Shown piece after piece: positions 1 to 64,000 of a stretch of DNA of 64,000 bases. Below the pieces are notes generated by a model. It was not told where the DNA came from. It saw nothing but the letters and a program-made list of their open reading frames with translations, and ran no database searches. The stretch is taken from the NCBI GenBank assembly GCA_010015805.1, contig ML978122.1:1770453-1834452 (forward strand). The letters are read 5' to 3'. Both the position numbers and the translations under genes were made by a program. Position 1 is the stretch's first letter, and each line of letters begins with the position of its first letter. The stretch is from Rhizodiscina lignyota (taxonomy: Eukaryota).

Positions 1-602
1 ACGGCAAGATCAAGGACTATTCTTCAAGATACGAAACCAGAAGGATGGAGATATTCGTTCAGAGTAAAATCAAGAGCTGTTGTCCCTGAAAACACGTACC
101 CACAAATTATGAACTCTGGTCTCAATAGCCATCCTCCCTTGCCTCTTGGAGTTGGGATTGCCAGGCAAGCCATATGGAATCGCCCATGAGACCGTGCTCG
201 TATCTGAGAATTGAAGCCGTAGATCATCTTTCCGATGTTAGTCAATCTCGAGTAGACCCGCTCATCTGTTCACTTACAATGTGTGCCGGCAATAGGATGA
301 TTATGCTGGTGTATCACGAAATGGTGGCCATGGGGATGCTGATTTCGCTGGTACAGCGCCACAAAATCGTCAATCGTCAACCTAATTTCTGAGTGCTCAA
401 TCGGACGTCCGGCTTTACGAAGATGCTCTGAAAAGTACGCCAAATGATCGCGGATTTTAGCTTGCCCTGCTTCCACCGCTGCGAGCGAAGGCTCCGCTTC
501 ATCTAACGTTTGTGGATCTTGCTCATTGTCGAGAGTGACCTGCTTCTTCGCTCCACGCGGTGGCGGCGACACTGTCCGGCGGAGGCTGGAGGGAATATCC
601 AT
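1..602 (-). CDS. LigD-type DNA 3'-phosphoesterase (LigD_N) domain protein, 3' end runs off window
   Basis: Exon 602-278 (…HFVIHQHNHPIAGTH), GTAAGT…AG intron 277-228, exon 227-100 reads YDLRLQFSDTSTVSWAIPYGLPGNPNSKRQGRMAIETRVHNLW. Reconstructed HYDLRLQ…SWAIPYG…RMAIETRVH matches the LigD phosphoesterase signature (HYDFRLE…SWAVPKG…RLAVxTEDH). Confidence 0.8.
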
Positions 603-1123
603 GATTGTATTCTTGGGCTGATAAATGAGTTGGAACCCGAAAGATTATTGATGCGTCAAATGATTATCAATTTTTAGTTGTGTAGGTTCGCCACTCGAAG
701 GCAGCAAAACAGCAACATTCCATTTTCGCTAAGTCGAAAACATTCTTGAAAATTCTATAGTTCACATTCTCAAGCATATAGTATACTCTCACTGGGAGCT
801 ACTCTCGCTGAAAGAGACTGGAACTTTTGCATCGATTATCTTCTAGACAGAATCTCTACACCCTTAATTGCATTAGAATTTAGCGCCACCTGTAACGAAA
901 GCAGAATCTCTACGACCCCGAGGTTCATACTGCTTGAGCCTCTGTTCGATGGTGCACGGGATCCGCTCGTATGCGTGGGTCAACGTATGGAATTCATATA
1001 CTCGGCTACCAAAGATTTACGGCCGCTGGCGCACTATGTACAAAGTTGAGTTCTCTCAGCCGGAAGCGGTCCTCCTGCTCCGTCGCTCTTTGCCATGAAA
1101 CAGCTGCAACATTGCACCAGTGC

Positions 1124-2923
1124 TTACAGGTTCGACTGCGCAACAGGAACGATGTGTCGCGCGCCACCACCGGCGTGTTTCTTCGCCAGCTGTTCCGCAA
1201 GGGCTGTTCCAGCAAGGCGCCCAAATGTCAGGGACCGCAGGACTGATGTTGCGGGTGGATATTCTGATGCAGTCACCCTGTTAGCTAATGGTATGGCAAG
1301 CAGCGGAGATCAGCCTTACCGTTGTAAAATACTCCTGTGAGCTCTCCTGCTGCGTAGAGACCCTAGAATTGCAAGTCAGCTTGGGATATCGCCTTCAAAG
1401 CTTTGGAATTCTCTTACCGGGATGGGCACATCGTTTGTCCCCAGAACCTGCGAATCCAAGTTTACCTTGATGCCACCATAGGTGAATGTCAAATGCGATG
1501 TCACGGGATATCCGTAGAAGGGTGCCTTGTCGATGGGGTTCGCCCAGTTTGTCTTGTCCGGGGTAAGGCCAGTCGTTGCTTTGCCATCAAGCTTCATCAA
1601 GTCGAAAGGCTTATCATTGCAGGCCTTGTTGAAGTCTGATACCGTCTTCTCGAGCTCGTCCGGCTTGAGGCCCAGTTTCTCCGCAAGCTCTTTGATTGTG
1701 TCTGCTTTTTCTGGCTCCTGGTCCGTTGTATCGTACACCCAGCCAGGCCGGAATCGATCCATGACGGTCTTGTCCGTGATGAAATATCCCTTTCTGAAAC
1801 ACTCGATGAGCATGCTTGCGGATATTTTGTACGTGCGGGACTACTCACGAGTTATGATCTCGCCAAAGTTCCAGTGCGGCAATCTCAAAAGTCGCGAAAA
1901 GTTCGCGCCTGCCTTCGTCAAAGAACCTCTTGGAGTGTTCGTCAACGAGAATGCCGTAATTGTGTCCCCAAATCACTGCATCAGGCTTGGTCGCACGCGT
2001 GTCGACGAGTTCACAGTGGATCCCGTCAAACGATCCTGAGGTGGCCGCGCCGACTTCGAGCGCCATCTGCAGTCCAGCACCTTTGTTATATTTCAGGCCA
2101 GGAGCAATGAGTGGCAGATCATGGGTACGGTTGCCCACATAGCGGGCCAGCATCTCTCGGTTGGCTTCAAAGCCTCCGCATGAAAGCATCACATTTGGCG
2201 CATGCCTGGTTTACTCCTCAGTAAATTGCCTGCTTCGTTCAAGAACAGATGCTTACAGCTCATAAAGAAGGCCGTCCGACTTGCGCACTTGTAGACCCCG
2301 CACCTTACCATTCTCAGTCATGAGAAGGTGGCGGCCCTCTGTCTCCCAATGAACATCGCAATTGGGGAACTTGTCGATGTGGCTCATTAAAGCGTTGATG
2401 ATAGCGTGCCCGCCGCCGTCTGGGAAGACGAAGTGCTGGTCTTATGTTAAATGTCAGTGCAGAACTTATACATTCGACATCAGAATAGCCCACCTGTGTT
2501 GAATTCCAGTAGCACCTGTGCCACAAGGTCAGCAATTTAAGATCCCACACATATTGCAAAGATGGAAGCTCTTACGTTCTTCTCGTCATGATGATTGAAC
2601 TTCACACCATGATCCTGAACAAACTCTGCTGTCTTCTGTGCCTCCTGCTCAAGCTTCTTGCAATAATCTTGGTCTGCGAGGCCCTTGCTCACCAGATCCA
2701 TCTCTTTCTTCCAATCCGAATCGAACCCCAAGTTCTTGTCCAGTCGGAGGTACGCCATTGTCCAGCGTGACGCGCCACAGCGCTCACCCTGCTTTCCCGC
2801 CTCGACCAATGCCACACGTCCTTTGACGCCTTCTTTCTTGCATGTCTCGAGGTAATTCAGTGTCGTCATACAACCAGCGAAGCCGGAGCCAAGGACGATC
2901 AGGTCGTACGAATAGTCCCCCAT
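1124..2923 (-). CDS. FAD-dependent oxidoreductase, fumarate reductase/TcuA(CobZ)-like flavoprotein (multi-exon)
   Basis: N-terminal YDLIVLGSGFAG dinucleotide-binding motif; LSCGGFEAN, TFTYGGIKVN, GLYAAGELTG and SVLRSLTFGRLAG motifs across spliced ORFs 2537-2923, 1845-2192, 1376-1813; final exon ends …VAQSNL-stop at 1124. Confidence 0.85.
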
Positions 2924-4931
2924 ATTGATCTGTGCTTAATTGGTAGTGAAATTACAGAAAGAAGCTTCAGCTGTGCACTTGAAAAATTGAGGTGACCTAC
3001 GAGAAAATATACTTCACCAATTGCCGACTTGCTTCAAGCCCAGAGCCACTTGCGGGACGGGCTCCATGTGGGTCATGCGGGGGCAGTGGGGTACAGTATG
3101 CACCGTTCCGAACGGAGTGAGCGTAGGTTGGCCTCTTACCTTGAATGTCCTCTAGGGTTTGTTTGAGACCAGGAAAAACTGCCTCAGTAACATAACGAGG
3201 CTGGAAGTGTGGCCATAAGTGCTGATTCTCGGCTTCTGGCGGGCGTACACAGTACACAGTACAATGTGGAATACAGAGTAGTACTAGTGGGTTGCTAGTA
3301 TGTATTCAAACCTTTTGCTCACATGTGAAAAATTCTCAGGCATGAAGCGAGCTGTCCCAAGCATGATTCAGGGACGTGGACGACCCTGTTCTGTACAGCG
3401 GATACAAAGCAACCGCTGCAACATCTGCACGGAAATAGCCAGGGGATAACCCGGAATAGGTAGTGGGTACAAGGAGTAAGTACTGTAGATCTCAGACGGT
3501 GAAGATAGACGGTGAAATTCACGGCGTTCATTCCTTCATAGGCATGCTCGAAGGTGACAAGATAGGCAGTGGGCGCCGGATGAGCTGTAACACTTAAGGG
3601 CAAGTGGTTTGTGCACTTCAAAGTAGGTGAGACTATCTCTGGAGGCTTAGTTCTACACTCTTGGGAGTGTACACAGCAACAGCATACCGTTGAAGACCAT
3701 TTCCATCTTGGTAGGAATAGAGACTATACTCTACAGCTGCTCAGTATCTTGAAGCTGTGTCTTGAAAGCTGTAGCCAATTTTCTGGTCAATCCCGAGGGA
3801 TCGAAGTCCATACCGTTTGACCGTTGACCGTTTGACGGACGCCTTTCCCCCGGTCGAAAGGTGACCAGGTCTCGGCCCTTGGGTCGACGCGGGGTAGGTG
3901 CACAGCTTGTACAACTGGGGGTTAAAAGTCTAATCTCTGAAGAGCCAAGCGTTCATTGCAGGGATTTACGGATGCAACCGTTCATAGGCGAATTGTTAGT
4001 AGGCGACTTCAAATGGCAGGTTGTGAGGGCTCAGAGAGCGAGCGAGTTCGAGGTTGATCACCGCTATTTCAATAACGGCTTAGCACCGGTAGATCCTCGG
4101 CGTCGTCACATCTTCCTCGTCAAGTCCGCCTCCAAATGTAGGATAGAGACATCCATCTTCGATATGCGCTGCCGGCGTCAATTACTGTTTACATGCGACG
4201 TGAACGCCTATCGGACAGTAAACAAATTTGGACCTCTTCATGCCGAATACGCGGCAGTCGTTATAATGTCAAGTCAGCTCATTTTTCTTTCGAGACCTAG
4301 AAGCACTTTCATTATATGCTTTGGATAAGTTCAAAGACGCATTTCTTCTGCTTGAGCTGTGGTGAATCTACCCGTTAGACTTGAAGAGTAGCCACCTCAA
4401 AGACCCTCAAATGCCACTCAAAGATTGAGAGACTTTTCACTTGTCTGGTGTCAAGTACCTTATTACTACTCTGCTACTGCCAAATTCGCGGGGCTTTCCG
4501 TCGCGTGGCGTAACTTCAACATCGGACCTCGGGGTCTTCTTGTCACATCTTCTCCAAGGCCAGACTTTGGGCGCATTTCATCCTCTCCGCCAGTAAATGT
4601 CCGCATGACTCCACATGGTCCATTCGAATTGGCAGGTCAACTGGATCAACTGTCACGCTGCCACCGCCGATCTCCAGCCAAAGGACCCTGAGACTGCAGG
4701 TCAGCCTGGATTCGCCTCAAACAACTTGCCCTGCATATTTGGAGAGCGAGCCACTATCGCCGCTACTCTTTATCGCAATTGCCATCCTCTGGCCGGAACG
4801 TTGCCGCTCTTTATGGATGCTTAAATGAGAAGTGGTTTTCTCATCTCATTTATTTCAGTTTCGCTTCATCTCATCCTCGTATTCGCCGTTAATCGTGGAT
4901 TATTTCACAAACGTCTAAAGTTTACCCCACC

Positions 4932-5954
4932 ATGTCTTCCTCCACGAGCACTCCTTCCCCGATTGCTTCCAACGACTCCACACTTCTGTCTCTTCCTCGC
5001 GAGCTACGAGACTTAATATACCATCACCTCCTCCACTCGACCTCCAAACCTCCGGTTTCTGAGCCACCTCCGCTAGAATCATTCCGCCGATTCCAGTCTA
5101 CGACCTCGTGGTGGGGCATTCATCGCTTTGCGCCGCTCGAATCCTTCCCTCATACTCACGGCCTACTCCTCACTTGCAAGCTTCTCCGAGCAGAGACTGT
5201 CGATGCAATCGCGTTGGCAACAAGCACAAAATGCTGCGTTGATCCGGGGTGGCATTGGCATGGATATTCTCCTAGTGTCAAGGACCCCGTGTACTATGGT
5301 CCTGATGGGCGTCGAAAGGAACAAAAGGAACGCTACTTCGGCGTTGCGCACGATACCCACAGGCATGATGGCAATGATCGTGCCAACGCTCTGGAGTTTG
5401 AAATGGATGTCATAATGCACAATGAACGACGACTGCTCCCTATGTGGACGAGACTGCCCTGCATACCTCCGCACGCTCACTTTCCCCTCCTCCGGGTCAA
5501 CTTCCGGATCTTCGGCGACAGAGGCGGAAAGGAGTCAGCATGGAAATCCAGCAATGGGTATGGTGGCTCCTTGGGTGACATGTACTTCGCACTGCTCGAC
5601 TTGTTCTTGACATTTCTCGAGCGCGGTCCGGACTATCTCTCGCCTCCAAAAGGCTTCCCATACCAGAAGCCCATTACCATTGGGAATCTGGAGCTCAATG
5701 TTCTCAAACCGGAGGTGGAGAGACGACCTGTTGGTGGTTACATCTACGACGACGGCGATACCAGATATGGAATGATTGCCCCAGAGTTTGTCGCGGAAGG
5801 CGTGGAGCTAGGAGTTCATGTCGTACTTGGTACCACCGAGTATGCAGAAGCTGTTGTGCCGAGAGTGGGTAGGGTGAGATTATGCTTAGACGGCAAAGAG
5901 AGGTATGTGTGGGATGTAGAGGAGATGAGAAGGCGAAGAGCAGAAGATGCATGA
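4932..5954 (+). CDS. Hypothetical protein with N-terminal F-box-like motif
   Basis: 340-aa intronless ORF; LLSLPRELRDLIYHHLL is the common fungal F-box-like (LPxELRxxIY) signature. Confidence 0.7.
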   Translation: MSSSTSTPSPIASNDSTLLSLPRELRDLIYHHLLHSTSKPPVSEPPPLESFRRFQSTTSWWGIHRFAPLESFPHTHGLLLTCKLLRAETVDAIALATSTKCCVDPGWHWHGYSPSVKDPVYYGPDGRRKEQKERYFGVAHDTHRHDGNDRANALEFEMDVIMHNERRLLPMWTRLPCIPPHAHFPLLRVNFRIFGDRGGKESAWKSSNGYGGSLGDMYFALLDLFLTFLERGPDYLSPPKGFPYQKPITIGNLELNVLKPEVERRPVGGYIYDDGDTRYGMIAPEFVAEGVELGVHVVLGTTEYAEAVVPRVGRVRLCLDGKERYVWDVEEMRRRRAEDA

Positions 5955-6286
5955 CTATCCAGGGGCAGGGGTAGAGGAGGACTTGGAAGGATGGGAATGA
6001 GTGTGAGGAGGGTCAGTGGGAGCTATGTAGAATATGTGGCTTGGAGATCTAGAGCACGGGAGAGGGACTAAAGCATGTACGAGGGTGTAAGGTCTGTGGT
6101 CTATTCGAGACTAGAATATTACTATCATTGTTGTGAGACGAGAATCGTGATTCTATTGTACAAATGTCCATACTTGCATCGAGATGCAAAGATTTCCAGG
6201 TATCGTCCGAAGTGCGGAAAATATCGCAAAATGTACAATGAAGAGGGGAAGAAGGGTCGAGAAGTCGGCGAGTAAAGGTAACGAAT

Positions 6287-6916
6287 CTATAGAGCGGCGT
6301 TCGCTTGCTGCGGCTGCTGTTGCGACGTGGCGCCCGGTTGTGTCAAAATCTAATTCAATCGTAAGCGTTTATTTGATTCTTAAGGCTTGAAGTGTCTCCA
6401 AGGATATCATTTCCTTTATAGCACCACTTAGAAAAGGAAATATCAGATGGACTTACATCCTGCGCTCCTTGCTGCATCTTCATCTCCCGTTCCATCTCAA
6501 TCATCTGCTGCTCCTCGGCATATGCGAGCGCCCAGGGCACACCCAACAGCAAAGCTGATGTCGACACTACCCACAGCGCCTTGCCACTCCATGTTAGTCC
6601 ACCCCGCGCCCAGCTGTATGTCGTGTTGACTGTGGAAACCAATCGTCGGCGCTGTGAAGGTGGAAGCATGTCTTTGAGGGCAACAATCCGGTCATAGAGG
6701 CTCTCATCGGCAAGGGTAGAGGACGCGGTAGAGTCGGCATCAGAAACGTCTAAAGCACTGTTAGCAGGGTATGTAGAAAGGCTACGAGATCAAGGAGAGA
6801 TATTAAGGAGAGGGAAAGTCCATACCGGAGTCGGTATCCCAGTCTTCGTCGCCGTCTGTTGGTCCTTCTTGAGCGCGGTTCAGCTCCTCATCCGGAACTT
6901 CTTCGAGCTTGACCAT
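6287..6916 (-). CDS. TOM22: Mitochondrial import receptor subunit Tom22
   Basis: MVKLEEVPDE acidic N-terminus; ESLYDRIVALKDMLPP; TM segment GKALWVVSTSALLLGVPWALA followed by EEQQMIEME; 3 exons with GT-AG introns. Confidence 0.95.
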
Positions 6917-7090
6917 CTTGACAGAGTGCGATTATGAGGTTGTATTGAGAGGTTGAGAGTCTGAGAGCGATGTCAAGGAAGTGCACGTGTATAGCTTTCG
7001 AGGCCGATGAAATCTTGCAGACTGAAAACGGCGAAACTTCGGTCCCGGTCCGGCACCCGCGTCATCCCCGCGCGGAACTTACTGACAACA

Positions 7091-7096
7091 ACGCGT
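7091..7096. promoter_or_regulatory. MCB element (ACGCGT) in the ~225-bp TOM22/kinetochore-gene divergent intergenic
   Basis: Exact ACGCGT plus nearby CGCG cores about 50 bp upstream of the ATG at 7142; function inferred only. Confidence 0.4.
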
Positions 7097-7141
7097 CCTC
7101 CAGCACATGCACGTGTCTTTTGCACTCCTCAAACTCGAATC

Positions 7142-9454
7142 ATGGTGCCGAACGGTAACTATGGACCTGGGAGATTGATATACATTCTCTGACTATTTTG
7201 CAGACAAGCAGGAGCGCCGGCGCATGCGCGAACGCGGCGCAGGGTATGCGCGGTTACGCCGTCTTTAATGGAATTCAAGCTAACAACCCCCAGAATTACT
7301 CGTGAATTAAAGAATACGAGTTTCGCCTTCACCTTTGGTGCGCCTCAATTACAGCCCCAACGCTCGTCACGAAGGACGCCTCAGCCTCTACCTCAACAGC
7401 CATCATCAAGGAAGACACCGAAGACTGCGACAAGACGACAATCTGCCCGGAAAACACCAGGCCAGAAGAGCATTTCTCGGGAGGGTACTGCAGAGCTCCG
7501 CACTAGGAAGCGGATAACAGCGAATAGAGCATCAGTAGTGCCCTCAACCGGTGAAAGAGAGGCCAGGGCCTCATCGAAACGACTGAGCAGGACGCTCGCT
7601 GAACGAACTGAATCTCCGAATATCACCCCATCTGTTACCGGAAAGAGGAAAAGAAGCACACCAATAGTCCAGCCACCACAAGAGACGGATCAAGATGAGT
7701 TGGAACAAGAAGATGAGATGGAGGCCATTTTCGGCCGCCGGAGCTGGGGAGAACAAATTCCTGCTGAACGCAGACGGAGTTCCTTGCATAGTATTCATGA
7801 AGATGATGCTGTGGAAGATGAGCTTGAAGCCGATGATCGAGAGCATCACGTCATGACGGAGACAAAGAGGAGGATTAGTGCAAATCGACTGGCGGAGATT
7901 GCTCCTCAGTCGCCGAATAAACAGCAGCAAAACTCCGTGGGCAAAGGGAAAGCGAATGCGCTAGAAATTGTGAAGACACCTTTTACAACGAGGAGATCGT
8001 CGTCGAATGGCAAAGATGCAGTCTCAGAAAATGCCGAGAACGCAGAGCCAGGCCAGGAGAACGACCCAGAAACTCATAGCACTTTCATCAAACGAATGTA
8101 CAAACCACGGCAGCCCTTGGTGGATATCGACGAACAGGCTCAGCGTGAGACAAGCCCATCGAACGCTATCTCTAGAAGAGAATCAGGAAAAGCTCCAGTC
8201 GCGCATATGTACGGACCACCGCAGACTCTTTGGCCTGCGTCTGTCGTCAGTCCAATCAGCGAAGCGGGTGTAGATGAGCTTGATTCATTTGGCAAAGAGC
8301 ATGACATTACGTCTACGTACAATGATATTTCTACACAACTTCAGCCAACTGGAATTGAAGTCGCGCAGGACGGACCTAGCACAACGCTGGATCCTCGGAC
8401 GTTGTCAGCTACAAGACTTGGCCTCCCTCGCGGCACGCCCTTCATCGAGACATCAAAGGAGCCAAGTACCTTGCTTGATAGGGAGGAAGATGCTTCTCCA
8501 GTGAGAGGTCGCAAACGAAGGAGAACGCACAGTTCAGGTCGCGACACAAGCACATCGCGAGTATCGTCTAACAAACTGGATGGATCTTCTAAATCGGTTG
8601 AAAACACGAGGCTGGGCCCGGAGGTCGAACGAGAAGGAGACGAGAGCCAAACCATGGAGCAGCAAACGGCACGACCCAGGCAAAACGTTACGGCGTCCAC
8701 CGTCCCTATTACCGTCTATCGTCTTTCTCGTCCGGTAACACTGGATAATGATTCGGACGATGATCCTCTCAATGACGGTCCATCCACCGCACTCTCGACT
8801 CGTGGTCTCCCCGCTGTCAACGCGGTGGATGTTCTCTCACAGATCACGTCAGAGCTCGTCGAACATATGGCCGAGACTGCACACCGTCTACCTGCCGTAT
8901 CTTTCTCTACTTCTGGGGGCCATGGCCGTACAGGTGTGCCCGACCAACCTCGTCCATCCTCTGCGGATTTAAAGAGGAGACGCGGAATACTCCATCATTT
9001 TCAACAATCACTGTCCGATGCGTTGTTTGACATTACAGCAGCGGTGGATGCTGGCATGGTGCTGAAGTCGAGGTTGAAAGGGTTAACTAAGGAGAAGGTG
9101 CAGCTGCGAGATGAGTTACTAGAAGTCAAGAGGCAGAGGGAAGAGGTGGCGTTAAGTATTGACCGAGTGAGAAGAGAGCATGGTATCTGGAGGAAGACCA
9201 TTGCTGGAAGGGATGAACTGAGTGCCGACTTATGGGATTTGGAGATGGCCGTAAAGAGGGGCAAGGAAGAGTGTGCTAAGAGAAGGGAAAGGGGTGAGGA
9301 AGTTGAGGGTGTGAGAATGGGTATAGAGATGCTAGCAGGAACTGTGGCGACCGAAATCACGAGTCAAGCTGGCGGAGGGCTCTGTACAAGGGTGGAAAGA
9401 TTCAATGACATTTTGGAGAAAGCGGCAGAGACTCTCGAAGGACGGACGGCCTAA
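7142..9454 (+). CDS. Inner kinetochore AME1/CENP-U-like protein (long disordered N-terminus, C-terminal coiled coil)
   Basis: Two short 5' exons give MVPNDKQERRRMRERGAG; long ORF 7268-9454 contains VPITVYRLS, VNAVDVLSQI and coiled coil LTKEKVQLRDELLEVKRQREEVALSIDRVR, as recalled for Pezizomycotina AME1-domain proteins. Confidence 0.65.
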
Positions 9455-9571
9455 GCTGCGAGTTGAAATTGCTCTCAAATATACCCCTTTGGATGAAGCG
9501 CTGCAACGGACCATTCCTACCACTCGTCGCTGACGCCATGATGGACTGGGAGCTTCGAGGGATTAGTCCTT

Positions 9572-11566
9572 TTATATTTTTGCCCGGACATCCTCTGTCC
9601 GATATCCTGTAGCCGCTCCAGCAGGCAGATCACAATTCCACACTATCCTACAATCCCAATCCGTACGGTTCGTCTGCTTGGAAGCATTGACGCTACGGCT
9701 GCTATACGCGATACTGGTAATGACGAACTCGCCAAGTCCAACTTCATCATCCATTATCCATCTTCGTGCGACTTCTTCAGCTGTCGCGTCGGAGTCCCGT
9801 CCTGCATCAATGGCGAGCAATATGCCACTTATAATCCATGCTAATGTATACATCAGCTGTCGACTATCAGCCAATACTGTAGAGAGATCGTTTTCCCCTT
9901 TGTCCAGCCTCTGGCGCAGATTGGACCATGCGTCGCTCAGGCATGTTCTTAGCTGATTATCGGATACTGACGCGATAGATCTTTGCAACCAAGTGTCGAC
10001 TATACGCAGATTCTTCGCTCCCCCTCTTAGCAGATGGCGCACTACCTCGCTTGCCAGAACATTAACGGTTCCCTCCCAAGTCACATTGGCAGCGGTATCT
10101 CGCATGAGGCGGCATATGTTGTACTCCGGCTCATCTGGTTCATCCAAGTATCCGACACCACCCAAGGCCTCCTGGCAGTCCTGCAAGGCAACTGTAGATG
10201 TCTTGCAGATCACGGCCTTTGACATTGCCGTCAACAGACGAAGCACAACCTGAGCTTGTTCGCCTTGGTCCGGCAATGGAGCATATGTGCCTCTGCCTTC
10301 TGTTGGAAATCCATTGTCCACAAAACTAAGCAGAGCCGTTGTGAAGAACGCGAGCTGTAAAAGACCGCGGAACTTGACTTCCATATTCGCGAAGAATCTC
10401 AGATGCATCGGGATGGCCCATAAAGGCTGATTCATTGTCGTTCTGGCTTTCGCGAACGACTTTGCGATTGCAATGCCACGCCGCCAGCAAGATAGGGCCG
10501 TGATGAAATTGTGCGTCCGAGTTACGTTCAAAAGCAGCGCGATGGTCGCAATTCCTCGATCAATAGGTCCAATACGCCAGGCTCGGACATCCTTGAGCTC
10601 CAACTCTGCGGTTGGGAGTTCTTTCGTGCCGTACTTGTTCTTCAACCGTAGAAAGCGGATACCATTTGTTCGATCTCCGATTCGCACTGGCGCAACAAAC
10701 AGGCTTAGCTCGCCAGATTCCGTCTTCGCCAACATTAGGCACATGTTGCAATCTGTTGCAGATGCAAAGAACTTGAAGCCTGATACGAGATAGTCTCCCT
10801 CTTCAATAGTACCGAATTGTCCCGTCTTTTGCTTCAGTGGAGAATAGACAGCTACGGTCTCGGAATTGCGGACGTCACTTCCTCCAGGACGTTCTGTCAT
10901 CCACTGGCTCGAAATCCAGTTGTTCTCACGCGACGTCAGCCGTCTGTAGAATTCATGAAATGGGTGAGCTGAGGGCAGCCCCGGAAGATGCTTTCCAACA
11001 AGCCGCGCTGCACCACTGGTCATTGATACCGGACAGGAGTATGCCGCTGACGATGCCGAGTAGATGAAGTTACTGCCCAGGACAATCAGCTCCCAACTGC
11101 GGTTCTCTAAAGCTCCAGACTCACAAGGCATGCTGCACGATGCGACGGTGTTTGCCAAATTCTTCCTCGTAGCCCAAGGCGATCACACTGTACAGACTCA
11201 GAATCAGCTCCATCAAGTCGATCTACTGCTCGTTGCCCTAGTCTTCACCTACCCGTTCTTAGATCCCCATCTGCCCAGCTGTTTCCACCCATTACTTGTT
11301 ACGAGTCGATCGTACGGATACTTCTGGCCCCAGACGTTGCGAGTCTTGACGTATGGTTCGTCTCGCTCGGCATTTCCGATCCATTCATGGACCTGCTCAG
11401 ATACAGCTTCATCACCAAATTTCGTAAGACGAGGCTGTATCGTGCTGAGAGTCTCCTGTGGCAGATACCACTCTAATATGCGCTGATATGCAGGGTCCGA
11501 AAGATATGGATTTTCCAGGGGTTGCATTGAAAGCATGAAGCCAGTGTCTGCCGAGGAGGGCTCCAT
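9572..11566 (-). CDS. Acyl-CoA dehydrogenase, AidB-like subfamily; C-terminal AKI
   Basis: QWMTERPGGSDV, GFKFFASA, RLKNKYGTKELPTAELEL, EALGGVGY, TWEGTVNVLA motifs; exon 1 11566-~11251 spliced to ORF 9572-11158. Confidence 0.93.
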
Positions 11567-11883
11567 CGTGTATCGCTGGTGCTACCACCAGATATTTCTT
11601 TCAAAACAGATAATTGGGAGGACTCTGACGAAGTTCCTAATGCACTAGGAAAGACGAAAGTATTCTGTTAACTCTTGTATATAAGACCTATTTTTTCCTT
11701 TATCTCTCCTCAGCACTTCTCCGCTTCTGATGTACTTAACTGGTAAGACCGAGCGAGCCGAGGCATGCCGTGGTCCACGGCTGGACCAATAAATCGGATT
11801 CAAAAATAGGAATTCAGGTGCACAGTACATATCTATCTCCGTTTCTCCTTTGTCTCACTACTACAATTTATTCATTTCCAAGG

Positions 11884-14048
11884 ATGGAGAAGGTTCAATC
11901 TCAGCAAAAAGCAAGGACTGGGACACCCCAACCAGTATGGCTGCCAACCGTACCCGCATCGCAAATCCCCATGAATATTTACCGCTCTCACATCAATCAA
12001 AAATTCAACTTACGGCTTCGCAATTCGCAAGAACTTCACAAATGGAGCGTCATGGATCCTCAAGCTTTCTGGGTAGATTTGTGGGACTATGTCGGTCTTA
12101 TGCCACCGTTACCCAAGGGGACGACACGTGCATATGATGATACAATTCCGATATCAGACGTTCCTCCTTTCTTCGAGAATGTCAAGGTCAACTATGCCGA
12201 GAACGCTTTGACACAACCGTCATTAAAAGGAAGTGCTACTGCCTTGGTCGGAATAAGAGAGGGCCAGACATTGGAAGGAGAAGTGTGGACCTGGGATGAC
12301 TTGAGAGAGCGAGTCAGGAAAGTGAGGAGTGGTCTTGTACACTGTGGTGTCCAGGAAGGCGACCGAGTGGCTGCCTTGATATCTACATCGGTCTGGTCTG
12401 TCTGCCTGTTTCTCGGTGCAGCGAGTTTGGGCGCAATCTTTACGTCTATCGCCCCGGATCTCGGAGAGGAGGTGAGTTTGTGCACACGCCGGCCTACATC
12501 ATACCATTAATCTAATATCGCTTTATTGAATAGGGATGCATATCTCGATTGCAGCAAGTCACGCCGTCGATTTTGTTTGCCGATTCCAGCGTCACGTACA
12601 AAGGTCGTCAAAGGTCAAATATAGCGAAGATCACGAAAATCATGGATGTCCTCCACCTTAAGCCAAAGCTCTTTCTGATTCCTCTTGGCGAACAAGAAAG
12701 CACTTCGTTTCCTATGCTCTCGGACTTCCTTGCTCTTTCCTCACCAACTGACAAGCTCGAATTCACTCGCGTATCATTTAATGCGCCGCTTTACATACTC
12801 TATTCAAGTGGTACCACGGGCCCACCGAAATGCTTGGTCCATCGACAGGGTGCTATCTTGCAGCACAAGAAAATTGGAAAGTTGCACAACTCTCTTGTCC
12901 CAGGTGAGGTTGTCTTCCAGTATTCAAGCACCTCTTGGGTGTTGTGGAATATCATGGTCGGCCACTTGTCTGTCGGAGCAACATTAGTACTGTACGATGG
13001 ATCCCCGACCTGGCCCAAACCCCAGGCAATGCTGAGCATCGTTGAACGCCACAAAGTCGCATACTGGGGTGCATCTCCGCGATACCTGCAAGAGCTCGAG
13101 TCGACCAGATGTGTACCAAAGAAAGAGTTTGATCTCACATCGCTGAGAATGGTTCAAACGGGCGGATCACACCTTGCCGCTGATCAGTACTATTGGTTCT
13201 ACCGCGTCTTCCCGCCGCGTGTGCACCTTACAAGCGTCACGGGAGGGACGGACCTAGTGACCTCATGGGTAGGCACTGACCCAGCGGGTCCATTGTACGC
13301 AGGCGAGATGCAGCTTCCAATACTGGGACATGATGTCGACATTGCTGACACGGAAACTGGGGAGTCTATCCGAGCGAGCGGAGAGTCGGGCGAGTTTGTG
13401 TGCCGGAAACCGTTCGCGTCGATGCCGGTGTATATGTGGGGAGACCGAGACAACGAGAAATACAAGGTTTCGTACTTTGATCGATATCCGTTTCCAATTT
13501 GGGCGCAGCATGACTGGGCCAGCGTCAACCCTAAGACAGGAGGATGGACGGTACATGGAAGAAGGTGCGTCGTCGCCTGGTTTGTTCTTAAGCATGCTAA
13601 CCTTGATTGCAGTGATGGAGTTCTGAACCCGCAGGGCATTCGCTTCGGCTCCGCAGAGATCTATTCTATTACAGAAGCGCCGCCATTCATCGACATCATA
13701 TCCACTACTCTTTGCATTGGGCGGCGAAGGAGCAGGATCGACTCGGACGAATCTGTGTTTCTTTTTGTAATCATGAGACAAGGCTACAGCCTAACGGACG
13801 AGCTTGTCAGGAGTCTCAAAGATGCCATCCGAAAGGGATTGACTGCAAGGCATGTTCCCAGATTTGTCGAGGCCGTGGAAGAGATACCACTTACCGTGAA
13901 CGGAAAGAAAGTTGAGACGTTAGTCAAGAAGGTCGTGTCGACAGGAGAAATACCCAAAACTATAAGCAGTACAGTTGTTAATCCGGCGTGTTTAGAAAAG
14001 TTCAAGAGGTTTTATGCGTTAGAATTAGAGACAAAAGCCAAGCTCTGA
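11884..14048 (+). CDS. Acetoacetyl-CoA synthetase (acetoacetate-CoA ligase family); C-terminal PTS1 AKL
   Basis: YSSGTTGPPKC AMP-binding loop, SVTGGTD, WAQHDW, GR|SDGVLNPQGIRFGSAEIY, TVNGKKVE; introns at ~12472-12533 and ~13565-13611. Confidence 0.93.
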
Positions 14049-14056
14049 GGCAGGCA

Positions 14057-14287
14057 AGTGGGTGATAAAATAGTTGAATCCTGTAAAGTTTGAACGTATT
14101 CAGCAGAAGTGAGGTTTCCTCTTCAACGCTTGCGAGAGCATCTCTAAAAGGCTGATATACTATATACTAGAGTTCGTTTATCTAAAACACGTAGCTTTAG
14201 TAAGTATAACTTATATTAACTATCGAGGATATATATCCTCGTAGTTCTATAGATTACAGCTACGACTCAACTATTTTGTCACCCTCA
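14057..14287. mobile_element. ~230-bp MITE, copy 1
   Basis: Terminal inverted repeats GGGTGATAAAATAGTTGA … TCAACTATTTTGTCACCC; AT-rich non-coding interior homologous to 16600-16828 and 40489-40718. Confidence 0.9.
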
Positions 14288-14474
14288 TGGCAGGTAAGCT
14301 AGGATTATTATTAACAAAAGAAATCTATACCCGGATGGACTGTCTGTATAGGTACTTCGTACTGACTCCGAAGGTTTACAAGCCACCATTACCAGAACAT
14401 AACCTCCGTTCAGTTCCACTCCACCAAAGAGAATACAACGAGTGCCTGTTTCAACATGACAATGGTTTATATCG

Positions 14475-15815
14475 TCATGCGATAACAGGCCCGGTAGGAT
14501 CCACCACGCTGACGTTGAGAACAGTGCACCCGTGAGCATTGTGACTGTTTCCGTCGCCAAAGATGTCGCTTAGCCAGTTCAATGATCTCGTGTGGCCATT
14601 CTGGAGTTCAGTTTCATGGTCGCCTATCTTATTACGCTCGTACAAGATATTTGCACCAAGCCGACAATATTTGTCAACCAATGCATCAGTGTCTGGTGTT
14701 GGGGCTACCTCGTCCGCAATTGCTTTGTAGAAAAATAGGGGCATCCTGGGTACTCCGTGTTCTCCCATAACGCCCTGGCTGTTCAACAAGTCCAGGATGT
14801 CAGGCGAAAAGACATCAGCTGCGCCATTAACGAAATAGTTGGAAATATTCTGCATCAGAAACGTTACAATAGTCTGTTCGAAAGACATGTGCAGTGTGTC
14901 GAGAAACGTCGTTGCGTTATACGGCCCGGTCTTCTTTAATCGAGACACTAGATCTTGTCGTGCGTGTGGAAATTCGGCAGTTAGGCCTAGAAGAGCGGAG
15001 GGGACGAGTCCTGCAAATGCACTTCCCGAAGACACTAGCTTCAGAGTCGACTCGAAGCGCGCGACCAGACCACCTGCGATGACCCCGGCGAATCTCAACT
15101 CGGGTGCGTAGCTGCTCTGCAATTCTGCAGCCCATTCGCTCGCGATAGACCCACCGCTATAACCCCAGATAGCATACTTTGTGTCTGGCCGCAAACCCAA
15201 GGGAACTTTCTTGATGACTTCTAGAACAGCACGGACACTGTCAAGCGTTGCATGGCCTTCCTGCAAGCCTAGGCCAAACGCTGCGAGTGGACCTTCATAG
15301 TCGGGAACGTTGACAAACCATCCACGACCGAGGGCGGCTGTGATATCCAGCAGTGTTGTGTTTTGTAATGGATCATACATTAAAAAGCTAGGGGAAGCAT
15401 CAACAAAGGCAGAATCGTAAGGGATCTGGTAGGAGACGAGTGCTCTGCCGGAGTTTCTGCTGCCGTGAGTGCTGTCTGCAATTGCAGTTTTTGGTGCGAG
15501 GAGTGTGGTCACAGCCCATGATGGTTTGTTGGCGGCGTCAGTTGTACGGTAGAGAATGTTGTACGCCGCAGAGCAGTTCGCCAGTATCGAGCTCAGATTT
15601 CCCGGAGCGACTCGAAAACGTAGCGCATTTCCAGGAGAGGCAGCTTGGAAATGTCTGGGAGCCGTATAGAATGGGTCTTTGCTTGGTGGTAGAGGGCTCG
15701 ATTCAGTATGCCAAACAAGGTCCGTCTTTGAGGGTAATCCTGCTATGGCTGGCGCAAAAATTGCACCAAAAAGGATCAAACATTGAAATAGTTGTATTCT
15801 TTGCCAAAATGCCAT
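14475..15815 (-). CDS. Secretory lipase (LIP family, Candida LIP/CalA-like)
   Basis: Signal peptide MAFWQRIQLFQCLILFGAIFAPAIAG; LPPSKDPFY, YNILYRTTD, VPDYEGP, nucleophile WGYSGGS, DEVAP, DHETE; intronless. Confidence 0.93.
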   Translation of the reverse strand: MAFWQRIQLFQCLILFGAIFAPAIAGLPSKTDLVWHTESSPLPPSKDPFYTAPRHFQAASPGNALRFRVAPGNLSSILANCSAAYNILYRTTDAANKPSWAVTTLLAPKTAIADSTHGSRNSGRALVSYQIPYDSAFVDASPSFLMYDPLQNTTLLDITAALGRGWFVNVPDYEGPLAAFGLGLQEGHATLDSVRAVLEVIKKVPLGLRPDTKYAIWGYSGGSIASEWAAELQSSYAPELRFAGVIAGGLVARFESTLKLVSSGSAFAGLVPSALLGLTAEFPHARQDLVSRLKKTGPYNATTFLDTLHMSFEQTIVTFLMQNISNYFVNGAADVFSPDILDLLNSQGVMGEHGVPRMPLFFYKAIADEVAPTPDTDALVDKYCRLGANILYERNKIGDHETELQNGHTRSLNWLSDIFGDGNSHNAHGCTVLNVSVVDPTGPVIA

Positions 15816-16549
15816 TGTAGGAATTGTGAATGCGTCCTCGGAAGTTTGAAGTGCTCGGGGGCCTTTCCTCCCATCAACTGTGAACTTCTTATACTCAGGC
15901 ACCCAATTCTACCCTTCATCATTATAATCAGTCCGAATCTTTCTGTTCGCATGGTTATTTGTCAAATGTTCGTGTCCATGCCTGTAGCAGAAAGAATTGC
16001 GAGACGCTGTGCAGAGCTCTTCGGCGGTGGCTGAATATGCGGCTGATTTGGACAGCTCCCAGTGGATAAGCGGTTTGCTGATTGCTCCGCTGAAGGACAC
16101 ATCTTGCACCTCTTTTCGTCTTCGTTCCCATGAATCTGGTAATTGTAAACCGTAAACTGAAATAACTCCAGGTTCACCGGGTGATCGGTATGGCCAGTGT
16201 TGGTTCACCGTGTCGGATGTCCTGAAGACGGATGAATATCTTACCCGACGCTTGGTTTTATACCGTTTTTCCACAGCGGGGGAGATGTATAGTCCGCCTT
16301 CCGCCCTAAATGCTTCCTTGACGGACAACTACCCCTTCCAGTGTCGCTGTGGGATATTACGTCGACTCTTCACCCAGTATTAATATTGGTCGTAGCCGCA
16401 TCTACCGACGCGGCGTACCCTGCAACAGACCGAAGCTATGTGCGAACTCCTGGATGACACATGACAGGTGTTCAGTCCCAAGGCAATAGAACCCGGGGAA
16501 AGGGCACACAAAGTTTTAGGCGGCGCTGTCAGTCTGTTCAAGCTACGCT

Positions 16550-16583
16550 CTTGGATCGCCTTGGATCGCCTTGGATCGCCTTG
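16550..16583. repeat. 10-bp tandem repeat (TTGGATCGCC x3)
   Basis: Three exact units plus a partial TTG, ending about 17 bp before MITE copy 2. Confidence 0.9.
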
Positions 16584-16599
16584 AATTTCGAGCTGCCCA

Positions 16600-16828
16600 C
16601 GCGGGTGACAAAATAGTTAAGCCCGCTTTAACTGAACGGCTATTGTAAGAATAAGTTTTATTCTTCAGCACGAGCGGGAGCATCTCTAAAGCTCGATTAG
16701 ATATATACCAGAGCGTATTTATCTAAAACACGCAACATTAGTATATATAATCTATATTAACTAGCGAGGGTATACATCCTCACGGTTCGACATATTACAG
16801 CCATAACTCAACTTTTTTGTCACCCACT
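16600..16828. mobile_element. ~230-bp MITE, copy 2 (more diverged interior)
   Basis: GGGTGACAAAATAGTTAA … TCAACTTTTTTGTCACCCAC; shares GAGCATCTCT, TTTATCTAAAACACG and TATACATCCTC blocks with the other copies. Confidence 0.88.
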
Positions 16829-17018
16829 TACTGCCTTCAGGCTCGCTAGTCCTTAGCGCTGGCGTCTTAAAAGGTGGCGCCACTCCCGTCAGTGTGGCGC
16901 AGTTCAATAATGTGAAGGCTACAGGGCAAGTACCTACCATCACTTCCATTCTATCCCGAGCCATCTTTCCTTTCGATACTTCGACTATCTCTTGTTCCCT
17001 TTGTTAGACCGTATCAGA

Positions 17019-18891
17019 ATGCCAGAGTCGTACCGATACCGCCCACTATCAGGGCCGAATCGTATACGCGCCTTGGAGCTCGAATCAGGAGTCCGCAAGA
17101 GCTCTGCGCTTAGAGGAAAATTGATCGAAATAGATCTCTCAGTCGAGCCACAGAAACGACCGAGTTATGAAGCACTTTCATATGTGTGGGGTTCTATTAA
17201 GGGTGACCGACCGATTGTCTGCGAGGGCAAGGAGATCCTGGTGACGCAGAACTGCGAGGCGGCCTTGCGACAACTTCGATACCGACATCAGAAGAGATTG
17301 TTGTGGATAGACGTAATATGTATCGACCAATCCAATACACCAGAACGCAACCACCAGGTGGAAATGATGCGCCAGACCTATCGAGGAGCTACCCATGTTA
17401 GAATCTGGTTAGGCTCTCCCTCTGTTGATCGCAGCTTCCTGGCCCTACGACTCTCTTTAAAGACTTCTGAAGCCGTCTTCAACATTCTTCCTAGACCTTG
17501 GGACACTGAACTACACGAGTTCGGCGCAGATATCATTTTGCATCTCCTGATACTCCCATACCTTGTTTGTATGAGATCATATTCACAATTCCAACATCTT
17601 GTGCTAATTGCATCTAGTTCTTCGACCATACAAAGCTCACGATGCCATTTCCCGTTCCCCCTGGTTCGAAAGGATATGGACGATCCAGGAAGTGTCATTT
17701 TCTCGGGCTGCCACGGTACACTACGGGTCAATAGCTTGCGAGTGGGATACCTTCTCCAACTTATTACTGGGCTCGGACACATCAGTCTTCAGAGTTCACG
17801 ATGAAGACCTCCGCAATCTCTACTCGCTCCGAGTGTCGACGAGAGGAATCGCCAATGACGCAAAGATTGGCGGGTGGCAAGGTCTCGAAGGCCGCAGTTA
17901 TCGAGACATCAGGGAACCGCATGACATCGCAGACAGCCTTTACTACACCAAGGCTACCGATCCGAACGACAAGATATTTGGGATATACGGGATTCTACTT
18001 CTGATGGACGTCAACATCGCCCCTCCGGATTATAGCAAGAGCGTAGCGGAGATTTACACGGAAACAATATCTGCAATCTTCAAAACAACGCTGACGTTCC
18101 GGTTTCGACATGTTTTCAATCCTCTAGAGAATCGGCACGGCCTTGCATCGTGGGTACCGGATTGGACGGCTTCGAACAGACAAAACTTCGGGCGTAGCCC
18201 TCGAGTGGATCGACTTAGCGCATCTAAAGATACCGCGGCTTTCAACATAGAACAGCAGCAAGGGACCAAACTGCATGTAAAGGGCATCATTATTGACCAC
18301 GTGGATGGTGTAGGACTTGCCTTTCCAGTAGCTGCGAATACTCTATCTGATGCCCAGGTTTCGGCAGTGCTTTTAAGCTGGAGAGAAATATCGAAAAGGG
18401 TTGAACGTTCATTTATTGACCTTAGACCAGCCGATCGAGAAGTTGAGTCTCTCAACATGCTCGCACACATCATGTTTCGAGATGCCCTTGCCATAATGAT
18501 AACGGGCAAAGAAATGAATGTGGCTGCTTTGCAAGAATGGCTCGTCCATGAAAAGCGAACAACTGAGATTCCTGGTCTCTTTCCAAGTCGCAATGGGGAG
18601 GATTCCAAATTGTCTTCGTACCAATTTGACAGCTATGTCAGACCGGGCTGGGAAGGCCAAAAGGTCTTCAAGACTCGTTCCAATCAGCTCGCCATGGCGG
18701 GATCTCCCACCAGCGTCGGCGATGCTGTCGTTCTAGTTGCCGGCAGCGATGTGCCGCTCGTCGTTCGACCGTGCGGAAGGGATTATATGTACATAGGACC
18801 GACCTACTTCCCCGGAGCAATGCTTGGAGAGATGTGGCCTGATACAGTCGTCCGTGAGAGATTTCAGTTACGAGATCTTACGATCGTTTGA
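17019..18891 (+). CDS. HET-domain (het-6-like) heterokaryon incompatibility protein
   Basis: YEALSYVWG, LWIDVICIDQ, ERNHQVEMM…IWLG, WFERIWTIQE, ATDPNDKIFG, SWVPDW; one intron at ~17564-17617 joins ORFs 16992-17804 and 17608-18891. Confidence 0.93.
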
Positions 18892-19553
18892 GAGATTTAC
18901 AAGTGCTCGGATCGATTGTCCATTGCTATGTGAAATATGACTATGTTACAAGTGAACAGCATCAACGATTTGGCTGAAAGATTGAAGAAGTTGGCTTGTC
19001 CACTAGCGAGCCGAAAGAGGAACTGATCTTCAAAACTACCAAACCGCTGGATCCAGATCGGACGAAGGCAGAGCCGCAGTGGATAGAGTACCGGACTTAG
19101 GCTCAGGCACGGACGAACGTAGATCTAACTAGGATTTAAATATGCAAAGTGATTCCATATCAGACCTATTCCAGATCCGTTTGAACTTATTCGGTAACCA
19201 TATGACTCTTATTTTTCAGCCTCATCCTAAACTTCAGCGTCTACCTTCAACCTAAAGCTCAACGTCCCTTGATGCAAGGACCTCGAGTTCGGAAGGCCTG
19301 TCACAGTACATAGGGCGTAGATGTGATGAATTCCCTTCGGAGTATTCCGTATGGCCTAGCAACCGGCTCAATTAGCACTCTGCAAGCGACTTCTTCATTT
19401 CATCAGTAAAAGCCGGACGAGGAGTCGGACAGTGAGGCAAGTATAAGTTCCTAAGTCTTTCATATCTAGTCTTCTCAATTTCAGAGCATCTACATCCTTC
19501 AAGGGTTCTGCACATATTCACAGTCAGACCACATTTACTACAAGTACTTGAAA

Positions 19554-20573
19554 ATGATAACCATTAAAAACGTCGTCGTTGCGGGTGTAGGTTTTGTTCT
19601 GACTCGGTATCCACACAATGGAACAAGATACTCATATTCGAAAACAGGCAAGCGGCAATCTGGGCCCTCACATCTTGAACGCGCTTCACCATGCTGGCTT
19701 TGCAGTCTCTGTCCTCACTCGACCGGAGTCATCAGCAAGTTTCCCGGCATACGCCTCGAAAATCGCAACCGACTACAGTCTCTCATCATTGAAATCCGCG
19801 TTCCAGAACCAGGATGCTGTTGTCTCGTGTGTCGGAGTTGCTGGCGTCTCGTCTCAGATCGCCATGATCGACGCTGCTGATGAAGCTGGAGTCAAGAGGT
19901 TCATGCCCAGCGAATGGGGCTGGGCCAAAGACCGTCCAATGCTGGACGAGTTGAAGCAGAGACTGGCAGAGAAAGAGAAGGTCTTCGACTATTTGGTGGA
20001 GAAATGCAATGCCAGCAAAACGATGAGCTGGAGTGCGATTGCGGCGGGACCTTTCTTGGACTGGGTTAGTTGCCCTCTAGAATTAGCCTCATCTAGGAAT
20101 ATGAAAGCTAACATGCTCAGGCTTTGGTCAAGGTCCCAGCACTTGGATTCGTGATTCCGGCGCATAAAGCCCGTATCATTGGTTCTGGTGACGAGCCCGT
20201 GACTGCTTCAATTGGGGCGGATATCGGCAAGGCTGCGGCAGGCACTCTTATCCACGGAGACAAATCTAGGAACCGCTTTCTCAAGATATTCTCTGTTGAG
20301 ACAACCCAGAACAAGATCTTAGCGGTACTTGAAAGATCGTCTGGTACAGAATGGAAGGTCGACCGTATCGGAATAGACAAGCTCCTCGAGGACAAAAAGC
20401 AAAAGCTGGAGGAGAAGAACTTTCAGGGTGCCTTTGTGGATGTGCTTGCCCAGCAGCTCTTCGAGGACGGAAAGGGAAGAGGAAGACATGTTGAGAGGAG
20501 TGAGAGTGAGAACGAACTTCTGGGCATTCCGGAGAAGGATACAGAAGCGGTGGTTGAACTTTTGTTAAAGTAG
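19554..20573 (+). CDS. NmrA-like / isoflavone reductase-like NAD(P)-binding protein
   Basis: IKNVVVAG|ASGNLGPHILNAL, QDAVVSCVG, GVKRFMPSEWG, AGPFLDW, DIGKAAA; two introns. Confidence 0.9.
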
Positions 20574-22050
20574 CTTCTCTGCAATTCCTCGTTCGATTCG
20601 GCCTTGGAAGTTATCATTGGAGCAAGTGCCTAAAGCGGTTAATGTTGACGATGTCGTGTGTACGAAGATTATACCTCCTATTCCCGGGATCCGCTTGGGA
20701 TCATCGCGCTGCCTTGATAAACTTCTGTTATGTTTTGAACAGGCATTGACATTTGATTCAAGAACGTGTTTGAAACCAAGTCAACGGTGTTGCGCGAGTC
20801 AATTTGTAACAGGTGCTCGTATTTCGTTTCAATTTTCATCATCCGGAAGGGATTCCGAAATGACTACAACATGCCTCGCTGTCGCACAACATTGCACCTG
20901 CGCTGAATTGGTCTCAATTCAACTAGGTTCACAAGAGAATTGCCATGCGATGGAATGGATTTCTCTTCCTTTAAAGGAGGCGTGTCATATTTCGATAGGC
21001 TGTGGCGCTTTGCCGAGAAAGTCAAGAAATTCGCCGAGAACATTCGATATATCTGTACTCCCTCTAATACGGGCCAAGACCATAAGACGAGCTTTGGACG
21101 ATCACGCAGTCAAGGATTACGATACAAAATATAAAGGGGTTACCTAATCCTCGAAGGGCGATGGAAAAACTGGCGGCAGCTCTCAAGACGCCGAGATTTT
21201 CAACGGTTTGCTAATGCTTAGTACGCTTCAAGGAGCATAACTTGAAGTGTAAGAGATGGATCGCCCTTCGGCGTACAGCTTGCTCGTTTGGCGAATCTGC
21301 ATGAAAGGTGCAGGCTGAACTATGCAAGCTCAAGGCTGAAGCCGCACTCGGAACCAGATACGTACGGAACATTACGCTTATAAGAGATTGCAGGGCCCTA
21401 GAAAAGTGCAGCCATCCGATCCAGACCCTCGAGGATATCGATAAATATATGCGGGCTCCACTTCGCGGTCAGACATCGAAGGCTGGTTTTGACGGCTTCC
21501 ACGCTTCGGACGTCGGGAGAGGAGAAGGCACATCAATTAGCTATCTCCATCGTATGAGGGAAGTACGCAGGTGCAAGTACTTTGGCGAAGGCGTTCCTGA
21601 TCTTCGTAGGGGGGAGCGGAAGGGAGATTTGTGGTTGCAGGGTGGCGTTTGCTTGATTTCGCGCTGACGGTGGTGAGCGGTGCCTGGTAATGAATGGCTT
21701 GCACCCAGACCCGGCTAGGCCCAAACGACCCCACAGGGGACGGGCTTCCCTGCGCACGTCTTCTTTTCATAGACATGCCCCGATTGCGTGCATCGCCGCC
21801 GGAAGCAGTGTGGTGAAAGCCACGTACTCTCGTTCATCCATAGCTTCCTACGCCTATCATCGTCATATTTCTCGGGCCTCACTCTGCCTATCCGCGTCGG
21901 TGCCGCTTGGCCATGCACTGCGCCCACCACCTTCTCCTGACGCGTCCGCATCGATAGACATCACCGCTTACCTTCGACTCTCCACACCCGCATCCTTACA
22001 AAGCCTACCTCAGCCCCATTTATAGGCCCCGGCCTTTCCTGTCGTTCACG

Positions 22051-23248
22051 ATGCACTTTTACTCCTCCTCGCGGCAAGCCGCGCCCTACCTGCCAAGACA
22101 TAAGATGGGCGCAAAGGCTCACGTCAATCATCCAATGTCGACGCGACGGCGCAACCAGTACATCAAATGGGGTGTCATCGCCGCATTGCTTATATTCCTT
22201 TTCTTCAACTGGAGGAGCACGGCCGATGAGATACAGGCCATCAGCCCATATACCATTAGCATAACGGAGAAAGGAAAGTCGCCGGCGGCCGCGAAGGACG
22301 GCGCAGAATCTGCTGATGTTGCTACGGACGGAGCAGCAAACGCGGAGCCCAAGAAAGAGGAGGAAAAGCATGATAATCAAATGAAGATTGCGATTGTGAC
22401 ATTCACAACGAGCGAGAAGAGCTACACCTACATGTCTTTGAAAAACAAGCATGGTAAGTCCATCAATTGAGTGACCACTACATGGTCACATACATGTCTT
22501 CCCCAAAGCTCAGCATACTAACCATTGCATCTGATCAATAGCCTACGCTCGTCGTCACAATTACACCCTCCTCATCGACTACGACGCACCCGAATCGCAC
22601 GACGTCGGCATAATGTGGCACAAGTTCAAGATGATGGAGGACCTCGTCCACGCCGGCACGCACGACTGGATCTGGTGGATCGACTTCGACACGCTCATCA
22701 CAAACCTGAACATCAAGCTCGACGACATCATCAAGGAGTCGCTCTACAACGTCTCCTCCGTCTTCCCCGCCGCAAAGAACCCGGACTTCAAGACGCAGTT
22801 CAACTCGGCCGAGGCAGACGGCGTCGACCCGTCAAACATCGACTTCCTGCTCACGGCAGACTGCTTCCCCCTCAACGCCGGCAGCATGCTGGTGCGCGGC
22901 CGTCTTCCCCCGTCGCGCCAAACGCCGCTCACGACGGTCGACTTCCTCGACCGCGTGCGCAAGTACCACGCCGCGAACGCGAGCTACGAGAACCAGCTGT
23001 CGGAGCAGGACTGCATGCGCGACATGCTGTTCGACATGGACCCGGGCTATACCGAGAAACACGTGCGCATGATCCCGCAATGGAAGACGAACGCGTTCCC
23101 GGAGGAGATCAAGTGCTGGGACAAGGACGACCGTGGCTGGGAGAAGGGCACGTTTGCGATCCACTTTGCGGGCGCGTGGGCACATCTCAAGGATGATGAC
23201 CCGACGGGCGTGCTGATGCGGAAGTATGAGCCTGAGATCGTGGATTAG
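22051..23248 (+). CDS. Glycosyltransferase family 34 (GMA12/MNN10-like), type II membrane protein
   Basis: N-terminal TM (WGVIAALLIFLFF), SLKNKH|AYARRHNY, WHKF, WIWWIDFDTLITN (DxD), LNAGSML, SEQD, IHFAG. Confidence 0.93.
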
Positions 23249-23850
23249 TGTATGTGGTGGCGAAGGCCATTTCGAGTTCTGTGTTATCAGATTTTACTGT
23301 ACGGCTCATGTGTGGTGTTCAGGTTGTTCTTGGTCGGACTTTTGCATAACTCCTGAGCGCGGGCGTCTATGTGTGTGGCTACGGCTTCTTCTCTTTTGGA
23401 CCCTTCTTCATGCTACACGACTCTGGTATAGGAAAGGCCAAAAAGCGTCATTTCAGCGCACCTTGGAGACTTGGGGCGCCACCACCCTTCCAATCAACAT
23501 ATGGCACGCATTATTGATTAATGCATTACAGCGAGAGTAGCGCTTTGCATGTAGAAGTAACCTTTGTTATATCCCCGAAAGCTCAATTACAAGGAGCTTG
23601 AATTCATCATTGTGAAAAAGTCCTACCAATTTCAGCGCATACATATCCAGAATAGATTCCAATCATCCACGCCGTCGCCCTCGTGTCAGATGAATATAAA
23701 ATAGAAGAAGAGAAAGGAAAAGGGGTCTATGGCCTAACCCACGAGCCTCCGAGGCTCACAAAACTCTACCAAAAGACCACCATGCCCACGAAATCCCTAA
23801 AAGTACACGTCGTATGTACTGTACGCTCGTATGTACGTTCGCCACGTATA

Positions 23851-25913
23851 CTAACTATTCGGGTCAACATTCGTCTCCATGATCCTCAACGGCTGTGGCG
23901 GCGGCGTTCCCGCTTCGTGACCCGGAGGCCCACCACCACTGTACGCAGTTCCTGGTCCGCCACCCGGGCCTTTCGCCGGCCTCTCCACCCTCTCAGACAC
24001 TCGCTCTACCAGATCGCTTGGGACACTCGTTGCTGTCTGTCCACTTGCTACGCTGATGCTGCTCATTGGTGCACTCTTTGGGCTTACCGCTCCTGCACCA
24101 ACAGGAAGCGGAGCCGTGTTGGTGATGCCAAGAGAGTCGAGGGCGACATTAGGCGCCACGTGTATGGAGGGTGTAGGAGTATGCATGGGCGTGAGGCGTG
24201 GGGTTCCTTGCATTTTGGGGGTGCCTATGCCCGTGAATGGAGAGATGGCGCCAGATTGGGTGCCTGATGGCATGTTGGATGGAGGGACAGGGATTGAGAT
24301 GTCTTCTGGAGAGCCGGGAATGAGTTGCTCTGGGAGATCGGGAATGTGGATGCGTTTGGCAGAGTTGTTGTATGAGGCGGGGATGATCTGGACCTTGGAG
24401 TCAGTATGGCACTGATATACTAATGGTAGATATGTTAGGGTATACATGCCTCGATTATTTCGTTGCGTGGGAAATCGAGCTTCGGGATATCCTGTGCGTT
24501 GCATGCCATTAGGTAGCCATACAACACGCGTAGCACGCTCTCGTGAGCAATGATAAGGAGGTCGTTATTCTCGCGTTCGAGCTCGAGAATGATCGGTTCA
24601 AGGCGCACAGCAAGGTCGTGATAGCTCTCTGCACGCGGGTAGCGGTGATGATAGGGATCTTGCTCGTGCTTGGCCACTTCTTCAGGATACTTCTCTCTGA
24701 TCCTCTTCTCGCTTAACCTCTCGCAGACACCAGGGTTCATCTGACTCATTTGTGAGCGCTGTCGGACGCGGTAACCCTTACTTGCGAGGTAATGGCTGGT
24801 CTCGATGGTGCGTCGTCGTGTGGAAGTCCATATAGTCAACGACTTGAGCGCATCATTTGGGCCTCCTCGGTCGATGAGAGCTTGTCGTTCTGCTTCTCGA
24901 TGCTGGATAAGAGTCTCTCCCATCTTCTGCGCATAGTCTTCTCCTTCTGGCGAGAGACTTGCATCCGCCTTGTAGCTGTCCTCGGTCGTTGTCGTGCCTG
25001 CTCGCGCAAAATATGTACGTCTTGACTTGATATGCAGGTTGAGGAGATAGAAGACAATCCTCTGGCTCAGATAGCCAAAGGCGCACTTGTTCACAAGCAC
25101 TCGCTCACCGGCATTGATGAGCTTGATCCAGTGAAGTTCCATCTCTTCCATTGTTTCGAAATGTGGTATCCTTGAAGCTATGCGAGTAAGATAATCCTTC
25201 ACTGCGTCTGCCTCGCTCCAGCCAATATAATCCGGGGATGATATCTTGACGCTTCGAACGTTCTCCTCAATGATGCGCTCATTGTTGCATTGCGATTCGA
25301 TGAACAGAGTCTGAATTCCATGTTTCGCAAATTCTCGAGCGAGGGATCTGCGACCTGCGGCGATTGCATTTACAGCATCGTAGATCGCGACTTGCCCATT
25401 TTCGTGCTCTAAGAAGTTGTAGATGTCCTCTCGGCATTTCTTCAAGATCTTGTTGCGCAGAAGTACCGATGACGGGCTTGCATTGACAAAGAAGTAGTCA
25501 TCTGGAACATCCTTTCCGGGTCCCAGAGTTGCGCGACGATAGTCACCCAGATGGAAGACGTGCGTTTTGACTCCTAGCCAGCGGAGATAACGTGCCACGG
25601 CGACTGAGATGTGAGTCTTGCCGCGTGCCGGGAGTCCCACGGTCACGATTACAATGCGTCCAGAGTGGAAGAGACGGCCAGATTCGGTACTGTACAGTTG
25701 CGCTGGTGCCATCTCCTCTTTCTCGGGCAAGTCGTGAATGGCATCGACAAAGGTTGACGACCGCCGCCGGAAGCGCGGCGAATTCGCGGCCACCTCCGCA
25801 GTTCTACATTCATTAGTATGTTGTTCTGACTAATGTAGGGATGCAATAGAATGGCTCTTGTTTCCATGTGAGTGGGACAGATGAGCTTCGGAGACCTACA
25901 GAAGGGTATCCAT
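23851..25913 (-). CDS. 6-phosphofructo-2-kinase/fructose-2,6-bisphosphatase family protein (YLR345W-like)
   Basis: Micro-exon MDTL(L) at 25913 spliced to TAEVAANSPRFRRRSSTF; P-loop VGLPARGKT; HRYPRAESYHDL; LIIAHESVLR; phosphatase RHG motif appears as RAG; Pro/Thr-rich last exon. Confidence 0.92.
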
Positions 25914-26560
25914 GGTGAACGTTTAGGAAATCGTTAGAAAAAGTTTAAAACTATCGCATCATATAAAACGGGTATGCACTCCTCAACGGTGGTCCGTTGA
26001 AGCAAAGTTTGCCACTGCGCTTTAGATTGTTGATTTGATTGTCGTCCAGTCTATGAAGGCGTCCACGGGGCCGTCTATCTTTAGCCCGGATTTCGGCAAA
26101 TGATGGATTGGCGTTTGATAATGGAGCGCGTTCTATGAAATCGACACTTTCAGAGAGCTGTAGAGAGCGCGTGGAGGAAGTCGGATATCTGGCGCCCTGG
26201 GAAAAGAAAGATATGCCGCGGGAATATGTTGTCATCGCCCACGCCTTCCTGTGATAAAGCGGCAAAGATGGGATGGCCTACGGACTTTGCCGCGGAGCTG
26301 CTGGCGGCAACACTTCGGGAAGTTCGGTACCTCGAGCTCGCTGACGCGCCAGCCGCTGCCGCAGGCGCGCAGAATACGTCGTGAGAATTGTGATCGAGAA
26401 TCGCCAGCTCCAGCGCACGCGACGCCCTTCCCATCCGTACTTCTATTGATACTCGTTCAATCTCGTCCGCAGGTCCTCCGCACTCCCCTCCCCAGCTTCG
26501 CACTCCTTTTTCTCGTCACCCCCTCACTTTCAGCCTCCTCGAGGCTCGCTCCTAATCACC

Positions 26561-27749
26561 ATGTCCGCCGAAAAATCACCACTTCCCGACTTCCTCACCC
26601 TGAACCCGGTCGTCGCACGGTTAAGAGATGTATACAATGCTTTTCACGACCGGAGAGCCTCTCTCGGATTGTCAAATCCTGGCACAATAGAGAAGATTGC
26701 GCAAGAGGTGCAGCGAGATGTGTTTCTCAACAATTACGCCTTCACCGGCCTCCGCGCCGATATCACAAAGGCATTTAGCGTCATGCCGATGTTCCAAGTC
26801 AGCCACTCGCTGTCGATGGGAAGTCAGATGTTACCGCCGTATGGGTTTGCCGCATTGTACGGCTCGTCCAAGGTACGTTCTTTTTCTCCAGTTGTTCAAA
26901 AAAAATTTAGAGCTTGGAACGGTTATGGATACTAATAAATCGAAAAAGGTGTTCATGCAAGCAAATCTCGACTCCGATCTTTCACTCAACGGCCGCTTTA
27001 ACTATCGGTGGAGCTCGTCCTTCATAACGAAGACCAGCGTTCAGCTCGCGCAGGGGCAAGCGATGGCCAACTTCGAGAATGACTACACGGGAGCAGATTT
27101 TTCGGCATCGCTGAAGATGATGAACCCTTCGATACTCGATGGCGGCCTCACTGGCATATTTGTTGGCAGCTATCTCCAATCTCTCACACCTCGCTTCGCA
27201 CTGGGACTGGAAGGCGTCTGGCAGCGTGCTGCAATGAATCGGGGACCGGAGATGTTGGTCAGCTATGCTGCCAAATACAAAGGAGATGACTGGATCGCGA
27301 GTGCGCAATTGCTGGCAGCAGGAGGCATTTCGGCGTCTTATTGGAGGCGGTTGACGGAGCGAGTTGAGACTGGTGTCGACGTCAGCCTTCAATTCGCAGG
27401 ACTGGGCATGGCTCCAGGCGGCATGATGAGTTCAGTCAAGAAAGAGGGTGTTACGACAATCGGTGCAAAATACGACTTCAGGGCTAGCTCATTCCGAGCG
27501 CAGATCGATAGCCAAGGGAAGTTGGGATGTCTGCTGGAGAAGAGAGTCGCTCCTCAAGTCCAAGTGACATTTGCAGGAGAGATTGATCACCCAAAGGTAG
27601 GGCAGTCTTTGATACATTGTATAACAATCTTACTGACAAAATCTTAGAATACTGCCAAAGTTGGTCTTGCAGTGTCACTCGAAGCCGCCGACGAGGACGT
27701 CATGGCGCAACAAGAAAGGACAGGCGAAGTCGCATCGCCGCCATTCTAA
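26561..27749 (+). CDS. TOM40: Mitochondrial import channel Tom40
   Basis: [62 protein letters not shown]; 3 exons ending …ASPPF-stop. Confidence 0.97.
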
Positions 27750-28185
27750 TCGATGAAGGCTCCGGCTATGTGCTCCAATCTCTCATCATTCCTCTTCGTG
27801 TATTATCAGCATCAGCATGCGCGCGCCAACAGTTATATCATGGGCCGAGCGCGTTCCCGAAGAAAAGCCACGCCACGAAGGTCACGTCGCCCTCATTGTG
27901 TCAAATAGACTAATTGCCTTCTCTTCTGATCTTTTGTCCAATTGGAACCCGGACAGAAGATCTCCTCTTTGGTGAAGTGGGTCGGACGTGGTTTCTATGA
28001 ATAGCACGATGTCTGGACTGGGACTGGATCCAAAGAGATAAAGTTTTCTGGGGCCACGTGCGTGTGATTTTGTGGATTACTTGTATATATAGAGCACGCA
28101 AAATACCATTGTTCTCCTCTTTATGCTGCTACTACAGATCATACTAATGTCGTCGATACATGTCTGCACATACGTTGCTATTGCT

Positions 28186-30248
28186 TCAAAGCTCATACTT
28201 GCGACCTCTAGAGCACCCGTCCTCCGTCCAAGGCACCTGACACAGTTTTCCGTCACTCTGCTCAACCCAGTCCTCACTCCCCACGCAGCTGCGGCACCAA
28301 AACAATCCGTTCGGGTCATACTTCTTTTTGATATCCCTCAACTTGGGATAGTTCTTGCCGAAGAAGGTATACTGCCAGTCTGGTTCGAAAACATCCGGCT
28401 CGTTGAAGTATGCACCACTGTCTGGAGCAAGCTGCCTCAGAGCGCGTGTCCTATTGTAAGTGATGTCATTGTACACATCGTTGATTTCGCTCTCCGGCGA
28501 GCCATCTACCCAACCTTCGGTTGTGATGAGATGCACGACTGCGTCGCGCCAGGCAGGGTTGAGGGCGGTGTCAAGATTGCGATTTGCAGAGTTGGCGATC
28601 ATATGGCCGATTACGAAGTTGTTCCGTACAGGGGACTAGAGTTTGTGAGTATTTGCTCTGATAATGCTGGACGGATGGACCAATATGACTTACCACACTC
28701 CCATCTGTCTTCGGTCCTACATATTGTAATGTCCTCGCCACTAAATCCAAGTCTTCGGATAGACTACTGGTGCTTAGCAAGCGACTACCGAAATCAGAGC
28801 CGCCAGTTGCGACTGGCTCTGGCCCAGGTGGGTACCACATGTCGTAGAAGGTAGGCGCTTCTAAAATAGTGGTGTTGTAGAAGAGCCATCCCTCCGCCAC
28901 AGTCTGATCCAATGTCTTCTTGAACGAGGCAAAAGTATCATTGGCGAAGCTGGCAGGCTTGTCGTAGAAATACCATCCACCCATGAAGTACAGACCAGGT
29001 GAGGCTGGTGGACCGACAATACCATAGTAGCCCTGCAGACCGGCTGTTTTCCATGCGATGAATTCATGGTGTAGCTGAGCCATGAGGTCATAGAATGCCG
29101 TAGTGGTGTTTGGGTTCACTTTCGTCTGCGCAATATTCAGAATGAATACGTTGCTCTTCGGCGTCGGGAATGCCTTTACGACGGCTTGCGTAATGACACC
29201 GAAAGTGCCCCCACCGCCGCCTCGGAGCGCCCAATAGAGGTCCTGGTGCTGGAACGCGTTCGCTGTGACGATTTCGCCCGAGGCAAGGACTACTGTGGCT
29301 TCAAGTAGATTGTCGGATCCCATGCCGTACGAGCTCGATAATGGGCCGTGGCCTCCGCCCTGCATCCAGCCAGCAAGACCAACGGTGGGGTTAGAGCCGC
29401 CGACGACAATGGCCCCGGATTTGTTTGACAAAGCATAGACTTCAAAGTCCTGCATGCCAGCGCTGACAGTAGCAGCCATTTGAGCCGGGGTGTCGGAAGG
29501 GCAGTCGGAGGGTTTCCAGGATTTGTGTAACTGGAACGACTTCAAGTTGTGCGTCCAGATTCTGGGCAATTCTGTTAATTCCTACTCATCTTTTCGAAAG
29601 TAAAGAAACAACAAGACATACGAGAGGCTGCCCCATCCCGTACTGCGACCAGGGAAATTGTGACCGGTGTTTTTGATCACAACTCGAACTCCGGTTTTAC
29701 CAGCCCATTTCAGTGCCGTACTAATCTGCTCGGCGCTCGAGGCATTGACGACGTAGTAGGGATACCCTCCGCCGATGCCTCTACCACCCCCACCAGCACC
29801 AAGACTGCATCCCTCGGCCTCCGCACCAGGGTCTCCCGTAATGCTAGAGCCGTTCGCGAAGATCGGGTTACACGAGTTGTTGGCCCAGATAGGGTAGTCG
29901 ATGCTGATTGGATTGGCGGCGTGGAAGCTCGAGTTTAGCCATTGTGAGGCCACGAAAGCGCAAAGAGTTTCGTTGAAATCATGGAATGGGCTGGATGGAT
30001 AACAAACGCTAGCTGGAGGAACGGCAGCAATGAGAGCTCCGTGAAGCGAAGTGTTGAGAGATTTCCATTCAGCTTCGGACGGAAAACAATCCGTATTTGG
30101 AGTCTGGGTATATTGTTAGGACTATATTTATAAGTTGGAAAAGCATGAGACGAACACATTTACATGTTTGTTGAGTAGCTTGGACAGAAAAGAAAGAGAA
30201 GAAAAAAGAAATGTAGCAGATCGATTTGATTGTTGAACCAAGCTCCAT
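28186..30248 (-). CDS. Secreted FAD-linked oxidoreductase (FAD_binding_4 + berberine-bridge domain)
   Basis: Signal-peptide exon MELGSTIKSICYISFFFSFFSVQATQQTCKC; IKNTGHNFPGRS (flavinylated His), GWMQGGGHG, DLYWALRGGGGGTFG, GAYFNE…FFGKNYPKLRDIKKKYDP; 4 exons. Confidence 0.93.
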
Positions 30249-31068
30249 GTTGGATTCATAGATTGCGTACTTTGTTTATAGAGATATCTCCACAGGAGCA
30301 GATGACGGAAGAGTAGGAAATCTGGGAGGCCTATATATCGCTCAATTATGCTTTCGAATATGTAGAACGCTTGCGCCGACGCGTCATTTCTCTTTGACAA
30401 GTTCAAAATTCAAAAGAAGATGTTTCTCTACAGCCAGCAAAAATGCCTCGTTTGATCTCATAAATGATCCAAAACTCCGCACTTTCCCATTCATGGAACC
30501 AATTCACCGAAGCACGTTAATAAAGCTTATGCTTGTGATTGGGGAATCTGCTATATTACGGAATACCAAGCGTGAGCAGCGCCTGCCCAGACAGAGCTGA
30601 AAAGACCGCAAGAGAGACTGGAAGAAGAGACCATTGAGATTGAATATGCGTGCAGATCAGGCTCGTATGCGGTGCAAACCCCTGACCGAAAGCGAGAAGT
30701 TGTTCGCATTGGTGGATCGAAGGAGGCCAAGAAGGCAGACTTTAAAAAAGGCGCGAGGCTGGGGAACGCCACGATTGGACATCTTGTCTATATCGGTCAG
30801 AATTCGCGATCACGTGTAGGTTAACAGTTACACGAATCATGCTCTTGTTTCATTGGCTAATAGCTACTTGTAAAAAAGTGACCGACCGCGCTCGTGTTTC
30901 CGCATCCCCCGCTGGGGCTCATTACCGAAGCCGATTAGTGCTAAACAAGAAATTGTGCACGCGACCAAATGGGCTCTTATACTCAGAGTCATCGCTCCGG
31001 AGGTTGGATCACCTTCGACAAATTCAAGACTCGGTAACTTGATACCAAGTAGCACCACCAGAACCAAC

Positions 31069-32512
31069 ATGGCACAACCTGGATCGTATGAGCTTGACGA
31101 TCGGGTTCAACCTCCATCTCCGAGACATGAAGCAAGTATGGAGGAAATCAATGATCATGAAGGACGAGCGTCTGAAGGGGGACGCTGGGACTGGAAAAGG
31201 AAAGAAATTCAAACGCTTGTGGGAGCATCACTCGTGCAACTCCCAATCTGGGGTGAGTCTAAGGGGATCCAGCTCCTAAGGACTGTTGACTCATATAGCA
31301 GGGTTTGCCATGAGTTATGGTATCCTTCAGGAATATTTCTCCAACAATTGGCCACTGAAAGGCTCCAATTCTGCAGCCGGTGTCATTGGCACAACTTCGA
31401 ATGGTGTCATCTACATTGCAATGCCCTTTCTTTTCGGCCTCTTCAGTCAACCAGGTCGGGCCCGCTTTCGACAAGCCGTTGCGCTTGGTGGTCTGGCACT
31501 TTGTGCTCTCAGCTTTCTCCTGTCCTCATTCAGTGTCTACCTTTGGCATGTTATAGCAACACAAAGTGTGTTAGCATCCTTAGGCGGAGCGCTTATATAC
31601 AGCCCCACCACGCTTTCTCTTGGCGAATGCTTCAATACGGGCAACCGCGCGACTGCATATGCGATTGTGTTGTCATTCAAGGCCTCCGTAGGATCTACAT
31701 GTCCGTTTTTGATTCGTTTCCTGCTCGATAAGTATGGATTCCGCCTCACGATGCGAGTGTGGGCTGCCATTGTCGCCGGAAGCGGGTTGTGTGGTATTTT
31801 GCTGATCCCAGTCGACACCTCGAGGGAATCCATCATCGACAGCAGTAGGAGGCGCCGGACAGCTTGGCATTTCCTGAAGCACAGAACCTTTTACATCTAT
31901 AGCATTGCCACCATTCTCCAGAGTTCTGGCTATGGGATTCCTCCGACTTATATCATCTCCTACGCACGCTCCACGGTATCGATGTCCCAAATGACCACCA
32001 CGCTTCTCTTGACGCTTTTCAATATCCCTGGGATTCTGGCTTCCAACGTCTTTGGCTATTTGAGTGATAACAAACGATATCCTCTCTCTGCTACTTCGAC
32101 CACACTGATATCCAGTCTGAGCTCTGCACTCGCAATCTTGCTGCTCTGGGGTTTCGCATCTCGGAATAATATGGCGCTCCTTCTGTGCTTTTCCATAATA
32201 TTTGGCTTCTTCTCAAGCGCTTACAGCGCGACATGGGGCGGCATGATCAAAGAGATGGAACATGAGGCCGTACAGCGGAATGAGGCGCTCGATCCGGGAC
32301 TTGTATACGGGCTATTGAACGGCGCAAGAGGAGTCGGATACGTAAGTGGTGGCTTGGCCAGCGTACCACTTCTCAAGACAGGCGCGAATATGAGTGGAAC
32401 CGGAAGATTCGGCTATGCGACAGAGTATGGTCCTCTGATCATCTTCACCGGTCTGGTATCGAGCTTCGGAGGTTGGAGCTTGGTGTGGAAGTGCTACAAA
32501 ATGTTCCGGTGA
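31069..32512 (+). CDS. MFS transporter, monocarboxylate (MCT/Mch)-like
   Basis: QLPIWG|FAMSYGILQEY; multiple hydrophobic helices; DKYGFRLTMR, GYLSD, GLLNGARGVG. Confidence 0.9.
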
Positions 32513-32635
32513 TCAATTGGAGTCATATGACGAATGGTCCCGAGAGTTCTGGATGCTTGTTTCCATTCTGCTTGAGAGCCAATATCGGAGTTGCTGAGAA
32601 TGAGAGTTTGAAATGGACTTTCCAGGCCCGTCCAA

Positions 32636-32953
32636 TCAATCCTTTTTCGATGCAGAAGAATCTGAATGTGCACTATTTGATGGGTTTTTGGCATTCGCAG
32701 AGGCTGTGTGGGATAACTGTGTCAGCATCGCAGTCAACCATTGTGAGTAAAATCTGCATAAGTACTCACTATTTTTTCCAGCAGCCAGCTCACGGCGGAT
32801 AGCCTCAACCTCTTCTTGTGTCGGTTCTCGATTGTCCTCGGCAAATTCAGCTTCTTTGATCCGCTTGTTCTGCTGGACAGCATCTTCTTTAGACGTGGTC
32901 TCAGCGATGGAATTTAAGGTATCGTAGAAAGCCTGGTCCATGGAGGAAGGCAT
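32636..32953 (-). CDS. Small acidic hypothetical protein (3' structure uncertain)
   Basis: ATG ORF with helical, charged sequence (EPTQEEVEAIRRELAAG) followed by a GTGAGT…GCTGACACAG intron-like segment; no family recognised. Confidence 0.4.
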   Translation of the reverse strand: MPSSMDQAFYDTLNSIAETTSKEDAVQQNKRIKEAEFAEDNREPTQEEVEAIRRELAAGKNSEYLCRFYSQWLTAMLTQLSHTASANAKNPSNSAHSDSSASKKD

Positions 32954-33265
32954 AGTTACCAGAATGATCCACAGTCAAGTAGTAGCGAAGTATTAGAAAG
33001 ACACCGACGAGGACACAAGTCTAGGTGTTGCACTGTTAAAACGCGAGTTCCTGGAAAAATCTGTCGAAGTCAAGGTCGCCCAAAGGACTATGAAACAACG
33101 TATGGTAGCGCCTCCGAACTTGCCGTGAAGGTTATTCTTGCAATCGACCTTGTCAGGCTGCTAGCGTCCGACCGGCCCGTCTACGGCAGTGAGAAACATT
33201 GCCATTGGAGGCTTTCTGAATTATTGTGGATTATGGGTCCGTTGGCGGGACGGATAGTAGAGATT

Positions 33266-33358
33266 TAAAGTTGCAGCTAGCCCTAAGAGGTAAACAAAAC
33301 TTTATGTTGACTGTTATAGAAGCTCAAGCCCTACCTTAGAGGGCTAGCTGTAACTTTA
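33266..33358. mobile_element. ~93-bp TA-flanked inverted-repeat element (miniature Tc1/mariner-like relic)
   Basis: TAAAGTTGCAGCTAGCCCT … AGGGCTAGCTGTAACTTTA: 19-bp inverted repeat with one mismatch, TA at both outer ends. Confidence 0.6.
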
Positions 33359-33578
33359 GGGTAGGCCCCTGCCAGCGTACGGCCAATGAGGAGCTTTAGG
33401 CGTGATAGTCACGATATATCCAATGACGGCATGATAGCATGAGCTGATAGAAATCTGCAATTTGCATGTGGTCGCTGAAGGGTTTAAAGTTTTGGTTGAA
33501 ATACTCGCGTCTCGCAAGCTCAAGGTGTGGTCATAAACCCCTCTTCACATCAATTGAGCCAGCAACCAAAGACATAAC

Positions 33579-35111
<1,533 letters not shown>

Positions 35112-35739
35112 ATATCCATCAAGACAAGACATGGTCGCATATATCCGTGCTACGGAATGAGGTCGAGGCATTCACATAGTCAGTGGGCATCGGCACCAAT
35201 CGATCCAGACGATCCTTCTGTTGATTAGGAGAACACGAAATCCTCGTATCGCGGGCTGCTCAGTCTCGGACCAGGTCAATCTCGAGCTTGGCCAAATTGA
35301 GATGATGACGGGCTATTGATATTCTATTTTTGAAGCAACTGGAGCATGATCGTTGATCGTAGAGGGCCAGCTTTCGAAAGTTGTTGTGAAAGGAGAGAAA
35401 CGCTCCGCTCCAAATGCCTAACTTCCGGCTTAGCGTCGGGTCAACCACGGAACCCTTGCACGAGAGTATCACCAAGAACATCGGCAGTTGCAGAATTATG
35501 TTTGCCGAAAGTTTTCACACTTCATTCTCTCCAGCCTTGCTGCCACGGCAGTTCTCAACATCGTATGAGAAAGTCGTTACTTCGTGCATTACCAAAAGCC
35601 GCAGTCCACCTGACAATCTGCATAGGTATCGTCTGTCCGAATTGAGTTACGCTCGTGATGCAAAGACGCCATTCTATTTCCCGTACCGGGCCTCCTTCGA
35701 TGGAACTTTCGTCATGCAGCTCAATCACAGCGGCTACGC

Positions 35740-37556
35740 TCATATCTGGACAGACATGTCCGTGCCCTCCTCTCGTCTCCTCGGGATTACCATCACGTTG
35801 TGCAATTTGACATCCACGGCTTCGAACTGAGTCATGACGTTAGCCACATCCAGAGGAATGGCAGCATCTTAGTGAAGAAATCACTCACCCTGTAGATTCT
35901 CAACAGCGTCGCCCAAATTTTATAGAGCTCCAATTGGACGATGTTTTTCCCGATGCAACTCCGGCTTCCATGGCCGAACACCAGCATGGCCCTGCGCATC
36001 TTCAACACTCGTTCATGGTGTTTCTCTGCACTCTCGTAATCTCGGCGCATCCACCGGTCTGGATTGAATTGACGTGCATCCGCTCCGAATACATCGGGAA
36101 GCATGGCGATTGATGCTGCGTTCATCGCTACAACTGTGCCCGGCGGCAGTTCCGTACCGTCTGGAAGGCGGAGGCCGTTTTTAGGTGCGAGACGTTCTAG
36201 ATTATTCGCTGGCGCGCCAAATGTGCGGTATGACTCTTGGATCATGGCGTCGAGGTATGGCATCTTGAGGGCCAGGTCAAGCGCTGCCGGGCCCTCAGTT
36301 TCAGCCTCTTTCATTGCGGCCATATTAACACTGGTGATCTCATTGTACAGGCGGTCCTGAGCTTCTGGGTGCAATGCCAGCCAGTGGATGGTGGCGTCCA
36401 TTGCTTTTGCGCTGTTGTTTGCTCCAGCGACAACATTCGTGGTGGAAAGATGAATGAGGCGAATTTCGTCCATAAGCGGGTAAGCCTTCCGCGAAGCAAT
36501 GAAGCTGCCCAGCAAATCATCGTATTGTCGGTTCGTCACCAAGGTCTGCGCCTCAGGGTCTTTCTCTGCTTTCAATAGTCGCTCCCTCACAACGCGTTGT
36601 GCAAAGAGGAAGAACTTGTTGGTCGGCTTTTTCTTAAAAAGGTTGAGGAACGGATTCCGCTTCGTAATTGTGTCGAGAAAGGGGAAGTTGTTGGCGACGC
36701 TGATGTAGCGGAAGTGTTCTTGCTGGGCCTTCAGCATGCCATTGAAGTCGTAGCCATGGTCGAGAAAGCCCAGGGGCTCGCCGAAAGAGATCTTAGACAT
36801 AACATCGAAACCCCCTTACACCCAGTTAGCTGGCGATGCTGCTTGGTGGATTGTGGACAACGAACAATACTGTAGCCACCGGCTCATGTTAATTGGTTTG
36901 CCTTGGGAACCGTACTTATCCATCACTCCGACCAGCTTTTCAATCATCTGATCAATGTATCCCTCGTAGCCTTTCAGTGAGGACAAGGAATAAGCATGTG
37001 CAATTGGCCGCCTGAACCTTCCATGGGTCTCCTCCTCCTTGATGCTGACTAGCGCTGTCTGATTGGTGCCTTTGCAATGTCAGTTCAATAGATATTAACC
37101 AGGAGGCGTCTAGAGGGAAACGCCATTATCGAGAAATGAGTGATTTACCTCTGATGACAAAGACATTATAGCCAGGACCCTAATCATAAGCACGAATCAG
37201 CGAGAGTCTTACGCCGTTAGGGGTGTTCATACCTTGTCGAGGCGTTGCCTGAATCCAAATACAGTCTCGATGGCTTCGGGATCATATACGAGCACATGAG
37301 TTGGCCCAATCCTCACAACATCACCATAGCGCCCGATCATGTTGATCTGGTAGTTGTTGACACCTTCTTGATGATGGTTGAGCTTCCATGCTTGATAGCC
37401 GCGCCACGCATTGCTGTATTTGGCCAACCAGGGACCAGGTATATGATCGAGTTTTGCTTTCTTGCTTCCGACAAAAAAGTAGGCGAAGAATGCAAAGACA
37501 GAACCCGCAATGAGGTAAATGGGAGACAGAGACAGGAACAAACCTGAGACAGCCAT
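35740..37556 (-). CDS. Cytochrome P450 (pisatin-demethylase-like group)
   Basis: N-terminal TM plus HIPGPWLAKYS, YGDVVRIGP, I-helix VVAGANNS, ExxR as QESYR, FNPDRW, heme motif FGHGSRSCIG; multi-exon. Confidence 0.93.
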
Positions 37557-38055
37557 GATGTTGACGCGGTTTTCGAAGTCAAGAGATGTCGTTGCAAGGC
37601 CAAGAACTGCCGACTGCACTAAGCATGAGCGTGGGATACCCACGATTATTATTTATGTATAGGATGCAGTCATCCACGGCCTAAGAAGCCCTTGATTACC
37701 GGCAAACGAAAGGGGGGGTACCGCACGCGGGGCCCCGCAAGTGCCGTGACTTGTCAGAACTTTATGCAACCTGCGCCATGCCCTTTCAAGCTCGCTAGCA
37801 ATAGCACATTCAAGAAACGCGACCATCATCCTTCGCTTGTGATTCATGTATATCCCCGCCGTGCACACAAAAATGGAGCATACCAACTGCCGAAGCACAC
37901 GTAGACGAGGGTGGTGTCCAGCACTTCAATCCCATTAAATATCAAATCCCGTCTTATCCGGTCGCTATGTTCTTTCGTACAGTCTTGCTCACCTCTCTTT
38001 GTCGCTGTCTCAAGGTTCCCACTGTATTGCTTGACCCACTACAGGAGCTGCGAAC

Positions 38056-40187
38056 ATGAGTGACACTACTCAGGACGTGCCAAACCACGGCCTCGAGAAG
38101 TCCGAAAGGGAACAGATTGAGCTGGTTGAGAATGTCGAGAATGTGAAAGCAACGAACGAAATCCTTAGGACCGACTCCTACCTCGACAACGTCCATGTTC
38201 GACTTGGTTGGAGATCATGGATGGTAGTTGGGATAACGTTCTTTGTGTAAGCAGACGATCCCATACATCTCATACGCACCCAGCTAACGTGTGAAAGTAA
38301 TTTGACTCTTGTTTTCGTCGTCGTAGCCGCAGGATCGGTCATTGCCTTCATCGTCCGCGACCTTGGTCATCCCGGGCTTGCAGGATGGATCATTCAGGTA
38401 CGTGAGCCGCCTCCTTGGTACACGCACATCAAGCTAACGTAGAGTAGGCTCCATTGCTCATGCAAAGTGTGCTATGCCCTATCATAGGGCGACTCTCCGA
38501 TGTGGTCGACCGCAAGTATCTCTCGGCAGTGCAACTCTTCATTGGCTTCATCGGTTCGATCGTGGCAGCGAAAGCACCAACGATGAATGTCCTGATAGGA
38601 GGGAGTATCCTGATTGGAGTGGGACTTTCGTGTTTGGGCATAATCGTTGCCATTCCGTCTGAAGTTCTGCCGTTAAAGTACCGCGCAATTGCAAATGGGT
38701 CTAACTTCCTTGGCGGTGCATTTGGAGGATTGTGAGTATACATGGCTTTCGTTCGACCCTTGGCGGCTTGCTAACATTGTTAAAGTATCGGTCAGATGGG
38801 TGCTGGGGCCCTTACCACTCAGGGAGCTCACGGCTGGCGAAACATATTCTGGATTCAAGCAGCATTTTACCTCACCAGCACAATCTTGATGCTTGCATTC
38901 TACTTCCCTGCTCCGCCAGATTACGGGAAGATGAAGCTCTCGAAATTGCTCTGGTCCTTGGATCCCATTGGCTCAGCTCTCTTCATCCCTGGCACAACAC
39001 TGGTTCTGTTGGCCCTGGACTGGACCGGAGGGACGTATTCATGGCATGATGCCCATGTTGACGCGCCACTCGCTGTCGGAATAGTGCTTCTGATCCTCTT
39101 TTGCCTCTATGGTAGGCTTGCCTAATACTCACGGTTTATCGCGTTGTGGCTTACTGTTGTGCAGAATGGAAAGGGAGAGATGATGGAATTGTTGCGCATG
39201 TACGCTTCACACTGCAAGGAAAGAAAACCTTGGATGATACTCATGTGCACAGGCGCTGTTCAAAAACGGTCCGAACTTTCCTCTTGCAACATTCGCTTTT
39301 GGTGTAGAGGGGTGGGTTCACAATGATCCCTCGTGAGAGACCTCACTAATCACTGGAAACAGTTGGATTTTCTACAGCGCAGTCAATAGCATCACTCCAC
39401 AGATAGCGCTGAACCTCGGATGGGACACCACTTCATGGCAGATTGCCATCCGTCAGCTGGCCTATTATTTCCCGACAATGTGCTTCTCGGTACCGATGGT
39501 GTAAGTTGCTGGCTCGTTCAACAATAATGGTGACGCGCTAATGATTCCTCTCGCAGCTGGTATGCCACGAGATACAAAGAACTCAAGGGTCCACTGATCC
39601 TTACTTTTACTTTCTTCCTCATCGTCTGCATCTGCTATGCTACCATTACACCGAAGGAGAACCACGCTCAGTACGCCTTCTCCGTCATTGCGGGAATCGG
39701 CCAATCTGGGCCACTGACGCTTATCCTCGCGCTCGTACAATTTACCGCACCACACGCTTTTATTGCAACAGCATCCGGCTTCGCTCTCTCTGCACGAGCC
39801 ATCGGGGGCGCCTTCGGTTCCGCTGTTCTCGATGCAATTGTCAACGGAAAAATTAGCTCCACTCTAGCACCCCAGGTTAGCGAAGCAGCAACCGGCGCAG
39901 GCCTACCTTCAGGCTCAGTGCCTGCATTACTCGACGCTATCACTGCGGGAGCCGGATTCGATGCAGTGCCGGGAATAAATGCGACAATCTTAGCTTCGGC
40001 GCTTAATGCTCGAGACTGGGCGTATTCCAGGGCATATCGTCTGGCTTGGGCGAGTGTGATCCCGTTTGTTGTGCTGGCGATCATTTGTGTGATCTTCTTG
40101 AAGAATGTGAAGGAGCTCATGACGGAGCATGTCGAGGCTAGCGTGGAAGGCCCAGCAGCGAGAGAGGACGAAGAGACGAGCCACTAG
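38056..40187 (+). CDS. MFS efflux pump, TRI12/fungal trichothecene-efflux-like (many introns)
   Basis: PIIGRLSDVVDRK, SEVLPLKYR, GWRNIFWIQ, LDPIGSAL, YSWHDAHV, RAIGGAFG, AYSRAYRLAW. Confidence 0.9.
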
Positions 40188-40488
40188 TGGGACCTGTATG
40201 CCATGGTTCCCTGACAGGTCTGGCAAAGGTTCAGAAAGCGTAGCATGGAAACCTCAAGAACCCATTCAACATCGAAAGGCTCGACGTGAATTTCGAGTCA
40301 AGCAATAGCAGGGATCTAGATCAATAGAGGCCTTCGCGCCATTATTCCTGAATATTGAGTTCATAGCATATGCTGTCTCAAACGTCGAAACTCGAATTTG
40401 AACTGTGCCACAGATGAATAGTCAGAGTATGGCCCTCGCATGTTGAACAAAGGAGTAGGACCAATCCCCTGAAAATTCTAGAGGGGCA

Positions 40489-40718
40489 CGGGGGTGGCAA
40501 AATAGTTGAATCCTGTAAAGTTTAAACGTATTCAGTAAAAGCGAGGTTCCTCTTCAACGCTAGCGAGAGCATCTCTGAAAGGTCGATAAACTATATACCA
40601 GAGTTCATTTATCTAAGGCACGTAATTTCAGTGTGTATAACTTATATTAATCATCGAGGATATACATCCTCGTAGTTCTATATATTGCAGCCACGACTCA
40701 ACTATTTTGTCACCCACT
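40489..40718. mobile_element. ~230-bp MITE, copy 3
   Basis: GGGTGGCAAAATAGTTGAATCCTGTAAAGTTT … TCAACTATTTTGTCACCCAC; closely colinear with copy 1. Confidence 0.9.
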
Positions 40719-40799
40719 TGAGGGGATCGCTGAAACCAAGTTCGCCGACGACACCCTTCATTCCAGAAGGTAGTTCTCCGCCGTGATTGTGGGACAGGG

Positions 40800-41460
40800 A
40801 GTTGAGTTTCTTCGCCATAGTCCCGTCGCATGAGTACTCTGACCTTGTGATCCGAAAGATCCGCTGAGCCTTCGACGCCCCTACATGCAAATGGAATGAC
40901 TCTAATCACCCAATACGGCACCAGCGACGGATACTTGCGGTACCTGAGTGTCTGCCGGAGTGGAAGGAGCTCAACGCCCGTAAAGTAGTCGTATACGCCC
41001 ACCCCTCAACAACAGGGGCGGGGTTCTCTTCAATCACAAGCTACACGTGCCTGTGTTCGACTGCCCACACGAAACAGGACGCGCGGTAATGGACCTGATT
41101 TCCCAACAGTCGCTTTCAGCAGTTTCTCGGCCTCAAAATCATATTGTCGCATACCGGCGGCACGCTGCTGGCGCTGCTCAGACGGCTGGTCATAGTGGCA
41201 CAGCCCGGGCTAGGGGCTATGATGAGCGTCGACGACATCCTCGAGCAGACAAAGAGCTTCTACTTGGAGCTTGCGTTGTCGGAAGTCAAGAGGTACTCTC
41301 GCAGATTTTGCGGTTTGCTGGGAATCGGCACATCCTGTTTGGCGGTGATACGCATACGCAATGAATCCCGTGAGCAAACGCTTCACGAAGTTTATTGACG
41401 AATACAGAATACACGGTGACCTGGAAGAAATTTATTGCGGAGCTGCAGAAAACCATTACC
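40800..41460 (+). pseudogene. Amidohydrolase_2 / aromatic-acid decarboxylase-like pseudogene, 5'-truncated and frameshifted
   Basis: Motifs spread over several frames: LSFFAIVPS…IR*AFD, GMTLITQYG, ELNARKVVVYAHP, PVFDCPHETGRAVMDLI, KIILSHTGGTL, FYLELALS, RHILFGGD. Confidence 0.8.
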
Positions 41461-42018
41461 TAGGCAAAAAGGCACCTATGAGGTTTCAGGCGACGCTTAA
41501 GCTAAAGATACATATACTTTAAGATGTAGACCTGGTAGACACCAATTCTTTTCTGAGTGTGAAAGGAAAGAATACTTAAATTTAAAGGCAGGGAGCTCTT
41601 TTACCTAGATCTGTACAAAGATGAAGTGATGACGAGGAATTAGAGCACGAAGCATACTATCGCGCCGTAGACTTAGTTACGGTAGGCAATTAGATATAGA
41701 AGACAAATATAGGTCAGCATGAGGCGTATTAAAAATTTGCCATAAGTCGTGTAGGCGCCATATCCGAAGAGATTCCCAAATAGGTCGATAGGTCATATGC
41801 ATGGAGCTGAGAACATGGGATGTCGCAAGGGATATTGGCAGTCAATTCACAATCAAGCAATGAAGCCGTTGCATTCGAAGAAACAAATGGATGTGATAGG
41901 TGGTTGGTAGAGTCAGGGCCTCCTACCTCCTTAAGACATGTGGAGTGAAATTCACTTAACCCCAATACAGATTAGTCCGGTTTTTAGAGCGGTCACGCCG
42001 AAACGCCAGGGACGCCAA

Positions 42019-42024
42019 ACGCGT
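42019..42024. promoter_or_regulatory. MCB element (ACGCGT) upstream of CAC2
   Basis: Exact ACGCGT plus further TCGCGT cores within about 330 bp of the CAC2 ATG; consistent with an S-phase gene. Confidence 0.45.
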
Positions 42025-42347
42025 CCCTCCAGCAATTGCTTGCTTGCGGATAAGCTGTTTTCTGCACCTTGAACGGCCTCCACGGGAGCCTCGTTCCGTA
42101 TTCGCGTTTTCACTCTACGTGTGACACAGCTTTGCCTGCCGCCCACGCTCGAATCGCGTCTCCCAACTCTTATTTCGACTACCCGAGAGCTTTCAGCTTT
42201 CTCCGCACGCCCTCGACCACCGCCTTTTCTTCTCACCTTAATCTTCCATCCTGCACGGAAGCCTTCGAATCGATAAATCACCCCAGTACTGACCTCCACC
42301 CCGGCATCCCTTCGCCGTGAAGCTTGGTCGGACCTCAGCCTTTGACC

Positions 42348-45115
42348 ATGAAGGCTGCTCCGCTCCTTGTTTCCTGGCACAACGATAGTCAACCAATATA
42401 TTCCGCCCACTTTGAGCCGCATGGCAAAGGAAGATTGGCTACAGGTGGTGGAGATGGCAATGTTCGAGTATGCGCAATTCGATATCTGAGCCCTTCATTT
42501 TGTCTGACAAACGACAGCTCTGGAAGATAGACACCAGCGGTGACGACCGGAATCCGACTTATCTATCGACCTTGGTTAAGCACACACAGGCAGTCAATGT
42601 TGTACGATGGTGTCCTCGAGGTATGTAATGGCAAATATCGGTTAGCTACAAATTTTTAATGAATTCAGGCGAACTCCTCGGGAGCGCTGGTGACGATGGA
42701 AACGTCCTCCTTTGGGTTCCTTCTGAGAACCAAGCACACCACTCAGCATTCGGTGAAGACGGACCTGAAGATAAAGAGACATGGAGGGTTAAACACATGT
42801 GTCGGTCATTTGGCTCTGAGATATACGATATGGCTTGGTCACCGGATGGTGTGTTCTTCATTACTGGCAGCATGGACAACATTGCTCGGATATACAATGC
42901 TCAGACTGGTATGTCATTTTGAAATGTGGCAAAGATGGTGCATATGACTGACATCCAAAGGCCAAACCGTTCGCCAAATAGCCGAGCACAATCACTACGT
43001 TCAAGGAGTTGCGTGGGATCCGCTTAACGAGTTTGTTGCAACGCAGTCCTCCGATCGATCCGTACATATCTACACATTGAAGACGAAGGATGGGCAATTC
43101 TCGCTGGCACAACATAACAAGGTTGCAAAGATGGACCTGCCAGGTCGTAGGATATCTTCAAACAGTCCTGCTCCGCCGGATTTCACAGGTCGAGCACATT
43201 TTGTTACGGACTCTGGAATCCCACCCGGCTCCCCTGCACCCCCGTCAGCACCAGGAACACCAAACAGTTTGGCACTTCCGATGAATCCTCCTCCTACTTC
43301 ACATAGTCGGAGATCGTCTTTCGGATCATCACCGTCCATCCGAAGATCAGTATCGCCAGCACCATCTTTACCACTTCCCGCTGTGATGCCATCAGCATCA
43401 CCAAATATGCACGCCGGGCTTGGAGTTCGCAATACCAACATATACGCAAACGAGACTTTGACGTCGTTTTTCAGAAGATTGACATTTGCTCCGGATGGTA
43501 GTCTTCTTTTCACACCAGCTGGGCAATACAAGACTTCGAATGGGTCGCATGCAGATCCCACAAGCTCAGGTTCGGACATTATCAACACGGTGTATATCTA
43601 TACCCGTGCTGGCCTAAATAAGCCGCCAATCGCGTATCTGCCGGGCCATAAGAAGCCTTCAGTTGCTGTCAAATGTTCTCCCATTTTCTATACACTTAGA
43701 CAGGCACCGCCGCAGCCGACCAAGGAGATCACCATCGACACAGCATCTGCCGAAGAGGAAATCTCGGAACTCCCAGCTCCTGTGGTTCCTACCAAATTAA
43801 CAACGTCATCATCAATGGACCCCCCGCCACTGTCTAGCGCTCCATCACCAGCCGCTAGCGCCGCTGCAGCACCGTCACCTCGCCCAGTGGACTCAGATAA
43901 CAATACACCAATATCTGGACCACCTCCTGGCCCTCCCTCCGCATTTGGCTTGCCGTATAGGATGATCTATGCTGTGGCTACTCAAGACGCAATCCATGTT
44001 TATGATACCCAGCAGCAGAAACCACTTTGCATTGTCAGCAACCTGCACTTTGCAACATTTACAGACTTGACTTGGTAAGTAGGTCTGGAAGTATGCTTGA
44101 TAGCGATTCTGACATTGTAATTAGGTCGAATGACGGCAATAGTCTCCTCATGACATCTTCAGATGGCTTTTGCTCGACATTGACCTTCCAGCCTGGTGAA
44201 CTCGGTACACAATATCACGGTACTGTACCAAATTACCATACTGCTGCGGCCACAACAACATCGACATCGACATCGACATCGGCACCTCCATCTGGACACC
44301 ACCATCACAGCAATAGCAGTGGAAGCAGGCATGGCAACATCCCAAATGCCATCAATACCGCTGCTACGCCTTCTGTGTCATCCGCTCATTCAACACCAAC
44401 GCCCACTCCAACTAGTGTAAGCATGCCAACTGGAGCGGCAGCAGCGCCATCCCCAGCTGCATCCACATCAGGAGCTGGAGCAGCTACGCCAGTACAAATA
44501 CCACCCCCGCGCCCTACATCAGCACAGTCTTCAGCTGTGACATCAGCAGTTAATCCGACTGCACCAACATCCATCTTCTTCCCTGCTTCTCCATCTTCAT
44601 TTGCGCCAGCACGACCTGCTAGTCCAGCCCGTAGCATGTCGGCATCCTCGGTTACGACACAGTCATCATTCGTTCCTGGCGCCACACCGGCAGCCGCGGC
44701 TTCATTCGTCTCACATTCCTCTGCCCCGTCAAACTCAAGCACAGCAGCAGATGGTTCAGTCCTGAACAATCCAATCCCCTCTGTGGGTGCAGTACCTAGC
44801 GTCGCCGCTGCAAATTCAGGCCCAGTACCCGGGGCAGGTGGAAACATTTGGACACCGCCGCAAACTCCAAGCGGTGGACAGCAGGGGATGCACAGTGCAA
44901 CAAGCAGTATGAGTGGCGCCGTAGGCTCCAACCAGAACAACATCCCTGTTGGAGCTCTGACGAGGAGAGAGAGCGATGCAGATAGCGTGATGACGAGCGT
45001 GGCACAGAGTATCGAGGACTCCAGGGGAGTGAAGAGGGACGCCGAGGACACTAAGGAGGCGGAAGGTGGAAAGAAGAAACGAAGAGTGCAGCCCACGTTA
45101 GTGGAGGAGGGTTGA
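42348..45115 (+). CDS. CAC2: Chromatin assembly factor 1 subunit B (p60/Cac2), WD40
   Basis: MKAAPLLVSWHNDSQPIYSAHF, RLATGGGD, HTQAVNVVRW, EHNHYVQGVAWDP, SFFRRLTFAPDG, NLHFATFTDLTW; C-terminal Asf1-binding B-domain-like KKRRVQPTLV. Confidence 0.96.
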
Positions 45116-45650
45116 GGACGTGACAACAACAACTGGAGGGGCATTTTATTTCAGTTTCGATATCCCCGTCAATCCTTTCCTTTTCGTGCGTTTAGGAAGT
45201 TTTGCAGCTCATATAGCACGGAGTCAGGATCCTTTGAGCATGGTTAAAGGCGCATAAACTGCGACCTAGGCGGAGACGAACTCTGCTGGCTTTCTTCCTC
45301 CATCTCGGAACATCGGAGGAAGTTTACTGAGGCTGATGATAGCTTCACACCTTTGCAACAGAAGGCAATTGAAAACATCTGATATAGGTGTCTAACAGAT
45401 AGTAATAAATCATACTTACATTCTCAAGAGTGAACAAGACAGCTGGCTGCAAGGCAAGCTAGAGCACCTAAGGGCGAGCAGCTCTTGCACTTCGAGCTAA
45501 GGAAGACCATCTCTGAAAGCTTGGTCTTATGTTCATTGGATTTTATATGACAATGCCATACCGTTGAAGCATTCATACACCTTATCAATTCTGGAGGCTA
45601 TACATCCTAGCTATTCAATGTCTTGACAGCTGCGTCTCATCATTGTGGTA

Positions 45651-45962
45651 TCATGGCTTCCCAGGGGGCCATCCAGCAGTCTCCTCATTCCAGCCCCGGA
45701 CGACATTCCAGTCGTGATTCTGCTTTTCGGACATGGTCGGGTCGTAGCATTTGCACACCGCCTCAAAGGAGTCGCATTTCAATTTTTGTTGGAGCTCCTC
45801 GAATTGTGACGCACTCAGCGTGACCAGCCAGTAATGTTGCTTCTTCTCGACATTGAAGGGTTGGAGCAGATCCGGTGCGGTCTCGGCATTGGGATATACG
45901 ACGAATGTTGCACGCTCGCCCCGGTGATGTTTGGAGACTTCGCAGGACGGGATGTGTGGCAT
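45651..45962 (-). CDS. 103-aa protein homologous to the pro-domain region of the neighbouring subtilase (putative inhibitor/chaperone)
   Basis: Strong start context GCCAAAATG; FVVYPN…LLQPF…HYWLVTLS…CKCYDPT aligns with subtilase YIVYPN…LLGTF…NYWTLPLT…CDTSCFDPS; no signal peptide. Confidence 0.7.
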   Translation of the reverse strand: MPHIPSCEVSKHHRGERATFVVYPNAETAPDLLQPFNVEKKQHYWLVTLSASQFEELQQKLKCDSFEAVCKCYDPTMSEKQNHDWNVVRGWNEETAGWPPGKP

Positions 45963-47599
45963 TTTGGCGTTGATGTGACGTGAGGTAGTACGATATGAGA
46001 TGACTAGCCCCTTATTATCCGGACCCTTGCGGGTTTGGAGAAGCCTGGGGACGTAACTCCGTCCTCCTGAATGGAGAAAGTTATGCGTGGTTGGTATTTC
46101 CGCGAGCGCTTAAATGCTTGAAACTGATGGATCGGAGAAGCTAGGTTTAAAAGGGAACTTTAGTGGCCTCGAGAATGCTTTCGGCCGAGAAAGCGTATTT
46201 GTGGAAGCTGTCGCGAGTGGTGATGTGACCTCAGACTTTAGTTACAACTGAGGTTGAGATAAATATAAACTACTTTGCCTATCTGGGTAGGGGATAGTGG
46301 AACCAGGGACCGTTAGTCAGCCCGGAGGTGATTGTGATTATCGTGTCACAAGGCTGTGCCAACTCACATACGATAGCTGAGCCTGCCTGAGCAACTCAAG
46401 CCCAAGACTTCAAACAACGGGCGACAGAGAATTTGATATGGCCCGTAAGGACTTCTTCCTGTTCAGGTGCTCGCAGGCGGAGAAGGGTGGTCAAGGAACA
46501 TGCCGAGCGGCCGGCTGAGTAAGATCGTTTGATGAAGCTCGTGGCGCGCGGCAGATCCCAATCTCATCACCTTAACTCCACCATTCGCGCCGAGCGCACG
46601 TCGCAGCAAGAGCACGACGCTCGGGATGTTCATGCAATGTACCTGGTGAGCACGTGCCTAGGGTGTCCTGGATATTCGAAAGGAGGACCACGTCGCGCCA
46701 AAAATGGATAAATCGGAGGGCGCAGTTCCCCGGAACAAGACGCGAGATTCCACATCCTCTCGGTGACTCTTCCGAAAGGATTATTAACCTTAAAGTTAGA
46801 GTACATGCGGGCGGACAGGCCGCTGCCAACCCCGAGAAATGCTGATGCAGGTGCTTCCTTAGTTGATCATTCAAAATTGTTTGGTTGGGGGCTATTCACA
46901 TTTTATGCTCGGACATACGACATCATTTGACGTGGTGGAGATGAAGGACGACACTTGCGAGGTGGCAAGCGACTCTCTACTCTCCTATCCTTCATCAGTT
47001 TGAGAGCAAGATTTTCCTTCCCGTCAATCTCCGCGCCTCAAGTATTTGGGTTGGCGTGAGTGGGAAATGAAAGTGATTATGCCGGATTTAATCACCACGA
47101 AGAGTATCTTCAGCGTGACGAGTCATTAGTGGTCATCGCACGAGGGATTATCTTTGCAATGCCTCCCTCACCACTACCATTTCTCACCTCTCGCAGTGCT
47201 TTGACAAATGAGAGCCTCCTAAGTGCTTCCGAAATCAGGAGTTTCGCGATACGAATTCTTCAGGTCCGTCCGTGGTACGTAGTACCAACTTCGTAACTGC
47301 GCCCCAAACTGTGCTGGGGAGCCGCTGATCGTGGCAAGCCTCAAGCAGATAACCGATGTTGTTATTTCTGTCACTTCTCTCTTTCGAAGACACTCCACAA
47401 TTCACTTGGTTGCTCTCGGCACAAGTTGAGAAAGAAGGCCCGTAAAATGGATCTATAATATTAGAAAGCCATCAGCAACGATCTTCTACAACTAACAACT
47501 GAGTCTTTCTTTTCTACATTCTCATTTTGCTGCTAGCCATTCGTTTTCTTCAAGCCCTCATCTTTTCCTTCTTTCTTTGTAGTTTGTTCCACTTCTACA

Positions 47600-50500
47600 A
47601 TGTTCCGGTCCATTCTCTTCCTCTCCGGAGTCGGGGCAGCACTTGCTCAGTCAGGGACTTTCTCAGTATCTGGCAACTCCACCTTCCATTTCCCTTCCCC
47701 TACAGGTGGCTCTGGAAGCTCTTCCGCTCCCAGCACCTCTCCCCCGAGCTCCTCCGTCTCTTCAACTTCGGGCTCTCCAATAACTAGCAATGGCCCATCC
47801 GGTGTTACGGTGATAACTGTTGCACCAGCCACGGATACCCCTACGACGACATTCACGGATACCTCAATCAGCATAAATCTGCCTTCCAACATCGCCACCT
47901 CAGTCATCGTCACAAACCCATCGAATCCAACAGAGACAGCAACCTTCACTAAGGAGACACTTCCGCAAGACGAACGATCCAATCTCCCACATATCGACGA
48001 TGCGGCGCCTCTGGCACTTCTTCTTTTCTTGGGCGGCGCCCCAACTTTCGTCACGATAACTTCTGCTTTCGAAATTGTCCTTCCAATCGGTACTCTACCA
48101 GCTGCATTCACACTTGCTCTGTTTCCGGACGCTGCCGACGTTCCTGATCCAGATGACGGTGACGATGGCGATAACAACAGCAGCAGTTCTTCCGATGAAT
48201 CTTCTTGCTCAACAAAGACCACAGTTTCTTCTTGTGTGGTTTCTGTATTCTGTCCAACCACCGTTCAGCAGAAGCGGGATAGCTCTTGCACTACGACGAC
48301 TTCCTGCGAAGCCACATCTGGCTGCAGTGTGACAGCCACTACAACAACCACAACAGTTTCCAGCACAGCAACAGCTTCGTCTTATATTGTCTATCCAAAC
48401 GATGGTACAAATACTGGTCAAACTGATGCGATTACGACGCTACTCGGGACTTTCGCCGACACCAAAGATATTGATACTTCAGACACCAAAGACTACGGTA
48501 TCAATTACTGGACATTACCGCTGACTTCAGATAACGTTACGGATCTGTCCAAGAACTCAGACGTAAGAATTGCTACATATCATCCACACGAGTAGAAGAA
48601 CTGATGTTTGATATGTTTCAGATTGCTTCCGTTTCACTAGCAGGTTGTGATACTTCCTGCTTCGACCCCAGCACGGCTATTGTAAGACAAGCAAACGCCG
48701 AAGACGGACTCGTTTTCCTTTCACAGGAAGAAGGAGAAGCATTGGCCGTATATGGTAAGAATTACTTTTACGATGAGAGCGCAGGTTCCAATGTCAACGT
48801 TTACATCGTCGACTCTGGAGCAACCATAGACCATGAGGAGTTCACTGGAGGCGATAATATTGCTCAACGAGCCCGCTGGATCTTTGCGGATCCGCAAGAT
48901 ACTACTCAAGCGGACTATGGCTATGGCAAGTACCATGGGACCTGCATGCTCAGCAGAGCTGGTGGACACATTTATGGCACTGCGAAGAAGATCAACCCGA
49001 TCGTTGTGAAGGTCAATTACCTGACAGCGGGGGCTCAGGCATTCGTTGACGCCATGGGTATGGTGCTTGAAGACATTCGGAACAATCCAGGCACAAAGGC
49101 TGTGGTGAACATGAGCTGGTAAGTTCTAGCTCTGCGGACGCTTGGGTTGGTCCTGACTGTACAAGGTTCTATCCATCCAATAAGGTGCCAGCTGGCTGGA
49201 TATCGCGCCTTTTCTTCCTCCTAAGCCAAATCGAGAGGGAAGGCGCATTCATGGTCACTGGATCTGGAAACAATGGCGCCGTATGTCTCACAATCAGATC
49301 AGTCTCTCAGATCTAGCTAACATCGAGCAGTCGTCAATTGATGGCTATCCAGCAAAGTTCGGGAGTGACCAACAAAATCCGCACGTCGACAGTCTGCTTG
49401 TTGTTGGTGCAGTTGATCCGTCTACGGGAGATATGTGGGGCGGTTCAAATTACGACAACGGCCTTAAGCTTCCCCACGTGTTTGCGCCTGGAACAAATGT
49501 CATGTGTGCGGATGGCATCAACCTCCCCGGACATGAGTATCGCACGGGAACCGGAACTTCAATAGGTAGGTTTCTTGGATATTCATGCGGATGGTAGCTA
49601 ATCGCTTCGGTAGCATCGGCAGTTACGGCCGGTCTGGCGGCCTATCTTATGGGAGTTGGCTCCCTCTCTAGCATAGCTGGTAGCCCGGGGCAAGTCAAAT
49701 CCCTTATCATGTTCGATTCCTGGAAGAGGGCTCAAGGCGGCCCGGTGAGCAACGGCCTCCTAGGCCTCTGGAATGGGATCAAGGTTTCCGACATACCAGC
49801 GAGCTGCTCTGCCATTGCCAAGCGTGATGGAACCGATCCGACAGATCTTCCTGCCGCTTGTAGCTGTACTTCTTGCCCCTCTAACCCAACCTCTCCACCA
49901 ACCACTGTCCCGACCACAGGGCCAAGCACGGCGCCTCCGTCATCAACTGTCAGCTCGAATTCCTCATCGATATCTGCTTCAAGCACGTCTTCGTCATCAA
50001 GCTCCTCTGCTCCGAGTCCAAGCAGCTCGCTCACTTGTGGGCCGGATATAACCAGCAGCGACTTTACGAACAAAGACGTGGCGAATGCAATCACAGCCAA
50101 CAATGGCGTGGAGAGCATGTGTTCGACCACTTTCGGCTCCTCTCAAGGTCCAAATGAAATTTCCTACAACACTGGCTCGATCGGCACAACCATAGAAAGG
50201 GATGATTCAAATCGCCCTCTTCAGCATTGCCAAGAAGGTATCAACGCCATCATCAACAGTTGTATCAACGACCAGAACAAGTTCGGTGGTGTCTGGGAGG
50301 GCGACGGCGAAACGTACAACATCACGAATCTTTTCAACCCGCCTTCCATTCCAGGAACAGACACATTCCCAAGCGCCTCAAGCTCTGTGCCTCCTTCGAC
50401 TTCCGCGTCACCAACGTCAACAGCATATTCTTGTGTCACGAACCAAGTGAGCGCCGTTCCAACATCCCTGCTGTCCAATGATGACCCACCCGTCACGCTC

Positions 50501-51091
50501 AGCCCCAATGATCTACTCTACCGTCTCCGCCAAGTCGTTTGCGGCGAAGAATGTGGCTCCCTTCCATCTGGTGTTCCTTCCGCAGACGTCTCAACAGGCC
50601 AAGACGGCGACAAATGTGGCCTCGCAGTCGCACTTCCAGGCAATGTCCAAGCGATGATGTACCGCGGCACAGCAGCCAACGGCTCCGAATTGCAGGAATG
50701 CTGGGACGAGACTCAGCACATCATCGACGACTGCATCAACTCGCAGCCCAATCTCGGCTGGGCGAACGGACCGGATGACTTCCAGTTCTACCAAGGCGGT
50801 TTCATGAGCTTGAATGCGGCGATGCCCGGTAGCATCAGCTACTCGACGTTCGATGGATCGAATGTCATGCCTACCCCGACGCCTACTACAGTGTCGTGTC
50901 CAGATGGGTGCACGCCGGCGGGAGGATCTTGTTTGTGTGACGGTGGCCCGGCGACGACGACTACAAGCTCGAATCCATACCCCCTTTGTACGGGTGTGGA
51001 TATTGCGAGCTTGACTTGTGATAATAACTGCTGTGGATTTATTGCTTGCCCGGATTGGTGCAACAATAACTGCGGTGGATCAGTTTGTTGA
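47600..51091 (+). CDS. Large secreted subtilisin-like (S8) protease with Ser/Thr-rich N-terminal region and Cys-rich C-terminal domains
   Basis: Signal peptide MFRSILFLSGVGAALA; catalytic VYIVDSG (D), YHGTCMLS (H), GSGN (oxyanion N), GTSI|ASAVTAG (S); exons 47600-48562, 48622-49118, 49166-49280, 49331-49565, 49614-51091. Confidence 0.92.
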
Positions 51092-51520
51092 GCTCACTCC
51101 AGTGACGCAAGGAACTTCCATTTACTTCATTTCAACATACTTCGTTCGCAACACATGGTATTGCACATGTTAAGCAGAAAATAGAATTTAGGTGAAGTGC
51201 TATTTTCAATGAAAGAATACGATTGATCAATGGTCCGTCAACTCGAAAGAACTGAACCACAGGCACCGTTCGCCGATATTATCGCTCACAGTTTACTCTG
51301 CTACGCATCGTAAACAACATTTTAAAACAATACTGAAACATCTCAGTCTGCCGACGCCGATACTTACTCCGCAGGTCAAGTACGAAGGTAAAGTGGCGCA
51401 GCCACTAGATCTTATTTAGTATAGTCTCATCCTCCCACGGAACCTTGGAGCAAAAAGTTGGCGGCAGCTTTCTGAGCTCATGAACAATAGAATATTGAAT
51501 GTAAGATACAACAGTCACTA

Positions 51521-51661
51521 GATTCGTCTTCGACTTTCAGCATCATCTTTGGAGTCCTGGGAACCGCGGTGGCCATCCCTTCTATGCTTCTCGCAGTGAT
51601 CAAGCTGAGGAACTATTGGCTTTCTCGACCCGCTACCGTGAAAAATGCGCTCTTTCGCTGA
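51521..51661 (+). pseudogene. Fragment of small single-pass membrane protein family (paralog of 55413 and 56681 genes)
   Basis: Reads DSSSTFSIIFGVLGTAVAIPSMLLAVIKLRNYWLSR…stop; no in-frame ATG found just upstream. Confidence 0.55.
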
Positions 51662-51940
51662 AGCTAGACGGGACCCTGGCTTAGCGCTCATGAATTTAAA
51701 ACTACAGATCTGTGGTTGCGAGTGAGTGCACAGTTTACTTTAGAATCTTAGCGGTAGCTTTTACCCCCTAATAGCTCGAGCGAAAGAACGATAGCGCGTT
51801 TGCGCATCTTGGAAAGAAATCATTTACCCCTCTTTGCAATTGTAAAGTCCTGTGTCGCTGTCTCCGTGTTCTTGTTGATCTGATTCCGCATGCTCACTCC
51901 ATTGGCGTCGGGATAACTTCCATCATACATAAAACAGTCG

Positions 51941-54079
51941 TCAGTCGTTATCCCAGCAGTCGTCTTCGATCGAGCGGGCAGTAGGATACTTTTCTTTCCA
52001 CACGCGGCGGAACTCTTCCATCACGTTAGCCGTCGCCGCGCCGTTCTGCATTTCGGCCATCTCAGCGTGCCAGTGGAATCTGCTACGCAGGAAGAAGTCG
52101 ATGTCGTCAAGGTGTTCCTGAATGTAATCGTCAAACGGGATGAACTTGAGCGTCGCAAGGAGGCCGTGGCAAGATACAAAGTGCGCATCAAAGCATGGCC
52201 CCGTGTATTTGGTCAAGACGTCTTGCACATCGTCGTTGCAGAGGAAGTCGCGGACGGTTCGGTGTAGGAAATCGACTGTGATGTGGAGGGACTCCACGGG
52301 ACTGGGTTCGCTGCTGGGGAATGGGGCGAATACCTCTAGCAGGCCCTTGGCTCTAGCATGAAGACGAGTTCGCATACGCGCGATCCTGGTCCAGACTTTG
52401 TCTCATCTCTGTGGATGTAGACCGGCTCAACCGAGCGGAGCATGAGGTGAAAATAACCCTCTAGAGTTTTCGAGAGTGCGTCTAGTCGTTTCCGCAGTAC
52501 TGTGATTGTATCTTCGTTCGAAAGCCCCTCTAGGAGTGATCTTACAACTAGATACACCCAGAGGAAGACGCCTTTGGCATCCTGTACGATCTTGGAAATC
52601 AGCTCTTCGTAGCCTTTCTCTTCGCTCTGTTTGTGAACAAACGACACGTCGGCTCCTATCGTGCTGCGTACGTAAAGCGCGATGTCTTCTCGAGTTAGGT
52701 CCTGGAGATATAACCTGCGGTTCTTGTTCCGATCAAACTCTCGTTCAAAGATAGGCCACGGTCGACTTGAGACGCAGAATTTAATACAGGCTATAGAGGA
52801 AAGGCTCTTCAAGACATCGAGGAGGTCGCGATGATTCCCATCATACTCATCCAGCCCGTCAATGAAGAAGCCAAACCTCATTGTCGACGCTTGTCCAAGA
52901 CCGTCGGCTAGTCTTTCCAGCCCAGCAAACAGCTCATCTCGAGTCCACTGATCGTCAATGGCAGCTCCACATCGGTCAGGAAATAGCTTTTCGGCGGCCT
53001 CTGGGTACGCCTCCAGTACTTCCACAAGCAGGGTCCTCATCAGGCCTTCCTGTGACTTTTGCATGGCCATGCCTGCATTCCAGAAGAAGAACTTCGCGAC
53101 AACCGGCTGGTATGGGGCAGCCCACTCCTTCAAATTTGCACGTGTTGCCGGATGGTCGCATACGAATTTCATCAGAGTAGACTTGCCAGATCCTGCTTTA
53201 CCACCGATCCAGAAGATGCCGTCATCAGGCTCGCGTGACCGTAGCCACTTTGTGAATAGGCTTTCGGACGAAACAATCCATTCGAAGGTTTTCGCATGAG
53301 CTTTCGCGATATTCGATTGCCGCACTGGGAGCTCTCGGAATCTGAGGTTGGCAAGAAATTTTGACTGCAGCCACAAAGTCGTCATGTCGGTGGCTATACT
53401 CGAAATCTTTGGTTCCAGTTTGACCAGGCTCGACTTGGTGATTCCGGTTGAACTAATTTCCATAACAGATTCGAGCTTCTCCTGCAGCCTGTCAATCTTG
53501 CCATCCTGTGCGAGATTCCTGCTCTCATTCTTGCTGGCGAGGTCGCGTAGCTCTTTCAAAATGCTCACAATGCTTGAATTCTGTTCTCTGGATCAATGTT
53601 AGCGCCGCTGAGCAGTAACGTCTCGCCACGACCTACCTCGTGCTAGCCACAAGATTCAAGCCTAACTGACTGCGATACTCATTGAGCCGCCTTCTGCATT
53701 CCTGGATCTTCGCTTGCTTAAAGGTGGCTCGCACGGCCTTCTGAAAGCTCCTTAAGATCCTTAGTTGCGGCTGCGCCTGGATCTCCTGTAGCTCCGTGAG
53801 GAGAAGATTCGCGTCTTCCTCGCATCGCTGGGCAATCGTCGCAATGCTTTGGTCATTGGCGGTAAATTTGGATCCCAGTACTTTGGATGAGCCATCTCTC
53901 AGAGTTTTACTGAGTGTTGCGAGATCCGCGGTCATGCGCTTGAGGTTCTCATGCTTGACGAGGCTGCCTTCGCGCGACTTGTAGATCTCGTGAGTGCCAG
54001 CGGCTACCTTCGAGGTGAAGTCGATGAATTGGACGATAGTGCCTGCGAGCGCAAACGCTGATAGAGGGTCAAGCACCAT
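51941..54079 (-). pseudogene. NACHT-domain NLR-like gene with SesA/HeLo-like N-terminus; frameshifted near 52340-52400
   Basis: MVLDPLSAFALAGTIVQFIDF N-terminal domain; Walker A GKAGSGKS; Walker B FFIDGLDE; GVFLWVYLV; downstream GLLEV…VDFLHRTVRDFL lies in another frame with no plausible intron. Confidence 0.8.
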
Positions 54080-55049
54080 TTTGGAATTAATACCTGTTTC
54101 TTGAGGGCGGCTCCATAGACGCCAGCGCCGAGGCTGGTAGCACACCTCAAGATATAGTTCAACAGCAAGCGAGTAGCTATTCAGAGATGAGTTATACTAG
54201 TCAAAAGGAAACTAAACTGGGAGGAATAGACAAAAATTCTCATCAGTCAGAAAGAAGAGGGCTTGAGATTCGGCCATGCTGTTGTAATTGCGATTGTGAT
54301 CGTGGGGCGCAAAAGCTGCGCCACAACACGGCTAGCCGTCTTCATTTTTCAGCCTTGACCTTTTAAAAACCTTGCTCCCCTCAATCCTGCAAGATTGAAC
54401 CATTGACTGGTTAAGGATAAGCCTGCAGATGCTACTAGTTGTGGTTGAGGATTCAGGACGCGAAGATCCGTCACCGACTTCAGTCTTTTACGACGGCTTG
54501 GTCTTACAGGTATTATAACTCCTTCCTCCCCTCTGCGGACTTATGGTGTGTTCTTGAGCTGAAGTGATGCCCCCATCTTCTAGGCTCAAGACAATTCCAT
54601 CACCCGGAACGGTCACGCAATTGCCATTTATGAACTTGAGGATACTTCTCTTGTACGTTGGGTTTTGGTTCACAATTCGTGTTCGAAGTATGCTGATGAG
54701 TACCTTGTATAATAGAGACTGAGGTAGCCTTGATATGCCTTGTTCTCTTGAAAGGTAGATAAAGTGATCGTACCAGATGATTTTAAAGGTTATATAAAAT
54801 ATGTGCATTGGACTTATTATGATGAGGCTGCAGTGGAAAATATCACATTACTTTTCAGAGTATAAGTCTAGAACCATCCGTGCTTTTTGATTCACATATA
54901 ATCAAACCTAAAGAATATTCCTATGAACGAGTTACTCCGCAAGCATAATAATATTAGTTCTTGCACATTCAACAGTATTCGCGTTTGAATGAAGTGACCC
55001 TACAGCAGTGATCCTGTAGCATTAGTTAGTTCGTGGGCGATGGTTCTTG

Positions 55050-55127
55050 TCAGAGGATTTTGAGTGCCAAGCCCTTTCAAAGCCCTTTCAAACGTTTTGA
55101 AAGGGCTTGGCACTCAAAATCCTCTGA
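55050..55127. repeat. 78-bp palindrome with perfect 32-bp arms
   Basis: TCAGAGGATTTTGAGTGCCAAGCCCTTTCAAA / TTTGAAAGGGCTTGGCACTCAAAATCCTCTGA; the 14-bp spacer contains a duplicate GCCCTTTCAAA. Confidence 0.95.
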
Positions 55128-55412
55128 GGTTTCACTAACCAGGGCATCGGGACGCCTTGGCGCAGCCTACAATACCCAGTAGAATCAAGCCCCGGCCGTC
55201 AGCTCCCGTTTTTGGGCTGTCCCTAGCTGTCTTAACTTCGATTCTGCCGAGCGGTTCGCCCATTTTCACAGAATCATGGCTCCAAGATGTGTATTTAATA
55301 TCTGCACACCTGCACTGCTTGATTCAGTCTGTTTGCCCTCGAATCCATCTCATAGATTCTTGCAAATTCTTTTCCAGAAGAGAATATAAAAGGATACCTG
55401 CTGTTTCAGATC

Positions 55413-55839
55413 ATGCCTTTACCATGCTCGTCACAGACCGAGCACTATTCTGGCGGGACTGACTCGCCCGCCGCCACCCCTGTCGCTCGAACAACGCAGT
55501 TGGCTCCACCTCGCCAAGTCAACTCCTCTTCCATTGAAAACATCACGTTCGGCGTTTTAGCGACTGTCCTTGCAATTGCTTCCGTTATCGTAGGAATATT
55601 GCAATGGAGGAGCCGTAGGCTCTCGCCCACCGCCACCCAGCCCAGTGATCCAGACCTAGAGAGTCCTCGGTCTGGAGCGATACCTCTAGAGCCTACGAAT
55701 ATTCCATCGGTACGCCGAGCCTTATTTTGTATGCACTTAGAATTCAAAACTCACCATTCAGTCTCACGAGGACCAAAGCCGCGAGGAATTCCACAGCGGG
55801 GAGGAGACAGCGGACGACCGGGATCACGAAGAATTTTAG
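55413..55839 (+). CDS. Small single-pass membrane protein (2 exons)
   Basis: TATAAAA about 25 bp upstream; TM SIENITFGVLATVLAIASVIVGILQWRSRR; DLES motif; phase-0 intron 55710-55761; acidic tail. Confidence 0.7.
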
Positions 55840-56159
55840 AGTGGTCTAATAAGAGACATAAACCGGATTTCTAGATCTTCGAGACATTCGATCTAGCTGT
55901 TTCGCAACGTACCGACGGTTTGATTAAGAGTACTATTATCTAGTATGCTAGGTAGAGAAATGCCAGCATATATTCTAGAGACTCTAGCAGGCGGTGTCTA
56001 AGTAATTCTAGAGACGAGTGAATCCCGTGTTTGCACATTCGAGCCGGAATTTGAATACTTATCCTAAAAGCGAGGTCGTTTGGCACAGCAGAAAAGGGGT
56101 CCTAATCGCACACGTAGCACGCGCCAGTACGCGCCTCTCAGTCAATCATTTCCCCTGGG

Positions 56160-56480
56160 AACCTGAAGCTTCAGGCGGTCGACACTTATTCTATTGAGGT
56201 ATGCCGATCTCACTTTACTGAATGGCAAACTCCAGGCCTCGCGGCCTTAGGTTCCCCTCATCTTGGCTTAGGCGTTGACCATCTACAAGGCGCAGGGACA
56301 AACACTCGAGCGTGTTAAAGTCAATCTTGGGCGTATATTCGAGAAGGGGCAGGCGTACGTCGCCCTGAATCGTATGCCCTTAATAGCGGGACTGCAGGTG
56401 CTCAACTTCGACCCGAAAAAGGCTGTAGTGTATAATAAGGTGCGGAGCTTCTATACGGGCTTCTCAAGAGCGGAGAATGC
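56160..56480 (+). pseudogene. PIF1: RIP-like mutated C-terminal fragment of a PIF1 DNA helicase
   Basis: [49 protein letters not shown]…[11 protein letters not shown] vs the family consensus QxPLxLAWAxSIHKAQGQTL…[12 protein letters not shown]; stop codons fall at expected Q and W. Confidence 0.88.
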
Positions 56481-56680
56481 GGGTAGGAAGAAGGTTGTCT
56501 CGCGGAATCAGAGACTGGATGGGTTGAGGCTGAAGATTATGAGGGCTTCAGTTACAATCTCCGGTCAACTTTAGAGATCACCATATCATTTGAATTTCTG
56601 GTGCGCTTGCTTTCAACCTGCGATTGCGTGTTGATATATATCGAGCTTTCTTAATTCGATTGAATCAAATAAACTGTCAA

Positions 56681-57138
56681 ATGGCTCATGGGACTTTGGC
56701 TCGCGACGGACCGTTAGGGATTCCCGTGGGCCTACGAGCTCCGCTCCTCAGACACCTCGATTCTTCCTCAGTCGTCAGCATTACATTTGGCATTATAGGA
56801 ACGGTGCTTACTCTTTGTACCATCGTTATTGCCATACTCCAGCTGAGGAACACCAGACTATCCCGAAAGGCAGCGGAGTTTGTTGGTGATATGGAGCTAG
56901 GTTTAATGGAGCACAGCGATTCTCCAGTGGTACACCGATTTGTTACCGCTCATTGTGGGCATGGCTGATTCTGTTGTAGTCGAATCAGAGTGATCCTGAC
57001 GAAGGCCACGCCGATATCCTTTACGAAGAACATACTCCGAGTATGCAAACCGCCGTATCATCCGCCATATCATCGGTATGTGGGCCATGACATCAGGTTT
57101 GTTTAGACTGATCGTTATAGACACGTGAAGAGCGTTGA
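56681..57138 (+). CDS. Small single-pass membrane protein (3 exons)
   Basis: TM SSVVSITFGIIGTVLTLCTIVIAILQLRNTR; DMELG motif; exons 56681-56929, 56980-57075, 57121-57138 joined in frame by GT…AG introns. Confidence 0.7.
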
Positions 57139-57649
57139 GGAAGTTGTCCCAAACAAGGTTCTCGAATACAGTGAGTGACGATGATTAGTGTTGTACAGAT
57201 GGACCTGGATAAAGGATGAAGGCTTTGGGTCGAGGATGACAGCCACAAAACATTGACCTGTTGAAATGCATCGTCAGTTCAGTAATGATAAACTGTAATT
57301 AACGCCATGTCGTCTTAGAAATAATAGCTGAAGTATACTGTATATCGTATTCAGTTTCAGCCATCCTTCTGCACGGGCTGGAGAGCAAAACTGGATTGAG
57401 CTGTGTATCTGATTGCGAAAGTATTCACTTTAAGCAATGATTAATGATGAGGATAACTTTATAGGTTGCTGTCATAGTCAGGACGGATCACAGTGTCTCA
57501 CTTGCAACAAGAAAGTACGAAGAAGGCAGTAACAATCAGAATCGTTGTGATTGAAGAGGTTCTCATTTCCGTGGAACCGTTACAGCATGTGCAGATGAAA
57601 GGACCCGAACCTCGCCAGAACTCGCGGCATCTCCCCGATGCTTGATGAC

Positions 57650-58514
57650 TTAGTATCTCTTACCCTCGCGCAGCACATCGCTGTACTCCTCGAGCGGGCT
57701 CCTGATAAGCTTCGTCTCCGTCCACAGGTTGGGCGTCAAGAAGCCGTACGTGCTCGTGACCGCAACGAAGGTCGCCTTCAGGGTGTTCTCGAGAGTCTTG
57801 GTGGATCCGGAAGAGGCGGTGTAGGAGTCTTGGACACCAGCGAGCTGGAGCAGACGCTTGACGGCGGGAGATGCGACGAGACCAGTACCACGTGGAGCGG
57901 GGATGAGCTATTCAATGTTAGTCTTGGGAATCACCGCTATATGTACAAGCCATCAAACGTACCCTGACAGTGACGGAACCGCACTTTCCACTCTCCTTTG
58001 TGGGCAGCGAATGCGGCTCACCAAGATTCGTGCCCCAATAGCCCCTACGAATCGGCACAACACTCAACTTGGCAATGATGATGGCCGCGCGAATCGCCGT
58101 CGCAACCTCCTTGCTCGTCTTGATACCGAGACCAACATGTCCCTCGCTATCGCCAATGACGACAATGGCCTTGAAGCGCGTGCGCTGACCGGCGCGCGTC
58201 TGCTTCTGCACCGGCTTGATCTTCATCACCTCGTCCTTGAGCTTGGGCAGGAAGAAGTCGACGATCTGGTACTCCTTGATGGGCAGCGAGTGCAGGTAGA
58301 TCTCCTCCATCGACTTGATCTTGCCCGCCTTGACGAGGCGGCCCAGCTTCGTGACCGGCTGCCACTCCTTCTCCTCGGTCTTGCCGCCGCGACGGCCGCG
58401 TCCTCGACCACGGCCTCGTCCTCGATCACCGCCGCGACCGCGGTCGCCAAAGCCTCCGCGTCCAGCAGGAGCACCACCTGCACCACCTGCAGGAGCAGGA
58501 GCAGCATCAGCCAT
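57650..58514 (-). CDS. RPS2: 40S ribosomal protein S2 (uS5)
   Basis: RG-rich N-terminus, [37 protein letters not shown]; one intron at ~57910-57962; strong codon bias. Confidence 0.98.
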
Positions 58515-59644
58515 GTTGGATGTGATAGTTTGTGTTTAGTGAGGGTTGTCGAGGTTTGTGTGCGGAGGACTTGAGGTCTGCGGTTGAAGGATGCTGTTAG
58601 CACTTGCTCATGAGATGTTTCGGCGTGTTAATATCGACCCCAGCGCCGGAGAATTCGAGGGAATTAGGATCATAGAGCAATTACTACTTACATGCTTGGT
58701 GGTGACGTGCCGTCCGCAACTTTCCTGGAAATTTTGATTGAATTGAAGCTTGAAGTGCGCAAAATGTGTAATAGCTCGCTTAATGTGCATCACGTGAATT
58801 TCGACAGGGACCAAAACATCTGACCCCTGTCAAAATGATGGGCCCTGATTAGCGAGAAATTTGAGCCTCAACACCAAATGGAAGAATAGTATCACAGATG
58901 TCAAGTATTTGCACAAGCTCAGGTGATTCCATTGCGTCATGAAAATCTCGCTTTGGCGGAGTCATTATCTTACAGTCCGTATCGTGACATACCTATGTCG
59001 TGTACCAGAAGGTGTAAAAAAAGTGAAACCCATGCAAATCCCTTCGTCAAACCTCGATACCTGTATGTAATGAAACCCGTAACCCTCTGCAGCCAGCACC
59101 TGTCCAGCATTGGAACTTTGCAGATGTTCAACACTCCAAGCACAATGATGCAAGCACAATGAGACCAAGCGAAACCTCATCCAAGATTGAACGGCAGAGT
59201 CGCCTCCCAAGCCTTGATCCGCTCATGGCGTGGCGGTAACGGCTCGGGTGCAGGTCCAGACCGACGTCTTCGACGCAGCCTTCCAAATCCGCGTGGTGGT
59301 GTAATTGCAAAACCATCATCCTCCTGGATTGCAGCGTCGTCATCCTGTACGACGCCTGCACGGCCAAGCTGTTCCTTTTTGGTATTTTCCTTTTCATCGC
59401 TCTCACCCTTCCTGCCCACATGCAATGAATCGTATGTTTCGTTGAGTTTGCGTCGTGTCTCGTCACGATTTGGTGGCGGGAGGTGACGCGAATGCGTATG
59501 ATGTGAATCTGAGCTTGTGCTAAGTATCGAGGGCGGGCTCGGTACGTCTGCGCGGCTGCTAGCAGTACTGAGCTGGCTGGCATCGCTGCCGCGACGACTA
59601 TGCTGACTTTGAGGCGGGGGCGTGGGCTGGACATGCGGAGGTAA

Positions 59645-61398
59645 TTAGTAGCTCTGCGGGAATTGACTTGCGGGCTATTGCAGTGGGCAATTAGTATGTA
59701 CATATATATGTATATAAGATAGCGATAGATGGCATTCATAAATGGCAGTTGAAAGGTGTGGGGATCAGTACGTACCGGACTGTTGAGCATGTTTTGCCGC
59801 CTGTTACGGCCCTTCTTGATGTGGCTTTTCAGCGCACTTGAATCCAGCGGCTTCAGAAGCTCGAAACTGCAGAGCAGCTCTGAAGAAACCGACATCACCG
59901 CTCCCCAGTTATCAAACTCTCCGCAGTACTGGAGAAAATTAGCCGAAGACGTCATGAAAACAAGGATGAAAAAACCCACATTCGGTGCGGAAAATACGGT
60001 GACCAATATTCTGTCGTTGAAGAACTCGTAACCGTCTTCGACCACCATATGCGCTCGACAAACCAAGTCGAAGTCGTGCTTCTGCAAGAATTCCATGATA
60101 ATCTTCTTGCCGAAACAGTAACTGACACCTCTCTCATTCGGCTCCCAGTCGCTCTCTAGCCCCTCTGCTGGATCACTCCAGAGCAAGTCATTGAGCAGAC
60201 CGTAGTCAGGAACATCTGTAGGTCTCTGGACTCCACGAATGTCGTCCATGCTGCTCAGGCTCGGCGACAGACCACCGTGAACGCAGAAGATCTTGCCAGC
60301 AACAATGGCGGCAATCGGCAACGTGTTGAAAGTATCGATGAAAGCCTTCCAGACCTTGATGTTGCACCTTCGTTTGCACTCGTCGTAGAACCCGTAGACT
60401 CTTGTGACGTTTGCGCATTCGTGGTTGCCTCGTAGAAGAAAGAAGTTCTCGGGGAATTTCAGCTTGTAGCATAGCAAAAGTAGAATCGTTTCCAAACTCT
60501 GCTTGCCGCGGTCGACGTAGTCTCCGAGGAAGAGGAAATTCGCATTCGGAGGGAAGCCACACATCTCAAACATCCGAATGAGGTCGGTATACTGCCCATG
60601 GACGTCTCCCACGATCTTGACCGGAGGTGCCAGCTCCAGTAATGCAGGCTGGGTGAGGAACAACTCTCGCGCTGCTTGACAGATTGCAAATATCTCAGCA
60701 TTCTTCAAGCAAACGGTCTTGGTGACCTTTCCAGCGTATGCTGCGTCCAGAAGTCGTGAAATCATATCGTCTAGGTCAATGCTCTTCAACGCAGATATCT
60801 CAACATCTGAATTTGTGCGCTCAGGGTGTGAGGGTGGATCTGATGATCGCGGAACGTTATGGTCTTTCTTGATCAGAATCGGTTCCTTTGGTTGCGCGGT
60901 TGCGAGTGGAGGCGGCAAGCCAGTAGGAGGCGCCTCGGACACATTGTCTACCTCTCCGCTCCTCTGAGCTTCTGCAATATCTTCGTGTCCTTGACCTAGC
61001 GAAGCTGACTGGGTCGGAGAAGGAGGTGGCATAGTGCCTTCGGAGAGGCCATCACCACGAGAAATATCTATCGAATTCGGCCGAGCGGAGGAATTCGAGC
61101 CTCTGTGAGAGCGTTTTCCGTTCGAGATGGCGCTTGTTGAAGACTTGACGGAGGCGGCGTCGGATTTGTCATTGTTGCCGTTGCTTTTTTCTGACACCAA
61201 GGCGGACGTAGAACCTCTCGGGCTGTCAGTCTTGCCAGAGCCTGGGATTCTAGACTTCAGGTTTCTGAGCGACGAGCGTGCCGACTCTTTTGTGTCTGAG
61301 CGTGAGAACGACGGATATGAATCAAGTTCAGGGCCCTCGCCAGTGGGCGTGCGAGTGCCGCTGCTTTTCTTGTCCGATTTGGAGGGCTGGTTACCCAT
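59645..61398 (-). CDS. PPZ1: Ser/Thr protein phosphatase PP-Z
   Basis: Myristoylation-type start MGNQPSK, Ser-rich N-terminal extension, GDVHG, GDYVDRG, LRGNHE, FSAPN|YCGEFD; two introns read through in the 756-aa ORF; true end [13 protein letters not shown] at 59645. Confidence 0.95.
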
Positions 61399-62642
61399 GA
61401 TAACGAACGCAGTGAAGATTTAGCGATCGCAAGTAGTGTTGTGTCGCGAATTCAAAGCCTTGTTGTCCGTTGCTGGTGTGCGCGGGGTCGTGAAGGGGTG
61501 ATCTGGGGTAGGAAGATTCAGATCCTGGCCTCTCCCGTAAACACCTCCGCGATCTACTCCTTCCCTCTCTCCAGCAATGCCAATGCTGTTCGCTTGTTCG
61601 CTTGTCCTGACGTAGTTGATGGTCACACGACACTGTGTTAGGGCGGTCGAAAGAGTCTTGCGAGGAAGGAGCGCACGAGGGCTTCGTCGGAAGATGCCGT
61701 GGTTCGCGAGCGGGAGGAGCTTTGCAGGGCGAAGGATGGTGGAAAGAGTGACTGTGGAGGGATTTGAGGCTCTTGTGAATCCAGATTTCGATGAATCTTC
61801 GGATCTTTATCTGATACTCGGCTTTATCCGGGCTTTGCGGATGTGCCAGGCTCGAAGTTCAGTGGAGGCGACGCGCGGTCCCGTGCCTTCGCTATGACTC
61901 CAACTGGTGATGCCAGCCTGTGTACGTTGTTCGCGATGGTAGGAAGCGGCAGAGGTTATCAGTCTGTCCGCTTTCTTCGGGCCAAGAGGCTTGGGGGATT
62001 ATCGCCGTTGGTCGGATGGGGGGTTGAATACACCGAACAGTGACTTCATTCAGACTGTTTGATGGTGTCGGCGCCCTGAAGGCAGTTGCGCAGTGCCACT
62101 CTTATGATAACTAAGAGTGTAGAAGATGGCAGAAGGGCGAAAGTCGATTGCTGGAGGGGCGAAGCGGTTCAGAAGTGGATTCGAAAGCTTGGGTCTTGGA
62201 TGCAGAGCAGCGCGCTATGCCACTTTGGGGAGTGAACGGACACCGGCACAATAACGCATGCTCGTCTGTCCTTTTCTTTGTCCACCGGAATCAAGAAAGT
62301 CGAGCAACTTACAGCTCTGAACGTCACGAGCACTTTTACTGTCAGCGAGCTGCAGCTGTCGTGCACGAGCAGGCATTCGTTGACCGCCTTGGGCTTTCGG
62401 GAAGTGAACCGCTGCCCAATGCGGCTCCGCCGTCCTCAATTGTTCACTCGTTTATTTCATTTGGCTTTGCTATAACTACATGCTAAGTCTCCTTGCAAGC
62501 CCCCGCTTATTCGGAGCTTAGATTCATCACTTGTGCTGGAGCCGAGAAACAAGGTTCTGATGTATTTTGTCATCTGTTAAGTTATCGTGCTTGCTCATCC
62601 GATCTTGACGTGCATCCCGCGTCAGCAACCAAAGACCCCACG

Positions 62643-64000
62643 CTATAGCTTAGTGCCCAAGTTCACGTGCACCTAAAGTATGTCAAACAATGCAAATCCC
62701 TGGGGAAGGAGTTGTACTTACTGCCTTCTTTTGCGAGTACGCTTCCAATCCGGCTTCACCAAGCTCACGACCGATACCGCTCTGCTTGACGCCACCGAAT
62801 GGGATGCGGAAGTCTGAGTCGTTGCTGCTGTTGATCCATACCATGCCAGCTTCGATCCTGCGAGCGACGCGGTGGGCCTTTGTGATGTTCTCAGTGAAGA
62901 GGGCGCTTCCAAGGCCGTATGTGCTGTCGTTTGCCCGCGTAATGGCTTCCTCCTCTGTCTTGAAGGAAGTGATGACGACAAATGGGCCGAAGACTTCCTC
63001 GCGATAGATCTTCATGTCGTCTTTGACGTTGGTGAAGACCGTAGGGGCAATGAAGAATCCCTTTCCACCAACGTCCTTGAAAGGCTCACCACCCATTTCC
63101 AGTTTTGCGCCCTCGCTCTTACCAGCCTCAATGTATGACAGGACGCGGTCGTACTGCAGCTTCGTAACTTGTGGGCCCTGGAATGTATCGTCCTCAAACG
63201 GATTGCCGACCTTGCTGGTAGCCTTCACGTGCTCCTTGAACGCGGCAACAAATTTGTCGTAGATGCCTTCCTGGACGAATACACGCGATGTGGCTGTGCA
63301 GACTTGACCTTGGTTGTACATGATTCCAACGTGTGCCCACTTGACAGCCTGATCCAAGTCTGCATCGTCAAAGACAATGAGCGGGCTCTTTCCTCCTGTT
63401 TCCAGGGTAATATTCTTCATGTTGATGGCGGCCATCTTCATGATTTCCTTTCCGGTTGCGGTGCTTCCAGTAAATGCAATCTTGTCAATGTCGAGATGAG
63501 TGGCGATGGCAGCTCCAGCAACACGTCCATAGCCGTTCAGGATGTTTACAACGCCTGGCGGGAAGCCAGCCTCTTTGATTAGATTTGCAAGGTAGAGAAT
63601 CGAGAGAGGAGTCTGCTCAGCTGCCTTCATAACGACAGTGTTGCCGCAAGCCAGGGCTGGGCCCAGCTTCCAAGCAGCCATGAGGAGAGGAAAGTTCCAT
63701 CTACCCACCAATTAGCAAAATATTGAAGAGTGCGTTCAAGCTATCCGTACGGAATGATCTGTCCGCAAACGCCGATAGGCTCGCGGACGGTATAAGCGAA
63801 TTTGGCAGGTGTCGTCTCAATTACTTGACCGTGAATCTATAAATCAACACTTTAGTCAAAACTTCTAGGCTTTTGTAATCGGCTATACTAATTCCTACCT
63901 TATCCGCATAGCCGCCATAGTATTTGAAGACGTTCGCAACCTCGGTAAGATCGTCGTTCAGCGCGACTGAGTATGCCTTGCCTACATCGTAGAATGTTAG
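62643..64000 (-). CDS. Aldehyde dehydrogenase (5' end outside window)
   Basis: GQIIP|WNFPL, AFTGST, LETGGKSP, NQGQVCTA (catalytic Cys), EEVFGP, PFGGVKQSG; last exon VHVNLGTKL-stop. Confidence 0.96.

What the first reader, a model, noticed from the sequence alone, without database searches (positions are those of the whole stretch)
45651..48669. Stand-alone subtilase pro-domain homolog head-to-head with its cognate secreted protease: candidate protease/inhibitor (immunity) pair
Seen: the 103-aa ORF 45962-45651 (minus, start context GCCAAAATG, no signal peptide) reads TFVVYPN…DLLQPF…QHYWLVTLSASQFEELQQK…AVCKCYDPT. The subtilase segment directly before its catalytic domain (48380-48669, intron removed) reads SYIVYPN…TLLGTF…INYWTLPLTSDNVTDLSKN…AGCDTSCFDPS. 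Four ordered motifs match, including the C-x(1-3)-C-[YF]DP end. The genes are divergent, about 1.6 kb apart. Known: subtilisin pro-peptides are chaperones/inhibitors, and free I9-type inhibitors (POIA1, yeast Pbi2) exist. Inference: this is a dedicated cytosolic inhibitor or trans-chaperone co-regulated with the protease, resembling a toxin/immunity arrangement. The intronless, indel-diverged but stop-free ORF argues against a recent dead duplication.
Basis: partly seen in the sequence, partly recalled or inferred. Interest (0 to 1): 0.85.

Follow-up and report, generated by a model that had tools for sequence, protein, structure and literature searches.

The report
Shrunken protease pro-domain beside its family
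A small unannotated fungal gene is a shortened, free-standing relative of the 'safety cap' that the neighbouring secreted protease carries on itself; it may act as an inhibitor inside the cell, like known free caps, or be a worn leftover, and nothing yet shows that the two genes work as a pair.

Summary
The 103-codon ORF (45962-45651, minus) is a true homolog of the pro-domain of the divergent subtilase 1.6 kb away. Pairwise similarity is weak, but a family profile built without the ORF scores it 22.3 bits (0 of 5000 shuffles). The family is I9-like. The ORF has 20 residues between two anchor motifs where 146 of 146 measurable relatives have 33-42. An alignment-guided model still keeps the beta-alpha-beta-beta-alpha-beta fold, with subtilase propeptides as tied top matches (Z 5.4-5.5). 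Conserved columns are kept preferentially (13 of 24 vs 4 of 36), so it diverged under selection. The 'dedicated immunity pair' reading is unsupported: no ortholog was found, no second pro-domain lies beside 4 informative homologous genes, and expression and binding are untested. Most short database 'stand-alone' hits are exon fragments. Free I9 inhibitors are known (Pbi2, POIA1, TrI9), and the scan earlier noted stand-alone pro-domain-like proteins in two other genomes. Verdict: lineage-restricted partial duplicate; free I9-like inhibitor about 40%, dead relic about 35%.

The parts
45651..45962 (-). 103-codon intronless ORF (P0001), not annotated; shortened stand-alone homolog of the subtilase pro-domain; no signal peptide
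45735..45914 (-). Homologous core, residues 17-76; model elements: strand 18-22, short helix 30-33, strand 37-40, strand 45-49, helix 51-61, strand 66-68, then the Cys-x-Cys-Tyr-Asp-Pro-Thr end that lines up with the propeptide end
45651..45734 (-). C-terminal tail (residues 77-103 and stop); no significant homology to the mature enzyme; low model confidence
   Evidence: (13 of 220 random anchors score as high)
45434..45584 (.). Short dispersed repeat starting 67 bases past the ORF's stop; other copies in the window (3583-3695, 68%) and in contigs of run X1
45963..47599 (.). 1637-base divergent intergenic region; no significant family-like coding remains found
   Evidence: tblastn with 148 family proteins; the significant hits fall in the ORF
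47600..48562 (+). Subtilase exon 1: signal peptide, Ser/Thr-rich and Cys-rich linker, most of the pro-domain (from 48380)
48622..49118 (+). Subtilase exon 2: end of the pro-domain (to 48672), catalytic Asp385 (48811) and His426 (48934)
   Evidence: base positions are my arithmetic from the residue numbers
49166..49280 (+). Subtilase exon 3 (oxyanion-hole Asn region)
49331..49565 (+). Subtilase exon 4, catalytic Ser602 (49559)
49614..51091 (+). Subtilase exon 5: end of the catalytic domain, Ser/Thr linkers, sub-threshold fungal-lectin-like and Cys-rich C-terminal parts; the whole model is 1095 aa with one terminal stop

Best explanation
The ORF is a lineage-restricted small gene that arose by partial, inverted duplication of the pro-domain of this subtilase family (shown: homology; inferred: origin from the neighbour or a lost local paralog). 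It lost the signal peptide, the catalytic domain, the intron and about 18 core residues, but kept the motifs of the I9-type fold and the propeptide end (shown in sequence; fold predicted). It most likely works like a free I9 inhibitor. The sheet would pack on the two surface helices of a family subtilase and the Cys-Tyr-Asp-Pro-Thr stretch would lie in the active-site cleft, with the 27-residue tail clipped or left hanging (inferred from known propeptide complexes). Having no signal peptide, it would guard the cytosol against mistargeted or leaked protease, probably weakly and not only against the neighbour (inferred). My odds by step: homology 0.97; live gene about 0.6; inhibitor if live about 0.65.
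For: Profile homology without the ORF in the model. The family profile aligns across the propeptide of pro-proteinase K, 8rse_A (E 7e-6 for pro-domain plus mature start), and 2 of 30 members pass Pfam Inhibitor_I9. The alignment-guided model keeps all six elements (pLDDT 77-88 over residues 11-60). Its two top matches among 48161 chains are a subtilase propeptide (9ues_A, Z 5.5, rmsd 1.9, 56 aligned) and the 81-residue chain of a protease entry (8c4x_B, Z 5.4, rmsd 2.6, 62 aligned); POIA1 scores Z 4.4, rmsd 2.5, 57 aligned. Identity to the neighbour is 13 of 24 at conserved columns and 4 of 36 at variable ones (Fisher p 4e-4). A neutrally decaying copy stays stop-free in only 9-12% of simulations at this divergence, before counting in-frame indels. 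GC3 is 0.67, above all 126 intergenic windows (maximum 0.61); the codon score is reached by 4 of 57 wrong-frame ORFs. Free I9 genes are known in fungi, and two NCBI gene models of this family end just after the Asp-Pro motif.
Against: No ortholog: 1 candidate and no hit in the word-indexed search, none in metagenomes, and no protein carrying the ORF's sequence among the 150 best representatives although it would score 66.8 bits. The ORF is not annotated. It has the longest branch of 52 (2.48, median 0.63) and a deletion seen in 0 of 146 relatives. Several strongly conserved positions are changed, among them the Val that is 91% conserved and the Ser that is 79% conserved in alignment A2. Pfam I9 is not hit. 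The fold scores are under 8 and tied with unrelated ferredoxin-like folds, Foldseek has no match at E 0.001, and the model was guided by the family alignment; without it there was no match. The synonymous-codon score is reached by 10 of 57 wrong-frame ORFs and 22 of 126 intergenic windows. It has a 27-residue tail after the predicted P1 region, whereas TrI9 is described as binding by its C-terminal loop without prime-side contacts. No linked pro-domain in 4 of 4 informative homologous genes.
Confidence: 0.4

Rival explanations
1. Dead or dying relic. A second family subtilase once stood head-to-head with the neighbour, diverged under selection as a full protease (or as a free domain for a while), and was later cut down; the ORF is what is left and does nothing now.
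For: Orphan, unannotated, longest branch, unique core deletion. Preferential keeping of conserved columns is also expected of a once-functional paralog. A dispersed repeat lies 67 bases past the stop, where a catalytic domain would have been. Broken-looking family copies occur elsewhere: L002 and L003 have a frameshift in the pro-domain exon (could be assembly error). The ORF was noticed because it is open, which weakens the open-frame argument.
Against: No significant remains of a catalytic domain, signal peptide or upstream exon. An ATG with A at -3 sits 17 codons before the domain. All indels keep the frame. A stop-free frame is kept in only 9-12% of neutral simulations. GC3 0.67 differs from the neighbour's pro-domain codons (0.44) and from intergenic DNA. 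The deletion trims loops and a helix while every element stays in the model.
Confidence: 0.35
2. Live gene with another job. The shrunken fold was kept but recruited to a non-inhibitory role, such as binding another protein or a metal through its four cysteines.
For: Very long branch and loss of the loop between strands 2 and 3, which in pernisine's propeptide inserts a Leu into a pocket of the enzyme (PMC10580911, passages; mapping it onto this family is my inference). Ferredoxin-like folds of unrelated function score as well as propeptides. Yeast Pbi2 and kin are linked to vacuolar functions besides inhibition.
Against: The propeptide-end motif is among the best-kept parts, and its known use is binding the subtilase cleft.
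Confidence: 0.15
3. One reading: a dedicated, co-regulated cognate inhibitor or trans-chaperone that forms a conserved toxin/immunity-like module with the neighbour.
For: Head-to-head linkage at 1.6 kb with a member of the same family; the only family-like pieces in the 64-kb window are these two genes. A sister relation to the neighbour is not rejected (constrained tree 1.0 log-likelihood unit higher, p-AU 0.52). Propeptides can be selective for their own enzyme.
Against: Local duplication alone explains the linkage. No such pairing beside 4 of 4 informative homologous genes. The neighbour has its own well-conserved pro-domain (93.9 bits for its exon-1 part, branch 0.23). The ORF has no signal peptide to meet the folding enzyme. 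Nothing marks the protease as a toxin.
Confidence: 0.08
4. Chance resemblance of a spurious ORF.
For: Pairwise BLASTP E 0.16; no Pfam hit; no Atlas hit; 82 of 2000 shuffles reach the pairwise score against the whole translation.
Against: 0 of 5000 shuffles reach the profile score; window-wide E 4.5e-5; BLASTP E 3e-6 to the unlinked homolog P0038.
Confidence: 0.02

Closest known systems
Free I9 inhibitors of fungi: yeast Pbi2 (IB2), Pleurotus POIA1/POIA2, Trichoderma reesei TrI9 (bioRxiv 10.64898/2026.05.05.722857, passages read; POIA1 structure 1v5i_B)
   Same: Separate small gene for a subtilisin-propeptide-like domain; predicted beta-alpha-beta-beta-alpha-beta fold (POIA1 Z 4.4, rmsd 2.5, 57 aligned).
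   Different: No Pfam I9 hit; derived from a different, divergent subtilase subfamily; about 18 residues shorter in the core than its own family; 27-residue tail past the propeptide end; lies next to a family protease (no such linkage appears in the passages read); activity and expression unknown.
Cis pro-domains (MEROPS I9 / Pfam PF05922) of S8 subtilases, e.g. pro-proteinase K 8rse_A, Tk-SP propeptide 9ues_A, cucumisin propeptide 4yn3_B
   Same: The family profile aligns across the proteinase K propeptide; the top fold match is a propeptide.
   Different: Not joined to a catalytic domain, no signal peptide, so no cis chaperone role.
The unnamed fungal subtilase subfamily of the neighbour (P0002-P0151; pro-domain with Tyr-Val-Val-Tyr-Pro, Phe-Trp and Cys-x3-Cys-x-Asp-Pro motifs; not a Pfam family)
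   Same: All four motifs in order; 22.3 bits on the family profile.
   Different: Anchor spacing 20 against 33-42; intron absent (it is also absent in some relatives); longest branch. Two annotated short members, P0017 (Candelina mexicana, 94 aa) and P0107 (Coccidioides immitis, 198 aa), have full-length cores and end right after Asp-Pro; whether they are whole genes, and what lies beside them, could not be checked.
Bacterial protease operons with a linked cytoplasmic inhibitor (staphopain-staphostatin, protealysin-emfourin); recalled, no paper on them was returned
   Different: Those inhibitors are conserved beside their proteases across genomes (recalled); here no conserved linkage was found.

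Membership tests
Inhibitor I9 (PF05922 / MEROPS I9) | Passes the Pfam Inhibitor_I9 model | tested here: not met
   No family at E up to 1. The neighbour's own pro-domain also fails and only 2 of 30 relatives pass, so the model covers this subfamily badly.
Inhibitor I9 (PF05922 / MEROPS I9) | Homology to a subtilase propeptide | tested here: met
   22.3 bits on the family pro-domain profile, 0 of 5000 shuffles; the family aligns to pro-proteinase K.
Inhibitor I9 (PF05922 / MEROPS I9) | Four-stranded antiparallel sheet with two helices | tested here: inconclusive
   Kept in the alignment-guided model; propeptides lead the list but Z is 5.4-5.5 and tied with unrelated folds; not recovered without the alignment.
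Stand-alone I9 inhibitors (Pbi2, POIA1, TrI9) | Encoded by its own gene with no catalytic domain | tested here: met
   Own ATG and stop; no significant catalytic remains downstream and no upstream exon found. Whether it is expressed is a separate row.
Stand-alone I9 inhibitors (Pbi2, POIA1, TrI9) | Chain ends at the residue that sits in the S1 pocket | tested here: not met
   27 residues follow the Asp-Pro-Thr stretch that lines up with the proteinase K propeptide end. The P1 assignment is inferred from a weak alignment.
Stand-alone I9 inhibitors (Pbi2, POIA1, TrI9) | Expressed as a protein | not testable with these tools
   No RNA holder was listed; codon statistics lean coding but do not show expression.
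Stand-alone I9 inhibitors (Pbi2, POIA1, TrI9) | Binds and inhibits a subtilase | not testable with these tools
   Needs an assay; the complex predictor was not available.
Toxin/immunity or protease/inhibitor gene pair | Linkage conserved across genomes | tested here: not met
   0 of 4 distinct homologous genes with at least 3.8 kb upstream had a second pro-domain (21 loci, about 7 distinct genes). Small sample, none known to be a close relative.
Toxin/immunity or protease/inhibitor gene pair | Partner matched to its own protease | tested here: inconclusive
   Not closest to the neighbour pairwise; tree unresolved and sister relation not rejected.
Peptidase S8 (neighbouring gene) | Asp-His-Ser triad in S8 motifs, in an open spliced frame | tested here: met
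   Asp385, His426, Ser602 in a 1095-aa model. The Pfam score of exon 2 alone is under the cut-off and the NCBI model P0002 does not hit it, but 11 of the 30 proteins scanned pass and the catalytic residues are nearly invariant in 41 aligned relatives.

The most novel reading that the evidence does not exclude
A fungal subtilase gene spawned, by inverted partial duplication, its own cytosolic inhibitor, which then shrank to about the smallest I9-type fold and is co-expressed from the shared promoter. This would be the birth of a free propeptide inhibitor caught beside its parent. The short Candelina and Coccidioides models would then be independent births of the same kind in an unnamed subtilase subfamily.
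Probability: 0.15. Interest if true: 0.7.

Novelty: new variant of a known kind. Interest (0 to 1): 0.38.

Why it matters
Free I9 inhibitors are thought to descend from propeptides, but the known fungal ones are named only as diverged paralogues. A live, shortened copy lying head-to-head with a family protease would show how such inhibitors arise and how small the fold can get, and would be easy to test with two proteins. If it is dead, it is an ordinary duplication relic. Either way the work defines an unnamed subtilase subfamily whose pro-domain Pfam mostly misses, and shows that most of its apparent stand-alone database entries are exon fragments.

Tried and rejected
Whole-genome search: no genome held, so the family's copy number in this genome is unknown. 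Expression: no RNA holder listed; the one run laid gave contigs only. Single-sequence structure: pLDDT 61, best Z 3.5, no meaningful match. Foldseek on the guided model: no match at E 0.001. Atlas: no usable hit for the ORF; for the neighbour's pro-region only leads under 0.9, among them an I9 cluster at 0.87. I first took the many 63-250 aa hits for a large stand-alone family and rejected that: of 101 hits up to 310 aa, 81 lose homology before the last strand, at about the intron site, 14 run on into the catalytic domain and 6 reach the Asp-Pro region (P0119 and P0150 were dropped beforehand as spurious). Of 20 short hits looked up, 18 have Logan, ENA or JGI/IMG representatives and 2 are named NCBI models; 3 are exact pieces of full subtilase genes in fetched loci. 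An apparent run of homology past the ORF's stop codon was not significant (13 of 220 random anchors). An intron-like pattern upstream (46371-46283, minus) occurs in 672 of 2000 shuffles, so it is no sign of a transcript. No DNA-level similarity between the ORF region and the subtilase. The two flanking dispersed repeats are not similar to each other beyond shuffles. No RNA family near the locus except miRNA-like scores on a hairpin at 55050. No close relative of P0017 was found. Literature: searches listed no paper on a free pro-domain gene beside a fungal subtilase, judged from listings and abstract starts; the library lacks most subscription papers, and no supplements were read.
Full report
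Setting. The window is fungal. The subtilase matches an NCBI protein named as Rhizodiscina lignyota (P0002, KAF2103046.1). The ORF lies between a CAF1B/Cac2-type gene that converges on it and the divergent subtilase; beyond that is a SesA-NACHT-DUF7791 gene. The subtilase has five exons (47600-48562, 48622-49118, 49166-49280, 49331-49565, 49614-51091), giving 1095 aa with a signal peptide and Asp385, His426, Ser602. The 103-aa ORF is not in the protein collection.

Is the resemblance real? Pairwise it is weak: BLASTP E 0.16 to exon 1, 82 of 2000 shuffles against the whole translation and 1 of 2000 against the pro-region. I therefore collected the family. Exon 2 found two other full subtilases. 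A profile of three pro-domains plus the ORF found 180 representatives at E 0.001, of which the best 150 were listed. Two spurious rows were dropped. Profiles built without the ORF score it 13.5 bits (three seeds) and 22.3 bits (148 members), with 0 of 5000 shuffles as high. The members were gathered with a profile that held the ORF, so there is slight circularity; the three-seed score is free of it. Across 2402 frame pieces of the window only the subtilase's two exons and this ORF score (E 4.5e-5; next 5.6 bits). Homology is real.

What family? Pfam Inhibitor_I9 misses the ORF and the neighbour and is passed by 2 of 30 relatives. The family profile aligns across the propeptide and mature start of pro-proteinase K (E 7e-6) and weakly to two short chains of protease entries. 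In that alignment the Cys-x-Asp-Pro-Thr stretch falls at the propeptide end, so it is probably the part that enters the active site (inferred).

How the ORF differs. Between the Tyr-Pro and Trp anchors it has 20 residues; 146 of 146 measurable relatives have 33-42. It lacks the intron that splits the domain in the neighbour and most relatives, though some relatives lack it too. It has no signal peptide and a 27-residue tail with no significant homology to the mature enzyme (13 of 220 random anchors as high). It has the longest branch of 52 pro-domains (2.48, median 0.63, neighbour 0.23; 85 columns, bootstrap not settled). Its place is unresolved: it is not closest to the neighbour pairwise, yet a sister relation is not rejected (p-AU 0.52).

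Fold. Alone, AlphaFold2 gave pLDDT 61 and no match. With 57 relatives aligned, residues 11-60 reach 77-88 and all six elements appear in shortened form. The best matches are the Tk-SP propeptide (Z 5.5, rmsd 1.9, 56 aligned) and chain B of a protease entry (Z 5.4); POIA1 scores 4.4. Unrelated ferredoxin-like proteins tie with them, and Foldseek finds nothing at E 0.001. The alignment guides this model, so it shows that the deletion is compatible with the fold, not that the protein folds.

Alive or dead? For alive: identity to the neighbour is 13 of 24 at family-conserved columns and 4 of 36 elsewhere (p 4e-4; the alignment is anchored on those motifs, which inflates this). Neutral decay to 25-33% identity leaves 80 codons stop-free in 9-12% of 4000 runs, and the indels all keep the frame. 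GC3 is 0.67, against at most 0.61 in 126 intergenic windows; the codon score is reached by 4 of 57 wrong-frame ORFs and 5 of 126 intergenic windows, but the synonymous-only score by 10 of 57 and 22 of 126. For dead: no ortholog, no annotation, the unique deletion, changes at conserved positions, and a dispersed repeat 67 bases past the stop. A paralog that was cut down after diverging as a working enzyme would also keep conserved columns, but no significant trace of the rest of such a gene was found. I put a live gene at about 0.6.

Is it a pair? The only pairing evidence is position, which local duplication explains. A metagenome scan gave 21 loci, about 7 distinct genes, 4 with at least 3.8 kb upstream; none holds a second pro-domain at E 0.5 among 9566 frame pieces. 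A sequence scoring like this ORF would have shown. The sample is small and not known to be close. The neighbour keeps its own intact pro-domain, and the two proteins would be in different compartments, so a trans-chaperone role is unlikely. Binding could not be modelled.

A trap. Most short hits look like a large stand-alone family but are intron-blind gene calls: 81 of 101 stop at about the intron, 14 run into the catalytic domain, 6 reach Asp-Pro; three are exact pieces of full genes in the fetched loci. Of 20 looked up, two are named NCBI models that end just after Asp-Pro: P0017 from Candelina and P0107 from Coccidioides. They may be true free pro-domains of this subfamily; their genomic context could not be fetched.

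Comparison with what is known. Independently encoded I9 inhibitors are known in yeast (Pbi2), Pleurotus (PoIA1, PoIA2) and Trichoderma (TrI9, which inhibits several subtilisin-like proteases; bioRxiv 10.64898/2026.05.05.722857, 12 passages read). Propeptides bind through their sheet on two helices and their C-terminal tail in the cleft, and range from selective to promiscuous (PMC10580911, 12 passages). PMC5585356 (12 passages) and PMC7082219 (8 passages) added nothing that bears on the claim. Searches listed no paper on a free pro-domain beside a fungal subtilase; I saw listings and abstract starts only, and no supplements. The ORF works like a free I9 inhibitor at best; it fails two membership features (Pfam model, chain end) and two others cannot be tested here.

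Verdict. Observation confirmed, interpretation partly supported. Free I9-like inhibitor 0.40, relic 0.35, other function 0.15, dedicated conserved immunity-type pair 0.08, chance 0.02. New variant of a known kind; interest 0.38.

Noticed in passing
window 49106-49190 and 50930-52270; P0002 (KAF2103046.1): The NCBI model seems wrong in two places: it skips 11 residues at the exon 2/3 junction that relatives keep, and its last 100 or so residues come from the strand opposite the NACHT gene, whereas the window gives a stop at 51091 after a Cys-rich end.
   Followed up: partly
P0107, P0152-P0154 (Coccidioides immitis and C. posadasii); P0017 (Candelina mexicana): Annotated short proteins made of this pro-domain alone; P0107, P0152, P0153 and P0017 end 2 residues after Asp-Pro, P0154 ends differently. 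The C. posadasii models start Met-Gly-Cys-x-x-Ser, which resembles an N-myristoylation and palmitoylation signal (motif recalled, not tested), hinting at a membrane-anchored cytosolic form.
   Followed up: partly
window 45434-45584 and 51634-51786: Two different short dispersed repeats flank the ORF-subtilase unit; each is matched at about 80% by several other contigs of run X1, and the first has a 68% copy at 3583-3695.
   Followed up: partly
window 55050-55127: Perfect 32-base inverted repeat with a 14-base loop; scores on miRNA models are far below their cut-offs. Possibly a miniature transposon remnant.
   Followed up: no
window 54196-51941, minus: SesA-NACHT-DUF7791 gene, NLR-like, converging on the subtilase. 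The NACHT frame and the DUF7791 frame overlap in different frames near 52340-52400, so there is a short intron or a frameshift.
   Followed up: no
L002:4466-5004 and L003:7896-8434: The pro-domain exon is split by a frameshift in two metagenome contigs but is whole in six near-identical ones (L004-L009): a broken allele or an assembly error.
   Followed up: no
P0005, P0008, P0069, P0131: Family members with two or three matched pro-domain stretches in one chain; P0005 and P0008 are the two that pass Pfam Inhibitor_I9. The domain duplicates readily in this subfamily.
   Followed up: no
window 49614-51091: The subtilase's C-terminal half has sub-threshold hits to alpha-galactosyl-binding fungal lectin models and a Cys-rich end.
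   Followed up: no
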